Part shown: positions 1 through 64,000 of the stretch, one piece after another | Numbering within the stretch: the first letter of the stretch is position 1 | Layout of the letters: each line of letters begins with the position of its first letter | Sequence record: PZ151149.1 | Length of the DNA stretch: 64,000 bases | Strand: one strand, 5' to 3' | Source of the DNA: a phage | Notes under the pieces: generated by a model | Seen by the model: only the letters and a program-made list of their open reading frames with translations | Databases searched by the model: none | What the model was told of the DNA's origin: nothing | Program-made: the position numbers and the translations under genes

Positions 1-731
1 TCCGCATTCAGGATAAAATCATAGCCAGTAATTTCGGTTCCTTCTTTCTGCTGACGACGACCAATAATGAAAACTTCATTGGCTGAATACATCGCGCCCG
101 TACCGCCGGACATAACGGTCTTACTAAACATTTCTTGCGTTTCGTAAGTGTGGTTAATAGCGATGCACGGGATATCATTCATAGTCAGATACGGCGTAAC
201 CATACGGAACAAGCCTTTAAGTGCTTTCGCTCGCGTCATATCCTGTGCGGATTTCTCATTAATCGCGTCTTCAACTTCTTTTTTACTTGCTAAGTTACCG
301 ATTGAGTCAATAAAGATGATCACTTTATCTTCACGGGTAATTTGCTCAAGCTGGTTCATGATTTCAAATTTAAGTTCTTCGATGTTCTTGATTGGAACAT
401 GCACTACGCGATCAGGATCTACACCCATAGATTCAAGATAAGCGGGTGTAATACCGAACTCAGAATCAAAGAACAAACAAGCCGCATCTGTATTCTGTTT
501 CATGTATGCACTAACACAAGTTAATCCCATGTTTGATTTAAAGTGCTTAGACGGACCAGCAAAGAAAATCAGACCAGATTGAAAGCCCTTTTTAAGATCA
601 CCTGAAAACGCAATATTCAGCATCGGGATCTTAGTGCGAGTATTTGTTTTTTCGTTAAAGAAGCTGGATTTAGACAGTACCGCAGTAGTTTTCAGGGTAG
701 AGTTCTTTTTCAGTTTTTCCAGTACAGACAT
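1..731 (-). CDS. uvsX: UvsX RecA-like recombinase, partial (C-terminus lies before window start)
   Basis: Translation matches T4 UvsX over N-terminal ~243 aa incl. Walker A GPSKHFKS; ATG at 731 with GAGG SD; reading frame runs off the window edge. Confidence 0.9.
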   Translation of the reverse strand, partial: MSVLEKLKKNSTLKTTAVLSKSSFFNEKTNTRTKIPMLNIAFSGDLKKGFQSGLIFFAGPSKHFKSNMGLTCVSAYMKQNTDAACLFFDSEFGITPAYLESMGVDPDRVVHVPIKNIEELKFEIMNQLEQITREDKVIIFIDSIGNLASKKEVEDAINEKSAQDMTRAKALKGLFRMVTPYLTMNDIPCIAINHTYETQEMFSKTVMSGGTGAMYSANEVFIIGRRQQKEGTEITGYDFILNA

Positions 732-742
732 TATTAATACCT

Positions 743-931
743 CTATTCAGTTAATCCGTAATACTTTAATTGCTTCATTGTTATTCGATCTTTGTAGTGC
801 TCTTGAATTAACTTTTTCATCGCACCAACATCGATCGTCACAAATACTTCGTTGCTGTGATTTCCGTGAACTTTCTTGAAATGCTCTATGCCTTCCTCAC
901 GTTCACGTTTAATCTTTTCAATGTCTCTCAT
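743..931 (-). CDS. hypothetical small protein between uvsX and gene 43
   Basis: ORF track 743..970; first in-frame ATG at 931; weak SD; no recognisable motif. Confidence 0.35.
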   Translation of the reverse strand: MRDIEKIKREREEGIEHFKKVHGNHSNEVFVTIDVGAMKKLIQEHYKDRITMKQLKYYGLTE

Positions 932-992
932 CGTATATTTCTCACAACGGCGGGTATCGTCACCCAACACCCGCCATTATACACACTTTATC

Positions 993-2469
993 TTAAATGT
1001 CAAACAGGTCTGTAAGAGATGCCACTTTTTCATATTGCAGCTTTGCAGCCGTGGTAATGTTCTCCAGTGGTTTGACGAAAGTCTTATTAAACAACAAAGG
1101 CCAGTCTAACCACTTTAACACCTCTGATTCAATTTCTGGTGGAATACGAGTACCAGACAACCAGCCAAAACAGATTTCTCCAAACGGATTTCGATCTTTC
1201 AGCGGTACGATCATAACTTTCTCGCCTTCGCGGATCGGATCTAGTCCATATTTGCGAGCATTGCGATTATAGCACAATACACTCTTAACCGCATACGGAC
1301 AACCCTTAATCGGATACCCGTTTGAATCGCTGTATTTCTGTAGGTTGTTTGCAGATGACACCGCAGCAACCTCAAGATAGTCAAGTTTTCTAAATTCTTG
1401 CTCAAAAATACCGTAGTATTCCTGCAATGACTCTTCACCTTCCTGCAACATACGACGAATACATTCTTTCAGTGATTTCTGACATGCTTTAGGGGTGGAG
1501 CTACGTTGCGTTTCCAAGCCCATGATTTTTAGCTTAGGTTCAGCAAAGCGCGTTCCTTCCATATCCCAAACATTAAGAGCATAACGCTTTTTACCAGTCC
1601 AGAATCCACCGATACCCGCAGATTTCAACGGAGGACCAGCAATTGCCTCGCGGTCCATAAACATCAAGTGCTCATAATTGTTCATGTACTCGCATAACTC
1701 GCGATATCCTTTGTCGATAATCGGTTCCATTCTATGTTTACCGAAATTATCAAGGAAGTCAACAAGTTTTTCGGTATCGTCGAAACGATCTTCCCCGCCA
1801 ACCTTATCAACAACATTGTTAACCAGCACATAAACGGAGTCAGTATCACAATAACGAACATATGCAAAATCGGTTGTTCCGCAAAGCTCGTTTAAGTATT
1901 CGTTAATCTTACGCTCAATCCACTGAATTGCAAGCTGACCGAACAAGGTGATCGCACTAGCGTTACGGAGATCATAAAAACGGAATTTAGGATTCCCCAA
2001 CGCACCATAAAGGGAGTTGATCAAAACTTTTCGAGAAAGCTGGTTTGTATTGCACAAGATCGACTCGTCTTTACATTCTTCCAGCAATTTCTCTAAGGCA
2101 TCTTTGCTTAATTCCGAAAGCATCGATTTAAACGCTTCATCGAAGTCATGACGCACTTCAACGCTATAGCTAATGGTTCCCCCATAAACATGATTTTCAT
2201 CGTGTAGAATCGCTTTACATAGTTCAGCATTGCGATCACATGCCAACATCATGTTTTTGTACTGCTTACGCTGATCGAATACCTTTTTAATCTCAATCGG
2301 TACGATACCATGAATATCTTTTCTATACATCCATCCGTTAGGCGAGCAAGAATACTCATCACTCGGACGTGGTGCAGTTTTATTGATATACTCGTGCATC
2401 GGTGCAGCATCAAAAGATCCAGCGATTGTTTCCGGCGAAATGTTAACCTGACGGATGATTGATGGATAC
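993..2469 (-). CDS. 43: DNA polymerase gp43, exon 2 (C-terminal part, family B polymerase)
   Basis: Translation has YGALGN and YCDTDS polymerase motifs and aligns to T4 gp43 from ~residue 410; reading frame stays open upstream of the annotated Met as YPSIIRQVNISPETIAG, matching T4 gp43 across the junction. Confidence 0.85.
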
Positions 2470-3583
2470 CATTATGTTCAGCGCGGTTCGCTACTCCCGC
2501 GCCCGTTCTCTTGCGAACTGCTACATGTCACCATGTAGATCAGACTATATCACATTCTCATAGAGAATCCTGCCATTTCGAATCGCTTGATTCTACTCTA
2601 CTCGGTTCGTTACCCTTTCGATAGTCGTTGAACAACTGCATCTTTAAGCTCATTTTGATCAAACGGTGTTCTCTTACAGTATCCGCTATAATTCTTAGCA
2701 AAAGGTTTCTTCTTACCAAAAATCTCTTTTCCTGAATTGTGTGCTTCAACAAGAAAATTCACCATTTCATCAAATGTGAAACTTGCAAATTTAGCATAAG
2801 TTTCATTACGTTTTGACATTATTTTACTCATAACTTCCGGTCGTTTAGACGCTGAATTTTCGCGTTTCTCGCCAGTATTAAATGATACCAACTCACCGGA
2901 AACATATCTAGGATCATCACAACTAACTCTAAACCGATTTCCTTCCTTATCCTTAACGATAACAGTATTCTTTAGCTTTTCTGCCATAGAATCAAGACCT
3001 TTTCGTATAGTGTCCTCATCAGCCCCGAAATATTTCTTTCCGCTCATATCGGTTCTGGCTTTTCCGGTCTTGTTTTCGGATATTTTCAGTCTAACTTCCT
3101 CTCGCTTGGCTGGGTTATTGTCTCCAGCGAATGCATCTTTGGTTAACGCCTTCACTTTATCGTCATAAGATCCTCTAGAGATGAAAGCATATGCTCTCTT
3201 GCATTCACCGTTATTGAATATTAAGCACAATAACCGATGCGCCTCGACGTGGTCTTCAAACTTAAGCCTAACAAGATTCCATTTATCTAACCGATATTCA
3301 GGGAACATTGACTTCGGGCATATATGATGCACCTCGGAATATTCTTCACCCTGATACGGATTAGACACCAGTTTAATGTAGTCGTTTAATGCTTCCTCGT
3401 TATGTATTTCGTACTTTCTTAAAATGTCTTTCATCTCGCGCCTCCAATGTATATCAATATCTATATACATTATAAGACACGTTAGCTCAAAATGCAACTG
3501 CTGCTGATTGTCTCCTTAGAGATTTCCCAGCAATTAAGCAGGTTATTCGATCACTGTCACCAGTGAAAGCCCCATATCAGTTT
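2470..3583 (-). ncRNA. Group I (IA2, T4 td/nrdB-like) self-splicing intron interrupting gene 43
   Basis: 5' exon ends ...CCCU with intron GGGG internal guide 10 nt downstream (P1); 3' part has AACGACUAUC ... GAUAUAGUCUG ... CAUGGUGACAUG ... CUGAACAUAAUG-G nearly identical to the T4 td intron core/3' end; exon joining restores SL-YPSIIRQ reading frame. Confidence 0.8.
2610..3434 (-). CDS. Intron-encoded HNH homing endonuclease
   Basis: ORF inside the intron; motif EVHHICPKSMFPEY...N...HVEAH typical of HNH; ATG at 3434 preceded by GGAGG. Confidence 0.75.
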   Translation of the reverse strand: MKDILRKYEIHNEEALNDYIKLVSNPYQGEEYSEVHHICPKSMFPEYRLDKWNLVRLKFEDHVEAHRLLCLIFNNGECKRAYAFISRGSYDDKVKALTKDAFAGDNNPAKREEVRLKISENKTGKARTDMSGKKYFGADEDTIRKGLDSMAEKLKNTVIVKDKEGNRFRVSCDDPRYVSGELVSFNTGEKRENSASKRPEVMSKIMSKRNETYAKFASFTFDEMVNFLVEAHNSGKEIFGKKKPFAKNYSGYCKRTPFDQNELKDAVVQRLSKG

Positions 3584-4785
3584 AGGGAAGTAAGGTCAAA
3601 GCTCATCATCCAACGGTAAGCATTCGGCACAGGTTCTTTTACAAATGCGCCTGGATACGTCTGCTTAGGCTGTATCTTATTTTCCGGTACTACTTTACCC
3701 TCTGCTTTCAGAGATCCGAAGATAATAGCATCCCATACTTTCATCGGATTATAAACATGGTTAAATTTAATCTTTGCATAGAAACATAGGCTATACACCA
3801 GATCAATAAAACCACGCTTTTTATCAATCGCCAGCACACGGTCAACGTCGCCGATGTTATAATCGATGTAAAGTTGATGGTTGTCATCACGCAATTTCTT
3901 TAATGGACCATCATAATCAACCTTACCGATTCCTGTCTCATATTCAGCAACATAATCTAATGCATATGTTGGTTGAGTCGTAAAGCTAAATTTCTTGTAC
4001 AGGTCAATATAATCAAGGCTTTCGATCCCCATGATCGTAAATGCTTCACGCTCATTGCCAAAATCATCCTGTGAGATTCGGGATTTAATCTTACCGCACG
4101 GGCTTAATCGGTTTGCCGTTCGACTTCCAAACTTATTACTGATACGCTTAATGATATACGGGATATCGAATGTTTCTGTGTTCCAGCCAGTGAAGCCAAC
4201 TGGTCGGTTTTCCTCAAAGAATCGGATGTATTCTAATAGCAATTCATCTTCTGTATCATAGACGTTATAAACAACGCGCTCTACAATATCAGGTCGAAGA
4301 ATAGATTTGTTTGCTTCCCAGATTTCACCGTTTTTTCCTTTCAAATCAAATACAAAGAAACGATCATGTACGGAATCATAATGCGTAATTGCATCGATAG
4401 GATATTTCGCCTCTTCTGGTTTAGGAAATTCCGGTGCGGTGACCTCAATATCAACCCACGCTACACGGATTTTATTTCGGTCATATCGAATCTCACCTTT
4501 ATATGCATCAGACAGATAGGAGATGATAAAATCATCCATACCTAGTGCCTCTTGCCCCATTTCCCCCATCCTTTTACGCCATTTGTTGGCCTCGTTCATA
4601 GATGGGAATTTTTTAGCAATGCAAGGCTTGCCATAGATATCTTTATAATTTGTAACCATACCAGGCGCGGCATGATGAAATAATGTTGGCGTATATTCAA
4701 CGTAACGCTCTTGTTCTTGTCCAGCATCATCAATATAACGCTCGTAGATCTTATCACCTACTCGCTCACATGACAGAAAATACAT
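3584..4785 (-). CDS. 43: DNA polymerase gp43, exon 1 (N-terminal exonuclease part)
   Basis: Translation ERYID...AITHYDS...FTGWN...MSFDLTSL aligns to T4 gp43 N-terminus; ATG at 4785 with AGGAG SD (longest ORF starts at GTG 4815); the in-frame stop at 3577 is inside the intron. Confidence 0.85.
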
Positions 4786-4817
4786 AATATAAACTCCTTC
4801 ACTTACGAAAGACACTC

Positions 4818-4846
4818 ATTATAGGGGAATCGACTTAGTTTGTCAA
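4818..4846 (-). promoter_or_regulatory. sigma70-type early promoter upstream of gene 43 (TTGACA-17-TATAAT) embedded in an inverted repeat
   Basis: Exact -35 and -10 hexamers on minus strand; flanked by ATAGGGG/CCCCTAT inverted repeat. Confidence 0.5.
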
Positions 4847-4867
4847 TACCCCTATCCCATCAGTATC

Positions 4868-5230
4868 TTATCGCCCGATCTGATATTTCTCGATCAGAGT
4901 CCACTCTTCTTTCTGTTTAAAAGACAGTACACGGAAATTATTAACTTCGGTAGTTTCAAAATCACTATCAATCAGGGTACACAGATTCCACTGCGCAAGA
5001 AGTTTTGCAATGTTATTACGGCGCAATTCATCTTCCCACGTCATCTTAACACTACGACCATCTAATTTCAACAACTCCTTGAAATGAACGATGTAATAAC
5101 GCCCCTTCTTCTGGAGAATATGACAAGACTGATACAGCGTCTTGTCTCGATTGTTGGCAATGCCGCAGCGGGTTAAAGTCTCCTTAATTTTAAGGAAGTT
5201 TTCAGGATTAATCAAATTAATTTCAATCAT
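4868..5230 (-). CDS. regA: RegA translational repressor
   Basis: 120 aa; strong identity to T4 RegA (MIEI..LKKPE.FLK.KETLTR.GIANN.DK.LYQSCHILQKKG.YYIVHFKE). Confidence 0.9.
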   Translation of the reverse strand: MIEINLINPENFLKIKETLTRCGIANNRDKTLYQSCHILQKKGRYYIVHFKELLKLDGRSVKMTWEDELRRNNIAKLLAQWNLCTLIDSDFETTEVNNFRVLSFKQKEEWTLIEKYQIGR

Positions 5231-5231
5231 T

Positions 5232-5810
5232 TTACCACCTTTCTATAATCTTTTTAAGTCGTTTCCTTTCTGTCTGATTCTTAGTAACACCCGCCAAAAG
5301 TTCATCGGTCGCATACGGTTTAATGTGCTTCAATAACTTGTCCATATATCCCTTTTCATTAGCCAAATCGAGATAAAATCGGGCGTCATCCATATTTACA
5401 CAATATGCTTTCGCCACTGCCATTAAAACCAATTTTTGGTCCAATTCTTCTGTTAGTTTAGCCCATTTACCGTATCGTTTCCCCTTAGAAATACTCTGTA
5501 AGAGATAATCAAAGTGCATTTGATCTGGGAGGCCATGACCGATTAAATTCATCACATACGCGCTATATAGACAATCTGCGTGCTGGGAAAGAGCGGTGTT
5601 AATCCATCTCTGGTTATATGCAGAATTGTTTCCCACATTAACGCGCTGTTTATCTAAGGTGATATGATCCATCAGAGCAAATAATGCATTGTCGGTTTTC
5701 TCGGTGAATGTGTCCGCTAATTCAGACACTTTTTCCCAATCACGAGAGCGCCATGCAATTTCATGCTCGTTTAATTGTGTATCATCTTCACCGAAAAATT
5801 GACCTAACAT
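5232..5810 (-). CDS. 62: Clamp loader small subunit gp62
   Basis: 192 aa; synteny regA-62-44 and sequence similarity to T4 gp62 (QLNEH..AW.S.DW, KGKRYGKWAKL). Confidence 0.85.
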   Translation of the reverse strand: MLGQFFGEDDTQLNEHEIAWRSRDWEKVSELADTFTEKTDNALFALMDHITLDKQRVNVGNNSAYNQRWINTALSQHADCLYSAYVMNLIGHGLPDQMHFDYLLQSISKGKRYGKWAKLTEELDQKLVLMAVAKAYCVNMDDARFYLDLANEKGYMDKLLKHIKPYATDELLAGVTKNQTERKRLKKIIERW

Positions 5811-6784
5811 TATACGAACTCCAATTCAACCATTAATTGCATTAACAAAAAGACAATGTGAATCTCTTTATCAGCCGCGTGTGCAAACATCTGATTATTT
5901 TCACCGATGATCTCAGTGAGACGAATAATCGACGCTGGCTTAACTTGAGTATATAACTCATTATAAAGTTTCTTGACAAATTGAGCGTATGTATTGGTAT
6001 ATCGTGGCGCAAGTTTACGCACATTAGCAAACTGTTTAGTTTTAAGTGCTTCCACCACATCGGTTACTTCGGTATTGCTACTTTCGATAACCATGCTCAA
6101 TACGCCAGCATCAATTTTACCGTGTTTTGCGTAACGGTCCAAAAGTTTCATTACGCGCCGGAAGTCTGGGAAATTTTGCTTAACCAGTTCCGCTAATACT
6201 CGCATCTCTTCTACTGGCACACCTTCTTTATCAAGAATTGCTTTACACCGGACGATCATTTCTTTCATCATGCGAAGCTGATCATCTTTAGTCGGAGATC
6301 CAAACGTGATGGGGTCAAATCTAGATCGCAACGCTGGGATAATACCTTCTAGATCATTTGCTGTAATGATGAACGTCACATTGTTTGAGTATGCCTCAGA
6401 GAAACTACGCAAGTGTCTTTGAGCATCAGCCAGCCCCGCTCGGTCATACTCATCGATAATAACAACTTTGCCTTTTTCTCTTTTTTCTTCATCGAGCGAT
6501 ACACTCTGCGCAAAGCGTGTAATCTCATCGCGGATAAAATCAATCTTACAATCTGCGCCGTTAACAAACAGATAATCAACACCCACATCTTCGCAAAGCG
6601 CCTTAGCAACGGTTGTTTTACCAGTACCCGGCGATGGGCTATGCAGGATCATAGAAGGGATTCGGCCTTGCTTAACAATCTGCGCGAAGATCTTTTTATC
6701 TGCTTCCGGCAGAATACATTCAGAAATTGATTTCGGACGGTATTTCTGTTCCCACTGAAACTCATTTTCATTAACACTCAGCAT
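5810..6784 (-). CDS. 44: Clamp loader ATPase gp44 (AAA+)
   Basis: Walker A SPSPGTGKTTVAKAL, high identity to T4 gp44; ATG at 6784 with GAGGTGA SD. Confidence 0.9.
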   Translation of the reverse strand: MLSVNENEFQWEQKYRPKSISECILPEADKKIFAQIVKQGRIPSMILHSPSPGTGKTTVAKALCEDVGVDYLFVNGADCKIDFIRDEITRFAQSVSLDEEKREKGKVVIIDEYDRAGLADAQRHLRSFSEAYSNNVTFIITANDLEGIIPALRSRFDPITFGSPTKDDQLRMMKEMIVRCKAILDKEGVPVEEMRVLAELVKQNFPDFRRVMKLLDRYAKHGKIDAGVLSMVIESSNTEVTDVVEALKTKQFANVRKLAPRYTNTYAQFVKKLYNELYTQVKPASIIRLTEIIGENNQMFAHAADKEIHIVFLLMQLMVELEFV

Positions 6785-6807
6785 ATAATCACCTCTCACA
6801 AATTACA

Positions 6808-6837
6808 TCATTAAAACGGGGAGTATTTACACTCCCC
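6808..6837 (-). terminator. Hairpin GGGGAGU-loop-ACUCCCC followed by U-rich tract between genes 45 and 44 (possible attenuator)
   Basis: 7-bp GC-rich stem then GUUUUAAUGA on minus strand. Confidence 0.35.
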
Positions 6838-6850
6838 CACAAACATTATA

Positions 6851-7537
6851 TTAGTCGGTGTAGCTGGAGTCAAGGTCACACGCGATCATATAAGATACGG
6901 TTTCACTTGCCAGCCATACAGCTTTACGGCGAGTGAAGCTCAATTTGTAATCGCCGAAGTCAGTAGCAACCAGTTTCATATTATCTTTACGAATAAAGAA
7001 ATGGAAGTCGGCGGTTCCGGCATATTCGCCCATGTCAAGACAAAACATCTCATTAGGATTATTTTTGTCAATCTCTTCCCAACCTTTGATCATCAGACGA
7101 CCATCAATCGGTAGAAACTCAAGGCGATCCACTTTAAGCTGATTGCTCATTTTCATAAGCTGTTTCAGATCGTCGTTGCTCAGTTCGTAATCTACATCGC
7201 TTGCAGGTGGAGTAACTCGGCCTTTCGGTGATACGATAGCAGCAGCACTAGCACCAGGGTAATTAATTTTCAGACGATCATTAGACACACGAATGTTACC
7301 AGTGCGGTCATCAACCGTAATATCTGCTTCATCGCCTACCAGATTCAGAATACCCAGGAAAGAGTTAAGATCATAGATCCCGATTTCGTGTTCCAGTTCT
7401 TGATTCAGAGTCGCTTCACCATATACAACGTTTGTCATGTTTTTGGTGATCAGGACGTTTCCTTTTTTCAGGATGATACCTGGGTTAATAGCGGAAAAGT
7501 TTTTAAGGATCGCAACAGTTTCTTTAGTTAGTTTCAT
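6851..7537 (-). CDS. 45: Sliding clamp gp45
   Basis: High identity to T4 gp45 (MKL.K.T.A.LKNF..INSGI.LK); ATG at 7537 with AAGGTGA SD (longest ORF starts at TTG 7543). Confidence 0.9.
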   Translation of the reverse strand: MKLTKETVAILKNFSAINPGIILKKGNVLITKNMTNVVYGEATLNQELEHEIGIYDLNSFLGILNLVGDEADITVDDRTGNIRVSNDRLKINYPGASAAAIVSPKGRVTPPASDVDYELSNDDLKQLMKMSNQLKVDRLEFLPIDGRLMIKGWEEIDKNNPNEMFCLDMGEYAGTADFHFFIRKDNMKLVATDFGDYKLSFTRRKAVWLASETVSYMIACDLDSSYTD

Positions 7538-7577
7538 ATTCAAATCACCTTATCATGTTAATCAATTAATCAATTAA

Positions 7578-7946
7578 TTATGGGTTTACTGCGTGTTCGT
7601 TACGAATCTTGAGCATTTTGTTTTGGAAGTTTTCCGCAGCTTGCTCATCAATAGCATGAGTATACTTAAATCCAATGTATGCTGTCAAGTATTGTTGCAG
7701 AGCATAGACAGTAACAGGATTCTTTGCGGTCTTCTTACCTTCGAGATATACCAGATCACCACGAACATCAAACGCAAGTTTACGACGAATCACATTATCA
7801 ACAAACTCATCAACAACAAAATGCCAAATGTTGCTATCGGTTCCAATATCAAAATTAACCACACAACCATGTTTGACATAATCAAACGGTATCGGGAATA
7901 GTTTATAGTCAAGTTCGATAAACATTAATTGTTCTTTTAAGCTCAT
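7578..7946 (-). CDS. rpbA: RNA polymerase-binding protein RpbA-like
   Basis: Position between 45 and 46 as in T4; ~122 aa starting MSLKEQLMFIELDY; identity by synteny and recalled similarity. Confidence 0.55.
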   Translation of the reverse strand: MSLKEQLMFIELDYKLFPIPFDYVKHGCVVNFDIGTDSNIWHFVVDEFVDNVIRRKLAFDVRGDLVYLEGKKTAKNPVTVYALQQYLTAYIGFKYTHAIDEQAAENFQNKMLKIRNEHAVNP

Positions 7947-7959
7947 ACGTTTCATTCTA

Positions 7960-8337
7960 TCACTTCCCATCAGCAATTGCGATCAGACGAGTTACTACTA
8001 CGCTAGCGGCTTCAATCAGCAGTTCATCAGTGTCAATCTGATAACCCTTTTCGAGAATATCTTTACCTCGAATAGTTTTAGCGCCTTTAGCAATTGAATC
8101 ATCGTAATATTTGCGCATTGCCGCGATCCATTCTTTTTGCACCATATCATCAATATGCGCGTACAGTTCAAAGCGTGCTTGCTGCGGGATAACCTTCATT
8201 TTAGCTTTCTCGCTTTCCGGCATTTGTAGTACCCACGCTTTACGGATCTTGTTCATTGCTCGGTCAAATTCGAGACTGGTTTTCTTGTTCTGAATGTCTG
8301 CTACAGTAATTTTAGCCAGGTTTGCGGAAGTAGTCAT
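7960..8337 (-). CDS. hypothetical protein
   Basis: ORF with ATG at 8337 preceded by GGAGA (longest ORF starts at TTG 8352). Confidence 0.45.
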   Translation of the reverse strand: MTTSANLAKITVADIQNKKTSLEFDRAMNKIRKAWVLQMPESEKAKMKVIPQQARFELYAHIDDMVQKEWIAAMRKYYDDSIAKGAKTIRGKDILEKGYQIDTDELLIEAASVVVTRLIAIADGK

Positions 8338-8367
8338 AATATTAATCTCCAAAATAAAATCAGTATA

Positions 8368-8598
8368 TCACGTTCTAAAGTTTGTTGCAACCCCAGCATC
8401 AGGGTAATCAAGTTTATCAAAGTTGGGGACCAGCATAAACTCATGATGACGACAAGACAACATTTTTGTTATGTCTTCATCGCTGTATATGCTGTTTTTC
8501 ATATCCCCCATACTAACTACATATTCTTCACCGGAATATAGATTGATTAAGGTATACAATTCTAACTCCGGCTGCGTTACTCTGTCAAATGTTAACAT
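8368..8598 (-). CDS. hypothetical protein
   Basis: 76-aa ORF, start overlaps end of gene 46 (translational coupling). Confidence 0.4.
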   Translation of the reverse strand: MLTFDRVTQPELELYTLINLYSGEEYVVSMGDMKNSIYSDEDITKMLSCRHHEFMLVPNFDKLDYPDAGVATNFRT

Positions 8599-10267
8599 TC
8601 ATTTCAGTGAATCGCCCACGTTTAACCATCTTGAGATGACGGCTAAAATCATCAGGGTTATGGTCACGATGGCTGATAATATACACGTTATCATCTAACT
8701 TGTCAATGATGGAATCAAGTGCTTTTACGCCTTGAACGTCCGTAGCCCCATCATAAATTTCGTCGAGTACCAACAAAGAAATATTAGTACCAGATACTTT
8801 ACCAGCAACATCACGCCATGTAAAGAGCATCGCAAGGTCAATACGTGCTTTTTCGCCTTGACTGAATGATGTATACGAAAACGATTCACGCCCCCGTGAT
8901 TTGATTGTTTCATTAAACTCTTCATCTAGCGTAAAGATATAATCCGCTTCCATGATATCAAGATAATATGCAATCCGATCATTGAAATATGGAATATATT
9001 TCTTGACGATAGACGCCTTAACACCGGAATCCTTCAACATTTCTGTTACAAATCCACGGTGATATTTTTCAAGAACTAGCTTTGATTTTTCGTTAGTGAT
9101 CTCTACCAGTTCGTGTTCCAGTTTAGCAAGTTCTTCGGAATTGTCAACCCTTTCTTTTTGTAATTCCTGAATTGCTTTCTGGATCTGTTTAGCACGACCT
9201 ACAGATGCCGTTAAATTCGCTCTCTGTGACTCTATAGCGCGTTTAATTTCCAAGACCTTAGTTTGTGCTGTCTGAAAAGAATTGGCCTTCTCTGCGTATT
9301 CTACGCGTTTCTCGTCAATCAGAGACAGTTTATGTTCTGCTTGTGCTTTTTGTTCGCGTACAGCCTGATCATTACCCTGAATGATCGGTTGTGTACACGT
9401 CGGACAAACCCCGCCTTTCTCGTGCATATGGATAACACGATCAAAGTTCTGGATCTGTGCCCCAATCTGTGCGATAGCCGTATTAATTTTAGCCAATGCC
9501 GCGCTGGGGTCTTCCGGCATAACAACAGCCAATAGCTCATCGGTCAAGCGCGTTTCTTCGGCTTTAAATGCTTTAGCCGATTCTACCTCTTTATCATACA
9601 TATTCTGTAAACGCTGGAGATTCTCGGCACTCGCCTTGCTAGCGTCTTCTATGTACTTTTTATGAGTGTTGATTTGTTGCTGAACGTGATTAGCTTTCAT
9701 TTCCTGCATTTGGATATTCTGGGTAATCTCGCGCACATATGCTTTATTCAGTTTATCCATTTCGCCTAGCGTAGCAATATCAAGCAAATCCTCGACCAGC
9801 TTACGGCGACCCGCTGCCGGAAGACTCATAAACGGAACATAACCAGCAGTGCCTAAAACAACGATCTGTTTGAAGCTGGCTAGATTCATGCCTATGATAC
9901 CTTCAAAATATTCCTGAAAGTCTTTGGTGCTTGCGCTCTCGTCGATCTTTTGACCGTCGCGATACACTTCGAATACTTCCGGCTTTTGTCCACGTTTAAT
10001 ATAAAATTCTTTCCCATCCAGTTCAAACCAGACTTCGACTAACAGTTTCTTTTTGTTGACGCTGTTAATCAATTGGCCTTTCTTGATACTACGAAACGGT
10101 TTACCGAACAACACAAAGCAAAGCGCCTCGATCATTGTTGATTTACCAGCACCGTTAACACCAGTGATTAGTGTCTTTTTGAATCCGTCTAGCTGAATCT
10201 CTACAGGTTCAGCACCTACGCTCATTATATTTTGATAGCGCAAGGTTTTAAAATTTAACTTTGCCAT
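8585..10267 (-). CDS. 46: Recombination endonuclease subunit gp46 (SbcC/Rad50-like)
   Basis: N-terminal Walker A GVNGAGKST, long coiled coil, C-terminal LLVLDE signature; high identity to T4 gp46; ATG at 10267. Confidence 0.9.
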   Translation of the reverse strand: MAKLNFKTLRYQNIMSVGAEPVEIQLDGFKKTLITGVNGAGKSTMIEALCFVLFGKPFRSIKKGQLINSVNKKKLLVEVWFELDGKEFYIKRGQKPEVFEVYRDGQKIDESASTKDFQEYFEGIIGMNLASFKQIVVLGTAGYVPFMSLPAAGRRKLVEDLLDIATLGEMDKLNKAYVREITQNIQMQEMKANHVQQQINTHKKYIEDASKASAENLQRLQNMYDKEVESAKAFKAEETRLTDELLAVVMPEDPSAALAKINTAIAQIGAQIQNFDRVIHMHEKGGVCPTCTQPIIQGNDQAVREQKAQAEHKLSLIDEKRVEYAEKANSFQTAQTKVLEIKRAIESQRANLTASVGRAKQIQKAIQELQKERVDNSEELAKLEHELVEITNEKSKLVLEKYHRGFVTEMLKDSGVKASIVKKYIPYFNDRIAYYLDIMEADYIFTLDEEFNETIKSRGRESFSYTSFSQGEKARIDLAMLFTWRDVAGKVSGTNISLLVLDEIYDGATDVQGVKALDSIIDKLDDNVYIISHRDHNPDDFSRHLKMVKRGRFTEMNVNI

Positions 10268-10511
10268 TAAGCCACTCCGCAATCACACATTCCATAATAT
10301 TAAATGCTAACACATCTTCATCAATGTTGTAAACACTTGCCGCCTTCACTTTAACTAATGTGTCTCTGCGATCTGGCAACATGATCACATAATCCAGTGT
10401 CGCCGGATCATATGTCATAAAGGGATCAACATAAATCCCTTTATTCAATGCCAGATATTCGCGAAGACCTTCTATAACCCTGTGTCTAAGGTAGGTCATC
10501 GATAGAATCAT
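10248..10511 (-). CDS. hypothetical protein (46.1 position)
   Basis: 87-aa ORF, ATGA overlap with upstream gene. Confidence 0.45.
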   Translation of the reverse strand: MILSMTYLRHRVIEGLREYLALNKGIYVDPFMTYDPATLDYVIMLPDRRDTLVKVKAASVYNIDEDVLAFNIMECVIAEWLNGKVKF

Positions 10512-11080
10512 TTTAGTTTATGTTCCTCTAAAAATTCTTCAATTTCACCTTGCAGGTCTTCCGCTTGTTGTTCCAGAATATCGCGAAATTCACCTACCGT
10601 CAAGCGGTGATCACATTTCACCAGTCGATGCGGGAGAATATACCCTTTATACATTGTCTCTGACGCTTCCAGGAATACCCCACTATGCATGACAGAGATC
10701 CAACCTGTTAACGTCAATGGAGTATTCGGAAAATAATACTTGCTGGATTGTTTCCACTGTACGAAAGCACCATATACAATCGGATTATATTCACCAACCA
10801 CACTCTTAATAATGGATTCTACTTTGTCTTTTACAAAGTCGCCAATGTCCATAGTTACCATCAAATCCTGTGGATGAATCACTTTAAGGTAACGACGATA
10901 ACCGTCATCATACCACATCTTAACCACTGGCTGACCCCACATTTTAGCAATACGCGCTTTCAGATAGCCATAGATCGGATTCTTGCAATGTGATTGTTTT
11001 AGTGTGTATGTGTGCACCAATTTAATAAAATGTTCCATTACCAACCAATCAGAATCAGCCGCGACCATAGTCGTATTCAT
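10508..11080 (-). CDS. hypothetical protein (46.2 position)
   Basis: ATG at 11080 with GAGGAA SD. Confidence 0.5.
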   Translation of the reverse strand: MNTTMVAADSDWLVMEHFIKLVHTYTLKQSHCKNPIYGYLKARIAKMWGQPVVKMWYDDGYRRYLKVIHPQDLMVTMDIGDFVKDKVESIIKSVVGEYNPIVYGAFVQWKQSSKYYFPNTPLTLTGWISVMHSGVFLEASETMYKGYILPHRLVKCDHRLTVGEFRDILEQQAEDLQGEIEEFLEEHKLK

Positions 11081-11372
11081 AATATGTTCCTCGTTCAATC
11101 TCATATTGTTTCAGGTCTTCTAAAAGTTCATCCACTGCTTGTTTCAGCACATGACGCAGCGTAAAGTAATAGCTTTCATCAAATTCTATTTCCGCGCGAG
11201 GAATAGAGCGAATCTTACACTTAACAGTAGTATCGGTGAGTCGCTTTTCGACCATCATCCGAACTTCTTCATGCTCTTTAGAATACCATACATCAACGGA
11301 GATCCCCTTACGTCGAGCAAACATAGGCAAAGCTGCATTAAATTCTACTACTTTTTGTGCAAGTGTTTTCAT
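11055..11372 (-). CDS. hypothetical protein
   Basis: ATG at 11372 with GGAG SD. Confidence 0.45.
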   Translation of the reverse strand: MKTLAQKVVEFNAALPMFARRKGISVDVWYSKEHEEVRMMVEKRLTDTTVKCKIRSIPRAEIEFDESYYFTLRHVLKQAVDELLEDLKQYEIERGTYYEYDYGRG

Positions 11373-11373
11373 T

Positions 11374-11619
11374 TTACATACTCCACGATTCACGAGCAAT
11401 AACATTCTGGGTAATATCAGCAACCTTACGGGATACGATGTTTGTTAGCCCCTCTTTGGTGATATTTTCACGATCAAATGGGATTTCGTCATGAGTCCAT
11501 AAACCATAGTTAGACCGAAATGATAGCATATACTGACCATCTCGCACAACCTCAAATACATGGATCTTAGTGAATTTCGACAAACCTTCGTTGATTTCTT
11601 TCAGTGCATTAGTAATCAT
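11374..11619 (-). CDS. hypothetical protein
   Basis: ATG at 11619 with GGAGG SD. Confidence 0.45.
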   Translation of the reverse strand: MITNALKEINEGLSKFTKIHVFEVVRDGQYMLSFRSNYGLWTHDEIPFDRENITKEGLTNIVSRKVADITQNVIARESWSM

Positions 11620-11640
11620 AACAACCTCCAATCAATTTTT

Positions 11641-11668
11641 AGAGAGTATAACGGGGATTTCTCCCCGC
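11641..11668 (-). terminator. Hairpin CGGGGAGAAAUCCCCG downstream of gene 47
   Basis: 6-bp GC stem with 4-nt loop; weak U tract. Confidence 0.35.
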
Positions 11669-11673
11669 GTCAA

Positions 11674-12699
11674 CTAACTTTTTGCGTTATTTACTTCGGC
11701 TAAAAGTTCATCAGAAATACGCTTGACCGCCGCAAGTTCTTCCGGTTCTAGGTTTTGTTCTTCCAGATATTCATAGACCATCTGAATAGTGCTTTTAACT
11801 TCAATAACACCTGTTTCCTGTGATGCGCTACTCTCCAGCTTATGGACCACTTTTAGCTTGTGTACAACGGCCTCTAACGCGCTTTCTAACTTAGTTAATC
11901 CATTATCAGCGACCGTTGCGATAAGACGCACACTAAGCCCTTTAAAGCGTTCTACATCGATTTTATCATCTGACGGGTAAGTGATACGCACATGATAAGT
12001 TTTGTCATTCTGAATAAACTCTTTTTTGTGTGTATCGGTATCGAATACCCAAAAACCACGCGGATCGTTTTCGTCACCCGCCGTTAGTGTGTATGGTGTA
12101 CCAATATATGTTACGTTACCGCCATCACTGATAGTATGAAAGTGACCCGAAAACACTTCACGGTATTTCTTTAGGAAGTCCGCGCTATAACCTTCGGATT
12201 TTAACCCTTTATAGAAATAGTAGCCAGACAATTCCCAATGGCCTACACAATATTCGCTGAATGAATTTTGAATAAACTCTAAAACCTCTGATTTATTATC
12301 ATCACAAAACCACGGGAACAGATCGAACGATACCCCATCAAAGGTAACTGTTTCCGGCTTATCAATGACCTTAATGCAATCATACTGGCTTAACACTTCA
12401 CGCGGCGCGTTAGGCTGGATCTTATTGCGCTTAAACATATCATGATTCCCGACCGTGATATAACAAGTAATGCCAGCCTCTTCCAGTAATGGGATGACCT
12501 TAGTACGGTTAAATTTCATGGTTTCATGGGTAATTGCTTTTCGGCAATCAAACCAATCCCCTGTTTGAATCCATGTCTTAATATTATGCTCTTTGGAGTA
12601 TTCAACCGCTTTCTTGATGGTATCAAGAATATACTCATGCACCCACGGATCATCGCCACCGATACCAGTATGCAGATCACCTAAAAGCAAAATTTTCAT
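11674..12699 (-). CDS. 47: Recombination endonuclease subunit gp47 (Mre11/SbcD-like phosphoesterase)
   Basis: N-terminal LLGDLH metallophosphatase motif; identity to T4 gp47; 341 aa. Confidence 0.9.
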   Translation of the reverse strand: MKILLLGDLHTGIGGDDPWVHEYILDTIKKAVEYSKEHNIKTWIQTGDWFDCRKAITHETMKFNRTKVIPLLEEAGITCYITVGNHDMFKRNKIQPNAPREVLSQYDCIKVIDKPETVTFDGVSFDLFPWFCDDNKSEVLEFIQNSFSEYCVGHWELSGYYFYKGLKSEGYSADFLKKYREVFSGHFHTISDGGNVTYIGTPYTLTAGDENDPRGFWVFDTDTHKKEFIQNDKTYHVRITYPSDDKIDVERFKGLSVRLIATVADNGLTKLESALEAVVHKLKVVHKLESSASQETGVIEVKSTIQMVYEYLEEQNLEPEELAAVKRISDELLAEVNNAKS

Positions 12700-12789
12700 A
12701 GTCTCTTCCTCTCTTCGTTTTCGATGCTCTCACTATATCACAGAAAAATAAAAAGGGAAACCCTTTTCAGAGTCTCCCTTATAAAGCCA

Positions 12790-13077
12790 TTACAGCATAC
12801 TTAATACCGTTTGCCGTGTACTAATCCACATAGCAGAAAGCAGTTCTGGCGTGTGTGGCTGTTTGTAGATATCACGTAATTTTCCGATAGCGTAGATATA
12901 CGCATCACGATTATCATCGATGATAGCTTGTTCAGCCCACCGCTTAAGGCGTGCAATCTCTCGCGAGTTCTTACGCAAGATCTTTTCCGCTTTCTTAGCG
13001 GCTTTAGCCTCTAGTTCTGCTTGAACTTTGTCTACTTCATTCACTGCAATCTGGTCATGCTGTTCATTGCAAGTCAT
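12790..13077 (-). CDS. hypothetical protein
   Basis: 95-aa ORF with ATG start. Confidence 0.45.
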   Translation of the reverse strand: MTCNEQHDQIAVNEVDKVQAELEAKAAKKAEKILRKNSREIARLKRWAEQAIIDDNRDAYIYAIGKLRDIYKQPHTPELLSAMWISTRQTVLSML

Positions 13078-13078
13078 A

Positions 13079-13312
13079 TTATTTTACCTCTGGGATATAA
13101 TCAATTATTAAAGAAAATTCATCTTCTGATACATTATAGCTATGTGAGATTGTACCCGTAAAGACCTCAAGATCCGGTGATTTGATATTGCAAGGATCGA
13201 TAATCACCGGAACGCCGCAATCTCTCAAAAATAATTTGGCGAAATACGGCACGAGGTCAGTTTCAAACTCTGCTTCTTCCAGCAAACGGGAAATGTTAAT
13301 TTTCAATCTCAT
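13079..13312 (-). CDS. hypothetical protein
   Basis: 77-aa ORF overlapping start of gene 55. Confidence 0.4.
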
Positions 13313-13829
13313 AAAATTGGTCCAGGCTAGGCAATTCCTCGGTCAATACATCTTCAACCTTTGGCGCTTTCGGTTTATTGACCGATTCCTCGTAGTTGTT
13401 GATTTTATCGTAAATGTCCTGTATGAATGCCTCATCCGCAATCTGGCACATATCAGCGTCGCGTTCGTCATATACATGATGCACAAAATATTTGTATTTT
13501 GCGGCTGTCGCTGTTCTCTCTTTTTTAATGCGCTGTACAAAAGCATTAAAGCACGCTTGCGTGATGTAAGCATGAGGATTTTTATACTTTGTCTCGTCAA
13601 AATTAATCAAACCCTTGACCGCCGCTTCGATTCCGTCGTCGATCATTTCTTCGCGCCATGTTTGACTATAACCAGAAAAGTTAAAACGACGTGATAGATT
13701 TTTAGAGATTTGCATAATTGCTAGGCCGATTTGATCGCTCATTGGAACTTGCCGACCTTCTGCTGCAATTTGTTGTTTCCAACGGCAAATTTCTTCGTAA
13801 AGCTCTTTATTGTTTACATAATCAGACAC
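13296..13829 (-). CDS. 55: Late transcription sigma factor gp55
   Basis: High identity to T4 gp55 ([59 protein letters not shown]); apparent GTG start with GAGGGTG SD. Confidence 0.9.
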
Positions 13830-13869
13830 TTCGCACCCTCGCTATTATTTAGGAAATAACCCTTTCGGG

Positions 13870-15339
13870 CTATTCCCCATTACCATTATACTTTCTTTGC
13901 TTAGTTATCCACACTCTAACCATCTCTACTGATTCACCGTCAGACGGATCAAGAGTTTTTCCTTTTTTCTTCATGCGATACTTAAATCCGTTAAATCTTG
14001 CATTCTCTTGCTCGTTAAAGTCGAACATCTTTTTAAATGATTTTCGCCCTTTACGCTCACCACATTCTAGCGGAATCATTCGGTCTGTTATTACATTGGC
14101 ATTAGGTAGAAACGTTTTTAGATAATCCACCAAAGCCCAATCAGGAACATATAGATTAACATTCTCCTTGCTATCGTTGTCTCTCAGGTTACAACGCAAA
14201 CATAATTGAAATGCTGGTTCCAGATAATCAGACACATGACGCGCTTTCAAAAACTCGTTTGTCGGGAGATCACAACTATTAGCAAGACCTTTTAAAATAT
14301 CAATCTCCCATCGTTGAGGGTTAAAGCTGAACATCACAGCAACATTTTTATGATGAATGTAAGAGTTAAGACCATAAGATCCGTAAGGTATCCGCTCACC
14401 AATACCATTTGTGCACGCTTCACGGTCCCGATTCACTGTATAAATGAAGTTATCACCACATTCATTTTTAACCATATCAACAAGACGTTCAAAGGTATTG
14501 TTTGTTTCTGACTGGTGACGCGACCATCGTTCGGAGTCCGTCATAAGGATGATGTTAACTCTATCTGTATTTTTATACTCTTTGAAATATAGTCTGGATT
14601 CTAGCGCACTCGGAACAAAATCGCAATTTGCATAGTATCGTAGATACTTCCCACTATATGTATCAAAGAGATTTGCACATGCTATCGTAACCTTTTTAAA
14701 GTCTCCCCATGTACCGTGTTTGTTATCGTTCAAGAAAACAATTTTCGACCCATTCTTCCGGTGTCCTTCGTTATGTTTTACCATAACGTTGATTTTCTTC
14801 TCTAATAACGCCTCATAAAGCCCTCTAAGAGAAGAATCGATCATATCAGTACCATCCTTTGCACTTTCTATCTTTTCTTTGATAGCGGCCTTCTCGGAGT
14901 CTTTTAGAACTAAGTTCTGTAGACATTCCGATTCGTCGGCGATTGGTTCGCAATGCTTCGTGATAAGTTCAAGATTAGACTTAAACGGATACTCATTAAA
15001 TTCAACCAGTTGAGGAACTTCATCAATGTAAAGCGCATAATCACCAAACATTTTTGAACGTTCCATATTAGATAACGCTGTATGTGTAATGAATATCACA
15101 TCAGCACCATCTTTAACTGATTGCATTATCGACGCTTGCACTGTCTTAAGGCTTCTTAGTCTTGTGCTATCAATCAAGACAGCACGACCGCCCATTCTTT
15201 TAAACTTATTGTAAGATTGTTCACTTAAAACACGAGATGGCGAAGCAATAACCGCTTTTTCTTTTGTCTCTAGGACGTGGGAAAGTATAGCATCAGTTTT
15301 CCCCGCCGCTGGCAATGCGATTAATGTTTCAATCTTCAT
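13870..15339 (-). CDS. Uncharacterised P-loop NTPase, helicase-like N-terminal domain
   Basis: 489 aa; Walker A ALPAAGKT, VIASPSRVL (motif Ia-like) and YIDEVPQ (Walker B-like); no match recalled to known T4 genes at this locus. Confidence 0.6.
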   Translation of the reverse strand: MKIETLIALPAAGKTDAILSHVLETKEKAVIASPSRVLSEQSYNKFKRMGGRAVLIDSTRLRSLKTVQASIMQSVKDGADVIFITHTALSNMERSKMFGDYALYIDEVPQLVEFNEYPFKSNLELITKHCEPIADESECLQNLVLKDSEKAAIKEKIESAKDGTDMIDSSLRGLYEALLEKKINVMVKHNEGHRKNGSKIVFLNDNKHGTWGDFKKVTIACANLFDTYSGKYLRYYANCDFVPSALESRLYFKEYKNTDRVNIILMTDSERWSRHQSETNNTFERLVDMVKNECGDNFIYTVNRDREACTNGIGERIPYGSYGLNSYIHHKNVAVMFSFNPQRWEIDILKGLANSCDLPTNEFLKARHVSDYLEPAFQLCLRCNLRDNDSKENVNLYVPDWALVDYLKTFLPNANVITDRMIPLECGERKGRKSFKKMFDFNEQENARFNGFKYRMKKKGKTLDPSDGESVEMVRVWITKQRKYNGNGE

Positions 15340-15626
15340 TAGAAACCCTTACGTCGTGCTTTCTGGCATTTCTTGATCATTTTATCAGAAATTTCGCGCT
15401 TAGGTGCAATCTCTTTCACACCGAAAGCACTAATGCCAAATTCAGAGAGAATATATTCAACCAACAATTCACGCACACGCGTTTTACCGATATTCACGCC
15501 GTTATTTTTCAGATATGTCTGGCCTTCGACTTGCATCAGATCTAAATCTGCGTCGGTAATATTGATTTCTTCCATGCGCCCAAATCGAGAATAAACCATG
15601 TGTGCGATTGCATTGTGTACTAACAT
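15339..15626 (-). CDS. hypothetical protein
   Basis: ATG at 15626 with GAGGAA SD. Confidence 0.45.
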   Translation of the reverse strand: MLVHNAIAHMVYSRFGRMEEINITDADLDLMQVEGQTYLKNNGVNIGKTRVRELLVEYILSEFGISAFGVKEIAPKREISDKMIKKCQKARRKGF

Positions 15627-15650
15627 AATATATTCCTCACTCAAGAATTA

Positions 15651-15806
15651 CTTAATGATACTTACTTTACCAGATCCATGACAATGAGCGCAACACCCAT
15701 CACCACGCAATCCTGTTCCGTTACAGTGTTTACACTTCTTCAACGGTAAAGTCATTATAGCAAATAAAGCAATAATGAACACCGAAACTAAATTCTCAAT
15801 AATCAT
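15651..15806 (-). CDS. possible small Cys-rich membrane-anchored protein (51 aa)
   Basis: Unlisted short ORF MIIENLVSVFIIALFAIMTLPLKKCKHCNGTGLRGDGCCAHCHGSGK; start overlaps upstream stop. Confidence 0.25.
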
Positions 15807-16065
15807 AAATCGCCCTCAGTTCTTTATAGCCTCCAATGTGCTCGTTGTCAATGAATATCTGGGGGTATACAAACCGGAGGCTCTTTGAGTTTAGCCTCCC
15901 CGCCAGTTCTTCAATCATATCACGGTCGGGAATAATGTCAACCCCGACCTGCTTGAATACTGGTTTAAGTGTATACGGAATACCCAGATCATCCAGTAGC
16001 TTCATTGCACCAATACAACCATAACAATGATAAGCCTCTTTCGGTATGCCGTATATCTCGATCAT
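15796..16065 (-). CDS. nrdH: Glutaredoxin-like protein (NrdH-like)
   Basis: 89 aa, CYGC redox motif near N-terminus, position between 55 and nrdG as in T4. Confidence 0.65.
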   Translation of the reverse strand: MIEIYGIPKEAYHCYGCIGAMKLLDDLGIPYTLKPVFKQVGVDIIPDRDMIEELAGRLNSKSLRFVYPQIFIDNEHIGGYKELRAIYDY

Positions 16066-16538
16066 TTCTCAGCCTTTAATCTTTCTAGTTCTTCTTCCAG
16101 TTCCTTGATCCGTTGGTCACGTTCAAAGTCACGCTGTAGCTTAGTGGCAAATACTCGCTTAAACTGATTGTAATCATCGATTTTAAACACTTCTTCTTCG
16201 CCATAGCGACGCACAGAAACTTCGTAGTTATTGAAGAATTGTTGCATCATTGCTTCGGATGATAGCTCTGCTGATACCACTTTAAAATATTGATCTTCTG
16301 TAGGCGAAAACCAATTACAAGCATAAAGATAAACCTTTTCATTGTCTGGACACTGGTAAGCCTTACCATCGATTTCAATCACAGAAACATATTCAGGTAT
16401 ACTAGATGAATCAATAGCTAAGACTTTAAACGCACGGTCCCCGATAAACTCGGAGATCACACGATTCGCATCACTGGTTGCAAATGCTTTACGCGCTTGT
16501 TCGTTTTTCCACTGATAGGTCATACCAACAACAAACAT
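16062..16538 (-). CDS. Member of expanded paralogous domain family (one repeat + coiled-coil tail)
   Basis: MFVVGMTYQWKNEQARKAF...VIEIDGKAY...YF motif shared with neighbouring ORFs; ATG at 16538. Confidence 0.6.
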   Translation of the reverse strand: MFVVGMTYQWKNEQARKAFATSDANRVISEFIGDRAFKVLAIDSSSIPEYVSVIEIDGKAYQCPDNEKVYLYACNWFSPTEDQYFKVVSAELSSEAMMQQFFNNYEVSVRRYGEEEVFKIDDYNQFKRVFATKLQRDFERDQRIKELEEELERLKAEK

Positions 16539-16539
16539 A

Positions 16540-17364
16540 TTACCAACCTCGCTCTTTACCAATCAAAAATTCAACTTCACGACGTTTAATGTCTTCTTGA
16601 AGGTCTTTAATCTTCTGGCGATCTTGCATGATTTCATCCATCTTGTCAAGTGCTGTAATGAAGTCATCGAAACGTTCAAAGGTTTTACCTTCATTTGCTT
16701 CGCCAAATTTAACCATTGTCAGGCCGTAACGACTACTAAACAGACGTTTCAACTGTCCAACGATTTTAGAATCAGTGGTTATAACTTCCAATTCTTCTAC
16801 TTCACGAAAGAATTTTCTATCAGAATCAATAAACCAGCTAGTTCCTTTATGGTCTCTATCTTCGGTTGCGCTCATTAGAGTATGGTCTTTACCATCAATT
16901 TCAATTACATCAATTTGCCCACATGGACTAACATTTTTAACAGTAAAAGGTCTATAATTTATTGCTCGTGCAATAACATAATTAAGGTTAGATACGTTTT
17001 CAGCATAATGACAGAAGTCGGTCATAGCCTTATCATCTTTCCAAGTATAAGTTTTACCAACTTCCCATTTCTGGGGAACTTCTTCAACTTCACGAAAGAA
17101 TTTTCTATCAAATGGACTAAACAAATATGTTGACTTCCAAATGTCTTTTCCTGTAGCAGTTTTCGCCGTATGATAAACACCGTCTAGCTCTATTGCATCA
17201 ATCCAACCGTTACCCTCGATCTCGATGATGGTAAATGGCTTGTCACCAATAGCTGCACTAATATCGCTGTTAAGTGGAGAAAGAACACCTTCTCCGTTAG
17301 TAATAAACTCAGTTTTAGCGTTTTCGTCTTTCCAAGTGTAAGTTTTACCAATTTCCCATTTCAT
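16540..17364 (-). CDS. Member of expanded paralogous domain family (two tandem repeats + coiled-coil tail)
   Basis: Two internal copies: MKWEIGKTYTWKDENAKTEF...IELDGVYHT...DRKFFREVEEV and QKWEVGKTYTWKDDKAMTDF...IEIDGKDHT...DRKFFREVEELE. Confidence 0.65.
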   Translation of the reverse strand: MKWEIGKTYTWKDENAKTEFITNGEGVLSPLNSDISAAIGDKPFTIIEIEGNGWIDAIELDGVYHTAKTATGKDIWKSTYLFSPFDRKFFREVEEVPQKWEVGKTYTWKDDKAMTDFCHYAENVSNLNYVIARAINYRPFTVKNVSPCGQIDVIEIDGKDHTLMSATEDRDHKGTSWFIDSDRKFFREVEELEVITTDSKIVGQLKRLFSSRYGLTMVKFGEANEGKTFERFDDFITALDKMDEIMQDRQKIKDLQEDIKRREVEFLIGKERGW

Positions 17365-17376
17365 AATATATTCCCC

Positions 17377-17862
17377 TTAACCGATTTTATCAAGTTCGTT
17401 TAACGCTTTCTCTGCTTCCTGTATAGCTTGCACCCTTTCCGGCATTTTGTCAAGAAAATCTTTCAACTCTTCAAAACTGGAGATATGACGCAAGGCGTTA
17501 GCACCGATAGCCGCATGTGATTTGCATTCAAAGCGGATTTTATAATTATCCATAGCCAATTTGAGAAGATCAATTAGATCATGTTCATGACCAGGCAATA
17601 AAACTTCTTTGAAGCACGCTCGGTCGGCATCGGAAAACCATATATTATCACCAACATCGATAGAACTAATATAATCCCCTTCGTGATTATAGATTGAACG
17701 TACATTACCCCAACGGTCTACCGTAGCGACAGTAAATGGTTTATCTAGATATGTAAACACACCATCAATATTAGGTTTTTGTTCGTAACGCCAACCATCA
17801 CGCAAAATACGCTTTTCGTCCTCACCAACCAACTTATATGTCTTCCCTTCTTCCCATTTCAT
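17377..17862 (-). CDS. Member of expanded paralogous domain family
   Basis: MKWEEGKTYKL...DADRACFKEV; start at ATG 17862. Confidence 0.6.
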   Translation of the reverse strand: MKWEEGKTYKLVGEDEKRILRDGWRYEQKPNIDGVFTYLDKPFTVATVDRWGNVRSIYNHEGDYISSIDVGDNIWFSDADRACFKEVLLPGHEHDLIDLLKLAMDNYKIRFECKSHAAIGANALRHISSFEELKDFLDKMPERVQAIQEAEKALNELDKIG

Positions 17863-17866
17863 AATA

Positions 17867-18394
17867 TCATCTCTCATTTTTGATACGTGATTCTAATTGG
17901 ATCATACGGTCGCGCGTTTGCTTATATTCGCGGATAGCACCGATTCGGCTAGGCATACCATCCAGTACGCTCTTAATACCTTCTAGGGTAGTGATTTTAG
18001 CAATGCTATTATGCAATCCTGTCTTATCGATCAACTGAATGTCGTAGGCTTCCATAAGCAGACCCAGACGTTCTAAAGTTAGGTCTTCTTCTTTTTCTTC
18101 CGATTCTGGAATCTTAGGTTCAATAGTAACTTCGGTAAAGAAACGACGCTCACCCGACCAAAACCACACGCCGGAACAGCCAATAGGGGATTCTTTTAAC
18201 GTCATAGAGTCGAAATTACTACCAATAATAGTAATTTCTCTAACATCACCATCATCATCAAGGTCTTCTACCCTAAACGGGCGACCAGCCAACAAGTCAA
18301 CAATACATCTGTTAATAGACGACGAAAATTTAGTCAGTTCGGCTTTCGACGCTTCGCATTCAATCTTGTAAGTTTTACCAACTTCCCATTCCAT
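17867..18394 (-). CDS. Member of expanded paralogous domain family
   Basis: MEWEVGKTYKIECEASKAEL...GERRFFTEV; ATG at 18394 with GAGGTGA SD. Confidence 0.6.
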   Translation of the reverse strand: MEWEVGKTYKIECEASKAELTKFSSSINRCIVDLLAGRPFRVEDLDDDGDVREITIIGSNFDSMTLKESPIGCSGVWFWSGERRFFTEVTIEPKIPESEEKEEDLTLERLGLLMEAYDIQLIDKTGLHNSIAKITTLEGIKSVLDGMPSRIGAIREYKQTRDRMIQLESRIKNER

Positions 18395-18404
18395 AATAAT
18401 CACC

Positions 18405-18908
18405 TCAAATAATTTTCACTGGAATACTATTAACAATCTTGTATTGTACTTGATTGTCAGACCCCCGCCACGGCTTCTTCGTTGGCATATCTTTAATATA
18501 ACGCCCATCGATGAACATGTCAACTGATTCTACAATTTTTCTTTGCTCATCATTCAATTGGTCAAGGGTATAACCAGACCATAGCCAAATATCTTTATTT
18601 GGCATCCATGATTTTACTTCATCGATGATCCGCTGTACACCCTTTAAATTGCGTTTATACAGTGGATCACCGCCTAAGAATGTTAGCCCCTGAATAAAAT
18701 CAGGTCTAAGCAGATCCAGAATCAATCCCATTGTGTCATCAGTGAATGGTTCCCCGTTCTTAGGATTGAGTAGACTGGAATTAAAGCAACCATCACATGC
18801 GTGTGAACATCCGGTAACGTAAAGGGAGACTCTCACTCCCTCACCGTTAACCATATCACAATCTTTAATATCGGCATAGCGTAGTTTGCCGTATGTATCA
18901 GAACTCAT
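18405..18908 (-). CDS. nrdG: Anaerobic ribonucleotide reductase activating protein NrdG (radical SAM)
   Basis: CxxxCxxC-type cluster VTGCSHACDGC, LTFLGGDPLY, DIWLWSGY, KKPWRGSDNQ; strong similarity to T4 NrdG. Confidence 0.85.
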   Translation of the reverse strand: MSSDTYGKLRYADIKDCDMVNGEGVRVSLYVTGCSHACDGCFNSSLLNPKNGEPFTDDTMGLILDLLRPDFIQGLTFLGGDPLYKRNLKGVQRIIDEVKSWMPNKDIWLWSGYTLDQLNDEQRKIVESVDMFIDGRYIKDMPTKKPWRGSDNQVQYKIVNSIPVKII

Positions 18909-19125
18909 ATTCAATTACCCCGAACTCGTTTACAATCTGCGCTTTATAGTAACCGCCGCGAGATGCTAATAGATAAGCTGGGCTTAGGTATTCGTATTCA
19001 CGGATTTCTACTTGTGCGTTTTCAGTTTCCCAAATCAGTAAAGTCCACATATTTGATTCTCCTGTAAAGTTGTATCTCGTCTTGATGAATATAGTATAGG
19101 GGATCTCGCGATCCCCGTCAAGCAT
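18898..19125 (-). CDS. hypothetical protein
   Basis: 75-aa ORF. Confidence 0.4.
   Translation of the reverse strand: MLDGDREIPYTIFIKTRYNFTGESNMWTLLIWETENAQVEIREYEYLSPAYLLASRGGYYKAQIVNEFGVIEYEF
19093..19121 (-). promoter_or_regulatory. Early-type promoter TTGACG-17-TATACT with hairpin-forming spacer
   Basis: Spacer GGGATCGCGAGATCCCC is self-complementary; lies just upstream of 18898..19125 ORF. Confidence 0.4.
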
Positions 19126-19653
19126 TTATTTTAAATTTTTTCGAATGTATTCAGACCATTCCTTCCCCGTCATTTCGGACCCATTCTGGAAACTGAAATA
19201 TTCATACGGCATCGAGTCAAGATAAAACAGGATCATACATCGCGCCATATAATACCAATCACGATTAAAGTAAACTACGTTATCACCAGTACCATCAACC
19301 CCTTTATCATAACCATCGCGGGTACGGGCTACCCATTGAATAGTATCATTTTTCTCACGGATAGTAACAGGTTCCCAATATCCAGCACATCCAGCATGAC
19401 CACACGAACAAGTAAGGAAGTATTGGCCTTTTGCTTTGTTGTCATCCCATTCACGATGGATTGGTTTGATCTCGTGAAACAGTGCCAAGCAATCATGATT
19501 ATGCAACACTGGCTTACCATCAATCAATGCATGGAATGTATACAAACGACCAGTAGACAAATAGCTATCCTCACGCTCACAGAGTTCAATAGCAATCTTT
19601 TTAGCTTGTTCTTTGTGCCGTTGTGCTTTACGCTTACGGTTTAATGATTTCAT
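19126..19653 (-). CDS. hypothetical protein (Cys-rich CSCGHAGCAGYW segment)
   Basis: ATG at 19653 with GAGGTGA SD. Confidence 0.5.
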   Translation of the reverse strand: MKSLNRKRKAQRHKEQAKKIAIELCEREDSYLSTGRLYTFHALIDGKPVLHNHDCLALFHEIKPIHREWDDNKAKGQYFLTCSCGHAGCAGYWEPVTIREKNDTIQWVARTRDGYDKGVDGTGDNVVYFNRDWYYMARCMILFYLDSMPYEYFSFQNGSEMTGKEWSEYIRKNLK

Positions 19654-19670
19654 ATTCACCTCACACATTA

Positions 19671-20216
19671 TCAAAGGTCGCGATATAGCACATTATGAAA
19701 ATGAGAACTTGCATTACCAATATTGTAGATAATAAATTCTTCATCCGGCGCTTGCGCTACAAATTGAGTATGAGCAACCGCTACAACCTTAAAAATACGA
19801 TCCGTAATCTTGTGTTTAATTTCTGCTCCTACTTCCATAGGAACATATTCATGTGTTTCTGTTTCAGTCGCAAAACAGCTATCTTCTTCATAAGCACGAA
19901 CAAATCGATCGCAATCAGTACGCTTAACAAATTCAAGAGTATATAATTCTCGTGAATTGTCGGTATAGACCAATACAGAATTATTCTGATAGCGAATCAC
20001 ATACAGGTTATTATCATCGTCAAGTACACAAAAGCTACGGATTTGTGTTCCTTCGCCTTTACTCCAGCAGATATTAACCACGGTTCCTCTAATAAAAAAA
20101 CTTTCCTTTAAATTAAAACTAGCCAATGTGCTAGCGTGCATTTTAACAACAACACCATCACCAATTTCCAGTTTACGAAGTTTAACTTCTTTGCTCAGTA
20201 CACAAAACATCATCAT
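19671..20216 (-). CDS. hypothetical protein
   Basis: 181-aa ORF starting MMMF. Confidence 0.5.
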   Translation of the reverse strand: MMMFCVLSKEVKLRKLEIGDGVVVKMHASTLASFNLKESFFIRGTVVNICWSKGEGTQIRSFCVLDDDNNLYVIRYQNNSVLVYTDNSRELYTLEFVKRTDCDRFVRAYEEDSCFATETETHEYVPMEVGAEIKHKITDRIFKVVAVAHTQFVAQAPDEEFIIYNIGNASSHFHNVLYRDL

Positions 20217-20244
20217 GTTGTCCTCTCGTTGTTTTCGATGTGAG

Positions 20245-20272
20245 CATTATACATTAGCTAATCAGGTTGTCA
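20245..20272 (-). promoter_or_regulatory. sigma70-type early promoter (TTGACA-16-TATAAT)
   Basis: Exact hexamers on minus strand upstream of 19671..20216. Confidence 0.45.
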
Positions 20273-20280
20273 ACACCCCA

Positions 20281-20311
20281 AAACGAAAAAGCCGACCCTT
20301 TCGGATCGGCT
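20281..20311 (-). terminator. Rho-independent terminator after nrdD
   Basis: Minus-strand hairpin AGCCGAUCC-GAAA-GGGUCGGCU followed by UUUUUCGUUUU. Confidence 0.6.
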
Positions 20312-20316
20312 AAAAA

Positions 20317-22179
20317 TTACATGTGCTTAACGCGGTTTACCATCTCGGAGTGTTTCCCGTGGTTAAATGGACGCAGATCAACAGATCCAAGATATCCACT
20401 AACGCGACGGATAACATTCATCTTTTCCAGATTGTCGTTGCCGCAATCAGGACAAACAAAACCAGACTCGGTCGCTCTCATTTCCTTATTAGATCCGCAT
20501 ACATGACATACATCAGAAGGAGTATTAACACCGAAGTAGTGCAATTTATCCATTGCATAGTCTACTACAGTTTCAAGACCTTTCAGGTTGTTTTTCATGT
20601 CTGGGAACTCAACATAAGAGATCATGCCACCGGACGCCAGCCAGTGATAATCTTTCTCAAAGTCAATTTTCTCAAATGGAGTGACTTTCCGGTCTACGTC
20701 AAGGTGGAATGAGTTGGTGTACCAGTCTTTATCGGTAGCACCCTTAACAATACCAAATTGCTCTCGGTCCAGTCGATTAAATCGATAGCAAAGGCTCTCG
20801 GCTGGCGTACCGTAAAGACTAAACCCAAGTCCGGTTTCTTCCTTCCATTTGTCAGTATAATGACGCAGGATTTTAAGAATATGTTTACCGTATCGCTGCG
20901 CATCTTCCGAATCAAACGGATGAACACCAAACAGGACGCTCAATACCTCATGTAAACCAATATACCCAAGAGAGATACTAGCGCGACCATCTTTCAACAC
21001 TTCCAAAATTTCATCGTTTTGATGAATACGGAAAAATGCACCTTCTGTATACAGCACCGGAGCAACATTGGCTTTAGCCCCTTTTAAAGCGTCTACGCGA
21101 CTCATGAGCGCATCAAAGCAAATAGGCATACGATTAGCTAGCTCTTGTTCGAATAGCTCAATTCTGCGCATTACAGACGCTTTACCAGCACGACGAGCGG
21201 CAATAAGGGCAATACGCGGAAGATTCAGAGTCACAACACCTAAGTTATTACGTCCGTCTAATACTTCCTCGCCTTTCTCATTATGCCACACACCCAGGAA
21301 GCTACGACAACCCATCGGGCTAACCGGAACACTAGATCCGGTGATACTACGGTTATTCTTCGCAGAGATATAATCAGGGTAAAGACGCTTACTAGAACAT
21401 TCCAATGCAAGTTGCTTAATGTCGTAGTTCGGATCTTCCGGTTTAAGGTTTAATCCTTCTTCTAAGAACATCACCAGCTTAGGAAACACCGGAGTGATAC
21501 CATCTTTACCTAAACCTTTAGTTCGAACTTTCAGGATCGCTTTCTGAATCAGTTTTTCTTCCCAGCTAGTCCCCATACCAAATGTTAAAGTCACAAAAGG
21601 TGTTTGACCGTTGGTGGAGAACAAAGTGTTGATTTCATATTCCAACGCTTGATACCCGTCTAGCGTTTCTTTTTCTGTCTTCTCTTGTGCATAGAGAGTA
21701 TCCGCTTTGATTCCGTAGGTTTCGGCATCAGCAAGGTGTTTATGATATGTTTTCTCAACGTATGGCGCTAAAACCTGATCGATGTTTGCAATTGTGGTCC
21801 CGCCATATTGATGACTTGCCACCTGTGCGATAATTTGAGCGGTTACAGCACAAGCAACGCCGATTGATTTCGGACTTTCGATTTGTGCGCTACCCAATTT
21901 AAAACCATTCTCTAACATGTCTTTGAGATTAACAAGACAGCAGTTAGTAAACGGCATAGCGGGTGCATAATCCATATCATGATAATGAATGTCACCGTCT
22001 ACATGCGCTTTATAGATGTGCTCAGGTAACACGGTTTTAGCAATCTGTTTAGACACAGCACCAGCAATCAGATCTCGACGTGTCGGGAATGTTCGCGCGT
22101 CTTTGTTCGCGTTCTCTTTGCTTACTTCGTTTTCTTTACCCGTTGCGATCTCTGTAATGTCTTTGATTAGTTTTTCCAT
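20317..22179 (-). CDS. nrdD: Anaerobic ribonucleoside-triphosphate reductase NrdD (glycyl radical enzyme), uninterrupted
   Basis: 620 aa; C-terminal glycyl radical motif RVSGYLG; strong similarity to T4 NrdD; no intron apparent. Confidence 0.9.
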   Translation of the reverse strand: MEKLIKDITEIATGKENEVSKENANKDARTFPTRRDLIAGAVSKQIAKTVLPEHIYKAHVDGDIHYHDMDYAPAMPFTNCCLVNLKDMLENGFKLGSAQIESPKSIGVACAVTAQIIAQVASHQYGGTTIANIDQVLAPYVEKTYHKHLADAETYGIKADTLYAQEKTEKETLDGYQALEYEINTLFSTNGQTPFVTLTFGMGTSWEEKLIQKAILKVRTKGLGKDGITPVFPKLVMFLEEGLNLKPEDPNYDIKQLALECSSKRLYPDYISAKNNRSITGSSVPVSPMGCRSFLGVWHNEKGEEVLDGRNNLGVVTLNLPRIALIAARRAGKASVMRRIELFEQELANRMPICFDALMSRVDALKGAKANVAPVLYTEGAFFRIHQNDEILEVLKDGRASISLGYIGLHEVLSVLFGVHPFDSEDAQRYGKHILKILRHYTDKWKEETGLGFSLYGTPAESLCYRFNRLDREQFGIVKGATDKDWYTNSFHLDVDRKVTPFEKIDFEKDYHWLASGGMISYVEFPDMKNNLKGLETVVDYAMDKLHYFGVNTPSDVCHVCGSNKEMRATESGFVCPDCGNDNLEKMNVIRRVSGYLGSVDLRPFNHGKHSEMVNRVKHM

Positions 22180-22190
22180 TGTATCACCTA

Positions 22191-22214
22191 TGAAAAAGCG
22201 GGATTTCTCCCGCT
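22191..22214 (-). terminator. Hairpin AGCGGGAGAAAUCCCGCU + UUUUU immediately upstream of nrdD RBS
   Basis: 7-bp stem, U tract; lies between 22224..22718 ORF and nrdD. Confidence 0.5.
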
Positions 22215-22223
22215 CGTTGATAG

Positions 22224-22718
22224 TTATTTTACCAGTTCTGCTAATTCTTTTTCCGCCGCTTCCAGTTCAGCTTTCAGTTGTTTGATCTCTTGTCGCTTCT
22301 TATTAGCGGCTTCCTGCTTACTATTTCGGATAATCTGATCTAGATACAACTCCCAATCCTGAATATTTTTGATAATGTAGCCGTCAACATTAATTGGTCG
22401 GAGATTCAGTACAGCTTCCAGTTTAGTTGCAAAAACTTTAATTGCTGGTGTGAAGTATTCATATTCGTTATCTTCAAACCAATAACCTAGACTTGCATTA
22501 TCAATACTAAGACGAAGTTCAAGATCAAGGTCTTTATCTTCGGTGTATAGGTCTTTTACACCCCCCATCGAACCAACAACAACTTTAAAACGAATTTTAT
22601 CAACACCACCAAACACATCAGTAAGGATACCAGCAATTGAGCTATTAGCGCAAGATTGGTCGCTGAATGCGTCAAGGTTTTCTTTAGTTACAGTATACCA
22701 AACATCTTGTTTCCACAT
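22224..22718 (-). CDS. hypothetical protein with C-terminal coiled coil (distant relative of the expanded family)
   Basis: 164 aa; N-terminal WKQDVWYTVTKENLDAF and C-terminal KQLKAELEAAEKELAEL. Confidence 0.5.
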   Translation of the reverse strand: MWKQDVWYTVTKENLDAFSDQSCANSSIAGILTDVFGGVDKIRFKVVVGSMGGVKDLYTEDKDLDLELRLSIDNASLGYWFEDNEYEYFTPAIKVFATKLEAVLNLRPINVDGYIIKNIQDWELYLDQIIRNSKQEAANKKRQEIKQLKAELEAAEKELAELVK

Positions 22719-22748
22719 AATATAATCCTCTCGTTGTTAAGTGGGAGT

Positions 22749-22776
22749 ATTATAGCATACTCCCTTCGCATGTCAA
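22749..22776 (-). promoter_or_regulatory. Early promoter with stem-loop (TTGACA-16-TATAAT)
   Basis: -10 embedded in GGGAGUAUGCUAUAAUACUCCC hairpin. Confidence 0.45.
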
Positions 22777-23951
22777 GCACTAACTTTTTTCTTTACTGCT
22801 TTCACCTTCTGGCGAATTGCTCGAATCTCTTCGATCTCTTTTTCAGTCTCTTTAACAATTTCTTTGCGATTCTGAATATCTGTATCGAGATTATCATCAA
22901 GTTTAGGCAGCATGTCAATCAAGAACTTTTTAAAGTCTTTCAGGTTTCGAATAACAGCACCTTCGCCCATTACCGCAACACCCACACCATCCGGCAGATC
23001 ACCAAACAGCTTAACCAGTTCAGACAGATGATCATGATCTTCTAGTGCTTCTTCCGGTTCAGATGGCAGTTCAACAAAGTTATAACGTTCATCATTGCTG
23101 ATCAAGTGATACCAGCAAAGCCCGAAAGATTTCGGTGTATATTCTACACCATCAATTTCAACCGCGTCAACACTTCCATAATCATCTACTTTAGTTACCT
23201 TAAATCCTTGTCCCAGCTTTTGAACAATTTCAACAACATGACTTGATACAGTTTCAGCGGTAAACCAATATGGCAAATTATGCTGATTTGGCTTGTAGCG
23301 TTCACCTACTTTAAATCTCTGACCATCCGCTTGCATAGAATGAAATTGTTGTTTCGTGATTTCCGCGAAGTATTCAAATTCGCCACCATCAAACACACAA
23401 GCCCATTGATCACAAAAACGATCTGCCTTAACAGTTTCACCTTTCGCGGTGATCATGGTAGCTGATCCGTGCAATTCTTCTTCAACTAAAAAGCCATATT
23501 CGACAAAATCAACAAGTTTCATAGCTTCTTTGTGATCTGGATCATGCTCTCCCCAGAATCGCTTAAATTCTTGCAAACCTTCTGGGGTAAACGAATAACA
23601 TTTACCTTTTTCAAAGTAAGTCGGCATTGCATCCTCTTTCTTGTTCATCGCTTCGTATGCCTCTTTTGAGATACGTTTAAAGTATTTGCGCTCATTGTGC
23701 ATAATCATAGTAGACCAATAATAAACGATATCCTCAGCGGAATAAACTACATCTCCAGCTTCAATAGTAATAACATGACCGTGGTCATCTTTTTCTAATA
23801 CTTTAAAGCCCTTTTCTACGATTTCAGCAACCCGAATATGACCACGGCGCGAAGCATCGGTCAGATTAATTGAATAGCGAGAAAAGTCTAGAAACTCATC
23901 TTTACCACCTTCACGGAATGCATAGTAATGACCTTCAAAGAATTTAGCCAT
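22773..23951 (-). CDS. Multi-repeat member of expanded paralogous domain family (about 3 repeats + charged tail)
   Basis: 392 aa; repeats contain GFKVL, V.AVEIDG.EYT, NERKYFKRI-type motifs shared with 24008..24861 ORFs. Confidence 0.6.
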   Translation of the reverse strand: MAKFFEGHYYAFREGGKDEFLDFSRYSINLTDASRRGHIRVAEIVEKGFKVLEKDDHGHVITIEAGDVVYSAEDIVYYWSTMIMHNERKYFKRISKEAYEAMNKKEDAMPTYFEKGKCYSFTPEGLQEFKRFWGEHDPDHKEAMKLVDFVEYGFLVEEELHGSATMITAKGETVKADRFCDQWACVFDGGEFEYFAEITKQQFHSMQADGQRFKVGERYKPNQHNLPYWFTAETVSSHVVEIVQKLGQGFKVTKVDDYGSVDAVEIDGVEYTPKSFGLCWYHLISNDERYNFVELPSEPEEALEDHDHLSELVKLFGDLPDGVGVAVMGEGAVIRNLKDFKKFLIDMLPKLDDNLDTDIQNRKEIVKETEKEIEEIRAIRQKVKAVKKKVSA

Positions 23952-23982
23952 AATATAATCCTCTCGTTGTTTAAATGGGAGT

Positions 23983-24011
23983 ATCTTACTACTCCCGTTT
24001 CATCATGTCAA
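23983..24011 (-). promoter_or_regulatory. Early promoter with stem-loop (TTGACA-17-TAAGAT)
   Basis: GGGAGUAGUAAGAUACUCCC hairpin spans the -10. Confidence 0.45.
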
Positions 24012-24574
24012 GCGTTAAATGACTTTTGGATCTCTTTCAGTTCAGCTACTTTATCGGCGCTGAATTTAGCGTAGGTATCATGTCGAATAATTTCACTTTC
24101 GAGAAAGGTTTCCAGCCGAGATCTATTTTCAATAAGGAACTCTTTCAGGTCTTCCGCGTTCTTGATAAAGATTTTATTGTCAGTAATGTCATCTTCAATC
24201 GCAAAGGAGATCGAGCGAACTTTACCAAACAAGTTAATCAGATCTTCCAGAGATTCTTCTTTCTTAATTGGTTTCATTTCTTCAAACTGCTTTTTAGTGA
24301 TTCGTTTAAAGTATTTGCGCTCGTTTGCAGCAATCAGAACAGATGCACCTTCATACTCATGAGTTTCTACCAGATACACACGCCCCATCGCATCAACAGT
24401 GAGAACTTTAAAGCCGTTACAAAGCACGTCATACAAGAACTTATTATGTTGCGGACATCGTTTGATAAATTCCTCTGCGGACTCAGCATTACGGAAAGTG
24501 TAATAACGACCTCGTTCAAAAACAGCATCAGTTGAAGACTTAGCCGGATACAATTTATACGTTTTCTGTACCAT
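24008..24574 (-). CDS. Member of expanded paralogous domain family
   Basis: MVQKTYKLY..., NGFKVLTVD, ANERKYFKRI; ATG at 24574 with AGAGGA SD. Confidence 0.55.
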   Translation of the reverse strand: MVQKTYKLYPAKSSTDAVFERGRYYTFRNAESAEEFIKRCPQHNKFLYDVLCNGFKVLTVDAMGRVYLVETHEYEGASVLIAANERKYFKRITKKQFEEMKPIKKEESLEDLINLFGKVRSISFAIEDDITDNKIFIKNAEDLKEFLIENRSRLETFLESEIIRHDTYAKFSADKVAELKEIQKSFNA

Positions 24575-24588
24575 AATATAATCCTCTA

Positions 24589-24861
24589 TCATTTCACTAA
24601 TTGAACAGCACGAAACAGAATGCGGTCACACGGAAGAAGCATAAATTCCCAACGCGAATCAAAGTCTTTAGCGGTATATGTTTTCCCATCAACCGAGATT
24701 TCACTTACATAACCAATAGGTGACACTTTAAGAACAGTAAACCCATTCTTGATGACTTCGTAGGTATCTTTCAAACCTTCGTAGTCATCCTCTAGGAAGT
24801 CTTTACGTGCTTGCTCAGATTTAAAAACATAGGCCACACCGGATTTAAACATCTTACGCAT
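24589..24861 (-). CDS. Member of expanded paralogous domain family (single domain)
   Basis: GVAYVFKSEQARKDF...NGFTVLKV...ISVDGKTYTA...ILFRAV. Confidence 0.55.
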   Translation of the reverse strand: MRKMFKSGVAYVFKSEQARKDFLEDDYEGLKDTYEVIKNGFTVLKVSPIGYVSEISVDGKTYTAKDFDSRWEFMLLPCDRILFRAVQLVK

Positions 24862-24892
24862 TGTTGATTCTCCTTCTTGATTAGATGGGAGT

Positions 24893-24921
24893 ATTTTACT
24901 ACTCCCATTTCATGCTGTCAA
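24893..24921 (-). promoter_or_regulatory. Early promoter with stem-loop (TTGACA-17-TAAAAT)
   Basis: GGGAGUAGUAAAAUACUCCC hairpin spans the -10; followed by conserved leader ending AGGAGAATCAA-ATG. Confidence 0.45.
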
Positions 24922-24924
24922 CTA

Positions 24925-25398
24925 CTATCTTAATCTTTGTATAAATTGTTTCTTATACTTCTTCGTGATCTCTTCTCTTGTATCCGCGTCACAATAATCG
25001 AAACCTTCTGCGTCCATAATAGCAACCATCTCCGCGCGTGTCAAGCGTGAAAATCGTTTTACTTTATCAACAGCATATTGAGGATGTAAATGATTGTTGG
25101 TGTAGTCTCCTTTGATGTAATTAACATAGTTTGTAGCCCAAACAACGAAGTCAGCACCTAAAGCACCAACACCAAACCGTTTAAAGTCTCCGGTCAACGA
25201 TCCTTCTAGGCGGTTGCAACACGAATGAAGCAATCCCCTTACGCGGCCTTGCCCTTTCCCATCTAGATCGTGATCATGGTCAAGATGGTTTTTGCTCATA
25301 TCCTCAAAAAGTGGCAATTGACAAAGGGGGCAAATGCCCCCTTGTTTTTCGAATAGTTCTTGTTTGTACTCTTTAGCACTCTTAGCAGTCAGTAACAT
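24925..25398 (-). CDS. 49: Endonuclease VII (Holliday junction resolvase) gp49
   Basis: 157 aa from ATG 25398; strong similarity to T4 EndoVII (MLLT.K...CPLCQ...NHLDHDH.L.G...G.VRGLL...CN). Confidence 0.85.
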   Translation of the reverse strand: MLLTAKSAKEYKQELFEKQGGICPLCQLPLFEDMSKNHLDHDHDLDGKGQGRVRGLLHSCCNRLEGSLTGDFKRFGVGALGADFVVWATNYVNYIKGDYTNNHLHPQYAVDKVKRFSRLTRAEMVAIMDAEGFDYCDADTREEITKKYKKQFIQRLR

Positions 25399-25422
25399 AA
25401 ATTCACCCTCCAAAGAAGGTAT

Positions 25423-25703
25423 TTAACCATTAATCTTGTTTTTGACTACAAAGGAACGGAACTCATCAAAACCACCAATATAATCACCATTATAGAAAAT
25501 CTGCGGCATGGTGGCAATAACTTCTACCCCTGCGCGATCCTGAATATCGGCAATGATAGAATCAATCTTTACAGGGCGACCGTTTTCGTCCACACCATCA
25601 TTAACCGGAATGTAGATGTAAGGGATCTTACGCGATTCACAAAGTCGCTTTGCATTCTGGCAATACTTACAGTTGTAACCTTCAAAACCAAAAATTTCTA
25701 CCA
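25423..25703 (-). CDS. nrdC: Thioredoxin/glutaredoxin NrdC
   Basis: CKYC redox motif, MPQ.F..G..IGGFDE; similarity to T4 NrdC. Confidence 0.75.
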
Positions 25704-25712
25704 TGTTATACC

Positions 25713-26525
25713 TCAATCTACGTTAGTTACATAAACTTCTTGCGTATCAGAAGACTTACCACCTGAACGATCTAGGCAATAGGTCTTATTCAACAGGACG
25801 CAGTTTAAATCATTCCGCTTGATAAAGTCAAGAAGATGATCATTTACCTTTCCCTTATGATGTGTGACATTACTGATACCAAACTGAAAACCACGCGCCA
25901 TAATAGATTCTACCCACTGATAGAATTTAATCTCTTCCTCGTCACTCCAGAACTTATTGTATTCCGCAGAAGTGATAAGGTACGGCGGGTCCAAATAAAC
26001 GAAATCACCTGGCAAGATCTCGATCTCGTCATAGCGACCAGACGTAAAACTGATTCGACCGTCTTTGTTTTCTTCCTTAAAATTCAGGACACGCTCTACC
26101 GCGTTTTCGTTAAAAGTCCGGCGACCAAAATTAGCATTAAATTCGCCCTTCCGGTTATGGCGGTTAATGTTGCTAAAACTATGCTGGATCAGAACAAACA
26201 GAGATAGCGGATCTGGATTCTCGTTATACTTCTTACGGAATGCCATGTAAGCATCTTTATCATCACGAGACAAACCATTCTCGGCAATAATCCGCTTGAT
26301 CGTAGAAACCGGATCAGGACACGCATCAATGGCCTTGTAAGCGTCAATTAAACGATGGTCATAGTCATTAGCCAGCACATCACCTTCAACATACAGAGAC
26401 ACGCTCAAGCCACCGCAAAAGGCATCAACAAAGCGGTTGTAGTGCTTAGGGAAATACTTACTAACACCGGGCAATAACTTTTCCTTATTGCCAGTATAGG
26501 GAATTAAACCTAATGCTTTCTTCAT
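25713..26525 (-). CDS. dam: DNA adenine methyltransferase Dam
   Basis: FxGxG-type SAM motif FCGGLSVSL and DPPY catalytic motif; collinear similarity to T4 Dam. Confidence 0.85.
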   Translation of the reverse strand: MKKALGLIPYTGNKEKLLPGVSKYFPKHYNRFVDAFCGGLSVSLYVEGDVLANDYDHRLIDAYKAIDACPDPVSTIKRIIAENGLSRDDKDAYMAFRKKYNENPDPLSLFVLIQHSFSNINRHNRKGEFNANFGRRTFNENAVERVLNFKEENKDGRISFTSGRYDEIEILPGDFVYLDPPYLITSAEYNKFWSDEEEIKFYQWVESIMARGFQFGISNVTHHKGKVNDHLLDFIKRNDLNCVLLNKTYCLDRSGGKSSDTQEVYVTNVD

Positions 26526-26956
26526 TATCCCTTCCTTAAATAAGTTCTTTCAGTTTCTACCAGTTCGAAAAATTCATCCCAATCACACGGAAAGTTGCAG
26601 TTTCCAAAATGGTCTTCGTTATAGAGTTCTTTACCGGATGGCAACTTAATATCTGTTACACTATACCAACCGCAGCAATCGCAATCACCCTCAGCAACAG
26701 AAACCTTCGTAGGAATTTGCATCATTGCCAGATAGGTTGGTACGTCAGACTGTTCAAAGATCATGTAACCTTCATGGTCAAACGAGACAAAATTGTCATC
26801 ACCCAAAAAAGGAATGTAATGGTCATAGTCAGTGACAGGTTGACCGTGCAATTCCCATTCTACAATTTTAACAATACCACTAAACTTTATACCCATCATA
26901 TCAACCATAAAATGGGTATCATCAATGTAAATCTTACTAGGAGTTGGATAAACCAT
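26525..26956 (-). CDS. hypothetical protein
   Basis: 143-aa ORF with ATG start. Confidence 0.5.
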   Translation of the reverse strand: MVYPTPSKIYIDDTHFMVDMMGIKFSGIVKIVEWELHGQPVTDYDHYIPFLGDDNFVSFDHEGYMIFEQSDVPTYLAMMQIPTKVSVAEGDCDCCGWYSVTDIKLPSGKELYNEDHFGNCNFPCDWDEFFELVETERTYLRKG

Positions 26957-26966
26957 TATATAATCC

Positions 26967-27260
26967 TCATATCTCAGAGAATAGAATCTCGGTTAGCTTC
27001 ACTGACTGCTCTCTGAATGTTAGCGTATACTCGAAAGGAAAGTCAACACCTAATTTCAGAAGAGAATAACCTACCGCCTCTTTATGCTTGTCGGTTAGGG
27101 CAATCCTAACCAATTCCCGTTGAATCTCTTTAGGCGGTGAATGGATAGTAACACGGGTATCGTGTAATGTCCAGTCACCATTTCGAATTAAGATTAACGG
27201 TTTATCGTCACTAAAGATCACCGACCCCTTTCCGGTCGGTGAGTGTTTTATACTAATCAT
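26967..27260 (-). CDS. hypothetical protein
   Basis: ORF with ATG at 27260. Confidence 0.45.
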   Translation of the reverse strand: MISIKHSPTGKGSVIFSDDKPLILIRNGDWTLHDTRVTIHSPPKEIQRELVRIALTDKHKEAVGYSLLKLGVDFPFEYTLTFREQSVKLTEILFSEI

Positions 27261-27474
27261 CAAATTCTAAGAAATATTCTGGAACGATATAACCGTTAAA
27301 GTCATTGCACTTATAAAAATGTGGTGCATTCAATGCTGGATGAGCATTAGTAAAGAGTTTACCCTCTAGAAACAGAATGTAATTAATAGGTCTAATACCG
27401 ACAGAATCAGGATCTAAACCTTTTTCTTTCAGTTCAGCCAGCGTTAAAACTCGTCCAGATCGTAACTTAGCCAT
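27253..27474 (-). CDS. hypothetical protein
   Basis: 73-aa ORF. Confidence 0.4.
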   Translation of the reverse strand: MAKLRSGRVLTLAELKEKGLDPDSVGIRPINYILFLEGKLFTNAHPALNAPHFYKCNDFNGYIVPEYFLEFDD

Positions 27475-27760
27475 GATTTACCCCCAATTCATCAAGATTA
27501 TGTCGCAGCATTTCAGAGTATTTCTCTACTTCCTTAATCTTAGTGTGGATCTCCACGATCTCATCTTCACTATCAGAAAGTTTAATGGCAATCGCGAGCG
27601 TGCTTTTACCAGCTTTCATAGTCTCTTTCAGTTCAACCAACAGATCCGCGTGTTTCAGTAGCAGATCTTCACGTCGAACATAAGCGACGGTCAAAGCCTC
27701 ATCAGCGATTTCTAAAGCGTTTTCAGCGACACCAACAACCATTTTACGAGTAGACAGCAT
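27467..27760 (-). CDS. hypothetical protein (helical/coiled-coil)
   Basis: 97-aa ORF. Confidence 0.45.
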   Translation of the reverse strand: MLSTRKMVVGVAENALEIADEALTVAYVRREDLLLKHADLLVELKETMKAGKSTLAIAIKLSDSEDEIVEIHTKIKEVEKYSEMLRHNLDELGVNHG

Positions 27761-27774
27761 AAATTCACCTCACA

Positions 27775-28083
27775 TTATTTCACGTTAACGCCGTCATCAA
27801 TCCAGCCGACGCTATTTGGTTTAACAGTTTTACCATAGGATGCATACTTAATCAAGCATGGTTTAACATCATTATCAAATCTTCCTAAGCGTACTCCCAA
27901 ATCAGGAATATCCATGTATGCGGCTTTATATCCCCATGTACAATATTCAGCATCAATCTCAACCGGACGGCCTTTAAAAGCATATACATCACTGTAACGG
28001 TCAACGATAACATAGCGATAGCCAGCCGGAAGATACACAGTTTCGCCGTAAACTTTAACTGGAGTAGCAGAAGAGATAAACAT
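27775..28083 (-). CDS. hypothetical protein
   Basis: 102-aa ORF. Confidence 0.45.
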   Translation of the reverse strand: MFISSATPVKVYGETVYLPAGYRYVIVDRYSDVYAFKGRPVEIDAEYCTWGYKAAYMDIPDLGVRLGRFDNDVKPCLIKYASYGKTVKPNSVGWIDDGVNVK

Positions 28084-28117
28084 AATATAATCCTCACATC
28101 GTTCATTTGATGCGGCT

Positions 28118-28146
28118 ATTATAGGATAACCGCATTTTCATGTCAA
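28118..28146 (-). promoter_or_regulatory. Early promoter TTGACA-17-TATAAT with hairpin
   Basis: Exact hexamers; UGCGG/CCGCA stem encloses -10. Confidence 0.4.
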
Positions 28147-28152
28147 CAGTTT

Positions 28153-28461
28153 TTAAAAATCTTCTTCCGGTTTATATCGACCGTCGTCTTCTTGTTTTGG
28201 GCTGAATCCGGTATGTTTGCGCGGTTTAGCTTCCGGCTTACCAGCAATTGATAGACCAAAACATTTCAATCCTTTATAGATCATGACAATTTCTACAATA
28301 ATCCACGTTATAGGCCAGACGATCGCAGCAATACAAAATGCTCCTGTATCGACCTCTTTAGTGTCCTTGTCGAATCTGGCATACAAGCAGAATACAAGAT
28401 ACGAGATCATTGCACCTACCGCCCAGATAGAAAGATTTCTGCCTAACGCGTTTAAATCCAT
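28153..28461 (-). CDS. hypothetical membrane protein
   Basis: Two hydrophobic segments. Confidence 0.5.
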   Translation of the reverse strand: MDLNALGRNLSIWAVGAMISYLVFCLYARFDKDTKEVDTGAFCIAAIVWPITWIIVEIVMIYKGLKCFGLSIAGKPEAKPRKHTGFSPKQEDDGRYKPEEDF

Positions 28462-28470
28462 AATACCTCC

Positions 28471-28749
28471 TTACATGTCTTGCAGTGCATAAAAGCATTT
28501 TTCTTCGTAGTCGTAGAAAATGTCAAAGTATGCTTTTTCTACATACTCGCCATTGATCCAAGCGGCAGTAACAATCAGGGTAGTCCAGTTAGATCCGCTC
28601 TCAACGGTAAAGGTTTTAATACCCAGCTTCACAGCAAGGTCACGCGCAAACTGGTCGCAACCACGGCAGGAAGTGATATTGGAAGTTTTGATTTTAAAGC
28701 CACCGCGAGTTTTAGAAATTTCTACTTTAGCGAAAGACAGGTTGCTCAT
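28471..28749 (-). CDS. hypothetical protein
   Basis: 92-aa ORF preceded by conserved leader/RBS. Confidence 0.45.
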   Translation of the reverse strand: MSNLSFAKVEISKTRGGFKIKTSNITSCRGCDQFARDLAVKLGIKTFTVESGSNWTTLIVTAAWINGEYVEKAYFDIFYDYEEKCFYALQDM

Positions 28750-28790
28750 TTTGATTCTCCTTAAGAAGTGTGTTTCGTTTTGATGTGTGT

Positions 28791-28819
28791 AGTATAGGGG
28801 ATACGTGATCCCCTGTCAA
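28791..28819 (-). promoter_or_regulatory. Early promoter TTGACA-17-TATACT with hairpin-forming spacer
   Basis: Spacer GGGGATCACGTATCCCC. Confidence 0.45.
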
Positions 28820-28827
28820 CAACTTTT

Positions 28828-29157
28828 TTATGATTTTAGTGAATTAACTACTACATCAAAATGAGGCACAGAGAACACCTTACGAAACACGTATTCATCA
28901 TGTTTAGGAATCGCCCCTAGCCGCTCTATTTCGCTCGCTAACACGATAAACTGTTTATCTGGCGCATCTGTCTTATATGCTTCAACAACGCACGGAAAAC
29001 TCGTTTTAGCGAGTTCGGGATAGTTTTCGGACTCCATCAGGACGATGAATACTCTGTTACATTGATTGTAGAATCCTGTTTTTGATTTCATCAAGTTTTC
29101 TTCTATGTACATTTCGTGCAATCTTCCTTTCATGATTTCGTTGGTTCTTGTCTTCAC
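28828..29157 (-). CDS. hypothetical protein (true start uncertain)
   Basis: Longest ORF; overlaps upstream ORF by 100 nt so start is probably internal. Confidence 0.35.
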   Translation of the reverse strand: MKTRTNEIMKGRLHEMYIEENLMKSKTGFYNQCNRVFIVLMESENYPELAKTSFPCVVEAYKTDAPDKQFIVLASEIERLGAIPKHDEYVFRKVFSVPHFDVVVNSLKS

Positions 29158-29395
29158 AGTTTACCCATTCAACAAGATCTTTACCTAACTCGAAAGCCCA
29201 TTCTCGGTCTTGCTTTACGTTTTGTAGGTATGGACTTTCCGACACTCGACGAAGTGATGTTGTTGTAACAAGAATGATCCCAGGAATGGTCGGGTGTTCC
29301 TTTCCGTATACAATCGGACGGGAATCACGCTCAACACCTTGTAAGAAGGTATATCCTGAATCATTCAGCAACAAATACATTTTCAGTTCGTTCAT
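29057..29395 (-). CDS. hypothetical protein
   Basis: 112-aa ORF. Confidence 0.4.
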   Translation of the reverse strand: MNELKMYLLLNDSGYTFLQGVERDSRPIVYGKEHPTIPGIILVTTTSLRRVSESPYLQNVKQDREWAFELGKDLVEWVNCEDKNQRNHERKIARNVHRRKLDEIKNRILQSM

Positions 29396-29652
29396 TACAG
29401 CTTCCTCAACCAGTTATTAAAACGAGCAAACAATGATGCTTTTCGTGCTTCTTCTGCTTTACGGGCAAACCTATCCAAGAAACACCATTCATAATCATCA
29501 TTATAAATTCCCTCAAAGGAAGCGCCAGCTTTGCGTAGTTCTCTTGTTGGTATCAAGAAACTATCATAGAAGGGAGTTCCTCTAACAATAATCGGAAGTT
29601 TAACACCTTTCATGAAAGAATATCCGCCATCACCAAAAATTTCAATCTTCAT
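29395..29652 (-). CDS. hypothetical protein, tandem paralog A
   Basis: MKIEIFGDGGYSFMKGVKLPIIV... nearly collinear with the next ORF. Confidence 0.5.
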   Translation of the reverse strand: MKIEIFGDGGYSFMKGVKLPIIVRGTPFYDSFLIPTRELRKAGASFEGIYNDDYEWCFLDRFARKAEEARKASLFARFNNWLRKL

Positions 29653-29670
29653 AATATAATCCTCAATTAA

Positions 29671-29874
29671 TTACACTTCCCAGGCTTCTTTGCTAAGAAA
29701 ACACCATTTATACTCAGGAGAATAACCTTTAATCGGTACGCCAGCTTTGCGTAATTCCTGCGTTTCAACAAGATAATCATGCCCATACGGTCGACCTTCC
29801 ACGATGATAGGAAGTTCAACGCCTTTCATGAAAGAATATCCGCCATTGTCAAAAATTTCAATTTTAATTTTCAT
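29671..29874 (-). CDS. hypothetical protein, tandem paralog B
   Basis: MKIKIEIFDNGGYSFMKGVELPIIV... Confidence 0.5.
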   Translation of the reverse strand: MKIKIEIFDNGGYSFMKGVELPIIVEGRPYGHDYLVETQELRKAGVPIKGYSPEYKWCFLSKEAWEV

Positions 29875-30119
29875 TTTACATTATCTCCATAGATCTTTCC
29901 ATCAATATCAATTTCACCAGCGCGAACATCCAGTATAAGATGCGGTAGGTGTATGCAGTTTTCCCAGCCTACGCGCTTCATTTCTTCTACGGTAACGTAA
30001 GCCCATCCGTTCGCTGTAATAAAGTCTACTTCAACCTTAAGAGGAAAGCAAGACTTTTCTATGTCTTCGAATCCAACAATATGTTTTGTTGTTGAATATG
30101 GGATGTATCCGACGATCAT
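29871..30119 (-). CDS. hypothetical protein
   Basis: ATG with AAGGAG SD. Confidence 0.45.
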   Translation of the reverse strand: MIVGYIPYSTTKHIVGFEDIEKSCFPLKVEVDFITANGWAYVTVEEMKRVGWENCIHLPHLILDVRAGEIDIDGKIYGDNVK

Positions 30120-30334
30120 TTTGTGATCTCCTTATACTCAACACACCATAAGCGGGTAGCCCATGATAAACGCTCGTAACGCTGGCAGAAATCGGACCAT
30201 AGATATTGTGTGCCGTCCTGCATAGTTGAAATATGCGTTTTCTCTCCCACTTTCACGAAAGAAGTATTAGATTTTGTGATCTCGACCGGAGTATATCCGA
30301 AAGCTGGCGGTATTACTGATTCGTTGGTCTTCAT
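30116..30334 (-). CDS. hypothetical protein
   Basis: ATG at 30334 with GAGGAA SD. Confidence 0.45.
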   Translation of the reverse strand: MKTNESVIPPAFGYTPVEITKSNTSFVKVGEKTHISTMQDGTQYLWSDFCQRYERLSWATRLWCVEYKEITK

Positions 30335-30344
30335 TCTATATTCC

Positions 30345-30542
30345 TCACTCTTCTGTTTCATTTCTTTTATATGGTACTATAACAGGATTAATACAGCAAG
30401 CACCAATTACGTTATGAGCACCACAATTTAAACATTTATAATCATGGAACTTATTAAGGAATCGACCAAACTCATAACCGACTAACGCCGCATGTACTTG
30501 AGTCTCGATCTCATCCATATCAGCTAATGTTTTAACCTTCAT
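30345..30542 (-). CDS. hypothetical protein (Cys-rich)
   Basis: ATG at 30542 with GAGGA SD. Confidence 0.4.
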   Translation of the reverse strand: MKVKTLADMDEIETQVHAALVGYEFGRFLNKFHDYKCLNCGAHNVIGACCINPVIVPYKRNETEE

Positions 30543-30552
30543 AATATAATCC

Positions 30553-30843
30553 TCAAATGGTAGTTTTGCGAAGATGGTCATTACATGCTTTTAATGCATC
30601 AGTCGAGGTGTCATAGCGAGTATTATCATAGCACCAGTAACCATCTGTCAACTGATAAATTAATCCATCCTTTTTAGCTTCGATGAAAGACAATTCTTTG
30701 AAAGTTTCTACTTTCTTTGCTGATACTCCACGATCGCGGCGTTTATACAGTTTAGCTAAAATGCGTTCGGCTTGTTCCTCTTTATCGCCAGACAGATCCC
30801 AGATAATACTGCGGATATGTTTGATTAATTGTTCAGTGGTCAT
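30553..30843 (-). CDS. hypothetical protein
   Basis: ATG at 30843 preceded by conserved leader AGGAGAATCAACA. Confidence 0.5.
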   Translation of the reverse strand: MTTEQLIKHIRSIIWDLSGDKEEQAERILAKLYKRRDRGVSAKKVETFKELSFIEAKKDGLIYQLTDGYWCYDNTRYDTSTDALKACNDHLRKTTI

Positions 30844-30929
30844 TGTTGATTCTCCTAGAAAGTGTCGTGCTTCGATGTGTGTATTGTGCAATAACACCGG
30901 ATCGCTGTCAACACTTTCTAAGAAAAATT

Positions 30930-31214
30930 TTAAATTAATCGAATATAGCCCAGAATTTCAGCACTTTTAGCCAGGTCTAAAACTTCCCATTCAAGGTCGC
31001 CGTAGTCATAATTTGCAACCATCAACTGATCATTTTTCATGCAGCAATCATGAGAGAAAATTTGCCCCGCATAAACTACGATAGTGATAAACTTTCCTGA
31101 TTCTGGCGGTGTGGAAGACAAAGCGACCATATGACCATTCAGCTTAGTCACCAGTGATGGAACAATAAAATTCGGGCTTACCTGAATGCTGTTAAATCCG
31201 TTTGTGTCTTTCAT
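30930..31214 (-). CDS. hypothetical protein
   Basis: 94-aa ORF. Confidence 0.45.
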   Translation of the reverse strand: MKDTNGFNSIQVSPNFIVPSLVTKLNGHMVALSSTPPESGKFITIVVYAGQIFSHDCCMKNDQLMVANYDYGDLEWEVLDLAKSAEILGYIRLI

Positions 31215-31561
31215 GCCAGACCTCGCAAAACACTAATAGCATAATCATGCTGGTTATTCATAATATCAATTGCGTTGTGATAGCGAGCTAAACCATCAAG
31301 GATAAATTCTTGTTTATCCTGTTTCAGTTTGGTATCACGCGCAGCCATAAGAGCATCAAGAACAGGTCCAAAGTGATTATCTAATTCATCTTCGGTTGCA
31401 ATGTTTCCTATTGCCTCGTCGATCCGTGATTCTAATGCTTGCTTTTCGTTGATCACTTGCTGGGTATATTCCAACACATCAAGAATATCGCGGGTAACGT
31501 CGCCATGATAAGGTATTCCCGCGTGAATATGATCAATTAATCGCTGAATATCAATGTTCAA
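31211..31561 (-). CDS. hypothetical protein
   Basis: 116-aa ORF; apparent TTG start after GAGGAGGG. Confidence 0.4.
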   Translation of the reverse strand: MNIDIQRLIDHIHAGIPYHGDVTRDILDVLEYTQQVINEKQALESRIDEAIGNIATEDELDNHFGPVLDALMAARDTKLKQDKQEFILDGLARYHNAIDIMNNQHDYAISVLRGLA

Positions 31562-31880
31562 TTGTAACCCTCCTCTGAAAGTACATCCCAGATCGTTGCG
31601 TCAAGGTGCATTAAATTCCACATAATAGAGTCATAACTACCGAAGCCAGAAGTAAAAATTACATCACACTGACGATAGGTCTTATGAAAATCGGTAGCTG
31701 TCTCTGCATCAATCGGCATATCGTCACCTGAAAGCACCAGACAGAATCATAACCCTGTTAGCCGTTGGCGCTTGCTTAGTCTTTTCAGCATATTTTTCGA
31801 TGATCCGTTTTGCCTTTTCTTCTTTGATACGTCCAGACCAAATCCGGTTTCGGTATTGATTCATAATAATTTCAATCACA

Positions 31881-32090
31881 TCATTTTGCATTCTTCACGG
31901 TCTCCATAATTGTTTTGTAAGCCAGTTTAAGATGATCACCGAAAAACTTTGCGGTGTTACCCTTCGGATCGCGGAGCATGGTTTCTACGATCTCATCGGC
32001 AGTAACAATTTCTCCTTTCTTTGCTGCATGTTCTACCATATACTTCAAAGTTTCTTCGGAAGCAAGTGCTGCCGCTACTGGATTAATCAT
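31881..32090 (-). CDS. hypothetical protein
   Basis: 69-aa ORF preceded by conserved leader and promoter. Confidence 0.45.
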   Translation of the reverse strand: MINPVAAALASEETLKYMVEHAAKKGEIVTADEIVETMLRDPKGNTAKFFGDHLKLAYKTIMETVKNAK

Positions 32091-32120
32091 TTTTGATTCT
32101 CCTTTGTTGTCGATGTGTGC

Positions 32121-32149
32121 ATTATGCTATACACTATTCCGGTTGTCAA
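32121..32149 (-). promoter_or_regulatory. Early promoter TTGACA-17-CATAAT
   Basis: On minus strand upstream of 31881..32090. Confidence 0.45.
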
Positions 32150-32157
32150 CACCTAAA

Positions 32158-32186
32158 AACAAAAAAGCCACCCTTTCGGATGGCTT
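32158..32186 (-). terminator. Rho-independent terminator
   Basis: Minus-strand hairpin AGCCAUCC-GAAA-GGGUGGCU + UUUUUUG. Confidence 0.6.
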
Positions 32187-32418
32187 TTGATTATATTTTA
32201 TTCACGTCCATTTGTATAGTAGTGTTTGAATCGACCTTTGCTAAACTAGTTAAACATAGTAACCAATTCACCATCCCTTTCCAATGATAACCCTTCCTCG
32301 TCTTAGACGGGTCTTCCGATTCGGCAGTAATTGAACACGCGAAAGTATGAGGAAGCCAAATAGTTGTGTTAATGCTAGTATTCTTTTACTTATGGTATGC
32401 ATCCCACGGTGACTAACA

Positions 32419-32817
32419 TTAAGCCAGTCGAGTGAGTTTATAAATTGTTTTAAAGCATAGAGCTTTGATATCGTCTAAAATGCTCTGTAACGAGCTATCA
32501 ACATCATTATAAATCTCACTAGCCATTTGCGTTAACTCTTGCAAATAGGCAATTTCGCTAATCTCCTTGCGGACGACCAACTTTGGCTGATAACGACCAG
32601 TGATCCCAATATTGGTTTCAGTGAAATTATCAACCAATTCTTGCATTTCAAGATAGAACTCTTCTAGAGCCTTATGTTTTGCATAAGATCCAGGACCAGT
32701 TACCCCAAAATGCGCAGAATGCATATAAGTAACACTCATCAGACATTCACCGATAAAGCGGTCAACTTTATTAGCCTTTCCCTCTTCGGAAGTCTTTAGA
32801 AAATCACTGAATTTCAT
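32419..32817 (-). CDS. Dps/ferritin-like protein
   Basis: HSAHFGVTGPGSYAKHKALEEFY matches the Dps ferroxidase-site signature (H[WF].V.GP.F...H...EE.Y); ATG at 32817 with GGAGAATC SD. Confidence 0.55.
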   Translation of the reverse strand: MKFSDFLKTSEEGKANKVDRFIGECLMSVTYMHSAHFGVTGPGSYAKHKALEEFYLEMQELVDNFTETNIGITGRYQPKLVVRKEISEIAYLQELTQMASEIYNDVDSSLQSILDDIKALCFKTIYKLTRLA

Positions 32818-33106
32818 GTTCTCGATTCTCCATATTATGCAACAGAACAAATTGTTGTGCGGCATATCCCCCCATAATAAAACACTGCCTAGAATCCATA
32901 CATTTACTACGAGCATACATCTTCATAATATGGGCATGAAATTTCTGGCTGGTTTCAATGGAAGGAGATATTTTGTTTACATATACTATCATTGCGCCGT
33001 CGAAATAATCAGTAAAGTCACCAGTTGGATCATATTGATCAGCACTGACACTTCCGACCGCAGTCAAGCATATTGCCGCTGTTAGAGTTTTACGAATAAA
33101 TGACAT
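32804..33106 (-). CDS. hypothetical secreted protein (N-terminal signal peptide)
   Basis: MSFIRKTLTAAICLTAVGSVSA-DQ... typical Sec signal. Confidence 0.5.
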   Translation of the reverse strand: MSFIRKTLTAAICLTAVGSVSADQYDPTGDFTDYFDGAMIVYVNKISPSIETSQKFHAHIMKMYARSKCMDSRQCFIMGGYAAQQFVLLHNMENREHEIQ

Positions 33107-33174
33107 AAGTCATTCCCCCAGATTGAAAATATTCAGTTATATTTATAATCCGGGGCTTTATTTATGATTAACTC

Positions 33175-33771
33175 TTATTTGGTAGTACCATCAATAAAAT
33201 GTTTACGACACACAGAAACATATTTATCCTCTGCACCAACTTCTATTTGAGCACCATCGCGAATAACATTACCATCTTTATCTACGCGAAGGACCATAGT
33301 CGCTTTCTTGCCACAATGACAAATACCCTTCATTTCGACCAGTTTATCAGCAAATGCCATTAATGCCGCAGATCCTTCAAATAGATTGCCCTGAAAGTCA
33401 GTGCGAAGGCCATAGCACAGTACAGGGATATTAGCATCATCAACAAGCGCACACAAGCCTAAAACATGCTCTTTAGTCATAAATTGGGCTTCATCTACAA
33501 ATACAGCATCAGGACGCCAGCGATCCGTTCTACGCTTACCTAACGATTCACGATAAACCAAGTCGAAAAGATCATCCGATTTAGTGAAGGTGATCGCTGG
33601 AGCACTTAGGCCAATTCGGGAAACGACTTCACTTTCTGAATCTCGATTATCAATCGCTGGCTTAAGAATTAATACTCGCATATCACGTTCTGTATAGTTA
33701 TAAGCACTTTGTAACAGAGAAGTTGATTTGCCAGCGTTCATAGATGCATAGTAGAAATATAATTGCGCCAT
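33175..33771 (-). CDS. tk: Thymidine kinase
   Basis: Walker A AMNAGKST, VDEAQF, CYGLRTDF, VCR.H; strong similarity to T4 Tk. Confidence 0.9.
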   Translation of the reverse strand: MAQLYFYYASMNAGKSTSLLQSAYNYTERDMRVLILKPAIDNRDSESEVVSRIGLSAPAITFTKSDDLFDLVYRESLGKRRTDRWRPDAVFVDEAQFMTKEHVLGLCALVDDANIPVLCYGLRTDFQGNLFEGSAALMAFADKLVEMKGICHCGKKATMVLRVDKDGNVIRDGAQIEVGAEDKYVSVCRKHFIDGTTK

Positions 33772-34064
33772 TAATTAATCTCCAAAAATCCAACAAGACC
33801 TAAACCGATATAAGTCCAGATACCAATAAAAAAGATGTTAATGCTCATGGCAAGGATAAACCCTTTCAGCGTTTTGGGATACCCGACCCAATATTCCCGA
33901 CCATCTTCTAACCGGATCAGTTTATTGCCTTGCGAGTCCATATCAACTACAACATGTTTATTTCGAGATTGCAATAGATATTGTTTTACAATCTCTACAC
34001 CCGCCATAATAACAATAACGAAAATAAAAGTCCACACAACAAGATTAATGATAGTCTCAAGCAT
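33771..34064 (-). CDS. hypothetical membrane protein
   Basis: Two predicted TM segments. Confidence 0.5.
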   Translation of the reverse strand: MLETIINLVVWTFIFVIVIMAGVEIVKQYLLQSRNKHVVVDMDSQGNKLIRLEDGREYWVGYPKTLKGFILAMSINIFFIGIWTYIGLGLVGFLEIN

Positions 34065-34275
34065 TTTCTATCACCTCCACCCAATCAGGTGTTTCCTGAA
34101 AGACTCCTTCACCTTCATGATGGTCGCAACCTTTATTGCTACAATACATCCACCAATCCCACATTCCCCACGGTAAACGCTGCATATCGTCGTTACAGCA
34201 AGTGAAGATAATAGGCCAACCACATCTAACACATCGGCAGTTTTCTTTCATGTGAGCGGTATTAGGCTTCTTCAT
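34057..34275 (-). CDS. hypothetical Cys-rich protein
   Basis: CRCVRCGW...CC...C...GCDHH; ATGA overlap with upstream stop. Confidence 0.4.
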   Translation of the reverse strand: MKKPNTAHMKENCRCVRCGWPIIFTCCNDDMQRLPWGMWDWWMYCSNKGCDHHEGEGVFQETPDWVEVIENA

Positions 34276-34466
34276 AGATGACTCCAATATAATCGACATT
34301 TACATTTAGGGCAATGCGGTTCTTTAATATAATACCCGTCTGTCTTTGGAACACTAACAGGAGCGGTTTTTATATTGTATTCAGTGAAACAACGAAAACA
34401 AGTTACGTTTTCTACAGACTGACGTTTCACCCAATCACCGGAATATAGATCATTTTTATTTGTCAT
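34272..34466 (-). CDS. hypothetical zinc-ribbon-like protein
   Basis: CFRC ... CPKCKC pairs; ATG at 34466. Confidence 0.4.
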   Translation of the reverse strand: MTNKNDLYSGDWVKRQSVENVTCFRCFTEYNIKTAPVSVPKTDGYYIKEPHCPKCKCRLYWSHL

Positions 34467-34911
34467 ATTCAACCACCACAATATTGATATCTGGAGTAGC
34501 AATATTAATGATCTCTTCTACACATTCCCACTCAAGGCCACCGATACCGCAACCGATTTTAGGAATATAGAAAGGCTGTATAGCACCTTCAAAAACATCA
34601 TTGATAGTCTCAAATCCTTTCAGGATAGCACCATATTCAGCATTTGGACCCGGTCGGAATTGGGTATAGAGATTAACCCCGCACCAGTTATAACCATTAA
34701 CTTGATGCGTCCAGACACTAAACCCACCCAGCTTTTCTACCTTACCGCGAGAAGTTTGCTTGTCAATCTCTAACGCTTGTGGGAACTCTTTCGCGATCTT
34801 CGCAGCAATACCAGCGCCCATAGTATGAAAACAATTACAACCATGAATTAAATGACCGTTTCCTTGTTTAAACAGGGCGATGAGATCGCCCTTTACAGTA
34901 TCAATAATCAT
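34456..34911 (-). CDS. Macro-domain protein (ADP-ribose binding/processing)
   Basis: HGCNC, MGAGIAAKIA, GCGIGGL motifs characteristic of macro domains; ATG at 34911 with GGAGG SD. Confidence 0.6.
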   Translation of the reverse strand: MIIDTVKGDLIALFKQGNGHLIHGCNCFHTMGAGIAAKIAKEFPQALEIDKQTSRGKVEKLGGFSVWTHQVNGYNWCGVNLYTQFRPGPNAEYGAILKGFETINDVFEGAIQPFYIPKIGCGIGGLEWECVEEIINIATPDINIVVVEYDK

Positions 34912-34926
34912 AATATAAACCTCCAA

Positions 34927-35286
34927 TTAGTCACGGGAAGACAACCCAGCCATAAAACGGCTTAAAAGCGTGTCACGATAAGCAAAGCATAATTGCTTAT
35001 CAGGGGCAGTATCACACAGGTTGCGTTTTGTTTTAGCGAAACTGGCAATACTAAGATCCCATGCTCGATTTTTTCGTTTTTCATCTCGGCCTTGTTTATA
35101 GGCTTCGTCGAGTTCAAGTGCGATAAAATCGCTACACATGTTATCATCATCACAGAAGGTTTTAATGATCTTTTTGTTGATCTCAAATCCTTTGTATTCG
35201 AACTTTGGATAAGGTCGCTCATTACTAGCAAGCGCACCAGCAGAGAACATCATAGCAATCATAGCAATTATTGTCAACTTTTTCAT
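34927..35286 (-). CDS. hypothetical secreted protein
   Basis: N-terminal signal peptide MKKLTIIAMIAMMFSAGALA. Confidence 0.5.
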   Translation of the reverse strand: MKKLTIIAMIAMMFSAGALASNERPYPKFEYKGFEINKKIIKTFCDDDNMCSDFIALELDEAYKQGRDEKRKNRAWDLSIASFAKTKRNLCDTAPDKQLCFAYRDTLLSRFMAGLSSRD

Positions 35287-35293
35287 ACATTCC

Positions 35294-35884
35294 TCAATAG
35301 CGTTTAGTTTTAAGAATGCCTTTACTCTTTAGATGGTTAGCTTTTTTTAGTACGTCATCAGCATAACCTAAACCGGCTTTATAGTTCCACCCTGCATTGT
35401 AAGAAGCTAGCGCGAGTCGGATATTACCGTTTCGAACATCCAGCCAGTATGCTAACTCATCCATCGCGTAGAATGCAGAAACCTCGCGATTCATGATAAA
35501 GTTGATAGTCTGGCGATCACTCATTTTAACACCGCGCTTTGCATTTTTCGCTTTCACCGTTTTAAGGTAATTTTGAAATAATCCATAAGCATGATGATTT
35601 TTCTTTGGTGATAAGTTTGCACCCGCGCTTGATTCTTGCCATGCGATACCCGCCAAGATGTGACCTAAACCCTTTCCGTTATAGCGAATATTCGGATGGT
35701 CCTTTTTCAACTTACCGCTTTTCTCGAATTGCTCGCCGTATTGATAGGCGAAATGTAAATTATCTAGTTGGTGTGCTGTAAAGTTGTCTATCGGCGCTTT
35801 TTTGATCGGTGCGCTAGTCGATGCGTGTGTAGCACCAACGGCTAGTGACAGACTCAATACTATCGCTTTTAGAACTTTTAACAT
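35294..35884 (-). CDS. Secreted lytic transglycosylase (SLT-domain) protein
   Basis: Signal peptide then GIAWQESS ... YGLFQ ... SYNAG motifs of family-1 lytic transglycosylases. Confidence 0.6.
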   Translation of the reverse strand: MLKVLKAIVLSLSLAVGATHASTSAPIKKAPIDNFTAHQLDNLHFAYQYGEQFEKSGKLKKDHPNIRYNGKGLGHILAGIAWQESSAGANLSPKKNHHAYGLFQNYLKTVKAKNAKRGVKMSDRQTINFIMNREVSAFYAMDELAYWLDVRNGNIRLALASYNAGWNYKAGLGYADDVLKKANHLKSKGILKTKRY

Positions 35885-35969
35885 TAATTTCTCCTGTTTG
35901 GCTTAACTTTCTGATTCCATAATATAGCCCTATCACCAGAAAGTCAAGCATTAATTTAACAAATTTCCA

Positions 35970-36392
35970 TTATTGGTCTACCCTCAAAACAACAGCCGAC
36001 ATTTTACCCGCAAGTCGTTTTGGATTCTCTATAATCATTCGGCAGCATAGACCGTGATACGGTTTACCCTCTTCGATTAGATCTACTGTCATTCCGATCC
36101 ACATGTTACCGTCAGTAATTTCTAATCGATTAGGTCGGTCTTCCATTTTCAGGAAGTCGAAGATCTCCGGCAAACGAGTTTCTACCTTATTGAATAGTTC
36201 CATTGTCTTATGTTCATCGATATGACGATCGGTTAATCTGTCGATCATATGTGGACTAAAGCGAATGAAAATATACTCGCCGTAACCATCATTCAAGCAC
36301 TTTTCTTTGATCTGCGCATTGGTTTTGCGCATTTCGGTTTCGAAGAATCTGCGCAGCTTACTACGGCGAACATGTACGTTAATTGTTTCCAT
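35970..36392 (-). CDS. hypothetical protein
   Basis: ATG at 36392 with AAGGAG SD. Confidence 0.45.
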   Translation of the reverse strand: METINVHVRRSKLRRFFETEMRKTNAQIKEKCLNDGYGEYIFIRFSPHMIDRLTDRHIDEHKTMELFNKVETRLPEIFDFLKMEDRPNRLEITDGNMWIGMTVDLIEEGKPYHGLCCRMIIENPKRLAGKMSAVVLRVDQ

Positions 36393-36393
36393 T

Positions 36394-36732
36394 TTATTCT
36401 CCTTTCTTGAACAAATTGCGAAGCCAGTATACAAACGGGATTTCTTTAAACTTGAATTTCTCTATAGTTAATTCTTTAGTAGCAAGATGAATACCATAAG
36501 AATCATGTGTCACGATATGCCATTTTCTATAGTCCAAATGTGAACAACCATTTGAATCTAGGTTAATAATAGTTTCTCGCTCACTAGGATTGTTTTTCCA
36601 CGATTTTGTAATCGGATCGCACATAATTCGACCTAGCGTACCATGAATAATCTCGCATTTGTAAACCTTTCCGGCAGTGATATAAGCGCAACCGTCATAG
36701 TCGGTATAAACAAACACTTCTTTAACACTCAT
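36394..36732 (-). CDS. hypothetical protein, tandem paralog 1 of 3
   Basis: GCSHLDYRKWHIV motif shared with next two ORFs; ATG at 36732. Confidence 0.45.
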   Translation of the reverse strand: MSVKEVFVYTDYDGCAYITAGKVYKCEIIHGTLGRIMCDPITKSWKNNPSERETIINLDSNGCSHLDYRKWHIVTHDSYGIHLATKELTIEKFKFKEIPFVYWLRNLFKKGE

Positions 36733-36763
36733 TTTAATACTCCTTTGTAGTTTCGATGGGGGT

Positions 36764-36792
36764 ATATTACTACCCCCGTTTTGACGTGTCAA
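36764..36792 (-). promoter_or_regulatory. Early promoter with stem-loop (TTGACA-17-TAATAT)
   Basis: GGGGGUAGUAAUAUACCCCC hairpin spans -10. Confidence 0.45.
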
Positions 36793-37038
36793 CTACTTTT
36801 TCAAGAATTTTTTGAGTACATTCCAAAGACCTTTATTCTCGGCTTGTTTTGGTTCTTCGATCAGTGTCCATGTTCGACCGTCTAAGTGTGCACAATTTTT
36901 AAGGCAAATAAAAATCTGGTGTCCCTTATCATCACGGATATAACCACTATTCGCAAATCTTTCATGTGGTGTATATTCATACAGTGTATTCGGTGTAATA
37001 TACTTGCGGTTACTATAAGGTGTCGTTACATATTTCAT
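36793..37038 (-). CDS. hypothetical protein, tandem paralog 2 of 3
   Basis: YEYTPHERF..GYIRDDKGHQIFICL..CAHLDGRTWTL. Confidence 0.45.
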   Translation of the reverse strand: MKYVTTPYSNRKYITPNTLYEYTPHERFANSGYIRDDKGHQIFICLKNCAHLDGRTWTLIEEPKQAENKGLWNVLKKFLKK

Positions 37039-37229
37039 GGTACTAACTCCCAACGATCACCGCGAAGATGAGAACATCCACCATCAAGAAGGATCGTAAT
37101 ACGAAACCCCGCATCATCTTCAATATACCCGATAGTCGGTGGATGTTCGTCGTCTCGTGTCGGGGTAAAATCATACATCTTTCCCGGTGTGATATCATTG
37201 CCTTTATTGCTATTGGTATAAACTTGCAT
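37035..37229 (-). CDS. hypothetical protein, tandem paralog 3 of 3
   Basis: YDFTPTRDD..GYIEDDAGFRITILL..CSHLRGDRWEL. Confidence 0.45.
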   Translation of the reverse strand: MQVYTNSNKGNDITPGKMYDFTPTRDDEHPPTIGYIEDDAGFRITILLDGGCSHLRGDRWELVP

Positions 37230-37250
37230 TTTCTTAATCTCCTACATTAA

Positions 37251-37949
37251 CTAACCACGGGTATAGTGTTCCAGAACAACGGTCAGATGAATATATTCTA
37301 ATAAATCTTTCCAAAAGTCAACATCTGGTTCTTCCGGCATACCGTTTTTCTTTGCCTCTTCACGCGCGAGTTTAACACGCTCGTAGAGATCTTTCAATTC
37401 TTCCCGCACATTATCAAAGGTTCTTTCTCCTAACTTACACGCTAAAATAGAAGAACGTCGCGCGAGAGGGAATTGTAGATCACCAGTCTGATAGATTTCA
37501 AGTAGCTGATAACCAACACGCAGAGCATGAGAAAGGTCTTTCCAGTTACTGAAATACTTTTCAGATTTGGCTACCTGCTTTTTGAGATAACCGGAGCACC
37601 CCCACATACCAACATGATAGAATTTATCGCGATGTGTTCGGATGTATTCCCATTCTCTGGAGGATTCAATCAACATGTTACTAGGCGCGTGCACCATGTC
37701 AATAGCGCCGATATCACCTTTACATGCCAGATTGATAAACCGTTTTAGACTGAACATATTAACGTCAATATCGTCTTTGGTGTTCTTGATACCTTGACCG
37801 CTAGTGCTTTGGTCATAGTGTTCTTTCATCGATCCTAAGATAATTTCTTTCGCAGTCGGAACAAAGATACCACGATAATCTTTATCGGAATTTTCAGTAT
37901 CAAGGCCGTATAAGTGAGATCCGAAGACCATTTTAACCATTGTATGCAT
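37251..37949 (-). CDS. Predicted nucleotidyltransferase (pol-beta superfamily)
   Basis: N-terminal FGSHLYGLDTENSDKDYRGIF matches the GS-x9-13-D-x-D nucleotidyltransferase signature. Confidence 0.55.
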   Translation of the reverse strand: MHTMVKMVFGSHLYGLDTENSDKDYRGIFVPTAKEIILGSMKEHYDQSTSGQGIKNTKDDIDVNMFSLKRFINLACKGDIGAIDMVHAPSNMLIESSREWEYIRTHRDKFYHVGMWGCSGYLKKQVAKSEKYFSNWKDLSHALRVGYQLLEIYQTGDLQFPLARRSSILACKLGERTFDNVREELKDLYERVKLAREEAKKNGMPEEPDVDFWKDLLEYIHLTVVLEHYTRG

Positions 37950-37962
37950 AATTAAACCCTCA

Positions 37963-38493
37963 TTAGTATTTTACGTTACGTCGAACGCCTTTTCGAATCT
38001 GACAAATAGCAGACGGTGAAACATTATATTTTCTTGCAAGTTCTACACCCTTCATATGGGGAGAAGATAAAATCTCTTCCACTTGGTCGTCGGTAAGTTT
38101 TGCGTTTCCGTGGTTCTCTCCCCAATTGTTGTTTAATCCTTCTTCCTTCGCATGAACAAGATTTCGGGTATCTGTCGTCCATTCAAGATTATAAAGGTCA
38201 TAGTTTTGTTTGTTTCCATCCTTATGATTAACTACACGGTAGTTATTTGGATTCGGAATAAACGCAACCGCCATAGCTTTATGCATGTTCACGGTTTTTC
38301 TAAATCCATCCGGCTTATAACATACTGTAAATTTAGAATAACCAGTTTTACCATAAACACTAATATAATTTCCGGTCTCTGTATTTCTAACCCTACCATG
38401 AGAGCTAATCTCAAATTGAGTGTAGGGCAACAGCGCATCAATCACTTTCCATTCTTCGACAGGATGGTCATCACAATATCTTTTAATCATCAT
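37963..38493 (-). CDS. Free-standing HNH homing endonuclease
   Basis: EISSHGRVRN (NUMOD4-like) and NHKDGNKQNYDLYNLEW (HNH) motifs. Confidence 0.7.
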   Translation of the reverse strand: MMIKRYCDDHPVEEWKVIDALLPYTQFEISSHGRVRNTETGNYISVYGKTGYSKFTVCYKPDGFRKTVNMHKAMAVAFIPNPNNYRVVNHKDGNKQNYDLYNLEWTTDTRNLVHAKEEGLNNNWGENHGNAKLTDDQVEEILSSPHMKGVELARKYNVSPSAICQIRKGVRRNVKY

Positions 38494-38502
38494 ATCACCT
38501 CA

Positions 38503-38534
38503 TAAAAATAAAGCCAACCCTTTCGGATTGGCTT
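38503..38534 (-). terminator. Rho-independent terminator
   Basis: Minus-strand hairpin AAGCCAAUCC-GAAA-GGGUUGGCUU + UUAUUUUUAU. Confidence 0.55.
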
Positions 38535-38540
38535 AAAAAA

Positions 38541-38957
38541 TTACATTGCTTCCGTAAAGGTGCGCGAAATAACGTCACGTTGTTGGTCTGGAGTCAGACT
38601 ATTGAATCTTACGGCATATCCGCTAACGCGAATGGTTAGTTGCGGATACTTATCAGGATTAGCAACCGCATCAAGAAGAAGATCGCGACTCATCACATTG
38701 ATATTCGCGTGCTGACCACCTTCGACAACCGGAGCGCCATTATCTACAACAACCGGACGGAAGCTAGTTGTGTGCAGTGCCAGCGAATCGACGTCTTCGG
38801 CGGTGATCACATGTTCTTCTGCGAAAGTTTTACTAACAATTACTTTAGCGCCGATCAGTGCTTTCGGTTCGGATACCAGAATCATAGGCGCGAAGTGTCC
38901 ACCGATAATAGTACCTTTATGCTCACCTTTCATGATTTGAATTGCTTTAAATTCCAT
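38541..38957 (-). CDS. Autonomous glycyl-radical cofactor (GrcA/YfiD-like)
   Basis: C-terminal [29 protein letters not shown] is the glycyl-radical signature. Confidence 0.75.
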
Positions 38958-39092
38958 AATTCACCTCTTATAGATCAGGACGTTCGTCATTAACTTTTCC
39001 AACCAAAACCCCATAGAGCCTATCAGGTTGGACTTTACGATTCTTTTTAATTGTAGCACGAAATCGACGAGCTACGCTATCTTTATTTTTCA

Positions 39093-39578
39093 TCAGTTGA
39101 TACCTAAGCCAATGAAAATAGGTTGGTCTTCTACATTACCCATCCCAACACTAAGTCGATTTACTTCTAAAAACTGCAATACGCTGTCAGTAAATCCTCG
39201 CATGGTAGTATCTAGGATAAAGATTGTTTTGTCAAGACTACGACCTCGCCAAGTGATCGGATTCAGGAAAGTTCGGATCGAAGTGCAATCTACATTTGAA
39301 ATGTTGATATTTTCACCGCGACCGCGTTCTCGGATCGTTTTGGCATGTTCCCGCGTTGTTGAAACGATAAAAACACTATATCCTTTTCGCGTATAATGGT
39401 CATATAACTTGATTGTAGCGTCTGTATGCCCTGTTTGACGGCCTAAATTGATTGAGACGATGGAATCTAGGTCATCAGCAAAATTACGTCGCTTACGGCG
39501 TTCTATGATGCCATCTACGGCAGATACACACGCAGCATAAATCAAATCTTTACTTTCTAATTTTACATCAATATTCAT
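39093..39578 (-). CDS. hypothetical protein
   Basis: 161-aa ORF. Confidence 0.45.
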   Translation of the reverse strand: MNIDVKLESKDLIYAACVSAVDGIIERRKRRNFADDLDSIVSINLGRQTGHTDATIKLYDHYTRKGYSVFIVSTTREHAKTIRERGRGENINISNVDCTSIRTFLNPITWRGRSLDKTIFILDTTMRGFTDSVLQFLEVNRLSVGMGNVEDQPIFIGLGIN

Positions 39579-39640
39579 GGTAAAGTCTCCAGTGAACGGG
39601 GAGAGATCCTTAGATTGTCTCCCCGTTGATGGTTAATATT

Positions 39641-40030
39641 TTATTTTGGATCTGGGTATTTGCTGTGTGGCAATTGTAGATGAGGACCATCTTTGAAACT
39701 AGACCAATCCCCACCCCATTCAACAGGAACACCCAATTCTCGACCAGCTTGTTTAAATGCATCAGCGATCATGCGGTAATATTTCATGTTCCATGTATCC
39801 TTATCTTTAGGATACGCTACAACGTCAACCGCGAAACCGTGAAGATGACGAGATTTCATAGTCTTAGATTTACCTTCCGCAACATATTTCTTTTGCGTTT
39901 CTAGACTACGCACACCTTCCGTAATACCAAAATCGACCGGAGTCAGTTCTAATGCACGATGAACGACTTTTACCAGGTCTGGATGTACACCAACAAGCCG
40001 ATCTTTGCTTCTTTGAGATAATTTAAACAT
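39641..40030 (-). CDS. Peptidase M15-like cell-wall hydrolase (candidate endolysin)
   Basis: SRHLHGFAVDV ... WGGDW ... DGPHLQL zinc-peptidase motifs. Confidence 0.6.
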   Translation of the reverse strand: MFKLSQRSKDRLVGVHPDLVKVVHRALELTPVDFGITEGVRSLETQKKYVAEGKSKTMKSRHLHGFAVDVVAYPKDKDTWNMKYYRMIADAFKQAGRELGVPVEWGGDWSSFKDGPHLQLPHSKYPDPK

Positions 40031-40058
40031 TATTCACCCCCTTTGTGAGTGATAATAT

Positions 40059-40250
40059 TTAGATTCCTGTGATCCTGCATAGAGTTCTTGTATTAGCACC
40101 AATCAGGATCGCATTAACGGCAACCATTCCCCAATCAACCCACGGATTATTATAAATGCTAAATCCGTTTGCTAGGCCAAATACAAGCATTCCGGTACAC
40201 ATACTCAGAGCAATAATCAACATCACGGTAAAACCAAATGCAAATCTCAT
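40059..40250 (-). CDS. small hydrophobic membrane protein
   Basis: 63 aa, two TM-like segments. Confidence 0.4.
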   Translation of the reverse strand: MRFAFGFTVMLIIALSMCTGMLVFGLANGFSIYNNPWVDWGMVAVNAILIGANTRTLCRITGI

Positions 40251-40251
40251 A

Positions 40252-40467
40252 TTATTTTCCTTTTCTCTGTTTACGTTTATAAAAGTAATACATTACCTCA
40301 TCGCGTCCGGTGATCCAACATGCTAGGGCGGTAAACAGGTTTACAATTCCCAACACACCTACGGATGCGGCGCTGTCAACAGACATAGGAACAGTAAAGG
40401 CCATAACTAACATAGCAACGCCACAAATGACATTAAGCACCATTATAATAAGACCGAAGAAAACCAT
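40252..40467 (-). CDS. small hydrophobic membrane protein
   Basis: ATG at 40467. Confidence 0.4.
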   Translation of the reverse strand: MVFFGLIIMVLNVICGVAMLVMAFTVPMSVDSAASVGVLGIVNLFTALACWITGRDEVMYYFYKRKQRKGK

Positions 40468-40469
40468 TG

Positions 40470-40649
40470 TCAATCCTCCGACACAAGAAAACCAACAATC
40501 ACGCCAGTGATAAGACATGATGCACCGCTAATAAGACAACCCGCGCCAAGTGATTCCCACCATATAAGGGAAGCGACGATAACACAGAGTCCCCAGACTA
40601 CAGCAATCACAACATAGGCAATGGTCGCCCAAAACATATATTTGTTCAT
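40470..40649 (-). CDS. small hydrophobic membrane protein
   Basis: ATG at 40649. Confidence 0.4.
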   Translation of the reverse strand: MNKYMFWATIAYVVIAVVWGLCVIVASLIWWESLGAGCLISGASCLITGVIVGFLVSED

Positions 40650-40834
40650 AATAAATCCCATTCACCAAACAAATAAGAAAAAAGCCATATCAACAGAAAC
40701 GAGGCGATTGATCCAGCAAGCAAAATGATATTAGAGAATCCGCCGTCTATCCAGCCAATCAAACAGAATACGCCAGTATAGAAGCACAACCCCAGCACAA
40801 AGCATACTATAATCAACCATAGATAAAACGCCAT
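40646..40834 (-). CDS. small hydrophobic membrane protein
   Basis: 62 aa, GGAGGG SD. Confidence 0.4.
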   Translation of the reverse strand: MAFYLWLIIVCFVLGLCFYTGVFCLIGWIDGGFSNIILLAGSIASFLLIWLFSYLFGEWDLL

Positions 40835-40895
40835 AGAAAGCCCTCCAGTTAGCTAATTTAGTGCGGGTAGTACATTCCCCTACCCGCTTTGTTAA

Positions 40896-41054
40896 TCAAC
40901 GTAGAGCTTGTTCTAAAGCGATTCCAAACCATCCGCAAACAACACCCATACAGACAGCGACAAGAAGACTCATTCTCTCTTTAGGGATCATTGCAATCAT
41001 AACAACAACCATACAGAAAGCCATTACCATTGCAGTTAACATTTGTTCAATCAT
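40896..41054 (-). CDS. possible small membrane protein (52 aa, below ORF-track cutoff)
   Basis: MIEQMLTAMVMAFCMVVVMIAMIPKERMSLLVAVCMGVVCGWFGIALEQALR read from minus strand. Confidence 0.3.
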   Translation of the reverse strand: MIEQMLTAMVMAFCMVVVMIAMIPKERMSLLVAVCMGVVCGWFGIALEQALR

Positions 41055-41056
41055 TA

Positions 41057-41377
41057 TCACACCTTCAAAGTCATAGACGCATAGACATTAATACCAGGCC
41101 AGTTAGGATCGCAATTATACTCAACATCCCATAGATAAAGCGGTTTAGATGTATCAGCCAGGTTTTTAAAATCTTCTACCCACATTTCAAGGCTATATGA
41201 AGGATAAACTAGGCTATCATACCCTCCGTAACGTTGGCCTACTGGTCGGTCAGTAAAGACTACCTCAAGATCCGGTAATTCTTTTTCTAGGATAACCGCC
41301 AGCGCATAAATCAGGCGGTCTTCCTTGTTACGCTGCCGTAGGACCGTTGTCAGTTGGTTCGTCTGGTTCACTAGCAA
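41057..41377 (-). CDS. hypothetical protein (start uncertain, overlaps upstream ORF)
   Basis: Longest ORF starts at TTG; GTG two codons in with GGAGG SD is plausible. Confidence 0.4.
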   Translation of the reverse strand: MLVNQTNQLTTVLRQRNKEDRLIYALAVILEKELPDLEVVFTDRPVGQRYGGYDSLVYPSYSLEMWVEDFKNLADTSKPLYLWDVEYNCDPNWPGINVYASMTLKV

Positions 41378-41648
41378 CTACCTCCACATTTTCACAGAAT
41401 GAAATTTTCACAGACACAATTTTACCATAAGTGAAGAATGAATATACATTATCGAGATATTCAACGTCACCTACAATCACATCAAACTGCGGATCAGCAA
41501 CTGCCGCAACATATTCTACCAGTTCATCAAGAGAATGCAACTTAATTTCATCAATTCGGCTGTATTTGGTTGCATCTTTGATCTTAAAACCACGTTCTTT
41601 CAGTTTATCGATCAGAATTTCGCGCGGAGTTTCAAACAGTTTACTCAT
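41328..41648 (-). CDS. hypothetical protein
   Basis: 106-aa ORF with ATG start. Confidence 0.45.
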   Translation of the reverse strand: MSKLFETPREILIDKLKERGFKIKDATKYSRIDEIKLHSLDELVEYVAAVADPQFDVIVGDVEYLDNVYSFFTYGKIVSVKISFCENVEVVASEPDEPTDNGPTAA

Positions 41649-41666
41649 AATATAATCCTCACACAG

Positions 41667-41867
41667 TTAATCAGTATAGTCAATAATCTTGCACATTACA
41701 ATTGAAAGAACAAAGACCGCAACCCACATATAGATCCCAGCAATCAATGCTACTTCAATATCACAATATCCAAGAAGTACAACAGGAATAAAAACAAACA
41801 TACAGACCAGCGCAATGAAACTAGCATATACGCTCGAAAATATGATGGCACTATTATTAATTTTCAT
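41667..41867 (-). CDS. small hydrophobic membrane protein
   Basis: 66 aa. Confidence 0.4.
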   Translation of the reverse strand: MKINNSAIIFSSVYASFIALVCMFVFIPVVLLGYCDIEVALIAGIYMWVAVFVLSIVMCKIIDYTD

Positions 41868-41868
41868 A

Positions 41869-42051
41869 TTAACAATCCTCGCGGTTTAAGTCAACTATAA
41901 TTGCATACAGCATAATGAAAACACTAGCAGATCCTAGAATCAATGCACCGTCACATTTTGAAACGCGCTCATCAAAATGTAACATTATCCATCCGAGGAT
42001 GTTAAAGGCGCAGACCGCGCCTATGTTCGCTAACCAATTAATCTTTTTCAT
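41869..42051 (-). CDS. small hydrophobic membrane protein
   Basis: 60 aa. Confidence 0.4.
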   Translation of the reverse strand: MKKINWLANIGAVCAFNILGWIMLHFDERVSKCDGALILGSASVFIMLYAIIVDLNREDC

Positions 42052-42059
42052 AATATACC

Positions 42060-42386
42060 TTAGAAAGAAACAGTTTTCAAGAAATCCAGATTTTCAGTAC
42101 CGAAAACAGAAAAGTAGTGTTTTCCTTTTTCGGTTTTAGAGAAAGCGATTGTCTTCTCTACATGGTGACGGAAGCCAGACAGACGATCACCCAGGTCAAG
42201 GCGGCAAGCGTAAGTAGTGCCGTTTTCGAAAGTAACCTCGATTTGAGTTTTGTCATATTCGCTTTCATAGGCTTTTGCTGCCGCGTCCTGTGCTTTACGC
42301 TCGAAGTCTTCGAAGTGGAATACTTCGTTTGCGTTAGCGAATACAGAAGATTCAGAGAAGATAACTTTAACAGATACTGGTTTCAT
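42060..42386 (-). CDS. hypothetical protein
   Basis: 108 aa; preceded by promoter and conserved leader. Confidence 0.5.
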   Translation of the reverse strand: MKPVSVKVIFSESSVFANANEVFHFEDFERKAQDAAAKAYESEYDKTQIEVTFENGTTYACRLDLGDRLSGFRHHVEKTIAFSKTEKGKHYFSVFGTENLDFLKTVSF

Positions 42387-42428
42387 TTTGATACTCCTTA
42401 GTAGTTCGTGTTTCGTTTCGATGGGTGT

Positions 42429-42457
42429 ATTATGATATACACCCTATCGTGTGTCAA
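42429..42457 (-). promoter_or_regulatory. Early promoter TTGACA-17-CATAAT
   Basis: Minus-strand hexamers upstream of 42060..42386. Confidence 0.45.
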
Positions 42458-42465
42458 CAACTTTT

Positions 42466-42654
42466 TTAGTCTTTTTTCATAATTTCTAGGGCAGTTTCTA
42501 CCGCACCTTTCCAACCTTCCCACATAATGGACATAGTGATGAAGGTAAAGCACCCGCAGGAATCAGCCTTTTTAGAAATAAACCATTCTACAAACTCTTC
42601 GCTCATACCATGCTCTTTAGCGGATTCGCGTAATTGTTCAATTTTGTCTTCCAT
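42466..42654 (-). CDS. hypothetical small protein
   Basis: 62 aa. Confidence 0.4.
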   Translation of the reverse strand: MEDKIEQLRESAKEHGMSEEFVEWFISKKADSCGCFTFITMSIMWEGWKGAVETALEIMKKD

Positions 42655-42663
42655 AGTATCACC

Positions 42664-42852
42664 TCAACACTTAACGTTATTCAATCGATTTTGAAAGTAC
42701 ATATAACAAGCATAGTTCTGTTTTGGTTGTACCGTATCAGATAGACACGCTTTTACAGCCTCGCGGTCCGATGGATCTACACCCTCAGCTTTAAGTAATG
42801 CTAAAATCTGGTTATAGCGTACTCTTAGTTGTACTAATGGTTTCTCCCCCAT
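42664..42852 (-). CDS. hypothetical small protein
   Basis: 62 aa. Confidence 0.4.
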   Translation of the reverse strand: MGEKPLVQLRVRYNQILALLKAEGVDPSDREAVKACLSDTVQPKQNYACYMYFQNRLNNVKC

Positions 42853-42863
42853 AATATACCCTC

Positions 42864-43091
42864 TTACAGTTGATCAGCAATGTATGCGGTGCATTTGCGG
42901 AGTTTAGCCATAGCACCACCTTTCATGTCGCTTGCGCCTACAATGTTCATGATCTCTAAGCGATCAGCCGGATTCAGTCTAGTAGCCCAGATCTGGTTAG
43001 CCAGTTCCATTTTACCCATCTGCGGTTCCATCTCAAACAGTTCACGCTCAAAGTCGATAATTTCTTTTGCTGCGTCTTTAAAGTTAATCAT
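42864..43091 (-). CDS. hypothetical small protein
   Basis: 75 aa. Confidence 0.45.
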   Translation of the reverse strand: MINFKDAAKEIIDFERELFEMEPQMGKMELANQIWATRLNPADRLEIMNIVGASDMKGGAMAKLRKCTAYIADQL

Positions 43092-43120
43092 TTTGATTCT
43101 CCCGTTTCGTTGATGGTTGT

Positions 43121-43149
43121 ATTGTAGGGGAGTTATCCTCCCCTGTCAA
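43121..43149 (-). promoter_or_regulatory. Early promoter TTGACA-17-TACAAT with hairpin-forming spacer
   Basis: Spacer GGGGAGGATAACTCCCC. Confidence 0.45.
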
Positions 43150-43157
43150 CACTTTTA

Positions 43158-43343
43158 TCAGAAATATGCAATATAGTTTGCCAGTCCTACAGAGTCATCA
43201 TTCGGCATTGCTTTTACTGCCAGTTCAAACCCTGCTTCAACTTTCTGTTTAGCGGATTCTTCGTTATAACCCCAAATTACCAGAATAGCTACTACGTTTT
43301 CTTTGCTTACTGCTTTCAGTGCTTTAGTGATGCGACGTGCCAT
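43158..43343 (-). CDS. hypothetical small protein
   Basis: 61 aa. Confidence 0.4.
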   Translation of the reverse strand: MARRITKALKAVSKENVVAILVIWGYNEESAKQKVEAGFELAVKAMPNDDSVGLANYIAYF

Positions 43344-43389
43344 AATTTGATTCTCCGTTTAAGAAAGTGTGTTTCGTTTCGATGGGTGT

Positions 43390-43418
43390 ATTATGCTATA
43401 GGCGGGGTCTGGTGTCAA
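43390..43418 (-). promoter_or_regulatory. Early promoter TTGACA-17-CATAAT
   Basis: Minus strand; followed by conserved leader. Confidence 0.45.
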
Positions 43419-43444
43419 CAACTTTTTTCAAAAAAATTTAGGCA

Positions 43445-43471
43445 ATAAAAAAGCCACTCCGAAGAGTGGCT
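43445..43471 (-). terminator. Rho-independent terminator
   Basis: Minus-strand hairpin AGCCACUC-UUCG-GAGUGGCU + UUUUUUAUU. Confidence 0.55.
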
Positions 43472-43621
43472 TATAGGGGAAGGTAGCGAATCTTCCTTGT
43501 CTCCAACCTGCTAGCGGCCTAGCAAGTGAATGCTTTAGCGTACCGGATCACCCCATACGCTGCAATAAATGCGGCTAGGTGACGTCCAAATCATTCTAAC
43601 CGCGCTGTCTTTAGTTCACTA

Positions 43622-43840
43622 TTATTTATATCGCTTTCTCTCGCGACGTTTTTGATCTTCTTCCTTGATAGAGTTAAATGCATCAAAAAGACACATGACA
43701 CTGATCAGGAACATAACCGTATTTTCTACGATATCCCACGGCTTCGCATCAGTACAGATCCCCCAAACGGTAAGAAATGCAAATAGTGCAGAAGAGATCA
43801 CAAGCATGATACTTGCTAAGATATAAAAAGTCATCTTCAT
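43622..43840 (-). CDS. small membrane protein
   Basis: 72 aa, two hydrophobic segments, basic C-terminus. Confidence 0.45.
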   Translation of the reverse strand: MKMTFYILASIMLVISSALFAFLTVWGICTDAKPWDIVENTVMFLISVMCLFDAFNSIKEEDQKRRERKRYK

Positions 43841-44019
43841 GGTTTTACCTCAATTCTTCGATATTCATCACACATCCACGCAGTAAGCAAGAATCCCAAC
43901 ACATAAGCAACAAAATACGTTAATGCTTCTTCTGGTTCCGTGCTATGTGTCATCAGTAAACCAGCGAGAACAGTCTTAATAATTACATTTAAAATAATTA
44001 GCCACGCAAATAGTTTCAT
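43837..44019 (-). CDS. small membrane protein
   Basis: 60 aa. Confidence 0.4.
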   Translation of the reverse strand: MKLFAWLIILNVIIKTVLAGLLMTHSTEPEEALTYFVAYVLGFLLTAWMCDEYRRIEVKP

Positions 44020-44240
44020 CGTTTGCCCAATTTCGGCCGAGTCTTTTCAAACTTATACATTCCGTAACAATCTCGAATCATCCACGTAACAAGAGCACCA
44101 GTCAACACCGACAACACACAGAAGAAGTAAAACGGTCCGGTTGCATTATCAACATGAGCAAGCCATGTAAAGAAAACACATGCTAAGAATGTAAAGAACA
44201 TCATAAAGCACAAGAAAGCGAAATATTTTATACTACTCAT
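44016..44240 (-). CDS. small membrane protein
   Basis: ATG at 44240 with GGTGG SD. Confidence 0.4.
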   Translation of the reverse strand: MSSIKYFAFLCFMMFFTFLACVFFTWLAHVDNATGPFYFFCVLSVLTGALVTWMIRDCYGMYKFEKTRPKLGKR

Positions 44241-44343
44241 AGAGCCACCATACAACAGATCATAAGAAAACCCAACGCAATAAGAATTGCATCAAATTTA
44301 GTGAACTCAGGTCCACCTATCAACATCATTCGTTCCTGTTCAG

Positions 44344-44541
44344 TCATAGATCACAGATCCATCTAACAACACCACATACAGCGATCAGGAGTGTAGGACC
44401 ACTTGAGAAGAAAACCAATGTACAAAAATCATCTAGTGTAATACCGGAATAACTACCGACTGCAATCACACCGATGATCAGACACAGAAAGAAAACAAAT
44501 GCAATCAGAAACAAAGTATTACTAAACAGTTTAGTGATCAT
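44344..44541 (-). CDS. small membrane protein
   Basis: ATG at 44541. Confidence 0.35.
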   Translation of the reverse strand: MITKLFSNTLFLIAFVFFLCLIIGVIAVGSYSGITLDDFCTLVFFSSGPTLLIAVCGVVRWICDL

Positions 44542-44734
44542 TAGACACCCCACGACGGTCAATTTCAAAAACTTTCTTATCACCAACGAAGCATGTCACA
44601 ACTGCCTCGTTGACTTCCGCAAATTGTTGTGTTACCCACTTAAGGTCAGATCGAAACAATGTTTTGTTAATAACAAATGTTTTACCGATCTTATCCTTAC
44701 CCATAAATTTTGCGTTAACCATATCCAATTCCAT
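44531..44734 (-). CDS. hypothetical small protein
   Basis: 67 aa. Confidence 0.4.
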   Translation of the reverse strand: MELDMVNAKFMGKDKIGKTFVINKTLFRSDLKWVTQQFAEVNEAVVTCFVGDKKVFEIDRRGVSNDH

Positions 44735-44743
44735 ATTATAGCC

Positions 44744-44902
44744 TTATTTGCTAATCGCTAAACCTAATCCGAAGAGAGCACCCGACGCTACAGTATACCC
44801 GAAAGTTTCAAATGCAGTAAAGATATCTAAGCCACCAGCTAACAGAGTTGCAGTAAACAGAGTACCAGCTACGAACATAAAAGTTTTACCGATAAATTTC
44901 AT
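44744..44902 (-). CDS. possible small membrane protein (52 aa, below ORF-track cutoff)
   Basis: MKFIGKTFMFVAGTLFTATLLAGGLDIFTAFETFGYTVASGALFGLGLAISK; preceded by AGGAGAATCAAG leader and promoter. Confidence 0.35.
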   Translation of the reverse strand: MKFIGKTFMFVAGTLFTATLLAGGLDIFTAFETFGYTVASGALFGLGLAISK

Positions 44903-44933
44903 CTTGATTCTCCTTTCGTTTGTTTGTGGGGGT

Positions 44934-44962
44934 ATCTTACTACCCCCGTTTCATGTTGTCAA
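44934..44962 (-). promoter_or_regulatory. Early promoter with stem-loop (TTGACA-17-TAAGAT)
   Basis: GGGGGUAGUAAGAUACCCCC hairpin spans -10. Confidence 0.45.
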
Positions 44963-44968
44963 CTGTTT

Positions 44969-45346
44969 TTAAGAAAATTTTACTTCGTCTACAATGTCTT
45001 TCATGACATTGATTTCCATTCCGGTCAGAACACGTTGGAACATGTGCTGCACATACGCTTTCAGGTATTCATTTGATGGCTTACTATCGAAAGTCTTTTT
45101 AGTGTAGTAGTCATCACCGAAAGCTACTGTAATTACATTTTCGTCGTCGTTCCAAGCGATATAAGCAAATTTGCCGTTATCCCAGAAGCGAGCACTAATT
45201 GCTACTTTTGTTGAATCGAATCCTACTTCGCTGTGAGATTCAAGAACTACTTGCGTACCAGTTTCTTTATGAATGTAGTAGCGGGATACTAAGTCAAAGT
45301 TACGGGTGTAGTGACATTCGAATTTATCTTTAAACATCATCATCAT
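44969..45346 (-). CDS. hypothetical protein
   Basis: Starts MMMMFKDKFE at ATG 45346 with AGGAG SD. Confidence 0.5.
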   Translation of the reverse strand: MMMMFKDKFECHYTRNFDLVSRYYIHKETGTQVVLESHSEVGFDSTKVAISARFWDNGKFAYIAWNDDENVITVAFGDDYYTKKTFDSKPSNEYLKAYVQHMFQRVLTGMEINVMKDIVDEVKFS

Positions 45347-45383
45347 TTTGATTCTCCTAAGTGTGTTTCGTTTCGATATGTGC

Positions 45384-45412
45384 ATTATGCTATAGTCGTT
45401 TATGGTTGTCAA
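45384..45412 (-). promoter_or_regulatory. Early promoter TTGACA-17-CATAAT
   Basis: Minus strand upstream of 44969..45346. Confidence 0.45.
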
Positions 45413-45417
45413 CAACT

Positions 45418-45448
45418 AAAAACAAAAAACCCCGAAAAATTTTCGGGG
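45418..45448 (-). terminator. Rho-independent terminator after 57B
   Basis: Minus-strand hairpin CCCCGAAAAUUUUUCGGGG + UUUUUUGUUUUU. Confidence 0.6.
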
Positions 45449-45455
45449 TATAAAA

Positions 45456-45920
45456 TTACAGTTTGGTCGTCCACTCCAGGTCTAGATCTTCGACATACTC
45501 ATGAGATCGGACAATCTCTAAATCGAACTCTAGGTCAGTGCCAAATTTACGCGCACCAACATCATAAGAAAGCGTGATATGCGGTACATATTCAGGATAA
45601 TCCCACGTCGCACCTAAAGCAGTGCCGATATCGTGTCTGAATTGCATGTAGTCGCTTTCAAATGCCAACACAAGTGCATTAGTACCGGATTGAGTTTCAA
45701 ACACTTTCAAATGGCATAGAGAGCCTAAGAACTTCTCCCCTTCTTCTGGGATAAACGGAACATAAACACGAGAATATAAGATAGTGCTATGCAGTTTATC
45801 ACGAGTAACGGCATTAGGCAGATCGTAGAACTCCTGCAATTTTTCAATGCGGTCTAGTGTATCCTCAGTGAATTTAACCGCCGCATATGTACCTTTAACG
45901 GATTCTCGAAACGGGGTCAT
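45456..45920 (-). CDS. 57B: 2H-phosphoesterase family protein, gene 57B position (Acb1-like anti-CBASS nuclease candidate)
   Basis: Two H-x-T/S motifs (HSTILYS and HITLSY) ~80 aa apart; 154 aa; lies next to 57A and gene 1 as T4 57B does. Confidence 0.55.
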   Translation of the reverse strand: MTPFRESVKGTYAAVKFTEDTLDRIEKLQEFYDLPNAVTRDKLHSTILYSRVYVPFIPEEGEKFLGSLCHLKVFETQSGTNALVLAFESDYMQFRHDIGTALGATWDYPEYVPHITLSYDVGARKFGTDLEFDLEIVRSHEYVEDLDLEWTTKL

Positions 45921-45922
45921 AA

Positions 45923-46183
45923 TCAAGCCTCCGTGATCAGTTCTACTTCCTCTTTAGCGTCTTCTGCTGCTTCGTCTTTAGGGAGAAGTTCTTTTACTTC
46001 TTCGACAATAGCATCAAGGGAAACAGTGCCATTTTCATCTGGCTGAATACCCAGAATGCGTACCAGTTCCATCAAGACACGCTCACGATCTTTCAGTTGG
46101 CCTTCTAAGAATGCGGCTTTTTCTTGAGTGTCGAACAGACGTACTTTCAGGACATTAATCATTTGTTCATGCTGATTGGACAT
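45923..46183 (-). CDS. 57A: Tail-fibre assembly chaperone gp57A
   Basis: Small acidic coiled-coil protein upstream of gene 1; similarity to T4 gp57A. Confidence 0.7.
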   Translation of the reverse strand: MSNQHEQMINVLKVRLFDTQEKAAFLEGQLKDRERVLMELVRILGIQPDENGTVSLDAIVEEVKELLPKDEAAEDAKEEVELITEA

Positions 46184-46215
46184 ATTCACATCTCCTACTT
46201 GTTGATAACTTTTTA

Positions 46216-46872
46216 TTAAATGTTCGCGAGAATCGCGCTTTCAAATTCTTCTAATGTACCATTATTTATGATAATGGTTTCACCGTCAATAGGCAAAATT
46301 CCTTTTTCGGTGGAGTGAGTCGATACAATACCGGTATCACGCTGAATATGCAACACCTTAGCACGCATAGCACGCATGAGAGCAATTTCAATAGGCTGAC
46401 GCACATCAACTACTACAAAATACCCTTCTTCACTTTTGCGCTTCATAAACTCATTCACGAAGAGATTACACCAATAAAGCGGATTAATCAAGTTAACCAT
46501 TATCTCAGTACCGAGAGTGGTTAACATAAGACGAATAGACCAGACGTTATTATGTTTTTCGCCGATCTCATTAACGACCTTGTAAATCTCAGCCAGACTA
46601 TCACAAGTAAAGGAACTACCGCCATACTTCGAATCTAGCATAAGCAGACACTGAATAAACCACTTATGCGCGGTATAGGTATCAATACCTAGATCGGCTT
46701 CTCTGTCACGCCCCAACCCGTCAAAGTCAAGATAAGTCAGACCTAAGTCTGGTTGGCATTCGCATAAGATTTCTTTGATCGGTGCTGCCAGTTGATAACT
46801 GTGTCCATCAATGATTAACGCGGCAGTGTCTTTTCCTACGCGCTTTTTACCACAAAGTGCAATCAATTTCAT
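46216..46872 (-). CDS. 1: Deoxynucleoside monophosphate kinase gp1
   Basis: Walker A GKKRVGKDT and collinear similarity to T4 gp1. Confidence 0.85.
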   Translation of the reverse strand: MKLIALCGKKRVGKDTAALIIDGHSYQLAAPIKEILCECQPDLGLTYLDFDGLGRDREADLGIDTYTAHKWFIQCLLMLDSKYGGSSFTCDSLAEIYKVVNEIGEKHNNVWSIRLMLTTLGTEIMVNLINPLYWCNLFVNEFMKRKSEEGYFVVVDVRQPIEIALMRAMRAKVLHIQRDTGIVSTHSTEKGILPIDGETIIINNGTLEEFESAILANI

Positions 46873-46887
46873 AATATAAGCCTCTTG

Positions 46888-47478
46888 TTACTTTCTAAAT
46901 GCAGGGTGCATAGCTTTAATACCTTCCACTCGCTGACGATCCGCCGCCTGAATTGCTGGGCGAGGAACGATCAGTTGACCATCACGTTCAATGCTCATTG
47001 TTTTAAATGGAAGAATTGCAGTACACACCAGAGATTCATGCATGTCATCGGTGTATGTTAACTCAAGTTCCCCCAATTGTGAACACCAACAACCATAAAA
47101 GTTAAAGGTGCATACAATGTTACGGCGTTCATTGTCCAGCATGTGAACTTGAACGGCTTCCGGCATTGAATCCTTCCACGCGGTGGAGTTACCGTTATTG
47201 TAGTCTACTATAGAAAGCATCCATGTGTAAAGGTTTAGATAGCTTTCCAAATGCTCATCGACAATAAACCGGACTACCAACGGGTCAAACTCTACATGAC
47301 TGGAAGGATAATCAGCGACCGCCAAACCATATTGACCAGCAACTTGTTTAGTCGGTGGAATGGTTATAGCCGGAAGTGTAACACCTTGACAGTTTAAAGT
47401 AAAGCCTTTTGTTAGTTGACCATCTGGAATGGCAATCTGCCAGTTGCTAGGGTTAGCATAGTTAAAGAGATTGGACAT
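46888..47478 (-). CDS. 3: Tail completion / sheath stabiliser protein gp3
   Basis: Synteny (adjacent to gene 1) and recalled similarity to T4 gp3. Confidence 0.6.
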   Translation of the reverse strand: MSNLFNYANPSNWQIAIPDGQLTKGFTLNCQGVTLPAITIPPTKQVAGQYGLAVADYPSSHVEFDPLVVRFIVDEHLESYLNLYTWMLSIVDYNNGNSTAWKDSMPEAVQVHMLDNERRNIVCTFNFYGCWCSQLGELELTYTDDMHESLVCTAILPFKTMSIERDGQLIVPRPAIQAADRQRVEGIKAMHPAFRK

Positions 47479-47508
47479 TACGATTCCTTAAATGAAAATA
47501 TTTATCAA

Positions 47509-48042
47509 CTAAAAATTTAAACTAGCATAATCTCCAAAATGTTCCTTTGCTGCTTCGTCATAAGCCTTTGCAGCATCAACTTCGTCAAGAAAGACGCCCA
47601 AATGGACCTTTCTACGATTGATTGATATCTGAGCACACCATTTGTTATTCTGTGTTCTAATCACTCCTTTATACTTACTCTTACAACCATCAAGTTTTCC
47701 GCGATTGAATGCATTTTCCTGAGAAGTGGATTCTCTCAAGTTATCCGGTGCATTATTTTCTCGGTTTCTATCTATATGGTCGATCATTTTAACTTGCGTA
47801 CCATGTTCAAGATACCAAACAACCCTATGAACTTTAATGACCAAAGAATAGCCATCACTGCGCCAAAACTTAAAACATAGATAACCTCGACTATTTTTAT
47901 AAACTTTAACCGGGTCTCCTGCCTTATACCATCGACCATTCTTTCCACTATCTTTCAAATGGTACAATATACCATTAACGTGTTTATACTTATCTCTAAT
48001 TTCTTTTTGTGTAAAATCATCCCACATCTTAAACCCAGACAT
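47509..48042 (-). CDS. Free-standing HNH-AP2 homing endonuclease
   Basis: HNH motif IDHIDRNRENNAPDNL and AP2-type DNA-binding domain YKGVIR...WCAQI...VHLGVF...AAKAYDEAA; ATG with AGGAG SD. Confidence 0.7.
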   Translation of the reverse strand: MSGFKMWDDFTQKEIRDKYKHVNGILYHLKDSGKNGRWYKAGDPVKVYKNSRGYLCFKFWRSDGYSLVIKVHRVVWYLEHGTQVKMIDHIDRNRENNAPDNLRESTSQENAFNRGKLDGCKSKYKGVIRTQNNKWCAQISINRRKVHLGVFLDEVDAAKAYDEAAKEHFGDYASLNF

Positions 48043-48262
48043 ACATTTTCTCCTGATAATATTATTAATAACAACATCAATCTAACATATCTAGTATATA
48101 ATGTCAATTGTCGCTTTGCGACGTGCCGTAGGCACTGACTACTTTTTAACCGAAACAAATTTTCTATATTCTAAAGATCTTTCTTCGTTTTGGTTATGTT
48201 TTAACCAATAACTATATTTTTATACAGTAATAAATAAAACTGGTACTATACGAGGACTTCTT

Positions 48263-48517
48263 ATGACAGAAGACATTTTGTTAAAACTCTATGATCGTTT
48301 GGATAACGAATTAGCAACATTGCGGGGTGAAGTTCTCTATTTGTCTAAATGCAATACAGATCTGATTAAGCAGATTGCCGAAAGGGATGACCAAATAAAA
48401 TCCCTTTCAGGCGCATTACGTGATCGCGACAAGGCATTAGAGATTTTACAGCGTGTAACCAATAAAGAAGAGTTGAAAGACTTTCTACATGGTTATGCTC
48501 ACGCCATCGATCTATAA
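48263..48517 (+). CDS. hypothetical coiled-coil protein (isolated plus-strand gene)
   Basis: 84-aa ORF, GAGGA SD 6 nt upstream, followed directly by a hairpin terminator. Confidence 0.45.
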   Translation: MTEDILLKLYDRLDNELATLRGEVLYLSKCNTDLIKQIAERDDQIKSLSGALRDRDKALEILQRVTNKEELKDFLHGYAHAIDL

Positions 48518-48520
48518 TAA

Positions 48521-48548
48521 AAAGCCCGTCAATGACGGGCTTAATTTT
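48521..48548. terminator. Bidirectional hairpin terminator
   Basis: GCCCGUC-AAUG-ACGGGC flanked by U tracts on both strands; sits between convergent genes. Confidence 0.55.
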
Positions 48549-49575
48549 AATATGTATCAGCTAATTTAATTATGTTATCAAGTTCCGTGATTGGTAAAGT
48601 TTCTGTGTATCCATCTTTCAACATGGATTTATCAACAACGCCACAATGATAAGTTCTCTTTATTTCCTTTTCAAGTTCCCACGGAATCCAGCCATCAACA
48701 CTTTGTTTGACGTAAACAAGTTTGTGAACAAACTTAGATTTCTGCATATGTTGTTTCATTCTGGTTTCCGGTAATTCATTGGTTACACCAAACTTTATAA
48801 ATTTATCATCTAACGTCTGGATATAAAAATATCCCATCTCAGATGGACGATAGCCAGAAGAACTACATTTCGGACACCCTTTAGCATTTCTGTTGAACGT
48901 ACAATATCTTACAGAAAATTCGGCGTCATGTTTTGTACATTTAAGTTTTATCCATGAATTTGCAGTACCTATCCATTCACCATCGACACCTATATATTCA
49001 TACCCTAACTTTTTACATTTATCTTCTATTCTAGATAGTGCATCTTCCACGGGAACGACATATTCCGTCTTAAATTGTTCAGCCGCACATTTCTTACAAC
49101 CACATGTACCATGATTTTTAAAATCAAAGAACTTTGTATTCTTCCAAATATGGTCATGTTTCTTGCATCTAAGAATCATCTTAGTAATTTGTGATTTCCA
49201 GCCACCAACAAATCCCAAAAATTCATAATCAAGATCTTTACATTTTTCTTCAATGAATTTGGTTGCTTCATCTTCTGTCATAACTCCCCTACATTGAGGG
49301 CAACCAACAATAACCTTTTTAGCATAGAAACTATTACTGGAAACATCATAGACAGTTCCATGCTTATTGCATTGGATAACAGATCTAGTCAATTTTCCTT
49401 TCCATTCTCCAGTAAATCCTAAGAATGTATGGTCGACAAGTTTACATCTTTCAATAACTTTATCTGCAAACTCTCTAGGAGATTTTGTTACCTTGTTTAC
49501 TCTGTATTCTATTTCTTCCGGTTGACGAAGATCATAAACGTGGGGATTTCTCCCCACGGAATTAATATTAAGCAT
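48547..49575 (-). CDS. Zinc-finger-repeat protein with C-terminal T5orf172/GIY-YIG-like domain (putative homing endonuclease or DNA-binding protein)
   Basis: Three ~45-aa repeats each with C..H ... C.KH ... GCP.C; C-terminal GYFYIQTLDDKFIKFGVTNELPETR resembles T5orf172; start ATG 49575 overlaps stop of gene 2. Confidence 0.55.
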   Translation of the reverse strand: MLNINSVGRNPHVYDLRQPEEIEYRVNKVTKSPREFADKVIERCKLVDHTFLGFTGEWKGKLTRSVIQCNKHGTVYDVSSNSFYAKKVIVGCPQCRGVMTEDEATKFIEEKCKDLDYEFLGFVGGWKSQITKMILRCKKHDHIWKNTKFFDFKNHGTCGCKKCAAEQFKTEYVVPVEDALSRIEDKCKKLGYEYIGVDGEWIGTANSWIKLKCTKHDAEFSVRYCTFNRNAKGCPKCSSSGYRPSEMGYFYIQTLDDKFIKFGVTNELPETRMKQHMQKSKFVHKLVYVKQSVDGWIPWELEKEIKRTYHCGVVDKSMLKDGYTETLPITELDNIIKLADTY

Positions 49576-50389
49576 CTTTCCACACCTTCCTTGCATCATA
49601 GTTTTTACCTTTAGAAACAAATTTATATGTGTTAAGGTAGATAATATTGCTCCAGTCTTTCGGGCTAATCTCAACAAGTTTTGTTTTAATGTGTCCCGGT
49701 AGATATGCTTTGATCATGTGGTCACTACCACGCATACCTTTTACATCACTCCATTTAATCTTCAAGCGTGTTTTATTGCTCAAGGTAGGAGTAGATGCAT
49801 ATTGCTTTAAAAGTGCTTCCAGAAACTGCTGACGGGCTTTAGGCGTTACATAGTGTAAGTTAAGACCCAGCATTACAGTATTACCCGCCTTTGTCTTAGA
49901 ATCACCCAGACAAATGATCAGCGGGAAAACATCCCAATATGGCAAAGTATCTTTATACTTCGCATCATACATAAAGGTATAGATTCGCCCTACTTGCGGT
50001 TTTACAATCTGGTGTCCCTTTATTCCAGCTTTTATTGTTTTAGTAAACCACTCCTGTGATTTTTCTTTAGGACGACTCTTTGATACAGCACGCATAGACG
50101 CACGAAAATCATTAATCATCATCATTGCGCGTTGCTGCTTATTGAGACCCTTTGCACCTTTCCCTTTTAGTTTTTCAACTTCTATTGCTGTTTTAATTTC
50201 GCTGGCATAACGAGACATACTTTTAGTGAAAGTCGCATAGGCTATTCCCTTAGAATCTGCAAATGCTTTAGCTGTCATTCCTTTGGCTTTTGCTTTCGCA
50301 AATTCTACACCCAATTCGACCCACTGTTTAGACTTTCGCTTTTGGGGAGACGGCTTTTCGTCTTCTGTGATTATTTCAAATACGCTCAT
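49568..50389 (-). CDS. 2: DNA end-protector protein gp2 (by synteny and length)
   Basis: 273 aa from ATG 50389 with GAGGA SD; position between gene 3 and gene 4; call rests mainly on gene order. Confidence 0.5.
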   Translation of the reverse strand: MSVFEIITEDEKPSPQKRKSKQWVELGVEFAKAKAKGMTAKAFADSKGIAYATFTKSMSRYASEIKTAIEVEKLKGKGAKGLNKQQRAMMMINDFRASMRAVSKSRPKEKSQEWFTKTIKAGIKGHQIVKPQVGRIYTFMYDAKYKDTLPYWDVFPLIICLGDSKTKAGNTVMLGLNLHYVTPKARQQFLEALLKQYASTPTLSNKTRLKIKWSDVKGMRGSDHMIKAYLPGHIKTKLVEISPKDWSNIIYLNTYKFVSKGKNYDARKVWKDA

Positions 50390-50423
50390 AATATTGTCCT
50401 CTATGTTTATGTTTGTTACACAC

Positions 50424-50452
50424 TTGACAATCCTCTTTGCTATTGCTAAAAT
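50424..50452 (+). promoter_or_regulatory. sigma70-type promoter TTGACA-17-TAAAAT for plus-strand HNH gene
   Basis: Exact -35; plus strand; 60 nt upstream of ATG 50516. Confidence 0.45.
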
Positions 50453-50515
50453 GCAGACGAAAATAAACAGCGATACTTGTTGATAAATATCATTATAACA
50501 CAGGAGGAACATTAG

Positions 50516-51538
50516 ATGCAAGATATTAAGAACAAAATTTTGATGCAGTTTCCGAATGCAGATATCAAGTATTTAGAAAAGTATCTAGAAATTTGTGCAA
50601 ACCCAGATAAGGATGGGGAATTAGAGAGGCATCATATTCTACCAAAATCAATTTGGAAGGAATATGAAGACCTTAAAATTCATGATTTTAATGCTGTTCA
50701 CTTGAACACCGTTCGTCATATGATGGCACACTACTATTTCAGTAAAGCAACAAATTCCATTTGGAAGTCTGTTGTTATGATGTTTAATACCAGAATTGAT
50801 ATTATGAAGGAATTGCCAGAAGATATTGTGTTGAAACTTGCTGGTATATCAGAAGAGGCAAAGCGAAAACATGTATACACGGAAGAATCTAGACTGAAAA
50901 TGTCGGAATCACAAAAACGTTTCATGGCTTCTCTTGATGAAGAAGAATTAAAACGTCGCCATAAGAAAAGAACTGATTCCGTTAAAGAACATTTTAGAAA
51001 CTTGAGCGATGAAGAACGAGAAAGAAAGTATAAAGAACGTGGCAAGAAAATATCAAAGGCGTTAAGTAATAGATCAGAGGAAAAACTTAAATTACGAAGA
51101 GAAAGGCTTCTACAAACTATAAACTCAAAGTCAGACGAAGAAAAACAAAGAATCGCCAAACTACTTTCAGATTCACAAAAACCGAAAGAAACATGGGGAA
51201 AATTTGATGAGTTATATGCATTATGGATTGATCTGAATATGCCGGGTCAATATGTATTCAAGCGCGAGGCCATTAAACGTGGATACCCAGATAGGTCATA
51301 TGATTACATCGTTAAAGAAATGAAAAATAAGTACATAAAGGAGAATGGAAACGACATAATAAAATTAAATCCCAGAAAAAATTCTGGTGTCTGGGTATAT
51401 TATGACGAAATATATAAGCTGTGGAAAGAAAATGGTATGCCTAGCGATAGAAAAACAAGAAAAATAGCGGTCGAGAATGGTTATCCCGACCAATGCTATC
51501 AAACTATAGTAAAAGACTTTAAGAACTCACTTATTTAA
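50516..51538 (+). CDS. Free-standing HNH endonuclease with C-terminal repeat domain
   Basis: N-terminal ERHHILPKSIW...N..HLNTVRHMMAH HNH motif; two C-terminal repeats (YDEIYKLWKENGMP...ENGYPD and FDELYALWIDLNMP...KRGYPD). Confidence 0.65.
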   Translation: MQDIKNKILMQFPNADIKYLEKYLEICANPDKDGELERHHILPKSIWKEYEDLKIHDFNAVHLNTVRHMMAHYYFSKATNSIWKSVVMMFNTRIDIMKELPEDIVLKLAGISEEAKRKHVYTEESRLKMSESQKRFMASLDEEELKRRHKKRTDSVKEHFRNLSDEERERKYKERGKKISKALSNRSEEKLKLRRERLLQTINSKSDEEKQRIAKLLSDSQKPKETWGKFDELYALWIDLNMPGQYVFKREAIKRGYPDRSYDYIVKEMKNKYIKENGNDIIKLNPRKNSGVWVYYDEIYKLWKENGMPSDRKTRKIAVENGYPDQCYQTIVKDFKNSLI

Positions 51539-52000
51539 ACCTTTAAAACCGAACACCTTTTTTAATGTGTGTTCGGTTATGATTTTAAATTCCATATTAT
51601 GTTTTTTACACAATGCTACTGCCGCTGCCCACTTTTCGGTATTTTTCGTCCACGTCCAAGCCTCCATCATATAACGCTGCTTTGTTTTAGTCGTTAATCG
51701 CTTTGGCTTTTCTGGTGGTCTAGTCTCTTTGGCTGGCTTAATTTCCCATAAATGCTCTTTTCCATCATCAAACTTAACATAAACATCAACAAAATATCTG
51801 TGACGCTTACCGTCTGTTGATGAATTGTAAGGAATTACAACGGTCTCAGATCCCCATTTAACCACATGAGGATTACGGTCACACCATTTAAAAACATGCA
51901 ATTCCCAGCTTGAACGGTATGTGATTTTCCGTATATCCCCTTTATACTTTTCCTTATTCTCAGGAACATACTTGCCCTTATAAGTGTTAGATCCTCCCAT
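51527..52000 (-). CDS. 4: Head completion protein gp4 (by synteny)
   Basis: 157 aa; divergent from gene 53 as in T4; YRSSWE...KWG...YFVDVYVKFDDGKEHLWEIKP. Confidence 0.5.
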   Translation of the reverse strand: MGGSNTYKGKYVPENKEKYKGDIRKITYRSSWELHVFKWCDRNPHVVKWGSETVVIPYNSSTDGKRHRYFVDVYVKFDDGKEHLWEIKPAKETRPPEKPKRLTTKTKQRYMMEAWTWTKNTEKWAAAVALCKKHNMEFKIITEHTLKKVFGFKGLNK

Positions 52001-52015
52001 TTTAGCACCCTTTAT

Positions 52016-52023
52016 TATAAATA
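52016..52023 (+). promoter_or_regulatory. T4-type late promoter box TATAAATA upstream of gene 53
   Basis: Exact TATAAATA about 33 nt upstream of the gene 53 ATG. Confidence 0.5.
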
Positions 52024-52055
52024 CATAATACTATTTATCAATTGAGGGTGCTAAA

Positions 52056-52610
52056 ATGCTCTTTTCTTTCTTCCCTGCCATTGAATACAACGGCAAGATG
52101 ATTACTGACATTGTGCGCAATTACCGCGCATATTTCAATGCAATAATTTCTGATTATAACATACAAACATATTACATTCAAGGTAGTCCACGACCGGAAC
52201 AGGTTGCATATGAAGTATACGGAAACCAGCAACTTTATTGGATCTTGCTGATGCTTAATGACGTATACGATCCGTTTCATGACTGGATCACCGATCAAGA
52301 GACAGCATACGAATCAGCCGAACAACGATATGCAAACGTAGGAGGAAATCAAGTATTATACCACGTTGATATTGACGGAAACAAGTATTGGAATCTTACC
52401 GAATATCCGAAAGGATCAAGCAATTGGTATGATAAAGGGGATATTCATCATCGTCATTTGCAGTTTCATGGTGCACTGTCGGCGGTAGACACACTGGAAG
52501 ATGCGATCCTCCGCAACGAGGAACGACGCAAGATCAAGATCATAGATCCTACACAAATTAAACAATTTATTAACGCATTCATTCGAGAAATGGAAAAGGC
52601 TGATGTGTAA
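52056..52610 (+). CDS. 53: Baseplate wedge protein gp53
   Basis: Similarity to T4 gp53 (MLF.FF..IEY, YYI.GSPRPE, YG N.QLYW.LLM.ND.YDP, KIKII). Confidence 0.85.
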   Translation: MLFSFFPAIEYNGKMITDIVRNYRAYFNAIISDYNIQTYYIQGSPRPEQVAYEVYGNQQLYWILLMLNDVYDPFHDWITDQETAYESAEQRYANVGGNQVLYHVDIDGNKYWNLTEYPKGSSNWYDKGDIHHRHLQFHGALSAVDTLEDAILRNEERRKIKIIDPTQIKQFINAFIREMEKADV

Positions 52611-52621
52611 GGTGATTAATT

Positions 52622-54421
52622 ATGCTAATGTTTAATAACTCCGTTAAATGGTTTACCGGAATTGTAGAAAACAGGGAAGATCCATTAATGCTGGGGCGCG
52701 TTCAGGTTAGGATTCATGGTATACATCCTTCGCTATCCGCACACGGTGACATTCAAGGTCTCCCAACCGAAGATCTATTATGGATTACGCCAGTACAAGA
52801 CATTACAAGCGCGGCGATCTCCGGTATAGGTCAAAGTCCTACTGGTATTGTTGAAGGTTCAATGGTATTTGGATTGGCTTTAGATGAACGTTATTTAAAC
52901 TGCGTTATTCTGGGTACTATTGCCGGACAATATACAGAGAAACCACTCACTACAGAAGGTTTTTGTGACCCTTCGGGTGCATATCCTCGTTATATTGGTA
53001 ATGATGTTAATATTCTTGCCCGTGGCGGTATTAACCCAGAAACCGGACAAACAACAAAACCTGATAGTGTCTATATTCGAGATGAAAACACTGGAGTTGC
53101 AGTAAATCCAGACGACGAGCCATTAGATCAAATTCCGGTTGATGATAATCCTGATTTTACAATAGAAAAAATGCTTCGTGGCGATGAGGGATATCGTGAG
53201 AAATGGTATCTTGATTCAGAAGGATATCCGACAATAGGCATCGGGCATTTGATCATTTATAAGAAAACCAGTGATCTGGGTATTATCAATAATGAACTTT
53301 CTAAGCTGGTAGGGCGTGAAGTTACAAACGGAAGACTTACCGCCGAAGAAGTTAGTAAAGTATTTGCCGACGATATAGAAAAGACCCGTCGTGATATGCG
53401 CAAACATCCACGAATTGCACCTGTCTATAATAAATGTAATGCTTCTCGTCGTATGGCATTAGAAAATATGGCGTTTCAAATGGGCGTTGGTGGATTGGGT
53501 AAATTTAAGAATAGCCTTGCTGCAATGCTAGCAGAAGAATGGAAACAAGCCTATGATGGATTACGTCAATCGGTATGGGCTAACCAAACTCCAGGACGCG
53601 CCAACCGTGTTTCTAAAATTATTCTTACTGGTAACTTAGAATCATATGGCGTAATTGCTCCTAAGAAAGAGGAATCAATTTCTGATGATCCGAGAGCACG
53701 TTTGAGAAAAACCCGTATTGCTGCATATAAGACGCAGAGAGCAGAAGAAGACCCAGAAGCACCGTTTACCCCACAAGATACACGAATCATGTTTAAAGAG
53801 CCTAAGAGTTCGTATTCTGCAAGGTATCCATATAACCATGTGTACGAGTCAGAGAGCGGTCATATTATCGAGATTGATGATACTCCTTCTCATGAGCGAT
53901 ATCATCGTAAACATCCTTCTGGTACATTTGAAGAAACCAGACCGGACGGAACGAGGGTAGAAAAGATTGAAGGTGATGATTATCTGATCGTTAAACAAGG
54001 CCGGAAAGTAAACGTTAAGGGTAATTTGCAAGTTGTTGTTGAAGGTGACGCGCAAGTTTATTATATGGGTAATGTGATGCAAACCGTTGATGGTAACGTC
54101 ACGGAATTTATTCGTGGTAATGTTAATCAGACCGTTGAGGGTACAGCTAATATGCATGTTGTAGGTGATGTTACCGCTCAGCTTGACGCTAATTTAACGG
54201 CTAATGTCAAGGGTAATGCTGAATTAATGATCGAGGGTAACACTACCGAAACAATTAAAGGTAACTATGATTTAACCGTTGAGGGTAATTTTAATATGAC
54301 CGTCAATGGCACTAAATCAGATCAGGTTAATGGTGACTGGTCCCGTAATTGTGGTGCAAGCGTTAAAGATATTGCATCGGGTACAGTTAAAATTGATGGT
54401 AGCCGTATTGATCTTGGGTGA
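52622..54421 (+). CDS. 5: Baseplate hub / tail lysozyme gp5
   Basis: N-terminal OB domain similar to T4 gp5, central T4-lysozyme-like domain (GYPTIGIGHLI), C-terminal VxGxxxxx beta-helix repeats. Confidence 0.9.
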   Translation: MLMFNNSVKWFTGIVENREDPLMLGRVQVRIHGIHPSLSAHGDIQGLPTEDLLWITPVQDITSAAISGIGQSPTGIVEGSMVFGLALDERYLNCVILGTIAGQYTEKPLTTEGFCDPSGAYPRYIGNDVNILARGGINPETGQTTKPDSVYIRDENTGVAVNPDDEPLDQIPVDDNPDFTIEKMLRGDEGYREKWYLDSEGYPTIGIGHLIIYKKTSDLGIINNELSKLVGREVTNGRLTAEEVSKVFADDIEKTRRDMRKHPRIAPVYNKCNASRRMALENMAFQMGVGGLGKFKNSLAAMLAEEWKQAYDGLRQSVWANQTPGRANRVSKIILTGNLESYGVIAPKKEESISDDPRARLRKTRIAAYKTQRAEEDPEAPFTPQDTRIMFKEPKSSYSARYPYNHVYESESGHIIEIDDTPSHERYHRKHPSGTFEETRPDGTRVEKIEGDDYLIVKQGRKVNVKGNLQVVVEGDAQVYYMGNVMQTVDGNVTEFIRGNVNQTVEGTANMHVVGDVTAQLDANLTANVKGNAELMIEGNTTETIKGNYDLTVEGNFNMTVNGTKSDQVNGDWSRNCGASVKDIASGTVKIDGSRIDLG

Positions 54422-54429
54422 GGTAATTG

Positions 54430-54996
54430 ATGGTTGAAATTCTTCCTATGAGTTCAAAATTGGAGGATATCAGCGAGCGAGAAATCTTTGAGGTGGTGTT
54501 CTCTTATAAAGCAACGCCACCGGATGCAAATACCACATACACGATTAAAGAGTTTAAGATCAGCGAGTATCGCCCTAATAAGGGCGTTACCGTTGAAGAA
54601 ACTAAAATATCTGGTGAGTATCGGGATAGTTTTTCGCTTGGCGCGGATTCTCTTAAATATATAACGAAAGATAGAATTAAAAAATCTGCCGGAAGTTTTG
54701 ACGATTTACCAGATCCAACTACAGCAGATCTATATTATTTTAACGCTCCTACACGTCTACAGGAGGTTTATACTTATAAAGTAACCCTAACCTATATCCA
54801 ATCTGTTTCAGAGTCTTCTGGCGGTTCTGGTGAAGGAAATAGTGGTGGTTCCAATAGCCGAGAGGGTGCTGGTGAAACTAATACTCCTCCGGTAGTAACC
54901 GAGCACACAATAGAGAAAGTTTATACTCAAACCGTTTTTGGAAATTGGGATGTGTGGGCGCAACAACTAAGAGATTATGTACATAGGGGTGTTTAA
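54430..54996 (+). CDS. hypothetical protein (5.1 position)
   Basis: ORF between gene 5 and PAAR gene; ATG at 54430. Confidence 0.5.
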
Positions 54997-55289
54997 TGGC
55001 TGGATTATCCTACGATAAAGCTAAAACTACAGGGCATGGTAATTACGGTCCTACGGTAATTAATGCAACTCAATCTAAGGTATTTGTTGAGGGTATCCCT
55101 GTATTAGTCGAAGGAGACCCAATTACACCACACACAAAAACAACAAAGCCTTATGATACACACGGGGGAACTACGGTCGCCAGTACCCCGAAAGTATTTG
55201 TTACCGGAAAGAAAGCAATTCAAATGGCAGATCGTATTAGCTGTGGCGATACCGTCGCTATGGCATCACCGAAGGTATTCATAAAATGA
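54996..55289 (+). CDS. 5.4: PAAR-repeat spike tip protein (gp5.4-like)
   Basis: 97 aa; position and size match T4 gp5.4; small repeat-fold protein downstream of gene 5. Confidence 0.7.
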
Positions 55290-57190
55290 CAAAGCAAAAG
55301 ATTACACAAATTCCTGATATTTTTAATGCTGCTACATTCGATGAAATTAAAAGCGCATTAACAGACTGGATGAGAAACCAGGAAGAATTTAAAGATTTTG
55401 ATTTTAATGGTGCTGGTATTAACGTATTGATGGACTTGCTCGCATATAACACTCTGTATATTCAGCAATTCGCTAACGCCGCGCTATATGAATCTTTTAT
55501 CAGAACGGCAATTAAGCGTAGTTCAGTTGTTCAAGCCGCGCAAGATTTAGGATATTTGCCAGCGAGTAAAACTAGTGCATCAACTACTATTATGTTGCAC
55601 GTATCACATCCACGAAATCCGGCAAGTATTCGAATCCCACGAGGAACTAAATTTATTGCAAGTGTGGATCGCCAGACGTCTTACCCGTTTGTGACTACAG
55701 AAGACGTCGTGAGTGTTTTAGGTTCAAATGGTTTATATACGCCTATGCTTAAAGTCGCACAAGGTCGTATTGTTCGTACAGAAATGTTATTTGATCCGAA
55801 GAAACAAATTCTGATCCGCGATCCTGATATTGACCGCGCTCAGGTTAAGTTGTGGGTAGACGGTGCTGAATGGAAAGACTGGACACGAGAAAGTATTGTT
55901 AATGCAACTGGTGCAAGCAATATTTTCTATATGCGTGAAACCGTAGACGGTCATACAGAAATCTTCTTTGGTGAAGGTGAATCAACTTTATCTGCTGCTG
56001 GCGGTGCACTGGAAGCAAATTATATTGGTGGACTTAAGCCGTCAACTGGTGCTAATATTGTTATCGAATATATCAGCACTAAAGGCGCGGAAGCAAACGG
56101 TTCAGTTAATTTCACATACGCGGATACCCTTGCATCTATCTCTATTGTTACAATTATTGAGAATCCGACAAATGACCGTGATTATGTCGGTGCAGATGGT
56201 GGCGGTGATCCTGAATCAATCGAACGTATCCGTGAACTTGCTCCGGTAATGCGTGAATCTCAGCGTCGTTGTGTTACTGCTTCCGACTATGAGGCTTTTG
56301 TGTCTAGCCGTTTTGGTAGTATTGTTCAGGCGGTACAATGTTTCACCGACCGAGAAAAACCGGGTTATGCTTTTGTTGCTGTTAAGCCGAAATCTGGCTT
56401 GCGCTTGACAACTGTTCAAAAAGAAGATATGCGTGATTATCTGGCAAAATATAACCTTGCCCCTATCACACCGAGCATCATTGACCCCAGCTATCTGTAT
56501 ATTAAACAGAATATTAAAGTTTCCTATTCGATCAATGACTTATCAGAATCAGAGCAGTGGTTGCGCGGTGCGGTTATTGATCAGATTGACGCATATTATA
56601 CCGACGAAGTGGAAATTTTTAACCAGACCTTTAGTAAGTCTAAAATGCTTGCGCGTATTGACAAAGCTGATGTATCGGTGATAGGTTCTAGTGCAGAGAT
56701 CGAGATGGTGCGAGAGATCGACAACTTCTATAAAGCGCCTATGGCTGGAATCAAGTTTTTAAACCAGTATAAGAGCGGAATCAAGTCTAGTTCATTCAAC
56801 TTCGAAAAGGACGACAAGCAATATCCGATCCATTATGTAAGTACAGAAATGAACAAAGAATCCGGTTTAGCTAAATTGCTGGTTGGACCTTTCCCTGTTG
56901 GTTCTGTAATCGCTTTACCGCACTATTCCGGCACTGATTTTGATAAAGAGGTTATCGACGGTGCGGACCTATACTTTGAGGTTGGAGAGGTTCAGCATTA
57001 TGAAGACCTTATTTCATGGGATCTGGGTAAACTGAATATCAATAGCGATCGCTTTACTGGTTCATATATTGAGTTGACAGCTAAACCGATTGCTGATAAC
57101 ATCTTTACTAAAGACGGTTCTTTGATCGTGTTTGAAAACGATCTCCGTCCTCAGTACACAACTATTAGTCTGGAGGCAATTGCTCAATGA
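55286..57190 (+). CDS. 6: Baseplate wedge protein gp6
   Basis: 634 aa; N-terminal similarity to T4 gp6 ([36 protein letters not shown]). Confidence 0.9.
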
Positions 57191-60100
57191 TTAAAGCGCC
57201 TAGTGTAACTAGCTTGACAATAGAAAAATTGTCTGCTAATCAGGCGTATATCACATGGGATGACGTAGGTGAAAACTTCTTTTATTTTGTGGAGTTAGCC
57301 GAAACCAGAACACGAGACGGGGAGATCATCCCCGTCGATGAGTTAAGCTGGGTAAACCTGGGATATACTGCCGAACAAAACTGGTTTGAGGATAAAAACC
57401 TTTTTCCAGAATATTATTACAAGTTTCGTGTAGCAGTAGCCGCAGAAGGATTTGAACAAAGTAAATGGGTTGAGACAGAAGAGTTTCAGACATTTAAAAC
57501 AAACGCATATAATTTTTCTATGATGCGAGAGTTCAACCTTGCAAACGAGTTTATAAAGGAAAAATTTACATACGATAATCGAGAGTATGTCAAGTTTAAT
57601 ACCGACCTTATTCAAGCATCATTGATGAAGGAAGATTTTGTCTTTAGTCCTGAATATGCAAACATGACAAATATCTCAAACTACATTGTAGTTGATGAGA
57701 ACTTTCATGAAATACAGGACCACATAGAAAAAGTTTGTACCGATATAAACCGCACCATGTTAGCGGAAATGAACGGTGTTTTGTACCTTTTCGAAAGGTT
57801 TCAGCCGATCGTGAAAGTATCAAACGATAAAGGTCAATCATGGAAAGCATACAAGGCTTTTAATGACCGTGTAGGCAATCCGGTTTCCAGTACATGCGTT
57901 TATCAGTCTAAGACTACTACTTACGTTTTAGGTTATGACCGAATCTTTTACGGACGACAAGCGAGCGATACCCGATGGAGTGCGGACGATGTTCGATTTA
58001 GTGATGATACGATCACTTTTGCAAAGGTTGGTGACGAAAACGACTTAGGGTTTGATGTTGAGGTCTTTGGTGTATTTTCCAGATTAACAGGTGATACCAC
58101 AAAATACGCCGAAGCTATGGCGTGTAGTGACGATTATTTGTGGGTTGGTGCTAAAGATGTTATTCGCCGGATTCGTCTTAAGAATACTCCTGTTGATACC
58201 GTACAGGGTTCGCCTACGTTTGGAGAAAAAATATTCGATCCTGATGTTATCCGAGTAACAGGAAATGATAAAGCTGTCATTCAGAAAATGGATGTGATCG
58301 ACGGTAAATTGCTTGTATTTGTTACTGGTGAAGTTAAACAGCGTTATCAAGATCCAACTAAACCAGAAAACGTTGTTCCGTCAGATGATGCGGGTGTATA
58401 CTTAATCGAGAGTGATGGTCTGTCTTTTCAGAGAGTATTTGGCAACACTCCGCAGGAAAGGGAATATATTCAGCATGGGTTCAGTAATATGTCAACCAAT
58501 GGTGATGAGGTGTTCATAAGCCATTATAATCATCACTTCGAAAGCATTTTACCTGATCCAGAAACTGCCGCGAAATATGAATTAAGCGAAGCTGTAAAAT
58601 ATTCTCAGGAGCCAACTTATCTAACTGATAAGAAAATACATCAAACTACTTTCAGGGCAAGTTATGATGATTTGCGTATCTGGGAGTTAGGACCGCAAGC
58701 GTATTATAATGAGGCCGATTATACATGGATGCGTCGAAACGGTGTCCGTGTGTGGATCACAAATGATAATCGCCCGTTGGTTGTTTATCCAGAGGTTATC
58801 TATACTCAAGAAGTTGATACGTCTGGCATTCTTGACCAAAATAGGGTTAACCGAGAAGTTTATGATAAAGGGACCGTGACCTGTTATCTGAACAATGTTA
58901 AATTTGAAGGATTCAAACAATATGCATCCGGCGTAATGTTCCATAAAAACACGGGAGAGATCATAGGATTCTATCAATTTAATTACCGTGTTCGTGATCA
59001 AGTTGGTGTATATTGGAAGCCAACAAATGTAGCATTTGTTGCAGAACTGCAAAATCAGGTTCGGGAGGTTCCCTGGGTTCCGGTTCACTACGATCAAGAG
59101 CAAGTTCCAGATTTACGGCCTTTATTGAATAAAATGACGCCGGACAGCTTTTTGCTTGAAAATGAAAATTTCAGAAAATTCTCTGAATATTATCTGCAAT
59201 TCTTAAGTGATGGTTCAGGAACATATTATAATAAACTAAAAAATCTGATTAAAAACAAATACCCACGCGAGCAAGATGCATATGAGTATCTTTGGTCAGA
59301 GATGAACAAACGAAACATCTATGCAGATAAAAACAAGCGAGATGCGGTAGTAAGATTCTTTGAATCCCGCAAATCAGATTTTTATTCCACTAAGGGCGTG
59401 GAGGCTTCTTATAAGTTCTTGTTTAAGTTACTTTATAATGAAGATGTGGAAATTGAGGTTGAATCACAAGCCGGACTAGAGTATGATATTGTTGTTAGTT
59501 CAACGAACATTGACGAGGATATCGTAGGTCGCACTATTTATACTCCAACCGGACGGGCTAACGTGACGTATCTTGAAAGGGAATATGAAGGTGGTCGCCT
59601 ACGCTGGCGAGTAACCATTCATAACCTGATCGGGCGGTTTGAAGAAGGTCAAGTGATCAAATCAGAGAAAACAGCGTTTGAGGGGATGATCCTTGTTGGT
59701 GTACGTGGTAAAGAGTTGTTGAGTAGTTCAATCGACTATATCAACCGCTCACGAAGCCAATACACCATGAAGATTAAAAGTGCATTGCCAGTTTCTCGCT
59801 ATGCAAATGATGTAATGCGATTCGTTCATCCTGTCGGCTTTGGGTTTATCGGTGTTACCCTGCTTACGATGTTCATTAACAGCGGGTTAAGCATGAAACA
59901 CACAGAGACGATAATTCAATCTCTAAAAAATTATAAGTTTGACAGCGGATTGCCTAGCGTGTATCCTGATCGGGTGGCAGACCTTGACGTTGACGGAAAC
60001 ATTAAGAAAGACCCGCTTACCGGAAAAGCATTATATTTGACTTCACCTTTAATTGGTGAAGAATTTCCGGTTCCCCCTGAATATGATCAGGAGAACAGCG

Positions 60101-60273
60101 AATTGTTCCACGGACTTAAAGCAAGCGAACGAAGATTTGCAATGAGTCCACTGTTTGACCAGTCGGCGGTAACATTCTCTATGTTCCGTGAACTTGTAGA
60201 TAAACGGTTGAAGGATAATATAGGGAATCCACGCGATCCGAAGAATCCGACACAGAGGAAAATTAATGGCTAA
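57187..60273 (+). CDS. 7: Baseplate wedge protein gp7
   Basis: 1028 aa; size and position match T4 gp7. Confidence 0.8.
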   Translation: MIKAPSVTSLTIEKLSANQAYITWDDVGENFFYFVELAETRTRDGEIIPVDELSWVNLGYTAEQNWFEDKNLFPEYYYKFRVAVAAEGFEQSKWVETEEFQTFKTNAYNFSMMREFNLANEFIKEKFTYDNREYVKFNTDLIQASLMKEDFVFSPEYANMTNISNYIVVDENFHEIQDHIEKVCTDINRTMLAEMNGVLYLFERFQPIVKVSNDKGQSWKAYKAFNDRVGNPVSSTCVYQSKTTTYVLGYDRIFYGRQASDTRWSADDVRFSDDTITFAKVGDENDLGFDVEVFGVFSRLTGDTTKYAEAMACSDDYLWVGAKDVIRRIRLKNTPVDTVQGSPTFGEKIFDPDVIRVTGNDKAVIQKMDVIDGKLLVFVTGEVKQRYQDPTKPENVVPSDDAGVYLIESDGLSFQRVFGNTPQEREYIQHGFSNMSTNGDEVFISHYNHHFESILPDPETAAKYELSEAVKYSQEPTYLTDKKIHQTTFRASYDDLRIWELGPQAYYNEADYTWMRRNGVRVWITNDNRPLVVYPEVIYTQEVDTSGILDQNRVNREVYDKGTVTCYLNNVKFEGFKQYASGVMFHKNTGEIIGFYQFNYRVRDQVGVYWKPTNVAFVAELQNQVREVPWVPVHYDQEQVPDLRPLLNKMTPDSFLLENENFRKFSEYYLQFLSDGSGTYYNKLKNLIKNKYPREQDAYEYLWSEMNKRNIYADKNKRDAVVRFFESRKSDFYSTKGVEASYKFLFKLLYNEDVEIEVESQAGLEYDIVVSSTNIDEDIVGRTIYTPTGRANVTYLEREYEGGRLRWRVTIHNLIGRFEEGQVIKSEKTAFEGMILVGVRGKELLSSSIDYINRSRSQYTMKIKSALPVSRYANDVMRFVHPVGFGFIGVTLLTMFINSGLSMKHTETIIQSLKNYKFDSGLPSVYPDRVADLDVDGNIKKDPLTGKALYLTSPLIGEEFPVPPEYDQENSELFHGLKASERRFAMSPLFDQSAVTFSMFRELVDKRLKDNIGNPRDPKNPTQRKING

Positions 60274-61261
60274 TGAAAATAGTGTGATCTATCGCTCAAT
60301 CATTACTAGTAAATTCAGAACGGAAAAACTTCTGAATTTCTATAATTCTGTAGGCGATGGAGCAAATCAAATTACAATTTATGGAACGTTTGGACGTTCG
60401 GAGCCGTGGTCAGAAAACGAAAAAGAGGTGGGCTTTGCCCCACCTTATCCGACCGATTCAACGGCTGGCGTTGTTGATATGTGGACCCATATGATGGGTG
60501 CGGTTAAGATTAACAAATCACTTCTTGATGCGGTCATCCCCCGTAAAGATTGGGGTGATACCGGACAGGATAACCCGCGCACGTTCTTTATCAATGACAT
60601 TGTTGTTGTAAACTCAGCACCATATAACCGTACAGATGTTGGTAGCGGCTGGATGGTGTATCGCGTAACCGATGTTCCTGATCGCGGTTACTGCTCGATT
60701 TCAAGCATTGATGCTAAAGTAGAGTGTTTGAAGTTGGGCGGAAAGTGGACCCCAACTCATGAATCAATTGCGCCACCTGTAGGAAAGGGCGATTCTATTG
60801 ATATGGGTGATGGGTATCGTTGGGAATATCTGTACACAATTCCACCTGATGCGGCGATCAACCGTTGCACCAATGAACATATTGTTGTACCGTTCCCCGA
60901 TGAACTGCGACAAGATCCGGCGCGTTGGGGCTATGACAATGTGATCACCTGGTATAATGACTATAATCTGCTTTATCGGCTGAAAGTAGTAACTTTGCGT
61001 TTTCAGGCTTATATGGACTCTGCGCAATTCCCAACTACCGCGTTAGTGGGTAATACTGGTTTCCGTCAGTTAAGCATTATCCTTAACCCATTGGAAAAGA
61101 AAGCACGCCCTAGCGATCCAGACGTTAAAGCGGTTAACGATAAGTACCGACCGCAAGACTTAGAGCCACACTCAGGAGAAATGATCTACATGGAAAACCG
61201 ACAACCTATCGTTCGTTCACTGGATCAAACAGAACTTGTTTCTGTATTATTTGAGTTCTAA
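60266..61261 (+). CDS. 8: Baseplate wedge protein gp8
   Basis: High identity to T4 gp8 (SVIYR.I.TSKFRTEK.LNFYNS, GDGY.WEYL, GEMIYMENR). Confidence 0.9.
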   Translation: MANENSVIYRSIITSKFRTEKLLNFYNSVGDGANQITIYGTFGRSEPWSENEKEVGFAPPYPTDSTAGVVDMWTHMMGAVKINKSLLDAVIPRKDWGDTGQDNPRTFFINDIVVVNSAPYNRTDVGSGWMVYRVTDVPDRGYCSISSIDAKVECLKLGGKWTPTHESIAPPVGKGDSIDMGDGYRWEYLYTIPPDAAINRCTNEHIVVPFPDELRQDPARWGYDNVITWYNDYNLLYRLKVVTLRFQAYMDSAQFPTTALVGNTGFRQLSIILNPLEKKARPSDPDVKAVNDKYRPQDLEPHSGEMIYMENRQPIVRSLDQTELVSVLFEF

Positions 61262-61274
61262 GTATATGATTTTA

Positions 61275-61307
61275 AAGCCAATTCGTGAGAATTGGCTTTT
61301 TCTATTT
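61275..61307 (+). terminator. Rho-independent terminator after gene 8
   Basis: Hairpin AAGCCAAUUC-GUGA-GAAUUGGCUU followed by UUUUCUAUUUUG. Confidence 0.6.
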
Positions 61308-61313
61308 TGGGTG

Positions 61314-61341
61314 TTGACAATCTTGTCTGGTGAGGTATAAT
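61314..61341 (+). promoter_or_regulatory. Consensus sigma70 promoter (TTGACA-16-TATAAT) inside the late baseplate cluster
   Basis: Exact -35 and -10 on plus strand about 30 nt upstream of ATG 61371. Confidence 0.55.
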
Positions 61342-61370
61342 GCTCACATCTAAACAACGGAGGATAAATT

Positions 61371-61628
61371 ATGGCACGTCGTAAATTTACAGATAATTGT
61401 GAAGCAATTCAGGTATCCCCTTGCGGTTGGGATGTGATTGCGAACGGTGAAAAGATCGGAGAGATCATCGATCATACTCATTCATCATTAGCTGATTACA
61501 CCGATGAACTGTGGGAAGGTATCAACTTCATGAATGACACTAAGCGATTCAAGACTATTGACGAAGCTATCTATTTTGTATACAATCCAACTTTCGGTAT
61601 GTGGAGTGATAGAAAATGGCACGCGTAA
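61371..61628 (+). CDS. hypothetical protein (cassette gene 1)
   Basis: 85 aa; GGAGGA SD; starts MAR like the next two genes. Confidence 0.5.
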   Translation: MARRKFTDNCEAIQVSPCGWDVIANGEKIGEIIDHTHSSLADYTDELWEGINFMNDTKRFKTIDEAIYFVYNPTFGMWSDRKWHA

Positions 61629-61948
61629 ATATTAAATTGCATTACACAATGAATAAAGCTAAGTTCCCAATGCAAAAGCATTACTATGGTCTACGTGCAC
61701 AAGATCCTAAACTCTATGGTACTCATTGGTTTTGTAAACATGATAACCAATGGCACACATACGAAGAAATGCACGAGATGATGAAACAGGGTATTGAATT
61801 TAGTTATTCTAATTATGACCATCGTATAACTTGCATTCGAAAATTGAAACGATGGATTCGTAAGAATCCGCAATTTAAAAACTATGTGTTCTTTATGTCT
61901 CATACTTATCTGGGGCATAGCGTTACCGTAACAGCAAAGGTTAAATAA
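61616..61948 (+). CDS. hypothetical protein (cassette gene 2)
   Basis: 110 aa; overlapping start/stop. Confidence 0.5.
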   Translation: MARVNIKLHYTMNKAKFPMQKHYYGLRAQDPKLYGTHWFCKHDNQWHTYEEMHEMMKQGIEFSYSNYDHRITCIRKLKRWIRKNPQFKNYVFFMSHTYLGHSVTVTAKVK

Positions 61949-62787
61949 TGGCACGACTTTCTAAACAAGAACAAAAATTACACGACCGAGCAATGGAGTT
62001 GATTAATTCAGATCGTCCATTGACATTTGAAGAAAAAGAATTTTGCTATAATAACTATCATGGCGATGGGCTAGGTGGTTCCGGTGCATTCTTTACCCCA
62101 GAATGGCTTGCCTGGGATTTTACCATTGACGCACACTGCACAGGAAAAGTATTGGACCTTTGTGCTGGGATCGGTCGTTTATCTTTTTGTATGTTGCATC
62201 GTTGTAAGCCAGAAAAGATCGTATGCGTCGAACTCAATCCAGAATTTGCGCGGATTGGCAAGCGACTATTACCGGAGGCAGAATGGATCACCAGCGATGT
62301 ATTCGAATTTGAGTCAAACGAGAAATTCGATGTTGTAATTAGCAATCCACCTTTCGGGAAAATCAATACTACCAACACAAAGGATGTATTTGAATATACT
62401 GGCGGTGAGTTTGAATTTAAGGTTATGACGTTAGGCCAGAAGTTTGCCGATGTAGGTTACTTTATTGTTCCTTCTAGTTCCGCTGGTTTTGCCTATTCCG
62501 GCAGACCTTATTATGATGAATCAGTGAAGTCTAATAAATATCTAAAATGGAGCAAACAAACTGGTTTGGTGACTTATGCCGGATGTGGGATCGATACATC
62601 AGTCTATCGCGATGAATGGCATAATACCAACGTTTTAACAGAAGTGGTTGAGGTTCGGTATTACGAGAAAGAAGCCGTAGAAGCGCCTAAATCGCGTCCT
62701 AACGAACAAATAGAAGAAAGTAAGGAGATTACCTTACCGAAACAGGAAAGCGAGTCTGGGACGCTCTCAGATTTGTTTGACATTTAA
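61948..62787 (+). CDS. Putative N6-adenine (amino) DNA methyltransferase, gamma-class motif order
   Basis: FFTPEW then SAM-binding VLDLCAGIGRL then catalytic VISNPPFGK (motif order X-I-IV as in TaqI-like MTases). Confidence 0.6.
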   Translation: MARLSKQEQKLHDRAMELINSDRPLTFEEKEFCYNNYHGDGLGGSGAFFTPEWLAWDFTIDAHCTGKVLDLCAGIGRLSFCMLHRCKPEKIVCVELNPEFARIGKRLLPEAEWITSDVFEFESNEKFDVVISNPPFGKINTTNTKDVFEYTGGEFEFKVMTLGQKFADVGYFIVPSSSAGFAYSGRPYYDESVKSNKYLKWSKQTGLVTYAGCGIDTSVYRDEWHNTNVLTEVVEVRYYEKEAVEAPKSRPNEQIEESKEITLPKQESESGTLSDLFDI

Positions 62788-62792
62788 TTATA

Positions 62793-62818
62793 AGCCGTCC
62801 TTGTGGGCGGCTTTTTTG
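62793..62818 (+). terminator. Rho-independent terminator after methyltransferase cassette
   Basis: Hairpin GCCGUCC-UUGU-GGGCGGC + UUUUUUG. Confidence 0.55.
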
Positions 62819-62827
62819 TATGTATTT

Positions 62828-62835
62828 TATAAATA
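62828..62835 (+). promoter_or_regulatory. T4-type late promoter box TATAAATA upstream of gene 9
   Basis: Exact TATAAATA about 28 nt upstream of the gene 9 ATG. Confidence 0.5.
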
Positions 62836-62862
62836 ATACATCATAACATGAGGAATTAAACA

Positions 62863-63717
62863 ATGGCACAAGTTCCAAAGAAAAGAATAGACACAGGTAC
62901 GGTCGGCAATCCATCGACTGGCGATATCTTATATGATGGCGGTAATAAAATTAACGATAACTTTGATTCAATATATGACGCATTTGCTGATCAACGGTTT
63001 AAAGACGTAGACCACGGCGTAGGAAGAATGGTTATTCATGCAACCGGATACTATCAGAAGCATCCACGTCAAAGCTACTCGGGTTCCGCTGTTGAGATTG
63101 GGAGTCTACACGATATCGATACAACTCAAGGCGCACTTATTGCTATTCTACCTAAAGCAAAGGTCGGAGAGGGTGTTGTATTCATAAATAGTAACGGTAG
63201 CCTTTCAACGACGACACCGCTCAATATTCGAACTCAAGCAGGTGATTCTATTAGCGGTTATTCCGGTGATGCTACAATAACACAACCATTTTCAAAAGTC
63301 ACTGTTTGGTGTACTGCCGTTGAAGGTAGTCGCGTAACATGGCGATTGGGTATCGAAAGTATGTTTACCGATACAACAACGCCAGTAGATAAAACTGTTA
63401 ACGTAACTGGAGTAGCAACAAACGTTGCTATTGCCGCAAAAACAGAATATGTTTCCATCAAATTATTAACTACCGCTAGCAATACATCCGGTTCAAAAAT
63501 GCGTTCAAGTGAAACGCTACTGATGATTGATTCTAAAGCCGGAAAAGTTTATGCGACGGAATATGCAGTTTTGCAGAAGACAGAAGATGAACTATACACG
63601 GTTCGTTATTTCATCGGTTCCGGCGATAAAGTATATGCAGAGTATAAGGCTACTGGCGAAAATATTCGTTTAGCAGTTAAAGCCGTAGACACTATTAAAA
63701 TCGGGGTTGCTACATGA
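62863..63717 (+). CDS. 9: Baseplate wedge / long tail fibre attachment protein gp9
   Basis: Similarity to T4 gp9 (IDTG..GN.STGDIL.DGGNKIN..F, HATGYYQKH, FINSNGS, KIGVA). Confidence 0.85.
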   Translation: MAQVPKKRIDTGTVGNPSTGDILYDGGNKINDNFDSIYDAFADQRFKDVDHGVGRMVIHATGYYQKHPRQSYSGSAVEIGSLHDIDTTQGALIAILPKAKVGEGVVFINSNGSLSTTTPLNIRTQAGDSISGYSGDATITQPFSKVTVWCTAVEGSRVTWRLGIESMFTDTTTPVDKTVNVTGVATNVAIAAKTEYVSIKLLTTASNTSGSKMRSSETLLMIDSKAGKVYATEYAVLQKTEDELYTVRYFIGSGDKVYAEYKATGENIRLAVKAVDTIKIGVAT

Positions 63718-64000
63718 AACAATTAATTAATATCGGTAACGTTGTTGATGACGGTACAGGTGATTATCTAAGAAAAGGCGGTCAAAAGATTAATGACAAC
63801 TTTTCTGAACTTTATACTAAGCTGGGGGATGGTGATATCCCTCACGCATCCGGTGCATGGAAAACGCACACAGATCCATTATTAAAGCCTAATTTTGGTG
63901 ATGCGTGGGCGATTAATACAACGAACAACGCTGTTTCTGTTGAATTGCCTAAAGGAAGCGCGAGTGATTACAATAAAACAATTAAACTTCGTGATGTTTG
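63714..64000 (+). CDS. 10: Baseplate wedge protein gp10, partial (continues beyond window end)
   Basis: MKQLINIGNVVDDGTGDYLRKGGQKINDNF nearly identical to T4 gp10 N-terminus; ATGA overlap with gene 9 stop. Confidence 0.85.
   Translation, partial: MKQLINIGNVVDDGTGDYLRKGGQKINDNFSELYTKLGDGDIPHASGAWKTHTDPLLKPNFGDAWAINTTNNAVSVELPKGSASDYNKTIKLRDV

Follow-up and report, generated by a model that had tools for sequence, protein, structure and literature searches.

Organization of the two gene clusters

The 64,000-nucleotide stretch of phage DNA analyzed here (sequence record PZ151149.1; hereafter "the window") comes from an RB49-like Krischvirus, i.e., an RB49-like coliphage. In the interval from nrdD to gene 49, its minus strand carries four ORFs (22224-24861; hereafter "cluster 2") that encode six copies of a domain of approx. 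90 amino acids, i.e., one each in p90, p188 and p164 (the copy in p164 being divergent) and three in p392. All four ORFs had been proposed in an initial inspection of the letters and their translations (hereafter "the sequence-only reading"), and all were recovered on the minus strand with the boundaries assigned there.

The first gene, p90 (24589..24861, minus strand; orthologue of RB49p060), encodes 90 amino acids that form a single barrel of the type found in the phage T4 proteins GoF and Frd.2, with no C-terminal tail. The second, p188 (24008..24574, minus strand; orthologue of RB49p059), encodes an 18-aa leader, a barrel at approx. aa 19-93 and a tail consisting of a helix, a hairpin and a long helix. 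Because of the shared GAGGATTATATTATG string, we placed its start at 24574, as in the sequence-only reading, and set aside the start of the longer ORF at 24592; p188 begins 14 nt after the stop of p90. The third gene, p392 (22773..23951, minus strand; orthologue of RB49p058, "frd.2"/"goF mRNA metabolism modulator"), encodes three tandem barrel domains followed by a tail, and the fourth, p164 (22224..22718, minus strand; orthologue of RB49p057, "hypothetical protein"), encodes a divergent barrel (aa 1-92) and the family tail. The RefSeq label "goF mRNA metabolism modulator" is thus already attached to two of the four cluster 2 genes (the p188 and p392 orthologues), and the name "frd.2" used in RB49 is explained by the match of T4 Frd.2 to the third repeat and tail of p392 (see below).

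The other array (16062..18394, minus strand; hereafter "cluster 1") lies between nrdH and nrdG and consists of four genes with five domains packed end to end, i.e., p175 (17867-18394), p161/166 (17377-17862), the two-domain p274 (16540-17364) and p158 (16062-16538), all on the minus strand; it represents a tight operon behind nrdG. The two domains of p274 share DNA patches that are 84-86% identical, and one metagenomic protein (P0023) is a chimera of two cluster 1 genes. The two loci had been described as about 5 kb apart; two loci there are, with an actual gap of 3.8 kb and approx. 6 kb from start to start. The accompanying estimate of 10 to 12 copies agrees with the 11 domains in the window (six in cluster 2 and five in cluster 1) and the 12 domains, across nine genes, in the whole RB49 genome. 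The paralogue Dc2 is located directly upstream of the helicase gene 41; T4 gp61.2, considered from synteny as the counterpart of RB49 Dc2, was not detected by the family profile.

Cluster 2 contains the domain family of cluster 1

A profile HMM, for which the five cluster 1 domains served as the only input, was run over the window split into 638 six-frame stop-to-stop segments with a minimum length of 40 aa. The top non-self matches were the four cluster 2 ORFs, i.e., p392 (E = 9e-13), p90 (E = 2e-11, covering the full domain), p188 (E = 2e-5) and p164 (E = 7.5e-3), followed by the best decoy at E = 0.05. As this search, which the sequence-only reading had named as the check that could refute it, connects both clusters, the central proposal that cluster 2 is a second array of the cluster 1 domain family is supported. 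The motifs on which that proposal was based were also found, i.e., GVAYVFKSEQARKDF, NGFTVL and VDGKTYT in p90, NGFKVL and ERKYFKRI in p188 (the latter occurring again in the first repeat of p392), and MFVVGMTYQWKNEQARKAF and IDGKAY in cluster 1.

The 392-aa protein had been read as a three-repeat protein, and both the iterated profile, which resolved three domains, and an AlphaFold2 model (mean pLDDT 75.7) bear this out, with the model predicting a beta1-helices-beta2-beta3-beta4-beta5 unit three times, followed by the tail. Repeat 1 (aa 3-95; 23667..23945, minus strand) was identified by iterated profile and model, and shares with p188 a 53-nt DNA patch (77% identical) that encodes NERKYFKRI. 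Repeat 2 (aa 113-199; 23355..23615, minus strand) is the most divergent of the three; it scored iE = 0.04 at first detection, before its inclusion in the profile, and is backed by the predicted structure and by three stretches matching PHROG 622. Repeat 3 (aa 211-294; 23070..23321, minus strand) was recognized by profiles and model. In the tail (aa 307-391; 22779..23033, minus strand), DSSP assignment of the model predicts a helix (307-318), a beta-hairpin (323-327 and 330-334) and a 55-residue helix (337-391). A tail of this kind (short helix, beta-hairpin, long helix) is found on all proteins but p90. When an HMM of the cluster 1 tails was used, the p392 tail was the top non-self match (E = 0.016); homology of the tails across clusters is thus marginal by sequence, and rests mainly on the matching predicted secondary structure.

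The sequence-only reading had included p164 only as a possible member. Comparison with hhalign of p164 against the family alignment from which it had been left out gave a probability of 86% (E = 5e-6) end to end, and the AlphaFold2 model of its N-terminal domain (pLDDT approx. 91) shows the predicted family layout, with a helix replacing beta4, followed by a modeled tail with helices at 99-106 and 119-163 and strands at 109-111 and 114-116. Its Foldseek neighbors are family members from T4-like phages, one of them annotated as GoF, and a 28-nt DNA patch (82% identical) is common to p164 and p392 repeat 2. Taken together, these data place p164 in the family.

With pairwise identities among domain copies of just 15-30% and a value of merely E = 7.5e-3 for p164 with the first profile, one could argue that the clusters resemble each other by chance or composition, or that some of the ORFs (particularly 22224-22718) are not genes. 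However, all four ORFs rank above all of the approx. 630 decoy segments, hhalign, predicted structure and Foldseek are concordant for p164, dN/dS values of the array genes against RB49 range from 0.09 (p392) to 0.5, and the cluster 2 ORFs are conserved across 59 genomes. We thus consider this explanation refuted, with a residual probability that is close to negligible; the array genes are real and under purifying selection. Presence in related phages, which had been suggested as a further check, was observed for p392 in all 59 Krischvirus records.

Word-indexed homologue searches retrieved close Krischvirus relatives only, and the wider family became visible by exhaustive profile search. Among candidates from within the window, ORF 41331-41666 was not accepted as a member, as only the central third of the profile was matched (E = 0.05 before iteration). 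Two long cellular proteins from the exhaustive search (P0029 and P0077) carry FN3- or VCBS-type repeats that match profile positions approx. 30-80 only, and were regarded as spurious; P0094, another three-domain match, had no counterpart among GenBank phages. Scans of all eight proteins against Pfam and NCBIfam yielded nothing above noise, the sole matches being to weak coiled-coil families on the tails, and a profile search of the PDB by sequence gave nothing below E = 0.4.

Promoter/hairpin cassettes

According to the sequence-only reading, each gene has its own promoter/stem-loop module. In cluster 2 this held for three genes, the exception being p188, which has no module of its own; in cluster 1, none was found. 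The cassette upstream of p90 (24887..24921, minus strand) consists of TTGACA, a 17-nt spacer and TAAAAT, with a GGGAGTA/TACTCCC hairpin around the -10 box (fold energy about -16 kcal/mol). The same pattern of promoter and hairpin is present upstream of p392 (23977..24011, minus strand), and the p90 and p392 cassettes represent a 78-nt repeat that is 73% identical. The cassette upstream of p164 (22743..22776, minus strand) shows perfect TTGACA and TATAAT boxes with an extended -10 TG. Overall, the cluster 2 cassettes match the sigma-70-type promoter at 10-12 of 12 positions and have G+C-rich stems of 7-8 bp, and the hairpin pattern occurred three times as compared to zero expected occurrences. 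An intrinsic-terminator-like hairpin (22193..22215, minus strand; GCGGGAGAAATCCCGC followed by TTTTT; RNAfold -17 kcal/mol for a 51-nt segment) would end cluster 2 ahead of nrdD. The late-promoter motif TATAAATA was not found anywhere in 15900-25100; together with the predicted sigma-70-type early promoters, this suggests that the genes are expressed early.

As judged from their sequence, these modules are PeSL (promoter-early stem-loop) cassettes as already published for RB49-type phages. PeSLs have been documented in RB49 and phi1 as recombination substrates and terminators (Arbiol et al. 2010, PMC2839356), and PeSL-mediated shuffling has been documented experimentally (PMC2839356). Like the RB49/phi1 PeSLs, the cassettes described here combine a consensus sigma-70 promoter with a stable hairpin, are intergenic in hyperplastic regions and form repeats that are 73-83% identical. 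They differ in that the GGGAGTA/TACTCCC stem encloses the -10 box, whereas a typical PeSL has a GGGG...CCCC stem beside the promoter.

Relationship to T4 GoF and Frd.2 and to other small barrels

The domain is the N-terminal SH3/"LSm-like" barrel of T4 GoF and Frd.2. [quoted passage not shown] 2025). The cluster 1-only HMM matched T4 GoF over aa 4-91 (E = 6e-8), and a profile built from the window proteins alone found GoF (1.5e-10) and Frd.2 (1.2e-4) as the sole significant matches in the whole T4 genome. In phmmer searches, the best match of T4 GoF in the window was p188 (E = 3e-4), and that of T4 Frd.2 was p392 repeat 3 (E = 2.5e-4), running into the tail. Moreover, PHROG goF families match the window proteins (PHROG 16115, 5347, 622 and 8944 in the case of p90), and Foldseek neighbors were exclusively proteins of T4-like phages, including annotated GoF. 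The models predict one to three five-stranded heads of approx. 90 aa per gene, in which two helices separate beta1 from beta2; a bent five-stranded domain, which in the published family spans the N-terminal 80-90 aa or so and connects through a linker to a variable C-terminal domain, is predicted for the p392 repeats and for p164 (with a helix for beta4), and the predicted promoters point to early-type genes in a T4-like phage (Straboviridae). These results show that cluster 2 is half of a lineage-specific expansion of the GoF/Frd.2 family.

T4 GoF (ComC-alpha, 141 aa, "mRNA metabolism modulator") shares with the window proteins the N-terminal barrel of approx. 90 aa, and the motif order [WF]xxGxxY, F, FxV, G-V..I and [ED]xxxFxEV; both are also acidic in composition, confined to T4-like phages and, as predicted for the window proteins, expressed early. 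GoF has one head and a short, distinct C-terminal region, and its gene adjoins gene 39; conversely, the window proteins comprise between one and three heads plus the helix/hairpin/long-helix tail, and their genes occupy the nrdH/nrdG and nrdD/49 junctions. In beta5, GoF has A83 and G84 in place of the basic residues carried by most window copies. T4 Frd.2 (Pfam PF03197) is the best T4 match for p392 repeat 3 and tail, but p392 is three times as long and is not located beside frd. None of the eight window proteins matched the Pfam FRD2 model (PF03197; gathering threshold 29 bits) even at E <= 1, as compared to 133 bits for T4 Frd.2 itself. MotB.1 has the same predicted fold as GoF and Frd.2 (Kim et al.) and gave a weak, full-length match to the broad family profile (E = 0.013); no relative of it was found in the window by phmmer, and it represents a separate subfamily.

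With Hfq and the Sm/LSm proteins, the predicted heads share a small, bent, five-stranded antiparallel barrel, and such functional data as exist for the family all relate to mRNA stability. Unlike these proteins, the models open with beta1, with no N-terminal helix, and place two helices between beta1 and beta2, and the window proteins showed neither matches to Pfam LSM/Hfq at E <= 1 nor Sm1/Sm2 motifs. The N-terminal helix is not universal in Sm/LSm/Hfq proteins, and published AlphaFold3 runs did not support GoF dimers or hexamers and gave no confident hexamer (both Kim et al. 2025). The closest solved fold may be that of FeoA (a protein-interaction SH3-like domain) rather than that of Hfq; the window proteins differ from FeoA and the SH3-like barrels (CATH 2.30.30.90) by an extra helical insert, a coiled-coil-like tail and the lack of a link to iron transport. 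This possible likeness raises the question of whether the heads handle metal or iron, as do FeoA or the SH3-like domains of DtxR, IdeR and SloR. However, a Pfam scan and a PDB profile search revealed no sequence relationship to FeoA, nor was there similarity to any Pfam family, and the alignment contains no conserved His/Cys metal-binding cluster, as Kim et al. also state for GoF; a role in metal handling is thus highly improbable.

Suppressor sites, surfaces and possible function

Previous work on T4 provides the main clues to function. GoF is an abundant protein, at about 20,000 copies per cell, and part of it runs as a dimer. GoF(D25Y) stabilizes a gene-41 5'UR reporter mRNA post-transcriptionally; both D25Y and G84R suppress rho alleles, and the two sites share a face of the barrel. 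Wild-type GoF and MotB.1 have little effect in the reporter assay, and an effect on mRNA level or stability is known solely for the T4 GoF(D25Y) mutant. In a genome-wide T4 CRISPRi screen, frd.2 was the sole "Fit" gene of unknown function.

The suppressor sites were mapped onto the window copies by means of an alignment in which identity is 15-30% and indels occur close to D25. In the GoF A83 column, 8 of 10 window domains have Arg, and in that of G84, 5 of 10 have Lys or Arg, while in the D25 column four window copies carry Tyr, Tyr, Phe and Arg, respectively. Many wild-type copies hence already bear the basic or aromatic residues that T4 GoF gains only through D25Y or G84R. The strand motif [DE]-R-[KR]-x-F-[KR]-E-V is found family-wide. 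The invariant residues are the hydrophobic core positions Y11, F41 and F83, and this core-only invariance is in keeping with a constant scaffold whose binding surfaces have diversified. The pI of individual domains ranges from 4.7 to 9; the majority of copies are strongly acidic (pI of 4.6-5.2 and a net charge of -7 to -20), the neutral or basic members being p90 (pI 7.8) and the head of p188 only.

Binding of RNA or of the RNA machinery is, in our view, the most likely function. The proteins would be abundant early cytoplasmic binders, in which one face of each head may contact RNA, or a factor of RNA processing or termination. On this face are the [DE]-R-[KR]-x-F-[KR]-E-V strand, which is conserved, and the variable residue located three positions beyond Phe22, itself conserved. 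Such contact would change how stable phage mRNAs are or how they are read through. Dimerization would occur via the long helix of the tail, several heads per molecule may provide avidity or bridging, and separate paralogues would have separate targets. This mechanistic part, i.e., heads that contact RNA or a factor and tails that dimerize, is plausible at somewhat below even odds. Several observations weigh against an RNA mechanism, i.e., most copies are strongly acidic, the closest solved fold may be that of FeoA, wild-type GoF and MotB.1 have little effect on the reporter, the published AlphaFold3 runs gave no support for a GoF dimer or hexamer, and the suppressor-site alignment is of low identity. 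A stronger version, in which the RB49-type GoF family would be a genuine mRNA-binding and mRNA-protecting set, a phage counterpart of Hfq/ProQ-type chaperones in which each paralogue has targets of its own and p274 and p392 act as tail-dimerized multivalent RNA clamps or bridges, seems to us unlikely.

The same surfaces could instead bind proteins, with the heads serving as SH3-like adaptors or inhibitors against host nucleases, Rho, RNA polymerase, proteases or anti-phage defense in a host-range arms race, and with neomorphic RNA effects of D25Y and G84R. The acidity of most copies, the divergence of the surfaces around the invariant core and the lack of an RNA phenotype for wild-type GoF, with D25Y interpreted as gain of function, are all consistent with this alternative, as are copy numbers that differ among T4-like genera and the location of the genes in hyperplastic regions, where they lie between PeSL cassettes by which accessory ORFs are shuffled. 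However, a GoF pull-down from uninfected cells gave no partner, and a suppressor site linked to mRNA levels falls on the basic [DE]-R-[KR]-x-F-[KR] strand, which is conserved. We regard protein binding as a tentative possibility, with odds well short of even. The sequence-only reading had spoken of one unknown function; this is no longer up to date, as the domain is already known as the GoF/Frd.2 barrel, and the copies, whose surfaces and net charges differ widely, may not all share a single function.

Origin of the arrays and significance

In T4, the junctions occupied by the two clusters contain little or nothing: nrdD abuts gene 49, and the small ORF 55.8 is alone between nrdH and nrdG. Repeats at the DNA level tie the paralogues together, and likewise the PeSLs. 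The arrays may have grown by tandem duplication and by recombination between paralogues and between PeSLs, and in-frame fusion of neighboring copies would have created the two- and three-head proteins. Overall, we assign a probability of roughly 0.55 to the best explanation as a whole, i.e., expansion of the GoF/Frd.2 family, an origin by duplication and an RNA-directed mechanism.

These findings extend a known family that was partly annotated already, and do not represent a new kind of system. Four aspects appear not to have been described previously, i.e., the size of the expansion (nine genes with 12 domains in RB49, whereas T4 has three genes of one domain each), the architectures with two and three heads, the helix/hairpin/long-helix tail that the proteins share, and the natural basic or aromatic residues at the two T4 GoF suppressor sites in many copies. 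The genetics of GoF, which concern T4 growth on rho mutants, have been puzzling since the 1970s-80s, and its family was recognized only in 2025. The Krischvirus arrays offer natural material to address GoF function: a single genome supplies twelve heads that have diverged from one another, natural variants exist for each of the two suppressor positions, and there are domain-only, single-, double- and triple-head versions; the neutral or basic p90 and p188 may be better suited for biochemistry than GoF(D25Y), which is acidic and poorly soluble. The locus further illustrates clearly how gene families in hyperplastic regions of T4-like phages are built by PeSL cassettes and by recombination between paralogues.

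Two gene clusters encode one domain family

The sequence-only reading had proposed that two gene clusters of this phage, an RB49-like Krischvirus, encode copies of the same domain, and all of the ORFs and motifs that it quoted were present in the window. Pairwise BLASTP already linked the clusters (e.g., 37% identity over 67 residues between the 158-aa protein of cluster 1, p158, and the 90-aa protein of cluster 2, p90). As the sequence-only reading had suggested, we also built an HMM from the five cluster 1 domains only (16062-18394, minus strand) and searched it against all 638 stop-to-stop window segments of 40 aa or more. Leaving aside the self-hits, the top four matches were the four ORFs of cluster 2 (E = 9e-13, 2e-11, 2e-5 and 7.5e-3; next segment, E = 0.05); the cluster 1 profile thus does connect to cluster 2. 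Iterating the profile also resolved the three repeats proposed for the 392-aa protein p392 (22773-23951, minus strand), at aa 3-95, 113-199 and 211-294. Alignment of 11 domains yielded the pattern [WF]xxGxxY ... F ... FxV ... GxV..I ... [ED]RxxFxEV, in which Y, F and F do not vary, as is typical of a hydrophobic core. All four cluster 2 genes are under purifying selection as compared to RB49 (dN/dS 0.09-0.53). Overall, the earlier observation was confirmed and its interpretation was largely right. A minus-strand 111-aa ORF (41331-41666; RB49p109 orthologue) matched only the central third of the profile (GFKIKD...IDEI), at E = 0.05 with the initial profile and 1.8e-3 when the RB49 genome was scanned, and was not taken as a member.

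The 164-aa ORF (p164; 22224-22718, minus strand) is a divergent member of the family. Its residues 1-92 aligned to the family alignment built without it (hhalign; 86% probability, E = 5e-6), its predicted N-terminal domain shows the family layout (pLDDT about 91), and Foldseek against BFVD placed it next to the T4-like phage proteins also obtained for p392, including cluster 1 orthologues and the annotated GoF of phage VR7.

The family is that of T4 GoF and Frd.2

PHROG matches of the window proteins comprised three families named "goF" and several without a name, and translated T4 goF and frd.2 carry the window motifs by eye. The cluster-1-only HMM matched aa 4-91 of T4 GoF (E = 6e-8). When a window-only profile was searched against the six-frame translation of the whole T4 genome, GoF (1.5e-10) and Frd.2 (1.2e-4) were the only significant matches; a broader family profile added MotB.1 weakly (0.013). 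No Pfam or NCBIfam model covers the window proteins, not even Pfam FRD2 (PF03197), which does detect T4 Frd.2, and no solved structure was related by sequence. Kim et al. 2025 (PMC12152347) reported on this family; what the sequence-only reading took for a domain of unknown function belongs to a family known since 2025 and partly annotated.

The 3-kb cluster 2 region shows 95-98% identity to RB49-like Krischvirus genomes, with 59 matching GenBank records. Its minus-strand ORFs correspond to RB49p057-p060, flanked by nrdD and gene 49 (endonuclease VII); the RB49 RefSeq record names two of the four "goF mRNA metabolism modulator" (one with the gene name frd.2) and two "hypothetical protein". Cluster 1 corresponds to RB49p048-p051, between nrdH and nrdG, and all four genes are "hypothetical" in RefSeq. 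Kim et al. (PMC12152347) mention neither RB49, Krischvirus nor paralogues. The four-fold expansion, the membership of six "hypothetical" genes and of Dc2, the multi-head architectures, the common tail and the natural variation at the GoF suppressor sites all appear to be undescribed in the searchable literature.

Domain architecture

AlphaFold2 modelled p392 at a mean pLDDT of 75.7, with the low pTM that a beads-on-a-string protein would be expected to give. The model contains three repeats or heads, each with beta1, two helices, beta2, beta3, beta4, short helices and beta5; the tail behind them consists of one helix (307-318), one hairpin (323-334) and a second helix of 55 residues (337-391). 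In the p164 model, a single head with beta4 replaced by a helix precedes a p392-type tail (H99-106, E109-111, E114-116, H119-163), while p90 (24589-24861, minus strand) is a head alone. An HMM of the cluster 1 tail found the p392 tail as its best non-self match (E = 0.016); this cross-cluster similarity is marginal by sequence, and the predicted secondary structures agree. Across the junction at 24575-24592, p90 (head) and the 188-aa p188 (head plus tail) jointly resemble the two-head-plus-tail layout of p274 (16540-17364, minus strand), and the pair may represent a split two-head gene or a pre-fusion state.

Promoter cassettes and start sites

Three cluster 2 intergenic spaces carry a repeated module of TTGACA, 16-17 nt and a -10 box, the latter enclosed by a GGGAGTA/TACTCCC hairpin (fold energy about -15 to -16 kcal/mol; 3 in the window against 0 expected) and followed by the common RBS/start string GAGGATTATATTATG. 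These modules are PeSL (promoter-early stem-loop) cassettes. As published for RB49 and phi1, such cassettes combine a strong early promoter with a terminator hairpin; accessory ORFs are shuffled through them by recombination, and they form mini-circles (PMC2839356). Since its position is 5' of the predicted start site, the hairpin would be confined to transcripts reading through from the preceding gene. A terminator-like hairpin also lies 3' of p164. The proposal that each gene has its own module holds for these three spaces but not for p188, which starts 14 nt past p90 without a cassette, nor for cluster 1, which has zero PeSLs, genes that directly follow nrdG at spacings of 0-12 nt, and one promoter-like site within the nrdG 3' end.

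Judged by conserved RBS/start strings and homologues, the longest-ORF starts (16062-18403 and 24008-24592) are likely too far upstream. The revised minus-strand starts are 24574 for p188 (24008-24574), 18394 for p175 (17867-18394), 17862 for the second cluster 1 gene (17377-17862; 161 aa rather than 166) and 16538 for p158 (16062-16538). Directly past the nrdD stop, the minus-strand stretch 20246-20311 holds a strong terminator hairpin (AGCCGATCC GAAA GGGTCGGCT, then TTTTCG) and, after it, a TTGACA-16-TATAAT promoter with a perfect match. The two form a PeSL-like cassette in the classical layout, behind which lie three unannotated ORFs (19671-20216, 19126-19674 and 18898-19125).

Possible RNA face or protein adaptor

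In published work, GoF is produced early and abundantly (about 20,000 per cell) and migrates partly as a dimer, and its D25Y and G84R forms permit T4 growth on certain rho alleles. D25Y leads to more gene 41 mRNA and to post-transcriptional, Hfq-independent stabilisation of a reporter mRNA, an effect that wild-type GoF lacks. Published data on T4 frd.2 (NC_000866, 146143-146529) conflict: a CRISPRi-ART screen of T4 (PMC11879866) scored it as "Fit", alone among the genes of unknown function, whereas its amber mutant plates with an EOP near 1 (PMC12152347). The discrepancy could reflect polar effects on frd/td or host or condition dependence.

In the alignment, the GoF A83 column holds Arg in 8 of 10 window heads, and Lys or Arg occupies the G84 column in five heads and the D87 column in seven; the D25 column holds, in four heads, Tyr (p392 repeat 1, p274 repeat 2), Phe (p175) or Arg (p188). 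A family-wide feature is the strand motif [ED]-[R/F/Y]-[K/R/E/Y]-[YF]-F-x-E-[VI]. T4 GoF is thus unusual in lacking basic residues common in the window heads, and its suppressor mutations shift it toward a state common in the RB49 paralogues. The face with the suppressor-site residues would be a functional binding surface, most likely for RNA or for a factor of RNA processing or termination, and avidity would come from dimeric tails and several heads per protein. Against this reading, strongly acidic copies predominate (pI 4.6-5.2; exceptions, p90 with 7.8 and the head of p188 with about 9), the closest fold among solved structures is that of a protein-interaction domain and no RNA effect of the wild type is known. 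A role as protein adaptors or in host takeover is a serious alternative.

Origin and distribution of the expansion

In T4, nrdD adjoins gene 49, and the small ORF 55.8 alone separates nrdH from nrdG; both clusters therefore fill junctions essentially empty in T4. T4 has three single-domain genes, whereas scanning the complete RB49 genome in six frames revealed 9 genes with 12 domains, comprising both clusters and Dc2 (NC_005066, 11993-12628; L004), which lies outside the window (starting near RB49 position 14,200). Dc2 is a clear member (its HMM match spans the full domain at E = 4e-10), and the Foldseek matches also included a "Dc2" from phage ECD7. RB49 Dc2 lies immediately upstream of helicase gene 41, a notable position given that the T4 GoF(D25Y) phenotype concerns gene 41 mRNA.

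DNA-level repeats between the two p274 domains (57 nt at 84%, 43 nt at 86%), p188 and p392 repeat 1 (53 nt at 77%), and p164 and p392 repeat 2 (28 nt at 82%) appear, from the sequence, to record recent duplication or gene conversion. In the metagenomic protein P0023 (154 aa), the p175 head contributes its N-terminal half, fused to the end of a p274 head and the p274 tail, the product expected of paralogue recombination deleting the genes between; it may instead be an assembly artefact. Three metagenomic p175 versions (P0018, P0019 and P0021) show a frameshift after about residue 70 (near GVWFW) and a lysine-rich end, which could represent sequencing errors or natural pseudogenes.

p392 was found in all 59 Krischvirus records (at least 89.5% identity), and tblastn found no match in any other GenBank phage. 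An exhaustive profile search of 1.84 billion representatives yielded 75 clusters at E <= 1e-3, the majority single-head (120-190 aa), approx. 10 two-head and one other three-head. Long cellular matches in this search, with FN3/VCBS-type repeats, were rejected as spurious. In P0029, P0034, P0047, P0050, P0077 and others, profile positions ~30-80 matched several times each (E down to 3e-15); such matches are a composition or beta-strand motif artefact and could mislead automated family building.

By Foldseek, T4-like phages of Morganella, Cronobacter, Proteus, Pectobacterium, Serratia, Klebsiella, Citrobacter, Edwardsiella and Aeromonas also have members; one phage often has several, and forms of 225-317 aa are among them. 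Expansion and multi-head forms thus represent a tendency of the family, of which Krischvirus is a large example, with the sole three-head protein among sequenced isolates.

What the first reader, a model, noticed from the sequence alone, without database searches (positions are those of the whole stretch)
32419..32817. Phage-encoded Dps/ferritin-like protein
The segment HSAHFGVTGPGSYAKHKALEEFY fits the Dps ferroxidase-centre signature, in a protein of the right size (~133 aa) with its own promoter/leader. Dps proteins sequester iron and protect DNA from oxidative damage. I do not recall one as a usual T4-like gene, so it may reflect adaptation to the host's oxidative or iron stress during infection.
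Basis: partly seen in the sequence, partly recalled or inferred. Interest (0 to 1): 0.5.

Follow-up and report, generated by a model that had tools for sequence, protein, structure and literature searches.

The report
T4 rI.-1 gene: a mini-Dps
The ORF is the RB49-type copy of the T4 gene rI.-1, a small Dps-like four-helix protein that keeps every iron-oxidation-site residue; it is a standard gene of T4-like phages, and its iron chemistry has never been tested.

Summary

- The gene is not unusual. It is the orthologue of T4 rI.-1 (Pfam DUF5856, PHROG 858) and occurs in 1,434 phage records.
- It has no promoter or leader of its own. Its ATG overlaps the last 14 nt of the antiholin gene rI. The operon has a T4-type late promoter upstream of rI.

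The protein is a trimmed Dps: 132 aa, no BC helix, a short helix C and no cationic tail. It misses the curated Ferritin and Dps model thresholds.

Most likely it is an iron-binding, iron-oxidising mini-ferritin made late in infection together with RI. Assembly state and activity are untested. The gene family and its Dps-like label are already in databases, so interest is modest.

The parts
32419..32817 (-). CDS of the rI.-1 orthologue (DUF5856, mini-Dps-like), 132 aa plus stop
   Evidence: ORF list and translation. Pfam DUF5856 75.6 bits against a cut-off of 34.6. PHROG 858 E 3e-43. 99% identical to the annotated CDS of Escherichia phage MIZ4 and to RB49 rI.-1.
32617..32712 (-). Codons for the Dps-type ferroxidase-centre segment H36...E67. 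Ligand codons: H36 32712-32710, H48 32676-32674, Y55 32655-32653, D63 32631-32629, E67 32619-32617.
   Evidence: Unique motif match in the window. Ungapped register with E. coli and L. innocua Dps. Invariance across 172 family representatives.
32804..33106 (-). rI antiholin (lysis inhibition) CDS, 100 aa; its last 14 nt overlap the start of rI.-1
   Evidence: PHROG 1246 'lysis inhibition' E 2.7e-25. Annotated 'lysis inhibition' in MIZ4. Overlap read from the sequence.
33140..33147 (-). T4-type late-promoter box TATAAATA, 34 nt upstream of the rI start; likely promoter of the rI / rI.-1 operon
   Evidence: Pattern search and sequence. T4 has a late promoter at the equivalent position between tk and the rI operon (PMC2962797). 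The box alone is no more frequent than chance in the window (5 found, 6.3 expected), so the assignment rests on position.
32163..32188 (-). Intrinsic-terminator-like stem-loop (11 bp stem plus T run), about 230 nt downstream of the rI.-1 stop; probable end of the operon
33175..33771 (-). Thymidine kinase (tk); synteny anchor tk-rI-rI.-1 as in T4
   Evidence: PHROG 592 E 1e-80. Same gene order in T4, T6 and MIZ4.

Best explanation
The ORF is the Krischvirus (RB49-type) orthologue of bacteriophage T4 gene rI.-1, a member of Pfam DUF5856. It is a trimmed descendant of the Dps (mini-ferritin) family.

Shown: it is a 15-kDa acidic four-helix bundle that keeps the complete Dps-type ferroxidase ligand set. 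This set is two His on helices A and B and Asp plus Glu on helix B, with the nearby radical-trapping Tyr. It lacks the short BC helix, part of helix C and any lysine-rich DNA-binding tail.

Shown: it is transcribed with the antiholin gene rI, probably from a late promoter upstream of rI, and its start overlaps the rI stop, which suggests translational coupling.

Inferred mechanism: two subunits pair as in Dps. His36/His48 of one subunit face Asp63/Glu67 of the other, forming iron sites that bind Fe(II) and oxidise it with O2 or H2O2. This removes Fenton-active iron late in infection. The benefit would be greatest during the prolonged, DNA-filled state of lysis inhibition that RI establishes.

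Not known: whether it closes into a 12-mer iron-storing cage, and whether it has any activity.
For: Identity and orthology:
- DUF5856 and PHROG 858 matches.
- tblastn finds 1,434 phage records. In about 24 of 40 sampled rows the match also overlaps a gene labelled rI, lysis inhibition or antiholin, or a second feature. Several records name the hit rI.-1.
- tk-rI-rI.-1 synteny in T4, T6 and MIZ4.

Homology to Dps:
- phmmer against PDB: Dlp-2 9e-5, Dlp-1 2e-4, B. brevis Dps 2e-4, S. aureus Dps 3e-4.
- A 107-sequence profile against PDB: S. aureus Dps 1.7e-5, HP-NAP 5e-5.
- Foldseek top hits are mostly Dps, probability 1.0, TM 0.6-0.74.
- AlphaFold models with pLDDT 87 and 92 show four helices.

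Ligands:
- Ungapped register with the verified E. coli and L. innocua Dps sequences.
- Conservation over 172 representatives: H36 170/170, H48 169/170, D63 170/171, E67 171/171, Y55 166/172.
- The ligands are also kept in T6, Aeromonas and Ackermannviridae homologues.

Expression and operon:
- Start-stop overlap, late-promoter box and terminator.
- The T4 operon is described in PMC2962797.
- The Ackermannviridae homologue Sajous1 gp217 (43% identical) was detected by LC-MS/MS and called 'Ferritin' by Phyre2 (PMC10892097).

Link to lysis inhibition: over-expressed T4 rI.-1 slightly prolongs lysis inhibition and relieves RIII toxicity (PMC2962797).
Against: - No biochemical data exist for any family member.
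- The protein does not reach the curated thresholds. Pfam Ferritin PF00210 gives no hit, and only 2 of 107 relatives reach E about 0.02. NCBIfam Dps scores 15 bits against a cut-off of 114.
- It is 10-35 residues shorter than solved Dps chains. The BC helix, which sits at the Dps two-fold interface, is missing, and helix C has only 18 residues. The Dps-type dimer or dodecamer may therefore not form.
- Multimer modelling could not be run.
- The domain also occurs inside proteins of 700-1,900 aa, which is hard to reconcile with a closed cage.
- Most family members have an A-B loop 3 residues shorter. hhalign then pairs H33, not H36, with E. coli H51, at only 27% probability.
- Some T4 laboratory lines carry a frameshifted rI.-1, so the gene is dispensable in the laboratory.
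Confidence: 0.55

Rival explanations
1. A lysis-inhibition accessory protein. RI.-1 acts through protein-protein contacts with RIII or the cytoplasmic part of holin T to stabilise lysis inhibition. The conserved His/Asp/Glu site is structural or regulatory (for example a metal or redox sensor), not a ferroxidase.
For: - Operon with rI, with overlapping start and stop.
- Genetic data in T4: over-expression prolongs lysis inhibition, acts synergistically with rIII, needs functional RIII, and relieves RIII toxicity (PMC2962797; summarised in PMC6832632).
Against: - The effects were small and came from over-expression only.
- Homologues with the same invariant residues occur in Ackermannviridae and in Aeromonas phages next to genes that are not recognisable as rI, and in about 1,900 clusters in all. 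The core function therefore cannot depend on RI.
- Near-total invariance of exactly the four Dps metal ligands is what a catalytic metal site predicts.
Confidence: 0.2
2. An iron chaperone, iron store or virion-associated iron carrier. The protein collects Fe(II) late in infection to supply iron-containing phage proteins or is itself packaged. Candidate clients are the His-coordinated iron ions of T4-type long-tail-fibre tips and NrdB. This is the 'Ferrojan horse' idea.
For: - Late-promoter operon.
- Sajous1 gp217, a 43%-identical homologue, gave 10 spectra in CsCl-purified virions. Its authors proposed a ferritin-linked entry system (PMC10892097).
- Iron in the T4 gp37 tip is established knowledge recalled from memory (Bartual et al. 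2010); it was not checked here.
Against: - The Sajous1 preparation also contained DNA-metabolism and lysis proteins, so co-purification is not proof of packaging. A dense iron-loaded cage could simply co-band with virions.
- TonB and FeoB host mutants were infected normally.
- No capsid-targeting or cleavage motif is evident in the N-terminus (inspection only).
- I know of no report of RI.-1 in T4 virions (own knowledge).
Confidence: 0.15
3. A DNA-binding protein or 'starvation-inducible transcriptional regulator', as the PHROG-derived annotation says. It would bind phage or host DNA and regulate or compact it.
For: The database label of PHROG 858, and a weaker hit to PHROG 3636 'DNA binding protein' (E 6e-7). 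Some Dps proteins bind DNA.
Against: - No DNA-binding domain was found.
- pI is 5.4. The first 20 residues carry 5 K/R against 4 D/E, so there is no lysine-rich tail like that of E. coli Dps.
- The label appears to be a garbled transfer of the Dps name ('DNA protection during starvation'). No experiment supports it in the papers searched.
Confidence: 0.05

Closest known systems
Bacteriophage T4 RI.-1 (gene rI.-1; Pfam DUF5856; PHROG 858)
   Same: Same family by curated thresholds. Same position and orientation directly after rI and near tk, with the start overlapping the rI stop. Similar length (132 aa against 128-129 aa). The same invariant residues.
   Different: Only about 33% identical to the T-even proteins. 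The RB49 clade has a 3-residue insertion (G-P-G) in the A-B loop that restores the canonical Dps spacing His-x11-His. rI.1 is absent from the operon here.
Dps / mini-ferritin family (E. coli Dps, L. innocua Dps, B. anthracis Dlp-1/Dlp-2, H. pylori NAP)
   Same: Significant sequence similarity over helices A and B. Same four-helix fold. The complete intersubunit ferroxidase ligand set plus the conserved Tyr and Gly positions, in an ungapped register. No intrasubunit ExxH motif of the ferritin or bacterioferritin type is seen by inspection of the sequence.
   Different: Shorter (132 aa against 142-175 aa). No BC helix and a short helix C. Phe or Leu replaces the Trp next to the first ligand. Below the Pfam Ferritin and NCBIfam Dps cut-offs. 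No cationic tail. Oligomeric state and activity unknown. Encoded by lytic phages rather than in a cellular stress regulon.
Salmonella phage Sajous1 gp217 and other Ackermannviridae 'ferritin-like' proteins
   Same: 43% identity, E 1e-29. Same invariant residues (PP35 and Chennai homologues). Predicted to be a ferritin by Phyre2 and shown to be expressed (PMC10892097).
   Different: 117 aa, lacking the N-terminal roughly 20 residues. Lies near the primase gene rather than next to an rI gene.
Canonical-length Dps genes of other phages (Lactobacillus myophages; gut 'Gratiaviridae' and crAss-like phages)
   Same: Phage-borne ferritin-superfamily proteins proposed to limit oxidative damage during infection (PMC8008677). 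BFVD fold matches to crAss-like 'DpsA'.
   Different: Those proteins are recognised by standard Dps and Ferritin models and are sporadic. DUF5856 is a separate, shorter clade that is near-universal in T4-like phages. PMC8008677 does not count it among phage Dps genes.

Membership tests
Pfam DUF5856 / PHROG 858 (T4 RI.-1 family) | Score above the curated family threshold | tested here: met
   PF19174 scores 75.6 bits against a gathering cut-off of 34.6, E 6.9e-21. PHROG 858 E 3.1e-43 over residues 1-131.
Pfam DUF5856 / PHROG 858 (T4 RI.-1 family) | Orthologous position: directly downstream of rI, near tk, same strand | tested here: met
   Order tk (33175-33771), rI (32804-33106), this ORF. Same order in T4, T6 and MIZ4. 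RB49 annotates the gene as rI.-1.
Dps (mini-ferritin) family | Four-helix-bundle ferritin-like fold | tested here: met
Dps (mini-ferritin) family | Short BC helix in the long B-C loop, at the two-fold interface | tested here: not met
   Residues 74-87 are non-helical in both models.
Dps (mini-ferritin) family | Intersubunit ferroxidase-centre ligands: His (helix A), His (helix B), Asp and Glu (helix B of the two-fold mate) | tested here: met
   H36, H48, D63 and E67 match E. coli H51/H63/D78/E82 and L. innocua H31/H43/D58/E62 in an ungapped register (reference sequences verified). Invariant in 169-171 of about 171 relatives. That the residues meet across a dimer interface was not testable.
Dps (mini-ferritin) family | Match to curated family models (Pfam PF00210 Ferritin; NCBIfam PRK09448 Dps) | tested here: not met
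   No PF00210 hit at E<=10, and only 2 of 107 relatives reach E about 0.02. NCBIfam Dps scores 15 bits against a cut-off of 114. Pairwise and profile hits to solved Dps proteins are nevertheless significant.
Dps (mini-ferritin) family | Dodecameric hollow shell (23 symmetry) | not testable with these tools
No multimer prediction is available.
Dps (mini-ferritin) family | Fe(II) oxidation and iron-core formation | not testable with these tools
   This needs biochemistry. No published assay for any DUF5856 protein was found.
Dps (mini-ferritin) family | DNA binding through a cationic N- or C-terminal tail (present in some Dps proteins, not all) | tested here: not met
   pI 5.37. The first 20 residues hold 5 K/R and 4 D/E. 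There is no C-terminal extension.
Ferritin / bacterioferritin (maxi-ferritins) | Intrasubunit di-iron site with ExxH motifs on helices B and D; fifth E helix; 24-mer | tested here: not met

The most novel reading that the evidence does not exclude
T4-like and Vi1-like phages, about 1,400 sequenced genomes including T4 itself, all carry a working miniature ferritin that the phage literature has not recognised. In the T4 group it is built into the antiholin (rI) operon, so iron and peroxide detoxification would be coupled to lysis inhibition and would let the infected cell survive hours of delayed lysis. Alternatively, the iron-loaded particle supplies or accompanies the virion. The trimmed architecture (no BC helix, 115-135 aa, also found embedded in giant proteins) would then be a new minimal form of ferritin-superfamily assembly.
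Probability: 0.3. Interest if true: 0.6.

Novelty: already known. Interest (0 to 1): 0.35.

Why it matters
If the protein really oxidises or stores iron, a conserved gene of unknown function in the classic T4 lysis-inhibition operon would gain a biochemical role. That role would connect lysis timing with oxidative and iron stress in the infected cell. It would also correct a widely propagated annotation ('starvation-inducible transcriptional regulator'). It would add a very small ferritin-superfamily scaffold (about 15 kDa) that may interest protein-cage engineers. As it stands, the gene, its family and its Dps-like label are already in public databases, and the window's copy is 97-99% identical to known RB49-type phages.

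Tried and rejected
- The Pfam Ferritin and NCBIfam Dps models gave no usable hit. Homology had to be shown through PDB sequence searches and fold searches.
- hhalign of the family profile against the single E. coli Dps sequence gave only 27% probability. It used a register that places H33 opposite H51, because most relatives have a shorter loop. I prefer the ungapped H36 register, which the HMMER alignments to Gram-positive Dps proteins support. The ambiguity remains.
- Literature searches for 'DUF5856' found 0 papers. Searches for the PHROG label, for 'Dps-like phage-encoded', for Dps with T4-like, and for ferritin with lysis inhibition found no study of this family as a Dps. The exception is the Phyre2 remark on Sajous1 gp217.
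- I looked for informative partner domains in long DUF5856 proteins and in the genomic context of the 1,934-aa member. Nothing was recognisable.
- The longer 165-aa reading from ATG 32916 was rejected. It lies inside rI in another frame, and the homologues start at MKFSDF.
- The 44-aa ORF at 32268..32402 has no family match.
- The idea that the N-terminus is a T4 capsid-targeting sequence was considered. It is not supported by any motif or data.

Full report
**1. What is in the sequence**

The coordinates 32419..32817 hold a minus-strand ORF of 132 codons plus stop. Its sequence is MKFSDFLKTSEEGKANKVDRFIGECLMSVTYMHSAHFGVTGPGSYAKHKALEEFYLEMQELVDNFTETNIGITGRYQPKLVVRKEISEIAYLQELTQMASEIYNDVDSSLQSILDDIKALCFKTIYKLTRLA.

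The mechanical ORF list also shows a longer 165-aa reading from 32916. That stretch lies inside the upstream gene in another frame. Homologues begin at MKFSDF, and a GGAG box lies about 10 nt upstream of 32817. I therefore take 32817 as the start.

A Dps-style pattern (H-[FWL]-x-[LIVM]-x-G-x6-H-x3-[DE]-x10-D-x3-E) occurs exactly once in the six-frame translation of the window. It occurs in none of 50 shuffles.

**2. Surroundings**

All features below are on the minus strand, listed in the direction of transcription.

| Feature | Coordinates | Evidence |
|---|---|---|
| Thymidine kinase (tk) | 33771..33175 | PHROG 592, E 1e-80 |
| Late-promoter box TATAAATA | 33147..33140 | |
| rI antiholin, 100 aa | 33106..32804 | PHROG 1246 'lysis inhibition', E 2.7e-25 |
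| This ORF | 32817..32419 | |
| Stem-loop terminator | 32188..32163 | |
| Sigma-70-like promoter, 11 of 12 matches | 32149..32121 | |

- The ATG of this ORF lies inside rI. The overlap is ...GAA CAT GAA ATT CAG TGA in the rI frame and ATG AAA TTC AGT GAT in the new frame, 14 nt in all.
- No promoter-like site lies between the two starts.
- The TATAAATA box sits 34 nt upstream of the rI start. That is where T4 has the late promoter of its rI operon (PMC2962797).
The gene is the distal member of an rI operon and is probably translationally coupled to rI. That last point is an inference from the overlap.

**3. Identity**

- Pfam places the protein in DUF5856: 75.6 bits against a cut-off of 34.6.
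- PHROGs places it in family 858, E 3e-43, labelled 'starvation-inducible transcriptional regulator'.
- tblastn against 50,697 phage records finds it in 1,434. These include Escherichia, Klebsiella, Salmonella, Shigella, Enterobacter, Aeromonas, Yersinia and other phages.
- The closest records, at 96-99% identity, are Krischvirus (RB49-type) phages. RB49 itself annotates the gene as rI.-1.
- In about 24 of 40 sampled rows the match also overlaps a gene labelled rI, lysis inhibition or antiholin, or a second feature.
- T4 and T6 show the same tk-(rI.1)-rI-rI.-1 order.

The window's gene is therefore the orthologue of T4 rI.-1.

An exhaustive HMM search finds 1,905 cluster representatives at E<=1e-3 and 284 at E<=1e-10. 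Most are 113-145 aa long.

**4. Is it Dps-like?**

Yes, by three independent lines.

*(a) Sequence.*
- phmmer of the single protein against PDB sequences gives only Dps-family proteins at the top: B. anthracis Dlp-2 9e-5, Dlp-1 2e-4, B. brevis Dps 2e-4, S. aureus Dps 3e-4, MrgA 2e-3, HP-NAP 4e-3.
- A profile of 107 diverse relatives improves this to 1.7e-5 (S. aureus Dps) and 5e-5 (HP-NAP). The alignments run through the ligand motifs.

*(b) Fold.*
- AlphaFold gives a confident four-helix bundle. pLDDT is 87 with 17 sequences and 92 (pTM 0.85) with 107 sequences.
- The helices are 17-37, 44-73, 88-105 and 108-131, with a short N-terminal helix at 3-12.
- Foldseek's top PDB hits are mostly Dps, with probability 1.0 and TM 0.6-0.74, although E is only about 1e-2.

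Both are 100% identical to PDB chains 1f30_A and 1qgh_A. The window protein aligns to both without gaps between residues 28 and 76:

| Window residue | L. innocua Dps | E. coli Dps |
|---|---|---|
| H36 | H31 | H51 |
| F37 | W32 | W52 |
| G41 | G36 | G56 |
| H48 | H43 | H63 |
| E52 | D47 | D67 |
| Y55 | Y50 | (not matched) |
| D63 | D58 | D78 |
| E67 | E62 | E82 |
| G74 | G69 | G89 |

That H31/H43/D58/E62 (E. coli H51/H63/D78/E82) form the intersubunit ferroxidase centre is established knowledge of the family, recalled from memory. So is the role of Trp32 and Tyr50 as nearby radical traps.

Across 172 representatives these are the most conserved positions in the family:

| Residue | Conserved |
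|---|---|
| H36 | 170/170 |
| H48 | 169/170 |
| D63 | 170/171 |
| E67 | 171/171 |
| Y55 | 166/172 |
| Y126 | 171/171 |
| D115 | 160/172 |

The ligands are kept in T6, in an Aeromonas phage and in Ackermannviridae.

**5. In what respects it is not a standard Dps**

- It is 132 aa, against 142-175 aa for the solved Dps chains.
- The B-C loop (residues 74-87) has no BC helix, and helix C has only 18 residues.
- The Trp next to the first ligand is Phe here and Leu in most relatives.
- The protein is acidic, with pI 5.4. Its N-terminus has no net positive charge, so it lacks the lysine-rich tail that lets E. coli Dps bind DNA.
- It does not reach the curated models. There is no Pfam Ferritin hit, and only 2 of 107 relatives reach E about 0.02. 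NCBIfam Dps scores 15 bits against a cut-off of 114.
- Most relatives have an A-B loop three residues shorter. The RB49 clade carries a G-P-G insertion that restores the Dps spacing. Because of that, hhalign of the family profile against E. coli Dps pairs H33 with H51, at 27% probability. This ambiguity in register is not resolved. H36 is the invariant residue, whereas H33 is Trp in 20 of 172 relatives.
- Some relatives carry the domain inside proteins of 700-1,934 aa. Others have it at the N-terminus, followed by a conserved linker and highly variable C-terminal domains. That is difficult to fit into a closed 12-mer cage.
- I could not model a dimer or dodecamer.

**6. What is known experimentally**

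- *T4 rI.-1.* It encodes a 129-aa, 14.6-kDa protein with pI 5.6 and unknown function, in one operon with rI and rI.1. The operon is transcribed from a late promoter and from a distant early promoter. Over-expression slightly prolongs lysis inhibition, acts synergistically with rIII and relieves RIII toxicity (PMC2962797). A 2019 review still calls the role 'as yet undefined' (PMC6832632). Neither paper mentions Dps or ferritin.
- *Dispensability.* T4 laboratory sublines differ by a frameshift in rI.-1 (179dupG, Glu61fs; PMC8573959). I found the same extra G, and in addition a His-to-Pro change at the H48-equivalent ligand, in T4 record OZ209057.1. The gene is therefore dispensable in the laboratory.
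- *Ackermannviridae.* The homologue Sajous1 gp217 is 43% identical to the window protein, E 1e-29. It gave 10 spectra in CsCl-purified virions and was called 'Ferritin' by Phyre2 at 96.7% confidence. Its authors speculated about a 'Ferrojan horse' entry route but saw no dependence on TonB or FeoB (PMC10892097).
- *How the field counts phage Dps genes.* A 2021 survey states that Dps-like enzymes had been seen only in seven Lactobacillus phages and some gut phages (PMC8008677). This shows that the T4 family is not counted as Dps-like in the literature, even though annotation resources already label it so. Examples are PHROG 858, JGI's 'DNA-binding ferritin-like protein' and 'putative starvation-induced DNA protecting protein' in Dickeya phage PP35.

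**7. Most likely mechanism**

Shown: homology to Dps, the fold, the invariant ligand set, operon membership with rI, and expression of a homologue.

Inferred:
- Subunits pair as in Dps, so that H36/H48 of one chain and D63/E67 of the other form iron sites.
- These sites bind Fe(II) and oxidise it with O2 or H2O2.
- This removes Fenton-active iron late in infection.

Because the gene travels with rI in the T4 group, the benefit would be greatest during lysis inhibition, when a cell packed with phage DNA is kept alive for hours. That reading would also accommodate the mild prolongation of lysis inhibition on over-expression.

Homologues with identical ligands occur in phages without a recognisable neighbouring rI. 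The core activity must therefore be independent of RI.

My confidence that the protein is a Dps-derived metal-binding protein is high, about 0.85. My confidence in the whole ferroxidase and protection scenario is about 0.55.

**8. Rivals**

- A protein-protein accessory factor of lysis inhibition that acts on RIII or T (0.2).
- An iron store, chaperone or virion-associated carrier (0.15).
- A DNA-binding regulator, as the database label says (0.05). No feature of the sequence supports this, and the label looks like a corrupted transfer of the Dps name.

**9. Novelty and score**

- The window's gene is 97-99% identical to genes already deposited and named (RB49 rI.-1).
- The family has a Pfam and a PHROG entry, and its Dps-like nature is visible in annotations and in one paper on Vi1-like phages.
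- What is not in the literature I could search is the explicit point that T4 rI.-1 itself keeps an intact, invariant Dps ferroxidase site. No biochemical test has been published either.

I rate the finding as already known at the level of the gene and family. There is a modestly interesting and directly testable functional hypothesis attached. Interest is 0.35.

Noticed in passing
window 32096-32188 (also 28766, 30858, 36739, 42404, 43365, 45359): A roughly 71-nt element is repeated 7 times in the window. It carries a minus-strand sigma-70-like early promoter (TTGACA-17-CATAAT at 32149..32121). Here it is preceded by a strong stem-loop terminator (32188..32163). It looks like the 'PeSL' promoter-early-stem-loop cassettes described for RB49-type phages (recalled from memory, not checked). 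blastn finds 3-5 copies per Krischvirus genome.
   Followed up: partly
L002 (T4 record OZ209057.1) 2501-2890: This T4 line has rI.-1 inactivated by an extra G (frameshift after codon 60). It also has His-to-Pro at the position equivalent to ligand H48. The same 179dupG frameshift is listed among differences between T4 laboratory sublines in PMC8573959.
   Followed up: yes
P0077 (1,934 aa, domain at 925-1049), P0127, P0128, P0126, P0087; locus L007: The DUF5856 domain is embedded in very large proteins that have no other recognisable domain. The one contig examined (L007) consists of unannotated ORFs, all on one strand.
   Followed up: partly
P0043, P0046, P0051, P0054, P0076, P0102, P0112, P0129, P0150, P0160, P0170: This subgroup is 210-390 aa long. 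It has a constant N-terminal DUF5856 domain (often Trp instead of H33), a conserved linker (approximately S-L-x-D-F/Y-I-x-E-S-L-N-E) and unrelated, highly variable C-terminal domains. The layout suggests a scaffold that displays swappable modules.
   Followed up: no
window 32189-32418, including ORF 32268..32402 (-): About 230 nt lie between the rI.-1 stop and the terminator. They hold only a 44-aa ORF with a hydrophobic stretch and no PHROG match. The region is 96-99% conserved, but only within Krischvirus, and is annotated as a hypothetical protein in some records.
   Followed up: partly
L003, L004, L008 (Ackermannviridae: PP35, Chennai, Sajous1): In Vi1-like phages the homologue is 117 aa long. 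It sits in a conserved block of unknown genes (2.4-kb gene, 189 aa, 79 aa, DUF5856, 204 aa) just upstream of the DNA primase gene. The 79-aa and 189-aa neighbours were also detected in the Sajous1 virion preparation.
   Followed up: partly
BFVD hits A0A6J7WIS1 and A0A6J7XDU5: Two uncultured-phage proteins annotated 'Prohead protease' (432 and 333 aa) contain a region with a weak fold match to the model (E about 0.02, TM 0.63-0.72). If real, this would hint at capsid-targeted ferritin-like domains. It may equally be generic helical-bundle similarity.
   Followed up: no

Follow-up and report, generated by a model that had tools for sequence, protein, structure and literature searches.

The genes vs.1, vs and tk.4 of phage T4 follow regB in this order, and the SLT and A1pp matches of these T4-type genes were published in 2006. 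The T4 orthologs belong to the early RNA class, and their products have been detected as middle-class proteins. The classical T4 work, as later summarised, identifies Vs with the tau factor, a phage factor said to bind the host's cytoplasmic valyl-tRNA synthetase (ValRS) and to alter it. In the accessible portions of the literature, T4 Vs.1 figures as an exported 'lysozyme' whose induction from pBAD is toxic, and the only enzymology traced there for T4 Vs.1 or for the protein analysed here is a cited thesis. A transposon screen of T4 under DarTG2 gave tk.4 as its one significant hit, and cleanly knocking the gene out made the phage sensitive to this defence; the gene has been named adfM. In vitro, DarT2 adducts are removed by a macrodomain of phage PhiKZ that likewise bears the name AdfM.

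Fitness data are available from T4 HIDEN-SEQ. In LB, the mean counts of insertion mutants are 26.6 for vs and 22.6 for vs.1, against 130–650 for the neighbouring genes. In M9 glucose the counts drop further, to 5.0 for vs (log2 fold change -2.19) and 11.9 for vs.1 (log2 fold change -0.87), and the impairment of a vs knockout is specific to minimal medium. Polarity of vs.1 insertions on the overlapping vs could account for the fitness defect common to the two genes, and a role in tRNA charging would likewise be compatible with a defect confined to minimal medium. The export and toxicity of Vs.1, the response of the tk.4 knockout to DarTG2 and the fitness measurements all come from T4 and would extend to the genes described below by analogy.

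Locus and gene identity

The stretch of DNA analysed (the window; 64,000 nucleotides, record PZ151149.1) comes from an RB49/JSE-like coliphage (Krischvirus) and has 97% DNA identity to phage JSE at this locus. Positions 34456–35884 are filled exactly by three ORFs, each with a Shine-Dalgarno sequence on its 5' side (Table 1). These are ordinary, previously annotated T4-like phage genes: the JSE annotation carries the same three, and their order matches that of T4. An earlier note on this DNA had described a macro-domain protein with two signal-peptide proteins downstream. Its ORFs and motifs are real, while the known names tk.4, vs and vs.1, and with them the identity of the middle protein as Vs, had been missed. 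The order it gave is also reversed, since on the coding strand vs.1 comes first, vs second and the macrodomain gene last. In itself this is of small importance, confirming the usual T4-type vs.1-vs-tk.4 segment in a Krischvirus.

A sigma-70-like promoter candidate with 10 of 12 consensus matches, found by consensus scan only, lies in the regB-vs.1 gap, some 35 nt ahead of the start codon of vs.1. The early RNA class of the T4 orthologs is in keeping with such a promoter, and the three genes would be transcribed leftward, probably from this gap. The plus-strand ORFs that overlap these genes are short and were set aside in view of the strong homologs of the minus-strand genes. A search of the whole window against Rfam gave no matches, and the repeats found in the region are short chance ones.

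Table 1. Coordinates of the features discussed in the text (window positions).
Feature	Coordinates	Strand	Description
vs.1	35294..35884	-	196-aa precursor; predicted exported muramidase of the SLT/GH23 type, a probable lytic transglycosylase
Vs.1 signal peptide (predicted)	35822-35884	-	about residues 1-21
Glu84 codon of vs.1	35633-35635	-	predicted catalytic Glu
vs	34927..35286	-	119-aa precursor; ortholog of T4 Vs, 'valyl-tRNA synthetase modifier'
Vs signal peptide (predicted)	35227-35286	-	residues 1-20
Near-consensus promoter inside vs	35277-35249	-	
tk.4 (adfM)	34456..34911	-	151-aa predicted cytoplasmic macrodomain, DarG/TARG1 class, without signal peptide
Sigma-70-like promoter candidate	35919..35947	-	TTGACT, 17 nt, TATTAT; regB-vs.1 gap
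gp5 lysozyme domain	52622-54421		

Vs.1, an SLT-type enzyme with a predicted signal peptide

Judged by its sequence, Vs.1 is a real member of the SLT/GH23-type family in which the catalytic glutamic acid is conserved. It matches Pfam SLT (PF01464) with 26.2 bits (cut-off 21.3; E-value 6.5e-6) and PHROG 600 with an E-value of 4.9e-60, and the Pfam SLT profile matches 21 of the 22 family members. The motifs AWQESS, GLFQ and SYNAG are all present. Across 22 homologs, E84, S86, G101/F103/Q104 of GLFQ and S161/Y162/A164/G165 of SYNAG are invariant, and N163 of SYNAG is nearly so. The AlphaFold2 model (pLDDT 86.8) has MltD, Slt, LtgA and Cj0843 as its top Foldseek matches in the PDB, with probabilities of 0.93–1.00; nearly all entries at the top of the list are lytic transglycosylases, at modest E-values (0.014 and above) and TM values of about 0.4–0.5. 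The secreted protein with SLT motifs proposed in the earlier note is borne out by the Pfam match, the conserved Glu and the fold match, and its separation from gp5 holds as well, the gp5 lysozyme domain lying elsewhere in the window.

Signal peptides were judged by a crude heuristic (basic n-region, hydrophobic h-region and small-x-small cleavage site) rather than by SignalP. Among the 111 ORFs of the window, Vs and Vs.1 are the only proteins longer than 100 aa that pass it. Each N-terminus has two Lys residues and a hydrophobic core of 10–13 residues, followed by a predicted cleavage site of the A-x-A type, THA↓S in Vs.1 and ALA↓S in Vs, and these heuristic features agree with the classical signal peptides that had been assigned to both proteins. 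By the same scan, the signal-peptide features are conserved in 21 of the 22 Vs.1 homologs.

Vs, export features and the valyl-tRNA synthetase name

The identity of Vs is supported by its matches to PHROG 1256 (1.8e-33) and, by BLASTP, to T4 Vs (4e-8), by its assignment to PF26829 (ValRS_modifier) in precomputed annotation, and by a profile built in this analysis that finds T4 Vs at 3.7e-36. The predicted mature protein of ~99 aa is modelled by AlphaFold2 as four helices, with a pLDDT of about 90 in the mature part. A fold search found no recognisable relatives of Vs, and comparison with the lysozyme inhibitors Ivy, MliC/PliC and PliG and with LprI/DUF1311 gave no sequence or fold similarity. 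All 27 library representatives of the family are 77–134 aa long, and none is fused to another domain. The calculated mass of mature T4 Vs is 11.0 kDa; processed Vs and Vs.1 would be 11.6 and 19.7 kDa. The tau factor, at about 10 kDa, is close to the value for mature T4 Vs, and its size fits a processed protein equally well.

A Sec-type signal-peptide-like N-terminus or a lipobox is present in 48 of the 49 Vs family members by the heuristic, the lipobox being found in about six homologs that form one clade. The signal-peptide region itself is poorly conserved in sequence. The retention of its export features while the sequence drifts, together with the switch to a lipobox in one clade, points to selection for export of Vs. 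C45, C51, C91 and C100 are invariant in all 49 members, with the spacings CX5-6C and CX8-10C. Binding to ValRS requires a cytoplasmic Vs, which conflicts with this predicted export, and the cytoplasmic location expected of a ValRS modifier is not the one that the sequence features of Vs suggest. The conflict between name and predicted location offers a lead that is modest and can be tested.

In neither the window Vs nor T4 Vs is the signal peptide followed by a suitable start codon, in frame, from which a signal-less form could be made. A near-consensus promoter does lie inside vs, and a cytoplasmic isoform arising from an internal start or promoter was considered. This was rejected, as the promoter would initiate past the early Met codons and no suitable start follows.

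The gene vs is tied strictly to vs.1. In all 38 Vs.1-seeded loci that contain vs, it comes immediately after vs.1, the spacing between the two being -8 to +7 nt, and the same adjacency is seen in 10 of 10 Vs-seeded loci (48/48 overall). It is kept in Acinetobacter phages in which neither regB nor tk.4 is nearby. Vs.1 is also found alone, in Aeromonas-type and many more distant phages.

Tk.4, a DarG/TARG1-class macrodomain

The start of tk.4 is most likely the ATG at 34911, which has GGAGG upstream and agrees with the JSE annotation, rather than the TTG at 34926. The protein contains IHGCNCF, MGAGIA and GCGIGGL, and thereby both glycine-rich ADP-ribose-binding loops. It matches Pfam Macro with 28.7 bits (cut-off 22; 1.3e-6) and PHROG 335 at 1.1e-61, and is 44% identical to T4 Tk.4. 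The best curated match is the macro part of the NCBIfam antitoxin_DarG profile (7.9e-13) and the best PDB match is the DarG macrodomain of M. tuberculosis (5m3i, 4.8e-8), so that the DarG antitoxin macrodomain and TARG1 are the nearest solved or curated relatives. The macro domain named in the earlier note is confirmed by these matches, and the T4 ortholog is known to guard against DarTG2.

The catalytic Lys of DarG and TARG1 (FPTK / ITKK motif) is absent from Tk.4. In a pairwise HMMER alignment to 5m3i, on which this assignment rests, LYTQF of Tk.4 aligns to FPTKK, and T4 Tk.4 also has LYTQF. Because Gln replaces the catalytic Lys, hydrolase chemistry can be called only putative for the Tk.4 subfamily.

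Proposed function and alternative readings

We consider it likely that the locus is a conserved T4-like early segment encoding two exported proteins, Vs.1 and Vs, in one envelope pathway, and a cytoplasmic anti-DarTG2 protein, Tk.4. Vs.1 would be synthesised early, exported by Sec and freed of its signal peptide, giving a soluble periplasmic SLT-type enzyme that would cut the glycan strands of peptidoglycan by means of Glu84. Vs would be exported as a disulfide-stapled four-helix protein, or as a lipoprotein in one clade, and may share an envelope pathway with Vs.1; the pair would raise the phage yield, with the clearest effect in minimal medium. We infer both the periplasmic cooperation of Vs with Vs.1 and what the remodelling of peptidoglycan would achieve for the phage. 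Tk.4/AdfM would stay in the cytoplasm and strip the ADP-ribose added by DarT2 from the thymidines of phage DNA, defeating the DarTG2 defence. The most specific part of this reading, that the 'valyl-tRNA synthetase modifier' is an exported, envelope-acting, disulfide-stapled four-helix protein and the obligate genetic partner of Vs.1, is put forward tentatively and at somewhat less than an even chance.

Vs could instead be a cytoplasmic polypeptide that binds host ValRS, its hydrophobic N-terminus being unused or giving partial export and its adjacency to vs.1 merely an inherited gene order. The description of a ValRS-altering phage factor in the accessible classical work speaks for this, as does the restriction of the T4 vs knockout defect to minimal medium, where amino-acid supply and tRNA charging matter. 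We nevertheless regard it as unlikely, given the export features kept in nearly the whole family despite sequence drift, the lipobox clade, the four invariant Cys, the missing downstream start, the unbroken adjacency to vs.1 and the insolubility of full-length His-tagged T4 Vs in the cytoplasm. An exported Vs could also be an immunity or inhibitor protein that restrains a toxic Vs.1, as periplasmic lysozyme inhibitors or effector-immunity pairs do. A small exported protein encoded right after a toxic exported muramidase would suit this role, and the lower counts of vs than of vs.1 mutants in M9 glucose are in line with it. On the other hand, a pure toxin-antidote pair predicts that loss of the toxin is neutral, whereas T4 vs.1 mutants lie about ten-fold below the neighbouring genes; this unfitness and the many phages that have Vs.1 without Vs weaken the pure toxin-antidote model, and Vs resembles none of the inhibitors compared. 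An immunity role is, in our view, improbable.

The earlier note had suggested that the transglycosylase could act in lysis timing or superinfection control. In the first of these roles, Vs.1 might be an auxiliary or SAR-type endolysin that aids host lysis late in infection. It is predicted to be a secreted muralytic-type enzyme with an N-terminal hydrophobic segment, and overexpressed T4 Vs.1 is toxic according to the available source. The early RNA and middle-class protein of T4 vs.1 argue against action at the time of lysis, and vs.1 lies among early genes, outside any lysis cassette. T4 vs.1 is also non-essential, unlike the holin gene t, and the short hydrophobic core with a THA↓S site differs from SAR anchors, which are long and lack cleavage sites. 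A role in lysis accordingly has very little probability. For Tk.4, the corresponding alternative is that it mainly reverses ADP-ribosylation of protein or RNA (e.g., by the phage's own Alt, ModA or ModB or by other host defences) rather than removing DarT2 adducts from DNA. The TARG1/Poa1p/SCO6735 class, to which Tk.4 belongs, acts on protein-linked ADP-ribose or ADP-ribose-1''-phosphate, and the Lys of DarG and TARG1 is lacking, both of which would allow this. The position of tk.4 as the one significant hit under DarTG2 in T4, the sensitised clean knockout and the antitoxin DarG as best curated match leave this alternative only a small chance.

If Vs is indeed exported and acts in the envelope, its ValRS name would mean either that the vs locus was tied to the wrong ORF or that the effect on ValRS is secondary or indirect, and the minimal-medium defect of T4 vs would be an envelope phenotype rather than one of translation. 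The name is attached to Vs in hundreds of phage genomes, and the clean minimal-medium phenotype of T4 vs means that a sixty-year-old attribution is now open to settling. Vs.1, for its part, is predicted to be an early exported wall-cutting enzyme, and its conservation extends over more than 2000 genomes of large virulent phages. The Krischvirus tk.4 can be labelled a candidate anti-DarTG2 macrodomain.

Comparison with known systems

Among known systems, the window Vs.1 is close to T4 Vs.1 (NP_049725; PHROG 600), with 52% identity over the mature domain, a signal peptide, the E-S, GLxQ and SYNxG motifs, and the same position between regB and vs. The window protein differs in carrying 13 inserted residues, STSAPIKKAPIDN, behind its signal peptide. 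Vs.1 resembles the bacterial family-1 lytic transglycosylases (Slt70; P. aeruginosa Slt and MltD; LtgA; Cj0843) in the modelled fold of its catalytic domain, in its one catalytic Glu, which stands with a following Ser at the end of a helix, and in GLxQ and AYNxG. Only the catalytic core of ~150 aa is common to them, at 15–23% identity. Unlike these enzymes, Vs.1 carries no superhelical, LysM or lipid-anchor module; a conserved N-terminal helix, QxDNLxYAYxFGEQ, is its own.

Tk.4 shares with the DarG antitoxin macrodomain the macro fold, both glycine-rich loops and the Asn of HGCNC. It differs from DarG as a stand-alone macrodomain that lacks the C-terminal DarT-binding domain, and from both DarG and TARG1 by the Gln in the position of the catalytic Lys.

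Spackle inhibits the gp5 lysozyme of T4. RI, which is also encoded in the window, 2 kb from the locus, binds the holin. Vs is like these two T4 proteins in being small, early and Sec-exported, with periplasmic action in the infected cell (predicted in the case of Vs), and it has no sequence relationship to either. With T4 Vs (NP_049724; PF26829; PHROG 1256), it shares 27% identity, equal length, a signal peptide, four Cys residues and its position in the locus; the published function of T4 Vs is cytoplasmic, whereas sequence features throughout the family suggest an exported protein.

Gene content and expression

The segment 34456–35884 contains exactly three open reading frames (ORFs), which are annotated in phage JSE as vs.1, vs, and tk.4, flanked by regB and tk. 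T4 has the identical order. The surrounding stretch (33000–37500) shares 96–97% identity with RB49-like coliphages of the genus Krischvirus (JSE, Phi1, RB49) and is present in 58 phage records at a coverage of at least 80%. Since all three genes lie on the minus strand, they are transcribed in the order vs.1, vs, tk.4, the reverse of that in the earlier note, which had placed a macro-domain protein ahead of two Sec-signal proteins. The motifs quoted there have all been found in the encoded proteins, and the two domain assignments pass the curated Pfam thresholds (Macro, 28.7 bits against a cut-off of 22; SLT, 26.2 bits against 21.3). PHROG matches are ~1e-60 for tk.4 and vs.1 and 1.8e-33 for vs. 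In T4, all three genes already have names, annotations, and a partial characterisation, and their domain assignments are in print; to this extent the finding is therefore already known.

A Shine-Dalgarno sequence precedes each gene. That of tk.4, GGAGG, lies ahead of ATG 34911, so TTG 34926, taken from the ORF listing, is not the tk.4 start. The 85-nt gap between regB and vs.1 contains a TTGACT-17-TATTAT site, a promoter candidate by consensus. In T4, all three genes are of the early RNA class and their proteins have been detected. Within the signal-peptide codons of vs lies a sigma-70-like site that fits the consensus at 11 of 12 positions (TTGACA, 17 nt, TATGAT; TG upstream). Its predicted transcripts could serve only tk.4, and Leu/Thr/Met codons may have produced the site by chance.

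Between tk.4 and tk, where T4 holds tk.1 to tk.3, the window has a pair of small overlapping genes for phage zinc-binding domains (PF23895, 5.6e-34; PF23903, 1.1e-23). The homing-endonuclease gene between nrdC.11 and vs.6, likewise annotated in JSE, is a mobile insertion within the early region. Five short ORFs with strongly hydrophobic N-termini resemble small membrane proteins and also pass a crude signal-peptide heuristic.

Coordinates of features in the window and in compared phage loci (L labels; L003 is the T4 locus)
Sequence	Feature	Coordinates	Strand	Length
Window	vs.1	35884-35294	minus	196 aa
Window	vs	35286-34927	minus	119 aa
Window	tk.4	34926/34911-34456	minus	151 aa from ATG
Window	sigma-70-like site	35249-35277	minus	
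Window	zinc-binding-domain genes	34057-34299; 34272-34466	minus	
Window	homing-endonuclease gene	37963-38493	minus	176 aa
Window	five hydrophobic ORFs	40059-44019	minus	60-72 aa
Window	gp5 lysozyme domain	52622-54421		
L003	tk.4	3923-4390		
L004	post-vs ORF	2740-3132		
L005	post-vs ORF	2827-3258		
L006	post-vs ORF	2818-3219		
L007	post-vs ORF	2737-3156		
L081	post-vs ORF	2818-3243		

Vs.1, an SLT-type enzyme

Vs.1 is distinct from gp5, as the earlier note held. Its homologs occur in 2086 phage records, including T4-like phages, putative Vi01-/Felix O1-like phages, and Aeromonas and Vibrio phages. In 22 diverse sequences Glu84, Ser86, Gly101/Phe103/Gln104 (GLFQ), and Ser161/Tyr162/Ala164/Gly165 (SYNAG) are invariant and Asn163 nearly so, and signal peptides are predicted in 21 of them. 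Family-1 lytic transglycosylases (MltD, Slt, LtgA, Cj0843) make up nearly all of the top PDB matches of the AlphaFold2 model (pLDDT 86.8), with probabilities of 0.93–1.00, modest E-values, and TM scores of 0.4–0.5. A profile search against PDB sequences gave no match, so the family is divergent. The resemblance to SLT was published in 2006, and T4 Vs.1 is cited, with reference to a 2009 Geneva thesis, as an exported lysozyme, toxic on induction.

Aeromonas T4-like phages and numerous viral contigs of more distant kinds (L042, L045, L046, L051, L049–L076) encode Vs.1-like SLT proteins, probably exported, but have no vs gene; in one contig (L072), an SLT-like segment is embedded in a 1572-aa ORF.

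Vs and its pairing with Vs.1

The other Sec-signal protein, unnamed in the earlier note, is the ortholog of T4 Vs, the “valyl-tRNA synthetase modifier”. The signal peptides proposed for both proteins are supported by two lysines at the N-terminus, a hydrophobic core, and a putative A-x-A-type site (ALA|S in Vs, THA|S in Vs.1). Among the 111 window ORFs, a simple heuristic finds such N-termini in no other protein above 100 aa. T4 Vs begins MTKILVLCIGLISFSASASA|DT, and 48 of 49 family members have a signal-peptide-like N-terminus, the exception being a truncated gene call; ~6 Karamvirus-type members, CC31 among them, carry a lipoprotein box (LSGC, LFGC, LLGC, or LVGC) instead. The family has four invariant cysteines, is very small, and occurs only in phages (27 representatives of 77–134 aa among 1.84 billion proteins). 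Its AlphaFold2 model is a four-helix protein (pLDDT ~90 outside the signal peptide), for which fold comparison found no specific structural relative.

The vs gene begins −8 to +7 nt from the vs.1 stop in every one of the 38 Vs.1-seeded viral loci containing vs and of the 10 Vs-seeded loci, and the adjacency is kept in Acinetobacter phages without nearby regB or tk.4. The pairing is one-way, as Aeromonas-type and more distant phages carry Vs.1 without Vs. In published T4 transposon data, mean counts in LB are 26.6 for vs mutants and 22.6 for vs.1 mutants, against 130–650 for neighbouring genes. In M9 glucose, vs falls further (log2 fold change −2.19, adjusted p of 0), while vs.1 shows only a trend (−0.87, p = 0.0055, adjusted p 0.155).

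An extra ORF of 130–143 aa directly follows vs in many T4-like phages (Jiaodavirus, Gelderlandvirus, Karamvirus, Acinetobacter phages). In Mineola it is annotated as carrying a membrane segment or signal sequence; neither the window nor T4 has this ORF.

Interpretation

On the safest reading, the segment specifies one enzyme that is made early, is exported, and cleaves peptidoglycan, one small exported partner protein, and one macrodomain that acts against DarTG2 in the cytoplasm. From the export signals, the gene coupling, and the shared fitness effects, we infer that Vs acts together with Vs.1 in the envelope. Recasting Vs as an exported partner of Vs.1 instead of a cytoplasmic modifier is a tentative proposal. 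It conflicts with the classical description, as summarised in later work, in which Vs is a factor that binds valyl-tRNA synthetase in the cytoplasm. The shared fitness defect could be a polar effect, and the minimal-medium phenotype fits either role.

The T4 transposon data, in which losing vs.1 carries a cost of its own, make a toxin-antidote relationship between Vs.1 and Vs less likely. Early expression in T4, together with a signal peptide of apparently cleavable type, makes it unlikely that Vs.1 is an endolysin acting at lysis time. The sole new element is that the name of Vs is at odds with its family-wide export features, taken together with its obligate pairing with vs.1; no mention of this was found in the literature searched. 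It merits a short experimental follow-up but leaves the locus unremarkable.

The Tk.4 macrodomain

Tk.4 of the window is 44% identical to T4 Tk.4. Among solved structures, its best matches are the M. tuberculosis DarG macrodomain (5m3i, 4.8e-8), BT1257, SCO6735, and TARG1, to which the list for T4 Tk.4 adds yeast Poa1p; it matches the macro part of the NCBIfam antitoxin DarG at 7.9e-13. In a 2025 preprint, tk.4 was the sole T4 gene needed under DarTG2, as confirmed by knockout, and was named adfM. A PhiKZ macrodomain, likewise called AdfM, clears DNA of DarT2 adducts in vitro. T4 Tk.4 protects against DarTG2 despite having Gln in place of the catalytic Lys. This difference is a caveat: DarG and TARG1 have a catalytic Lys where the Tk.4 proteins of the window and T4 both have Gln: LYTQF (around residues 82–86 in the window protein) aligns with FPTKK of M. 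tuberculosis DarG, and Gln thus replaces the DarG/TARG1 catalytic Lys in this phage subfamily.
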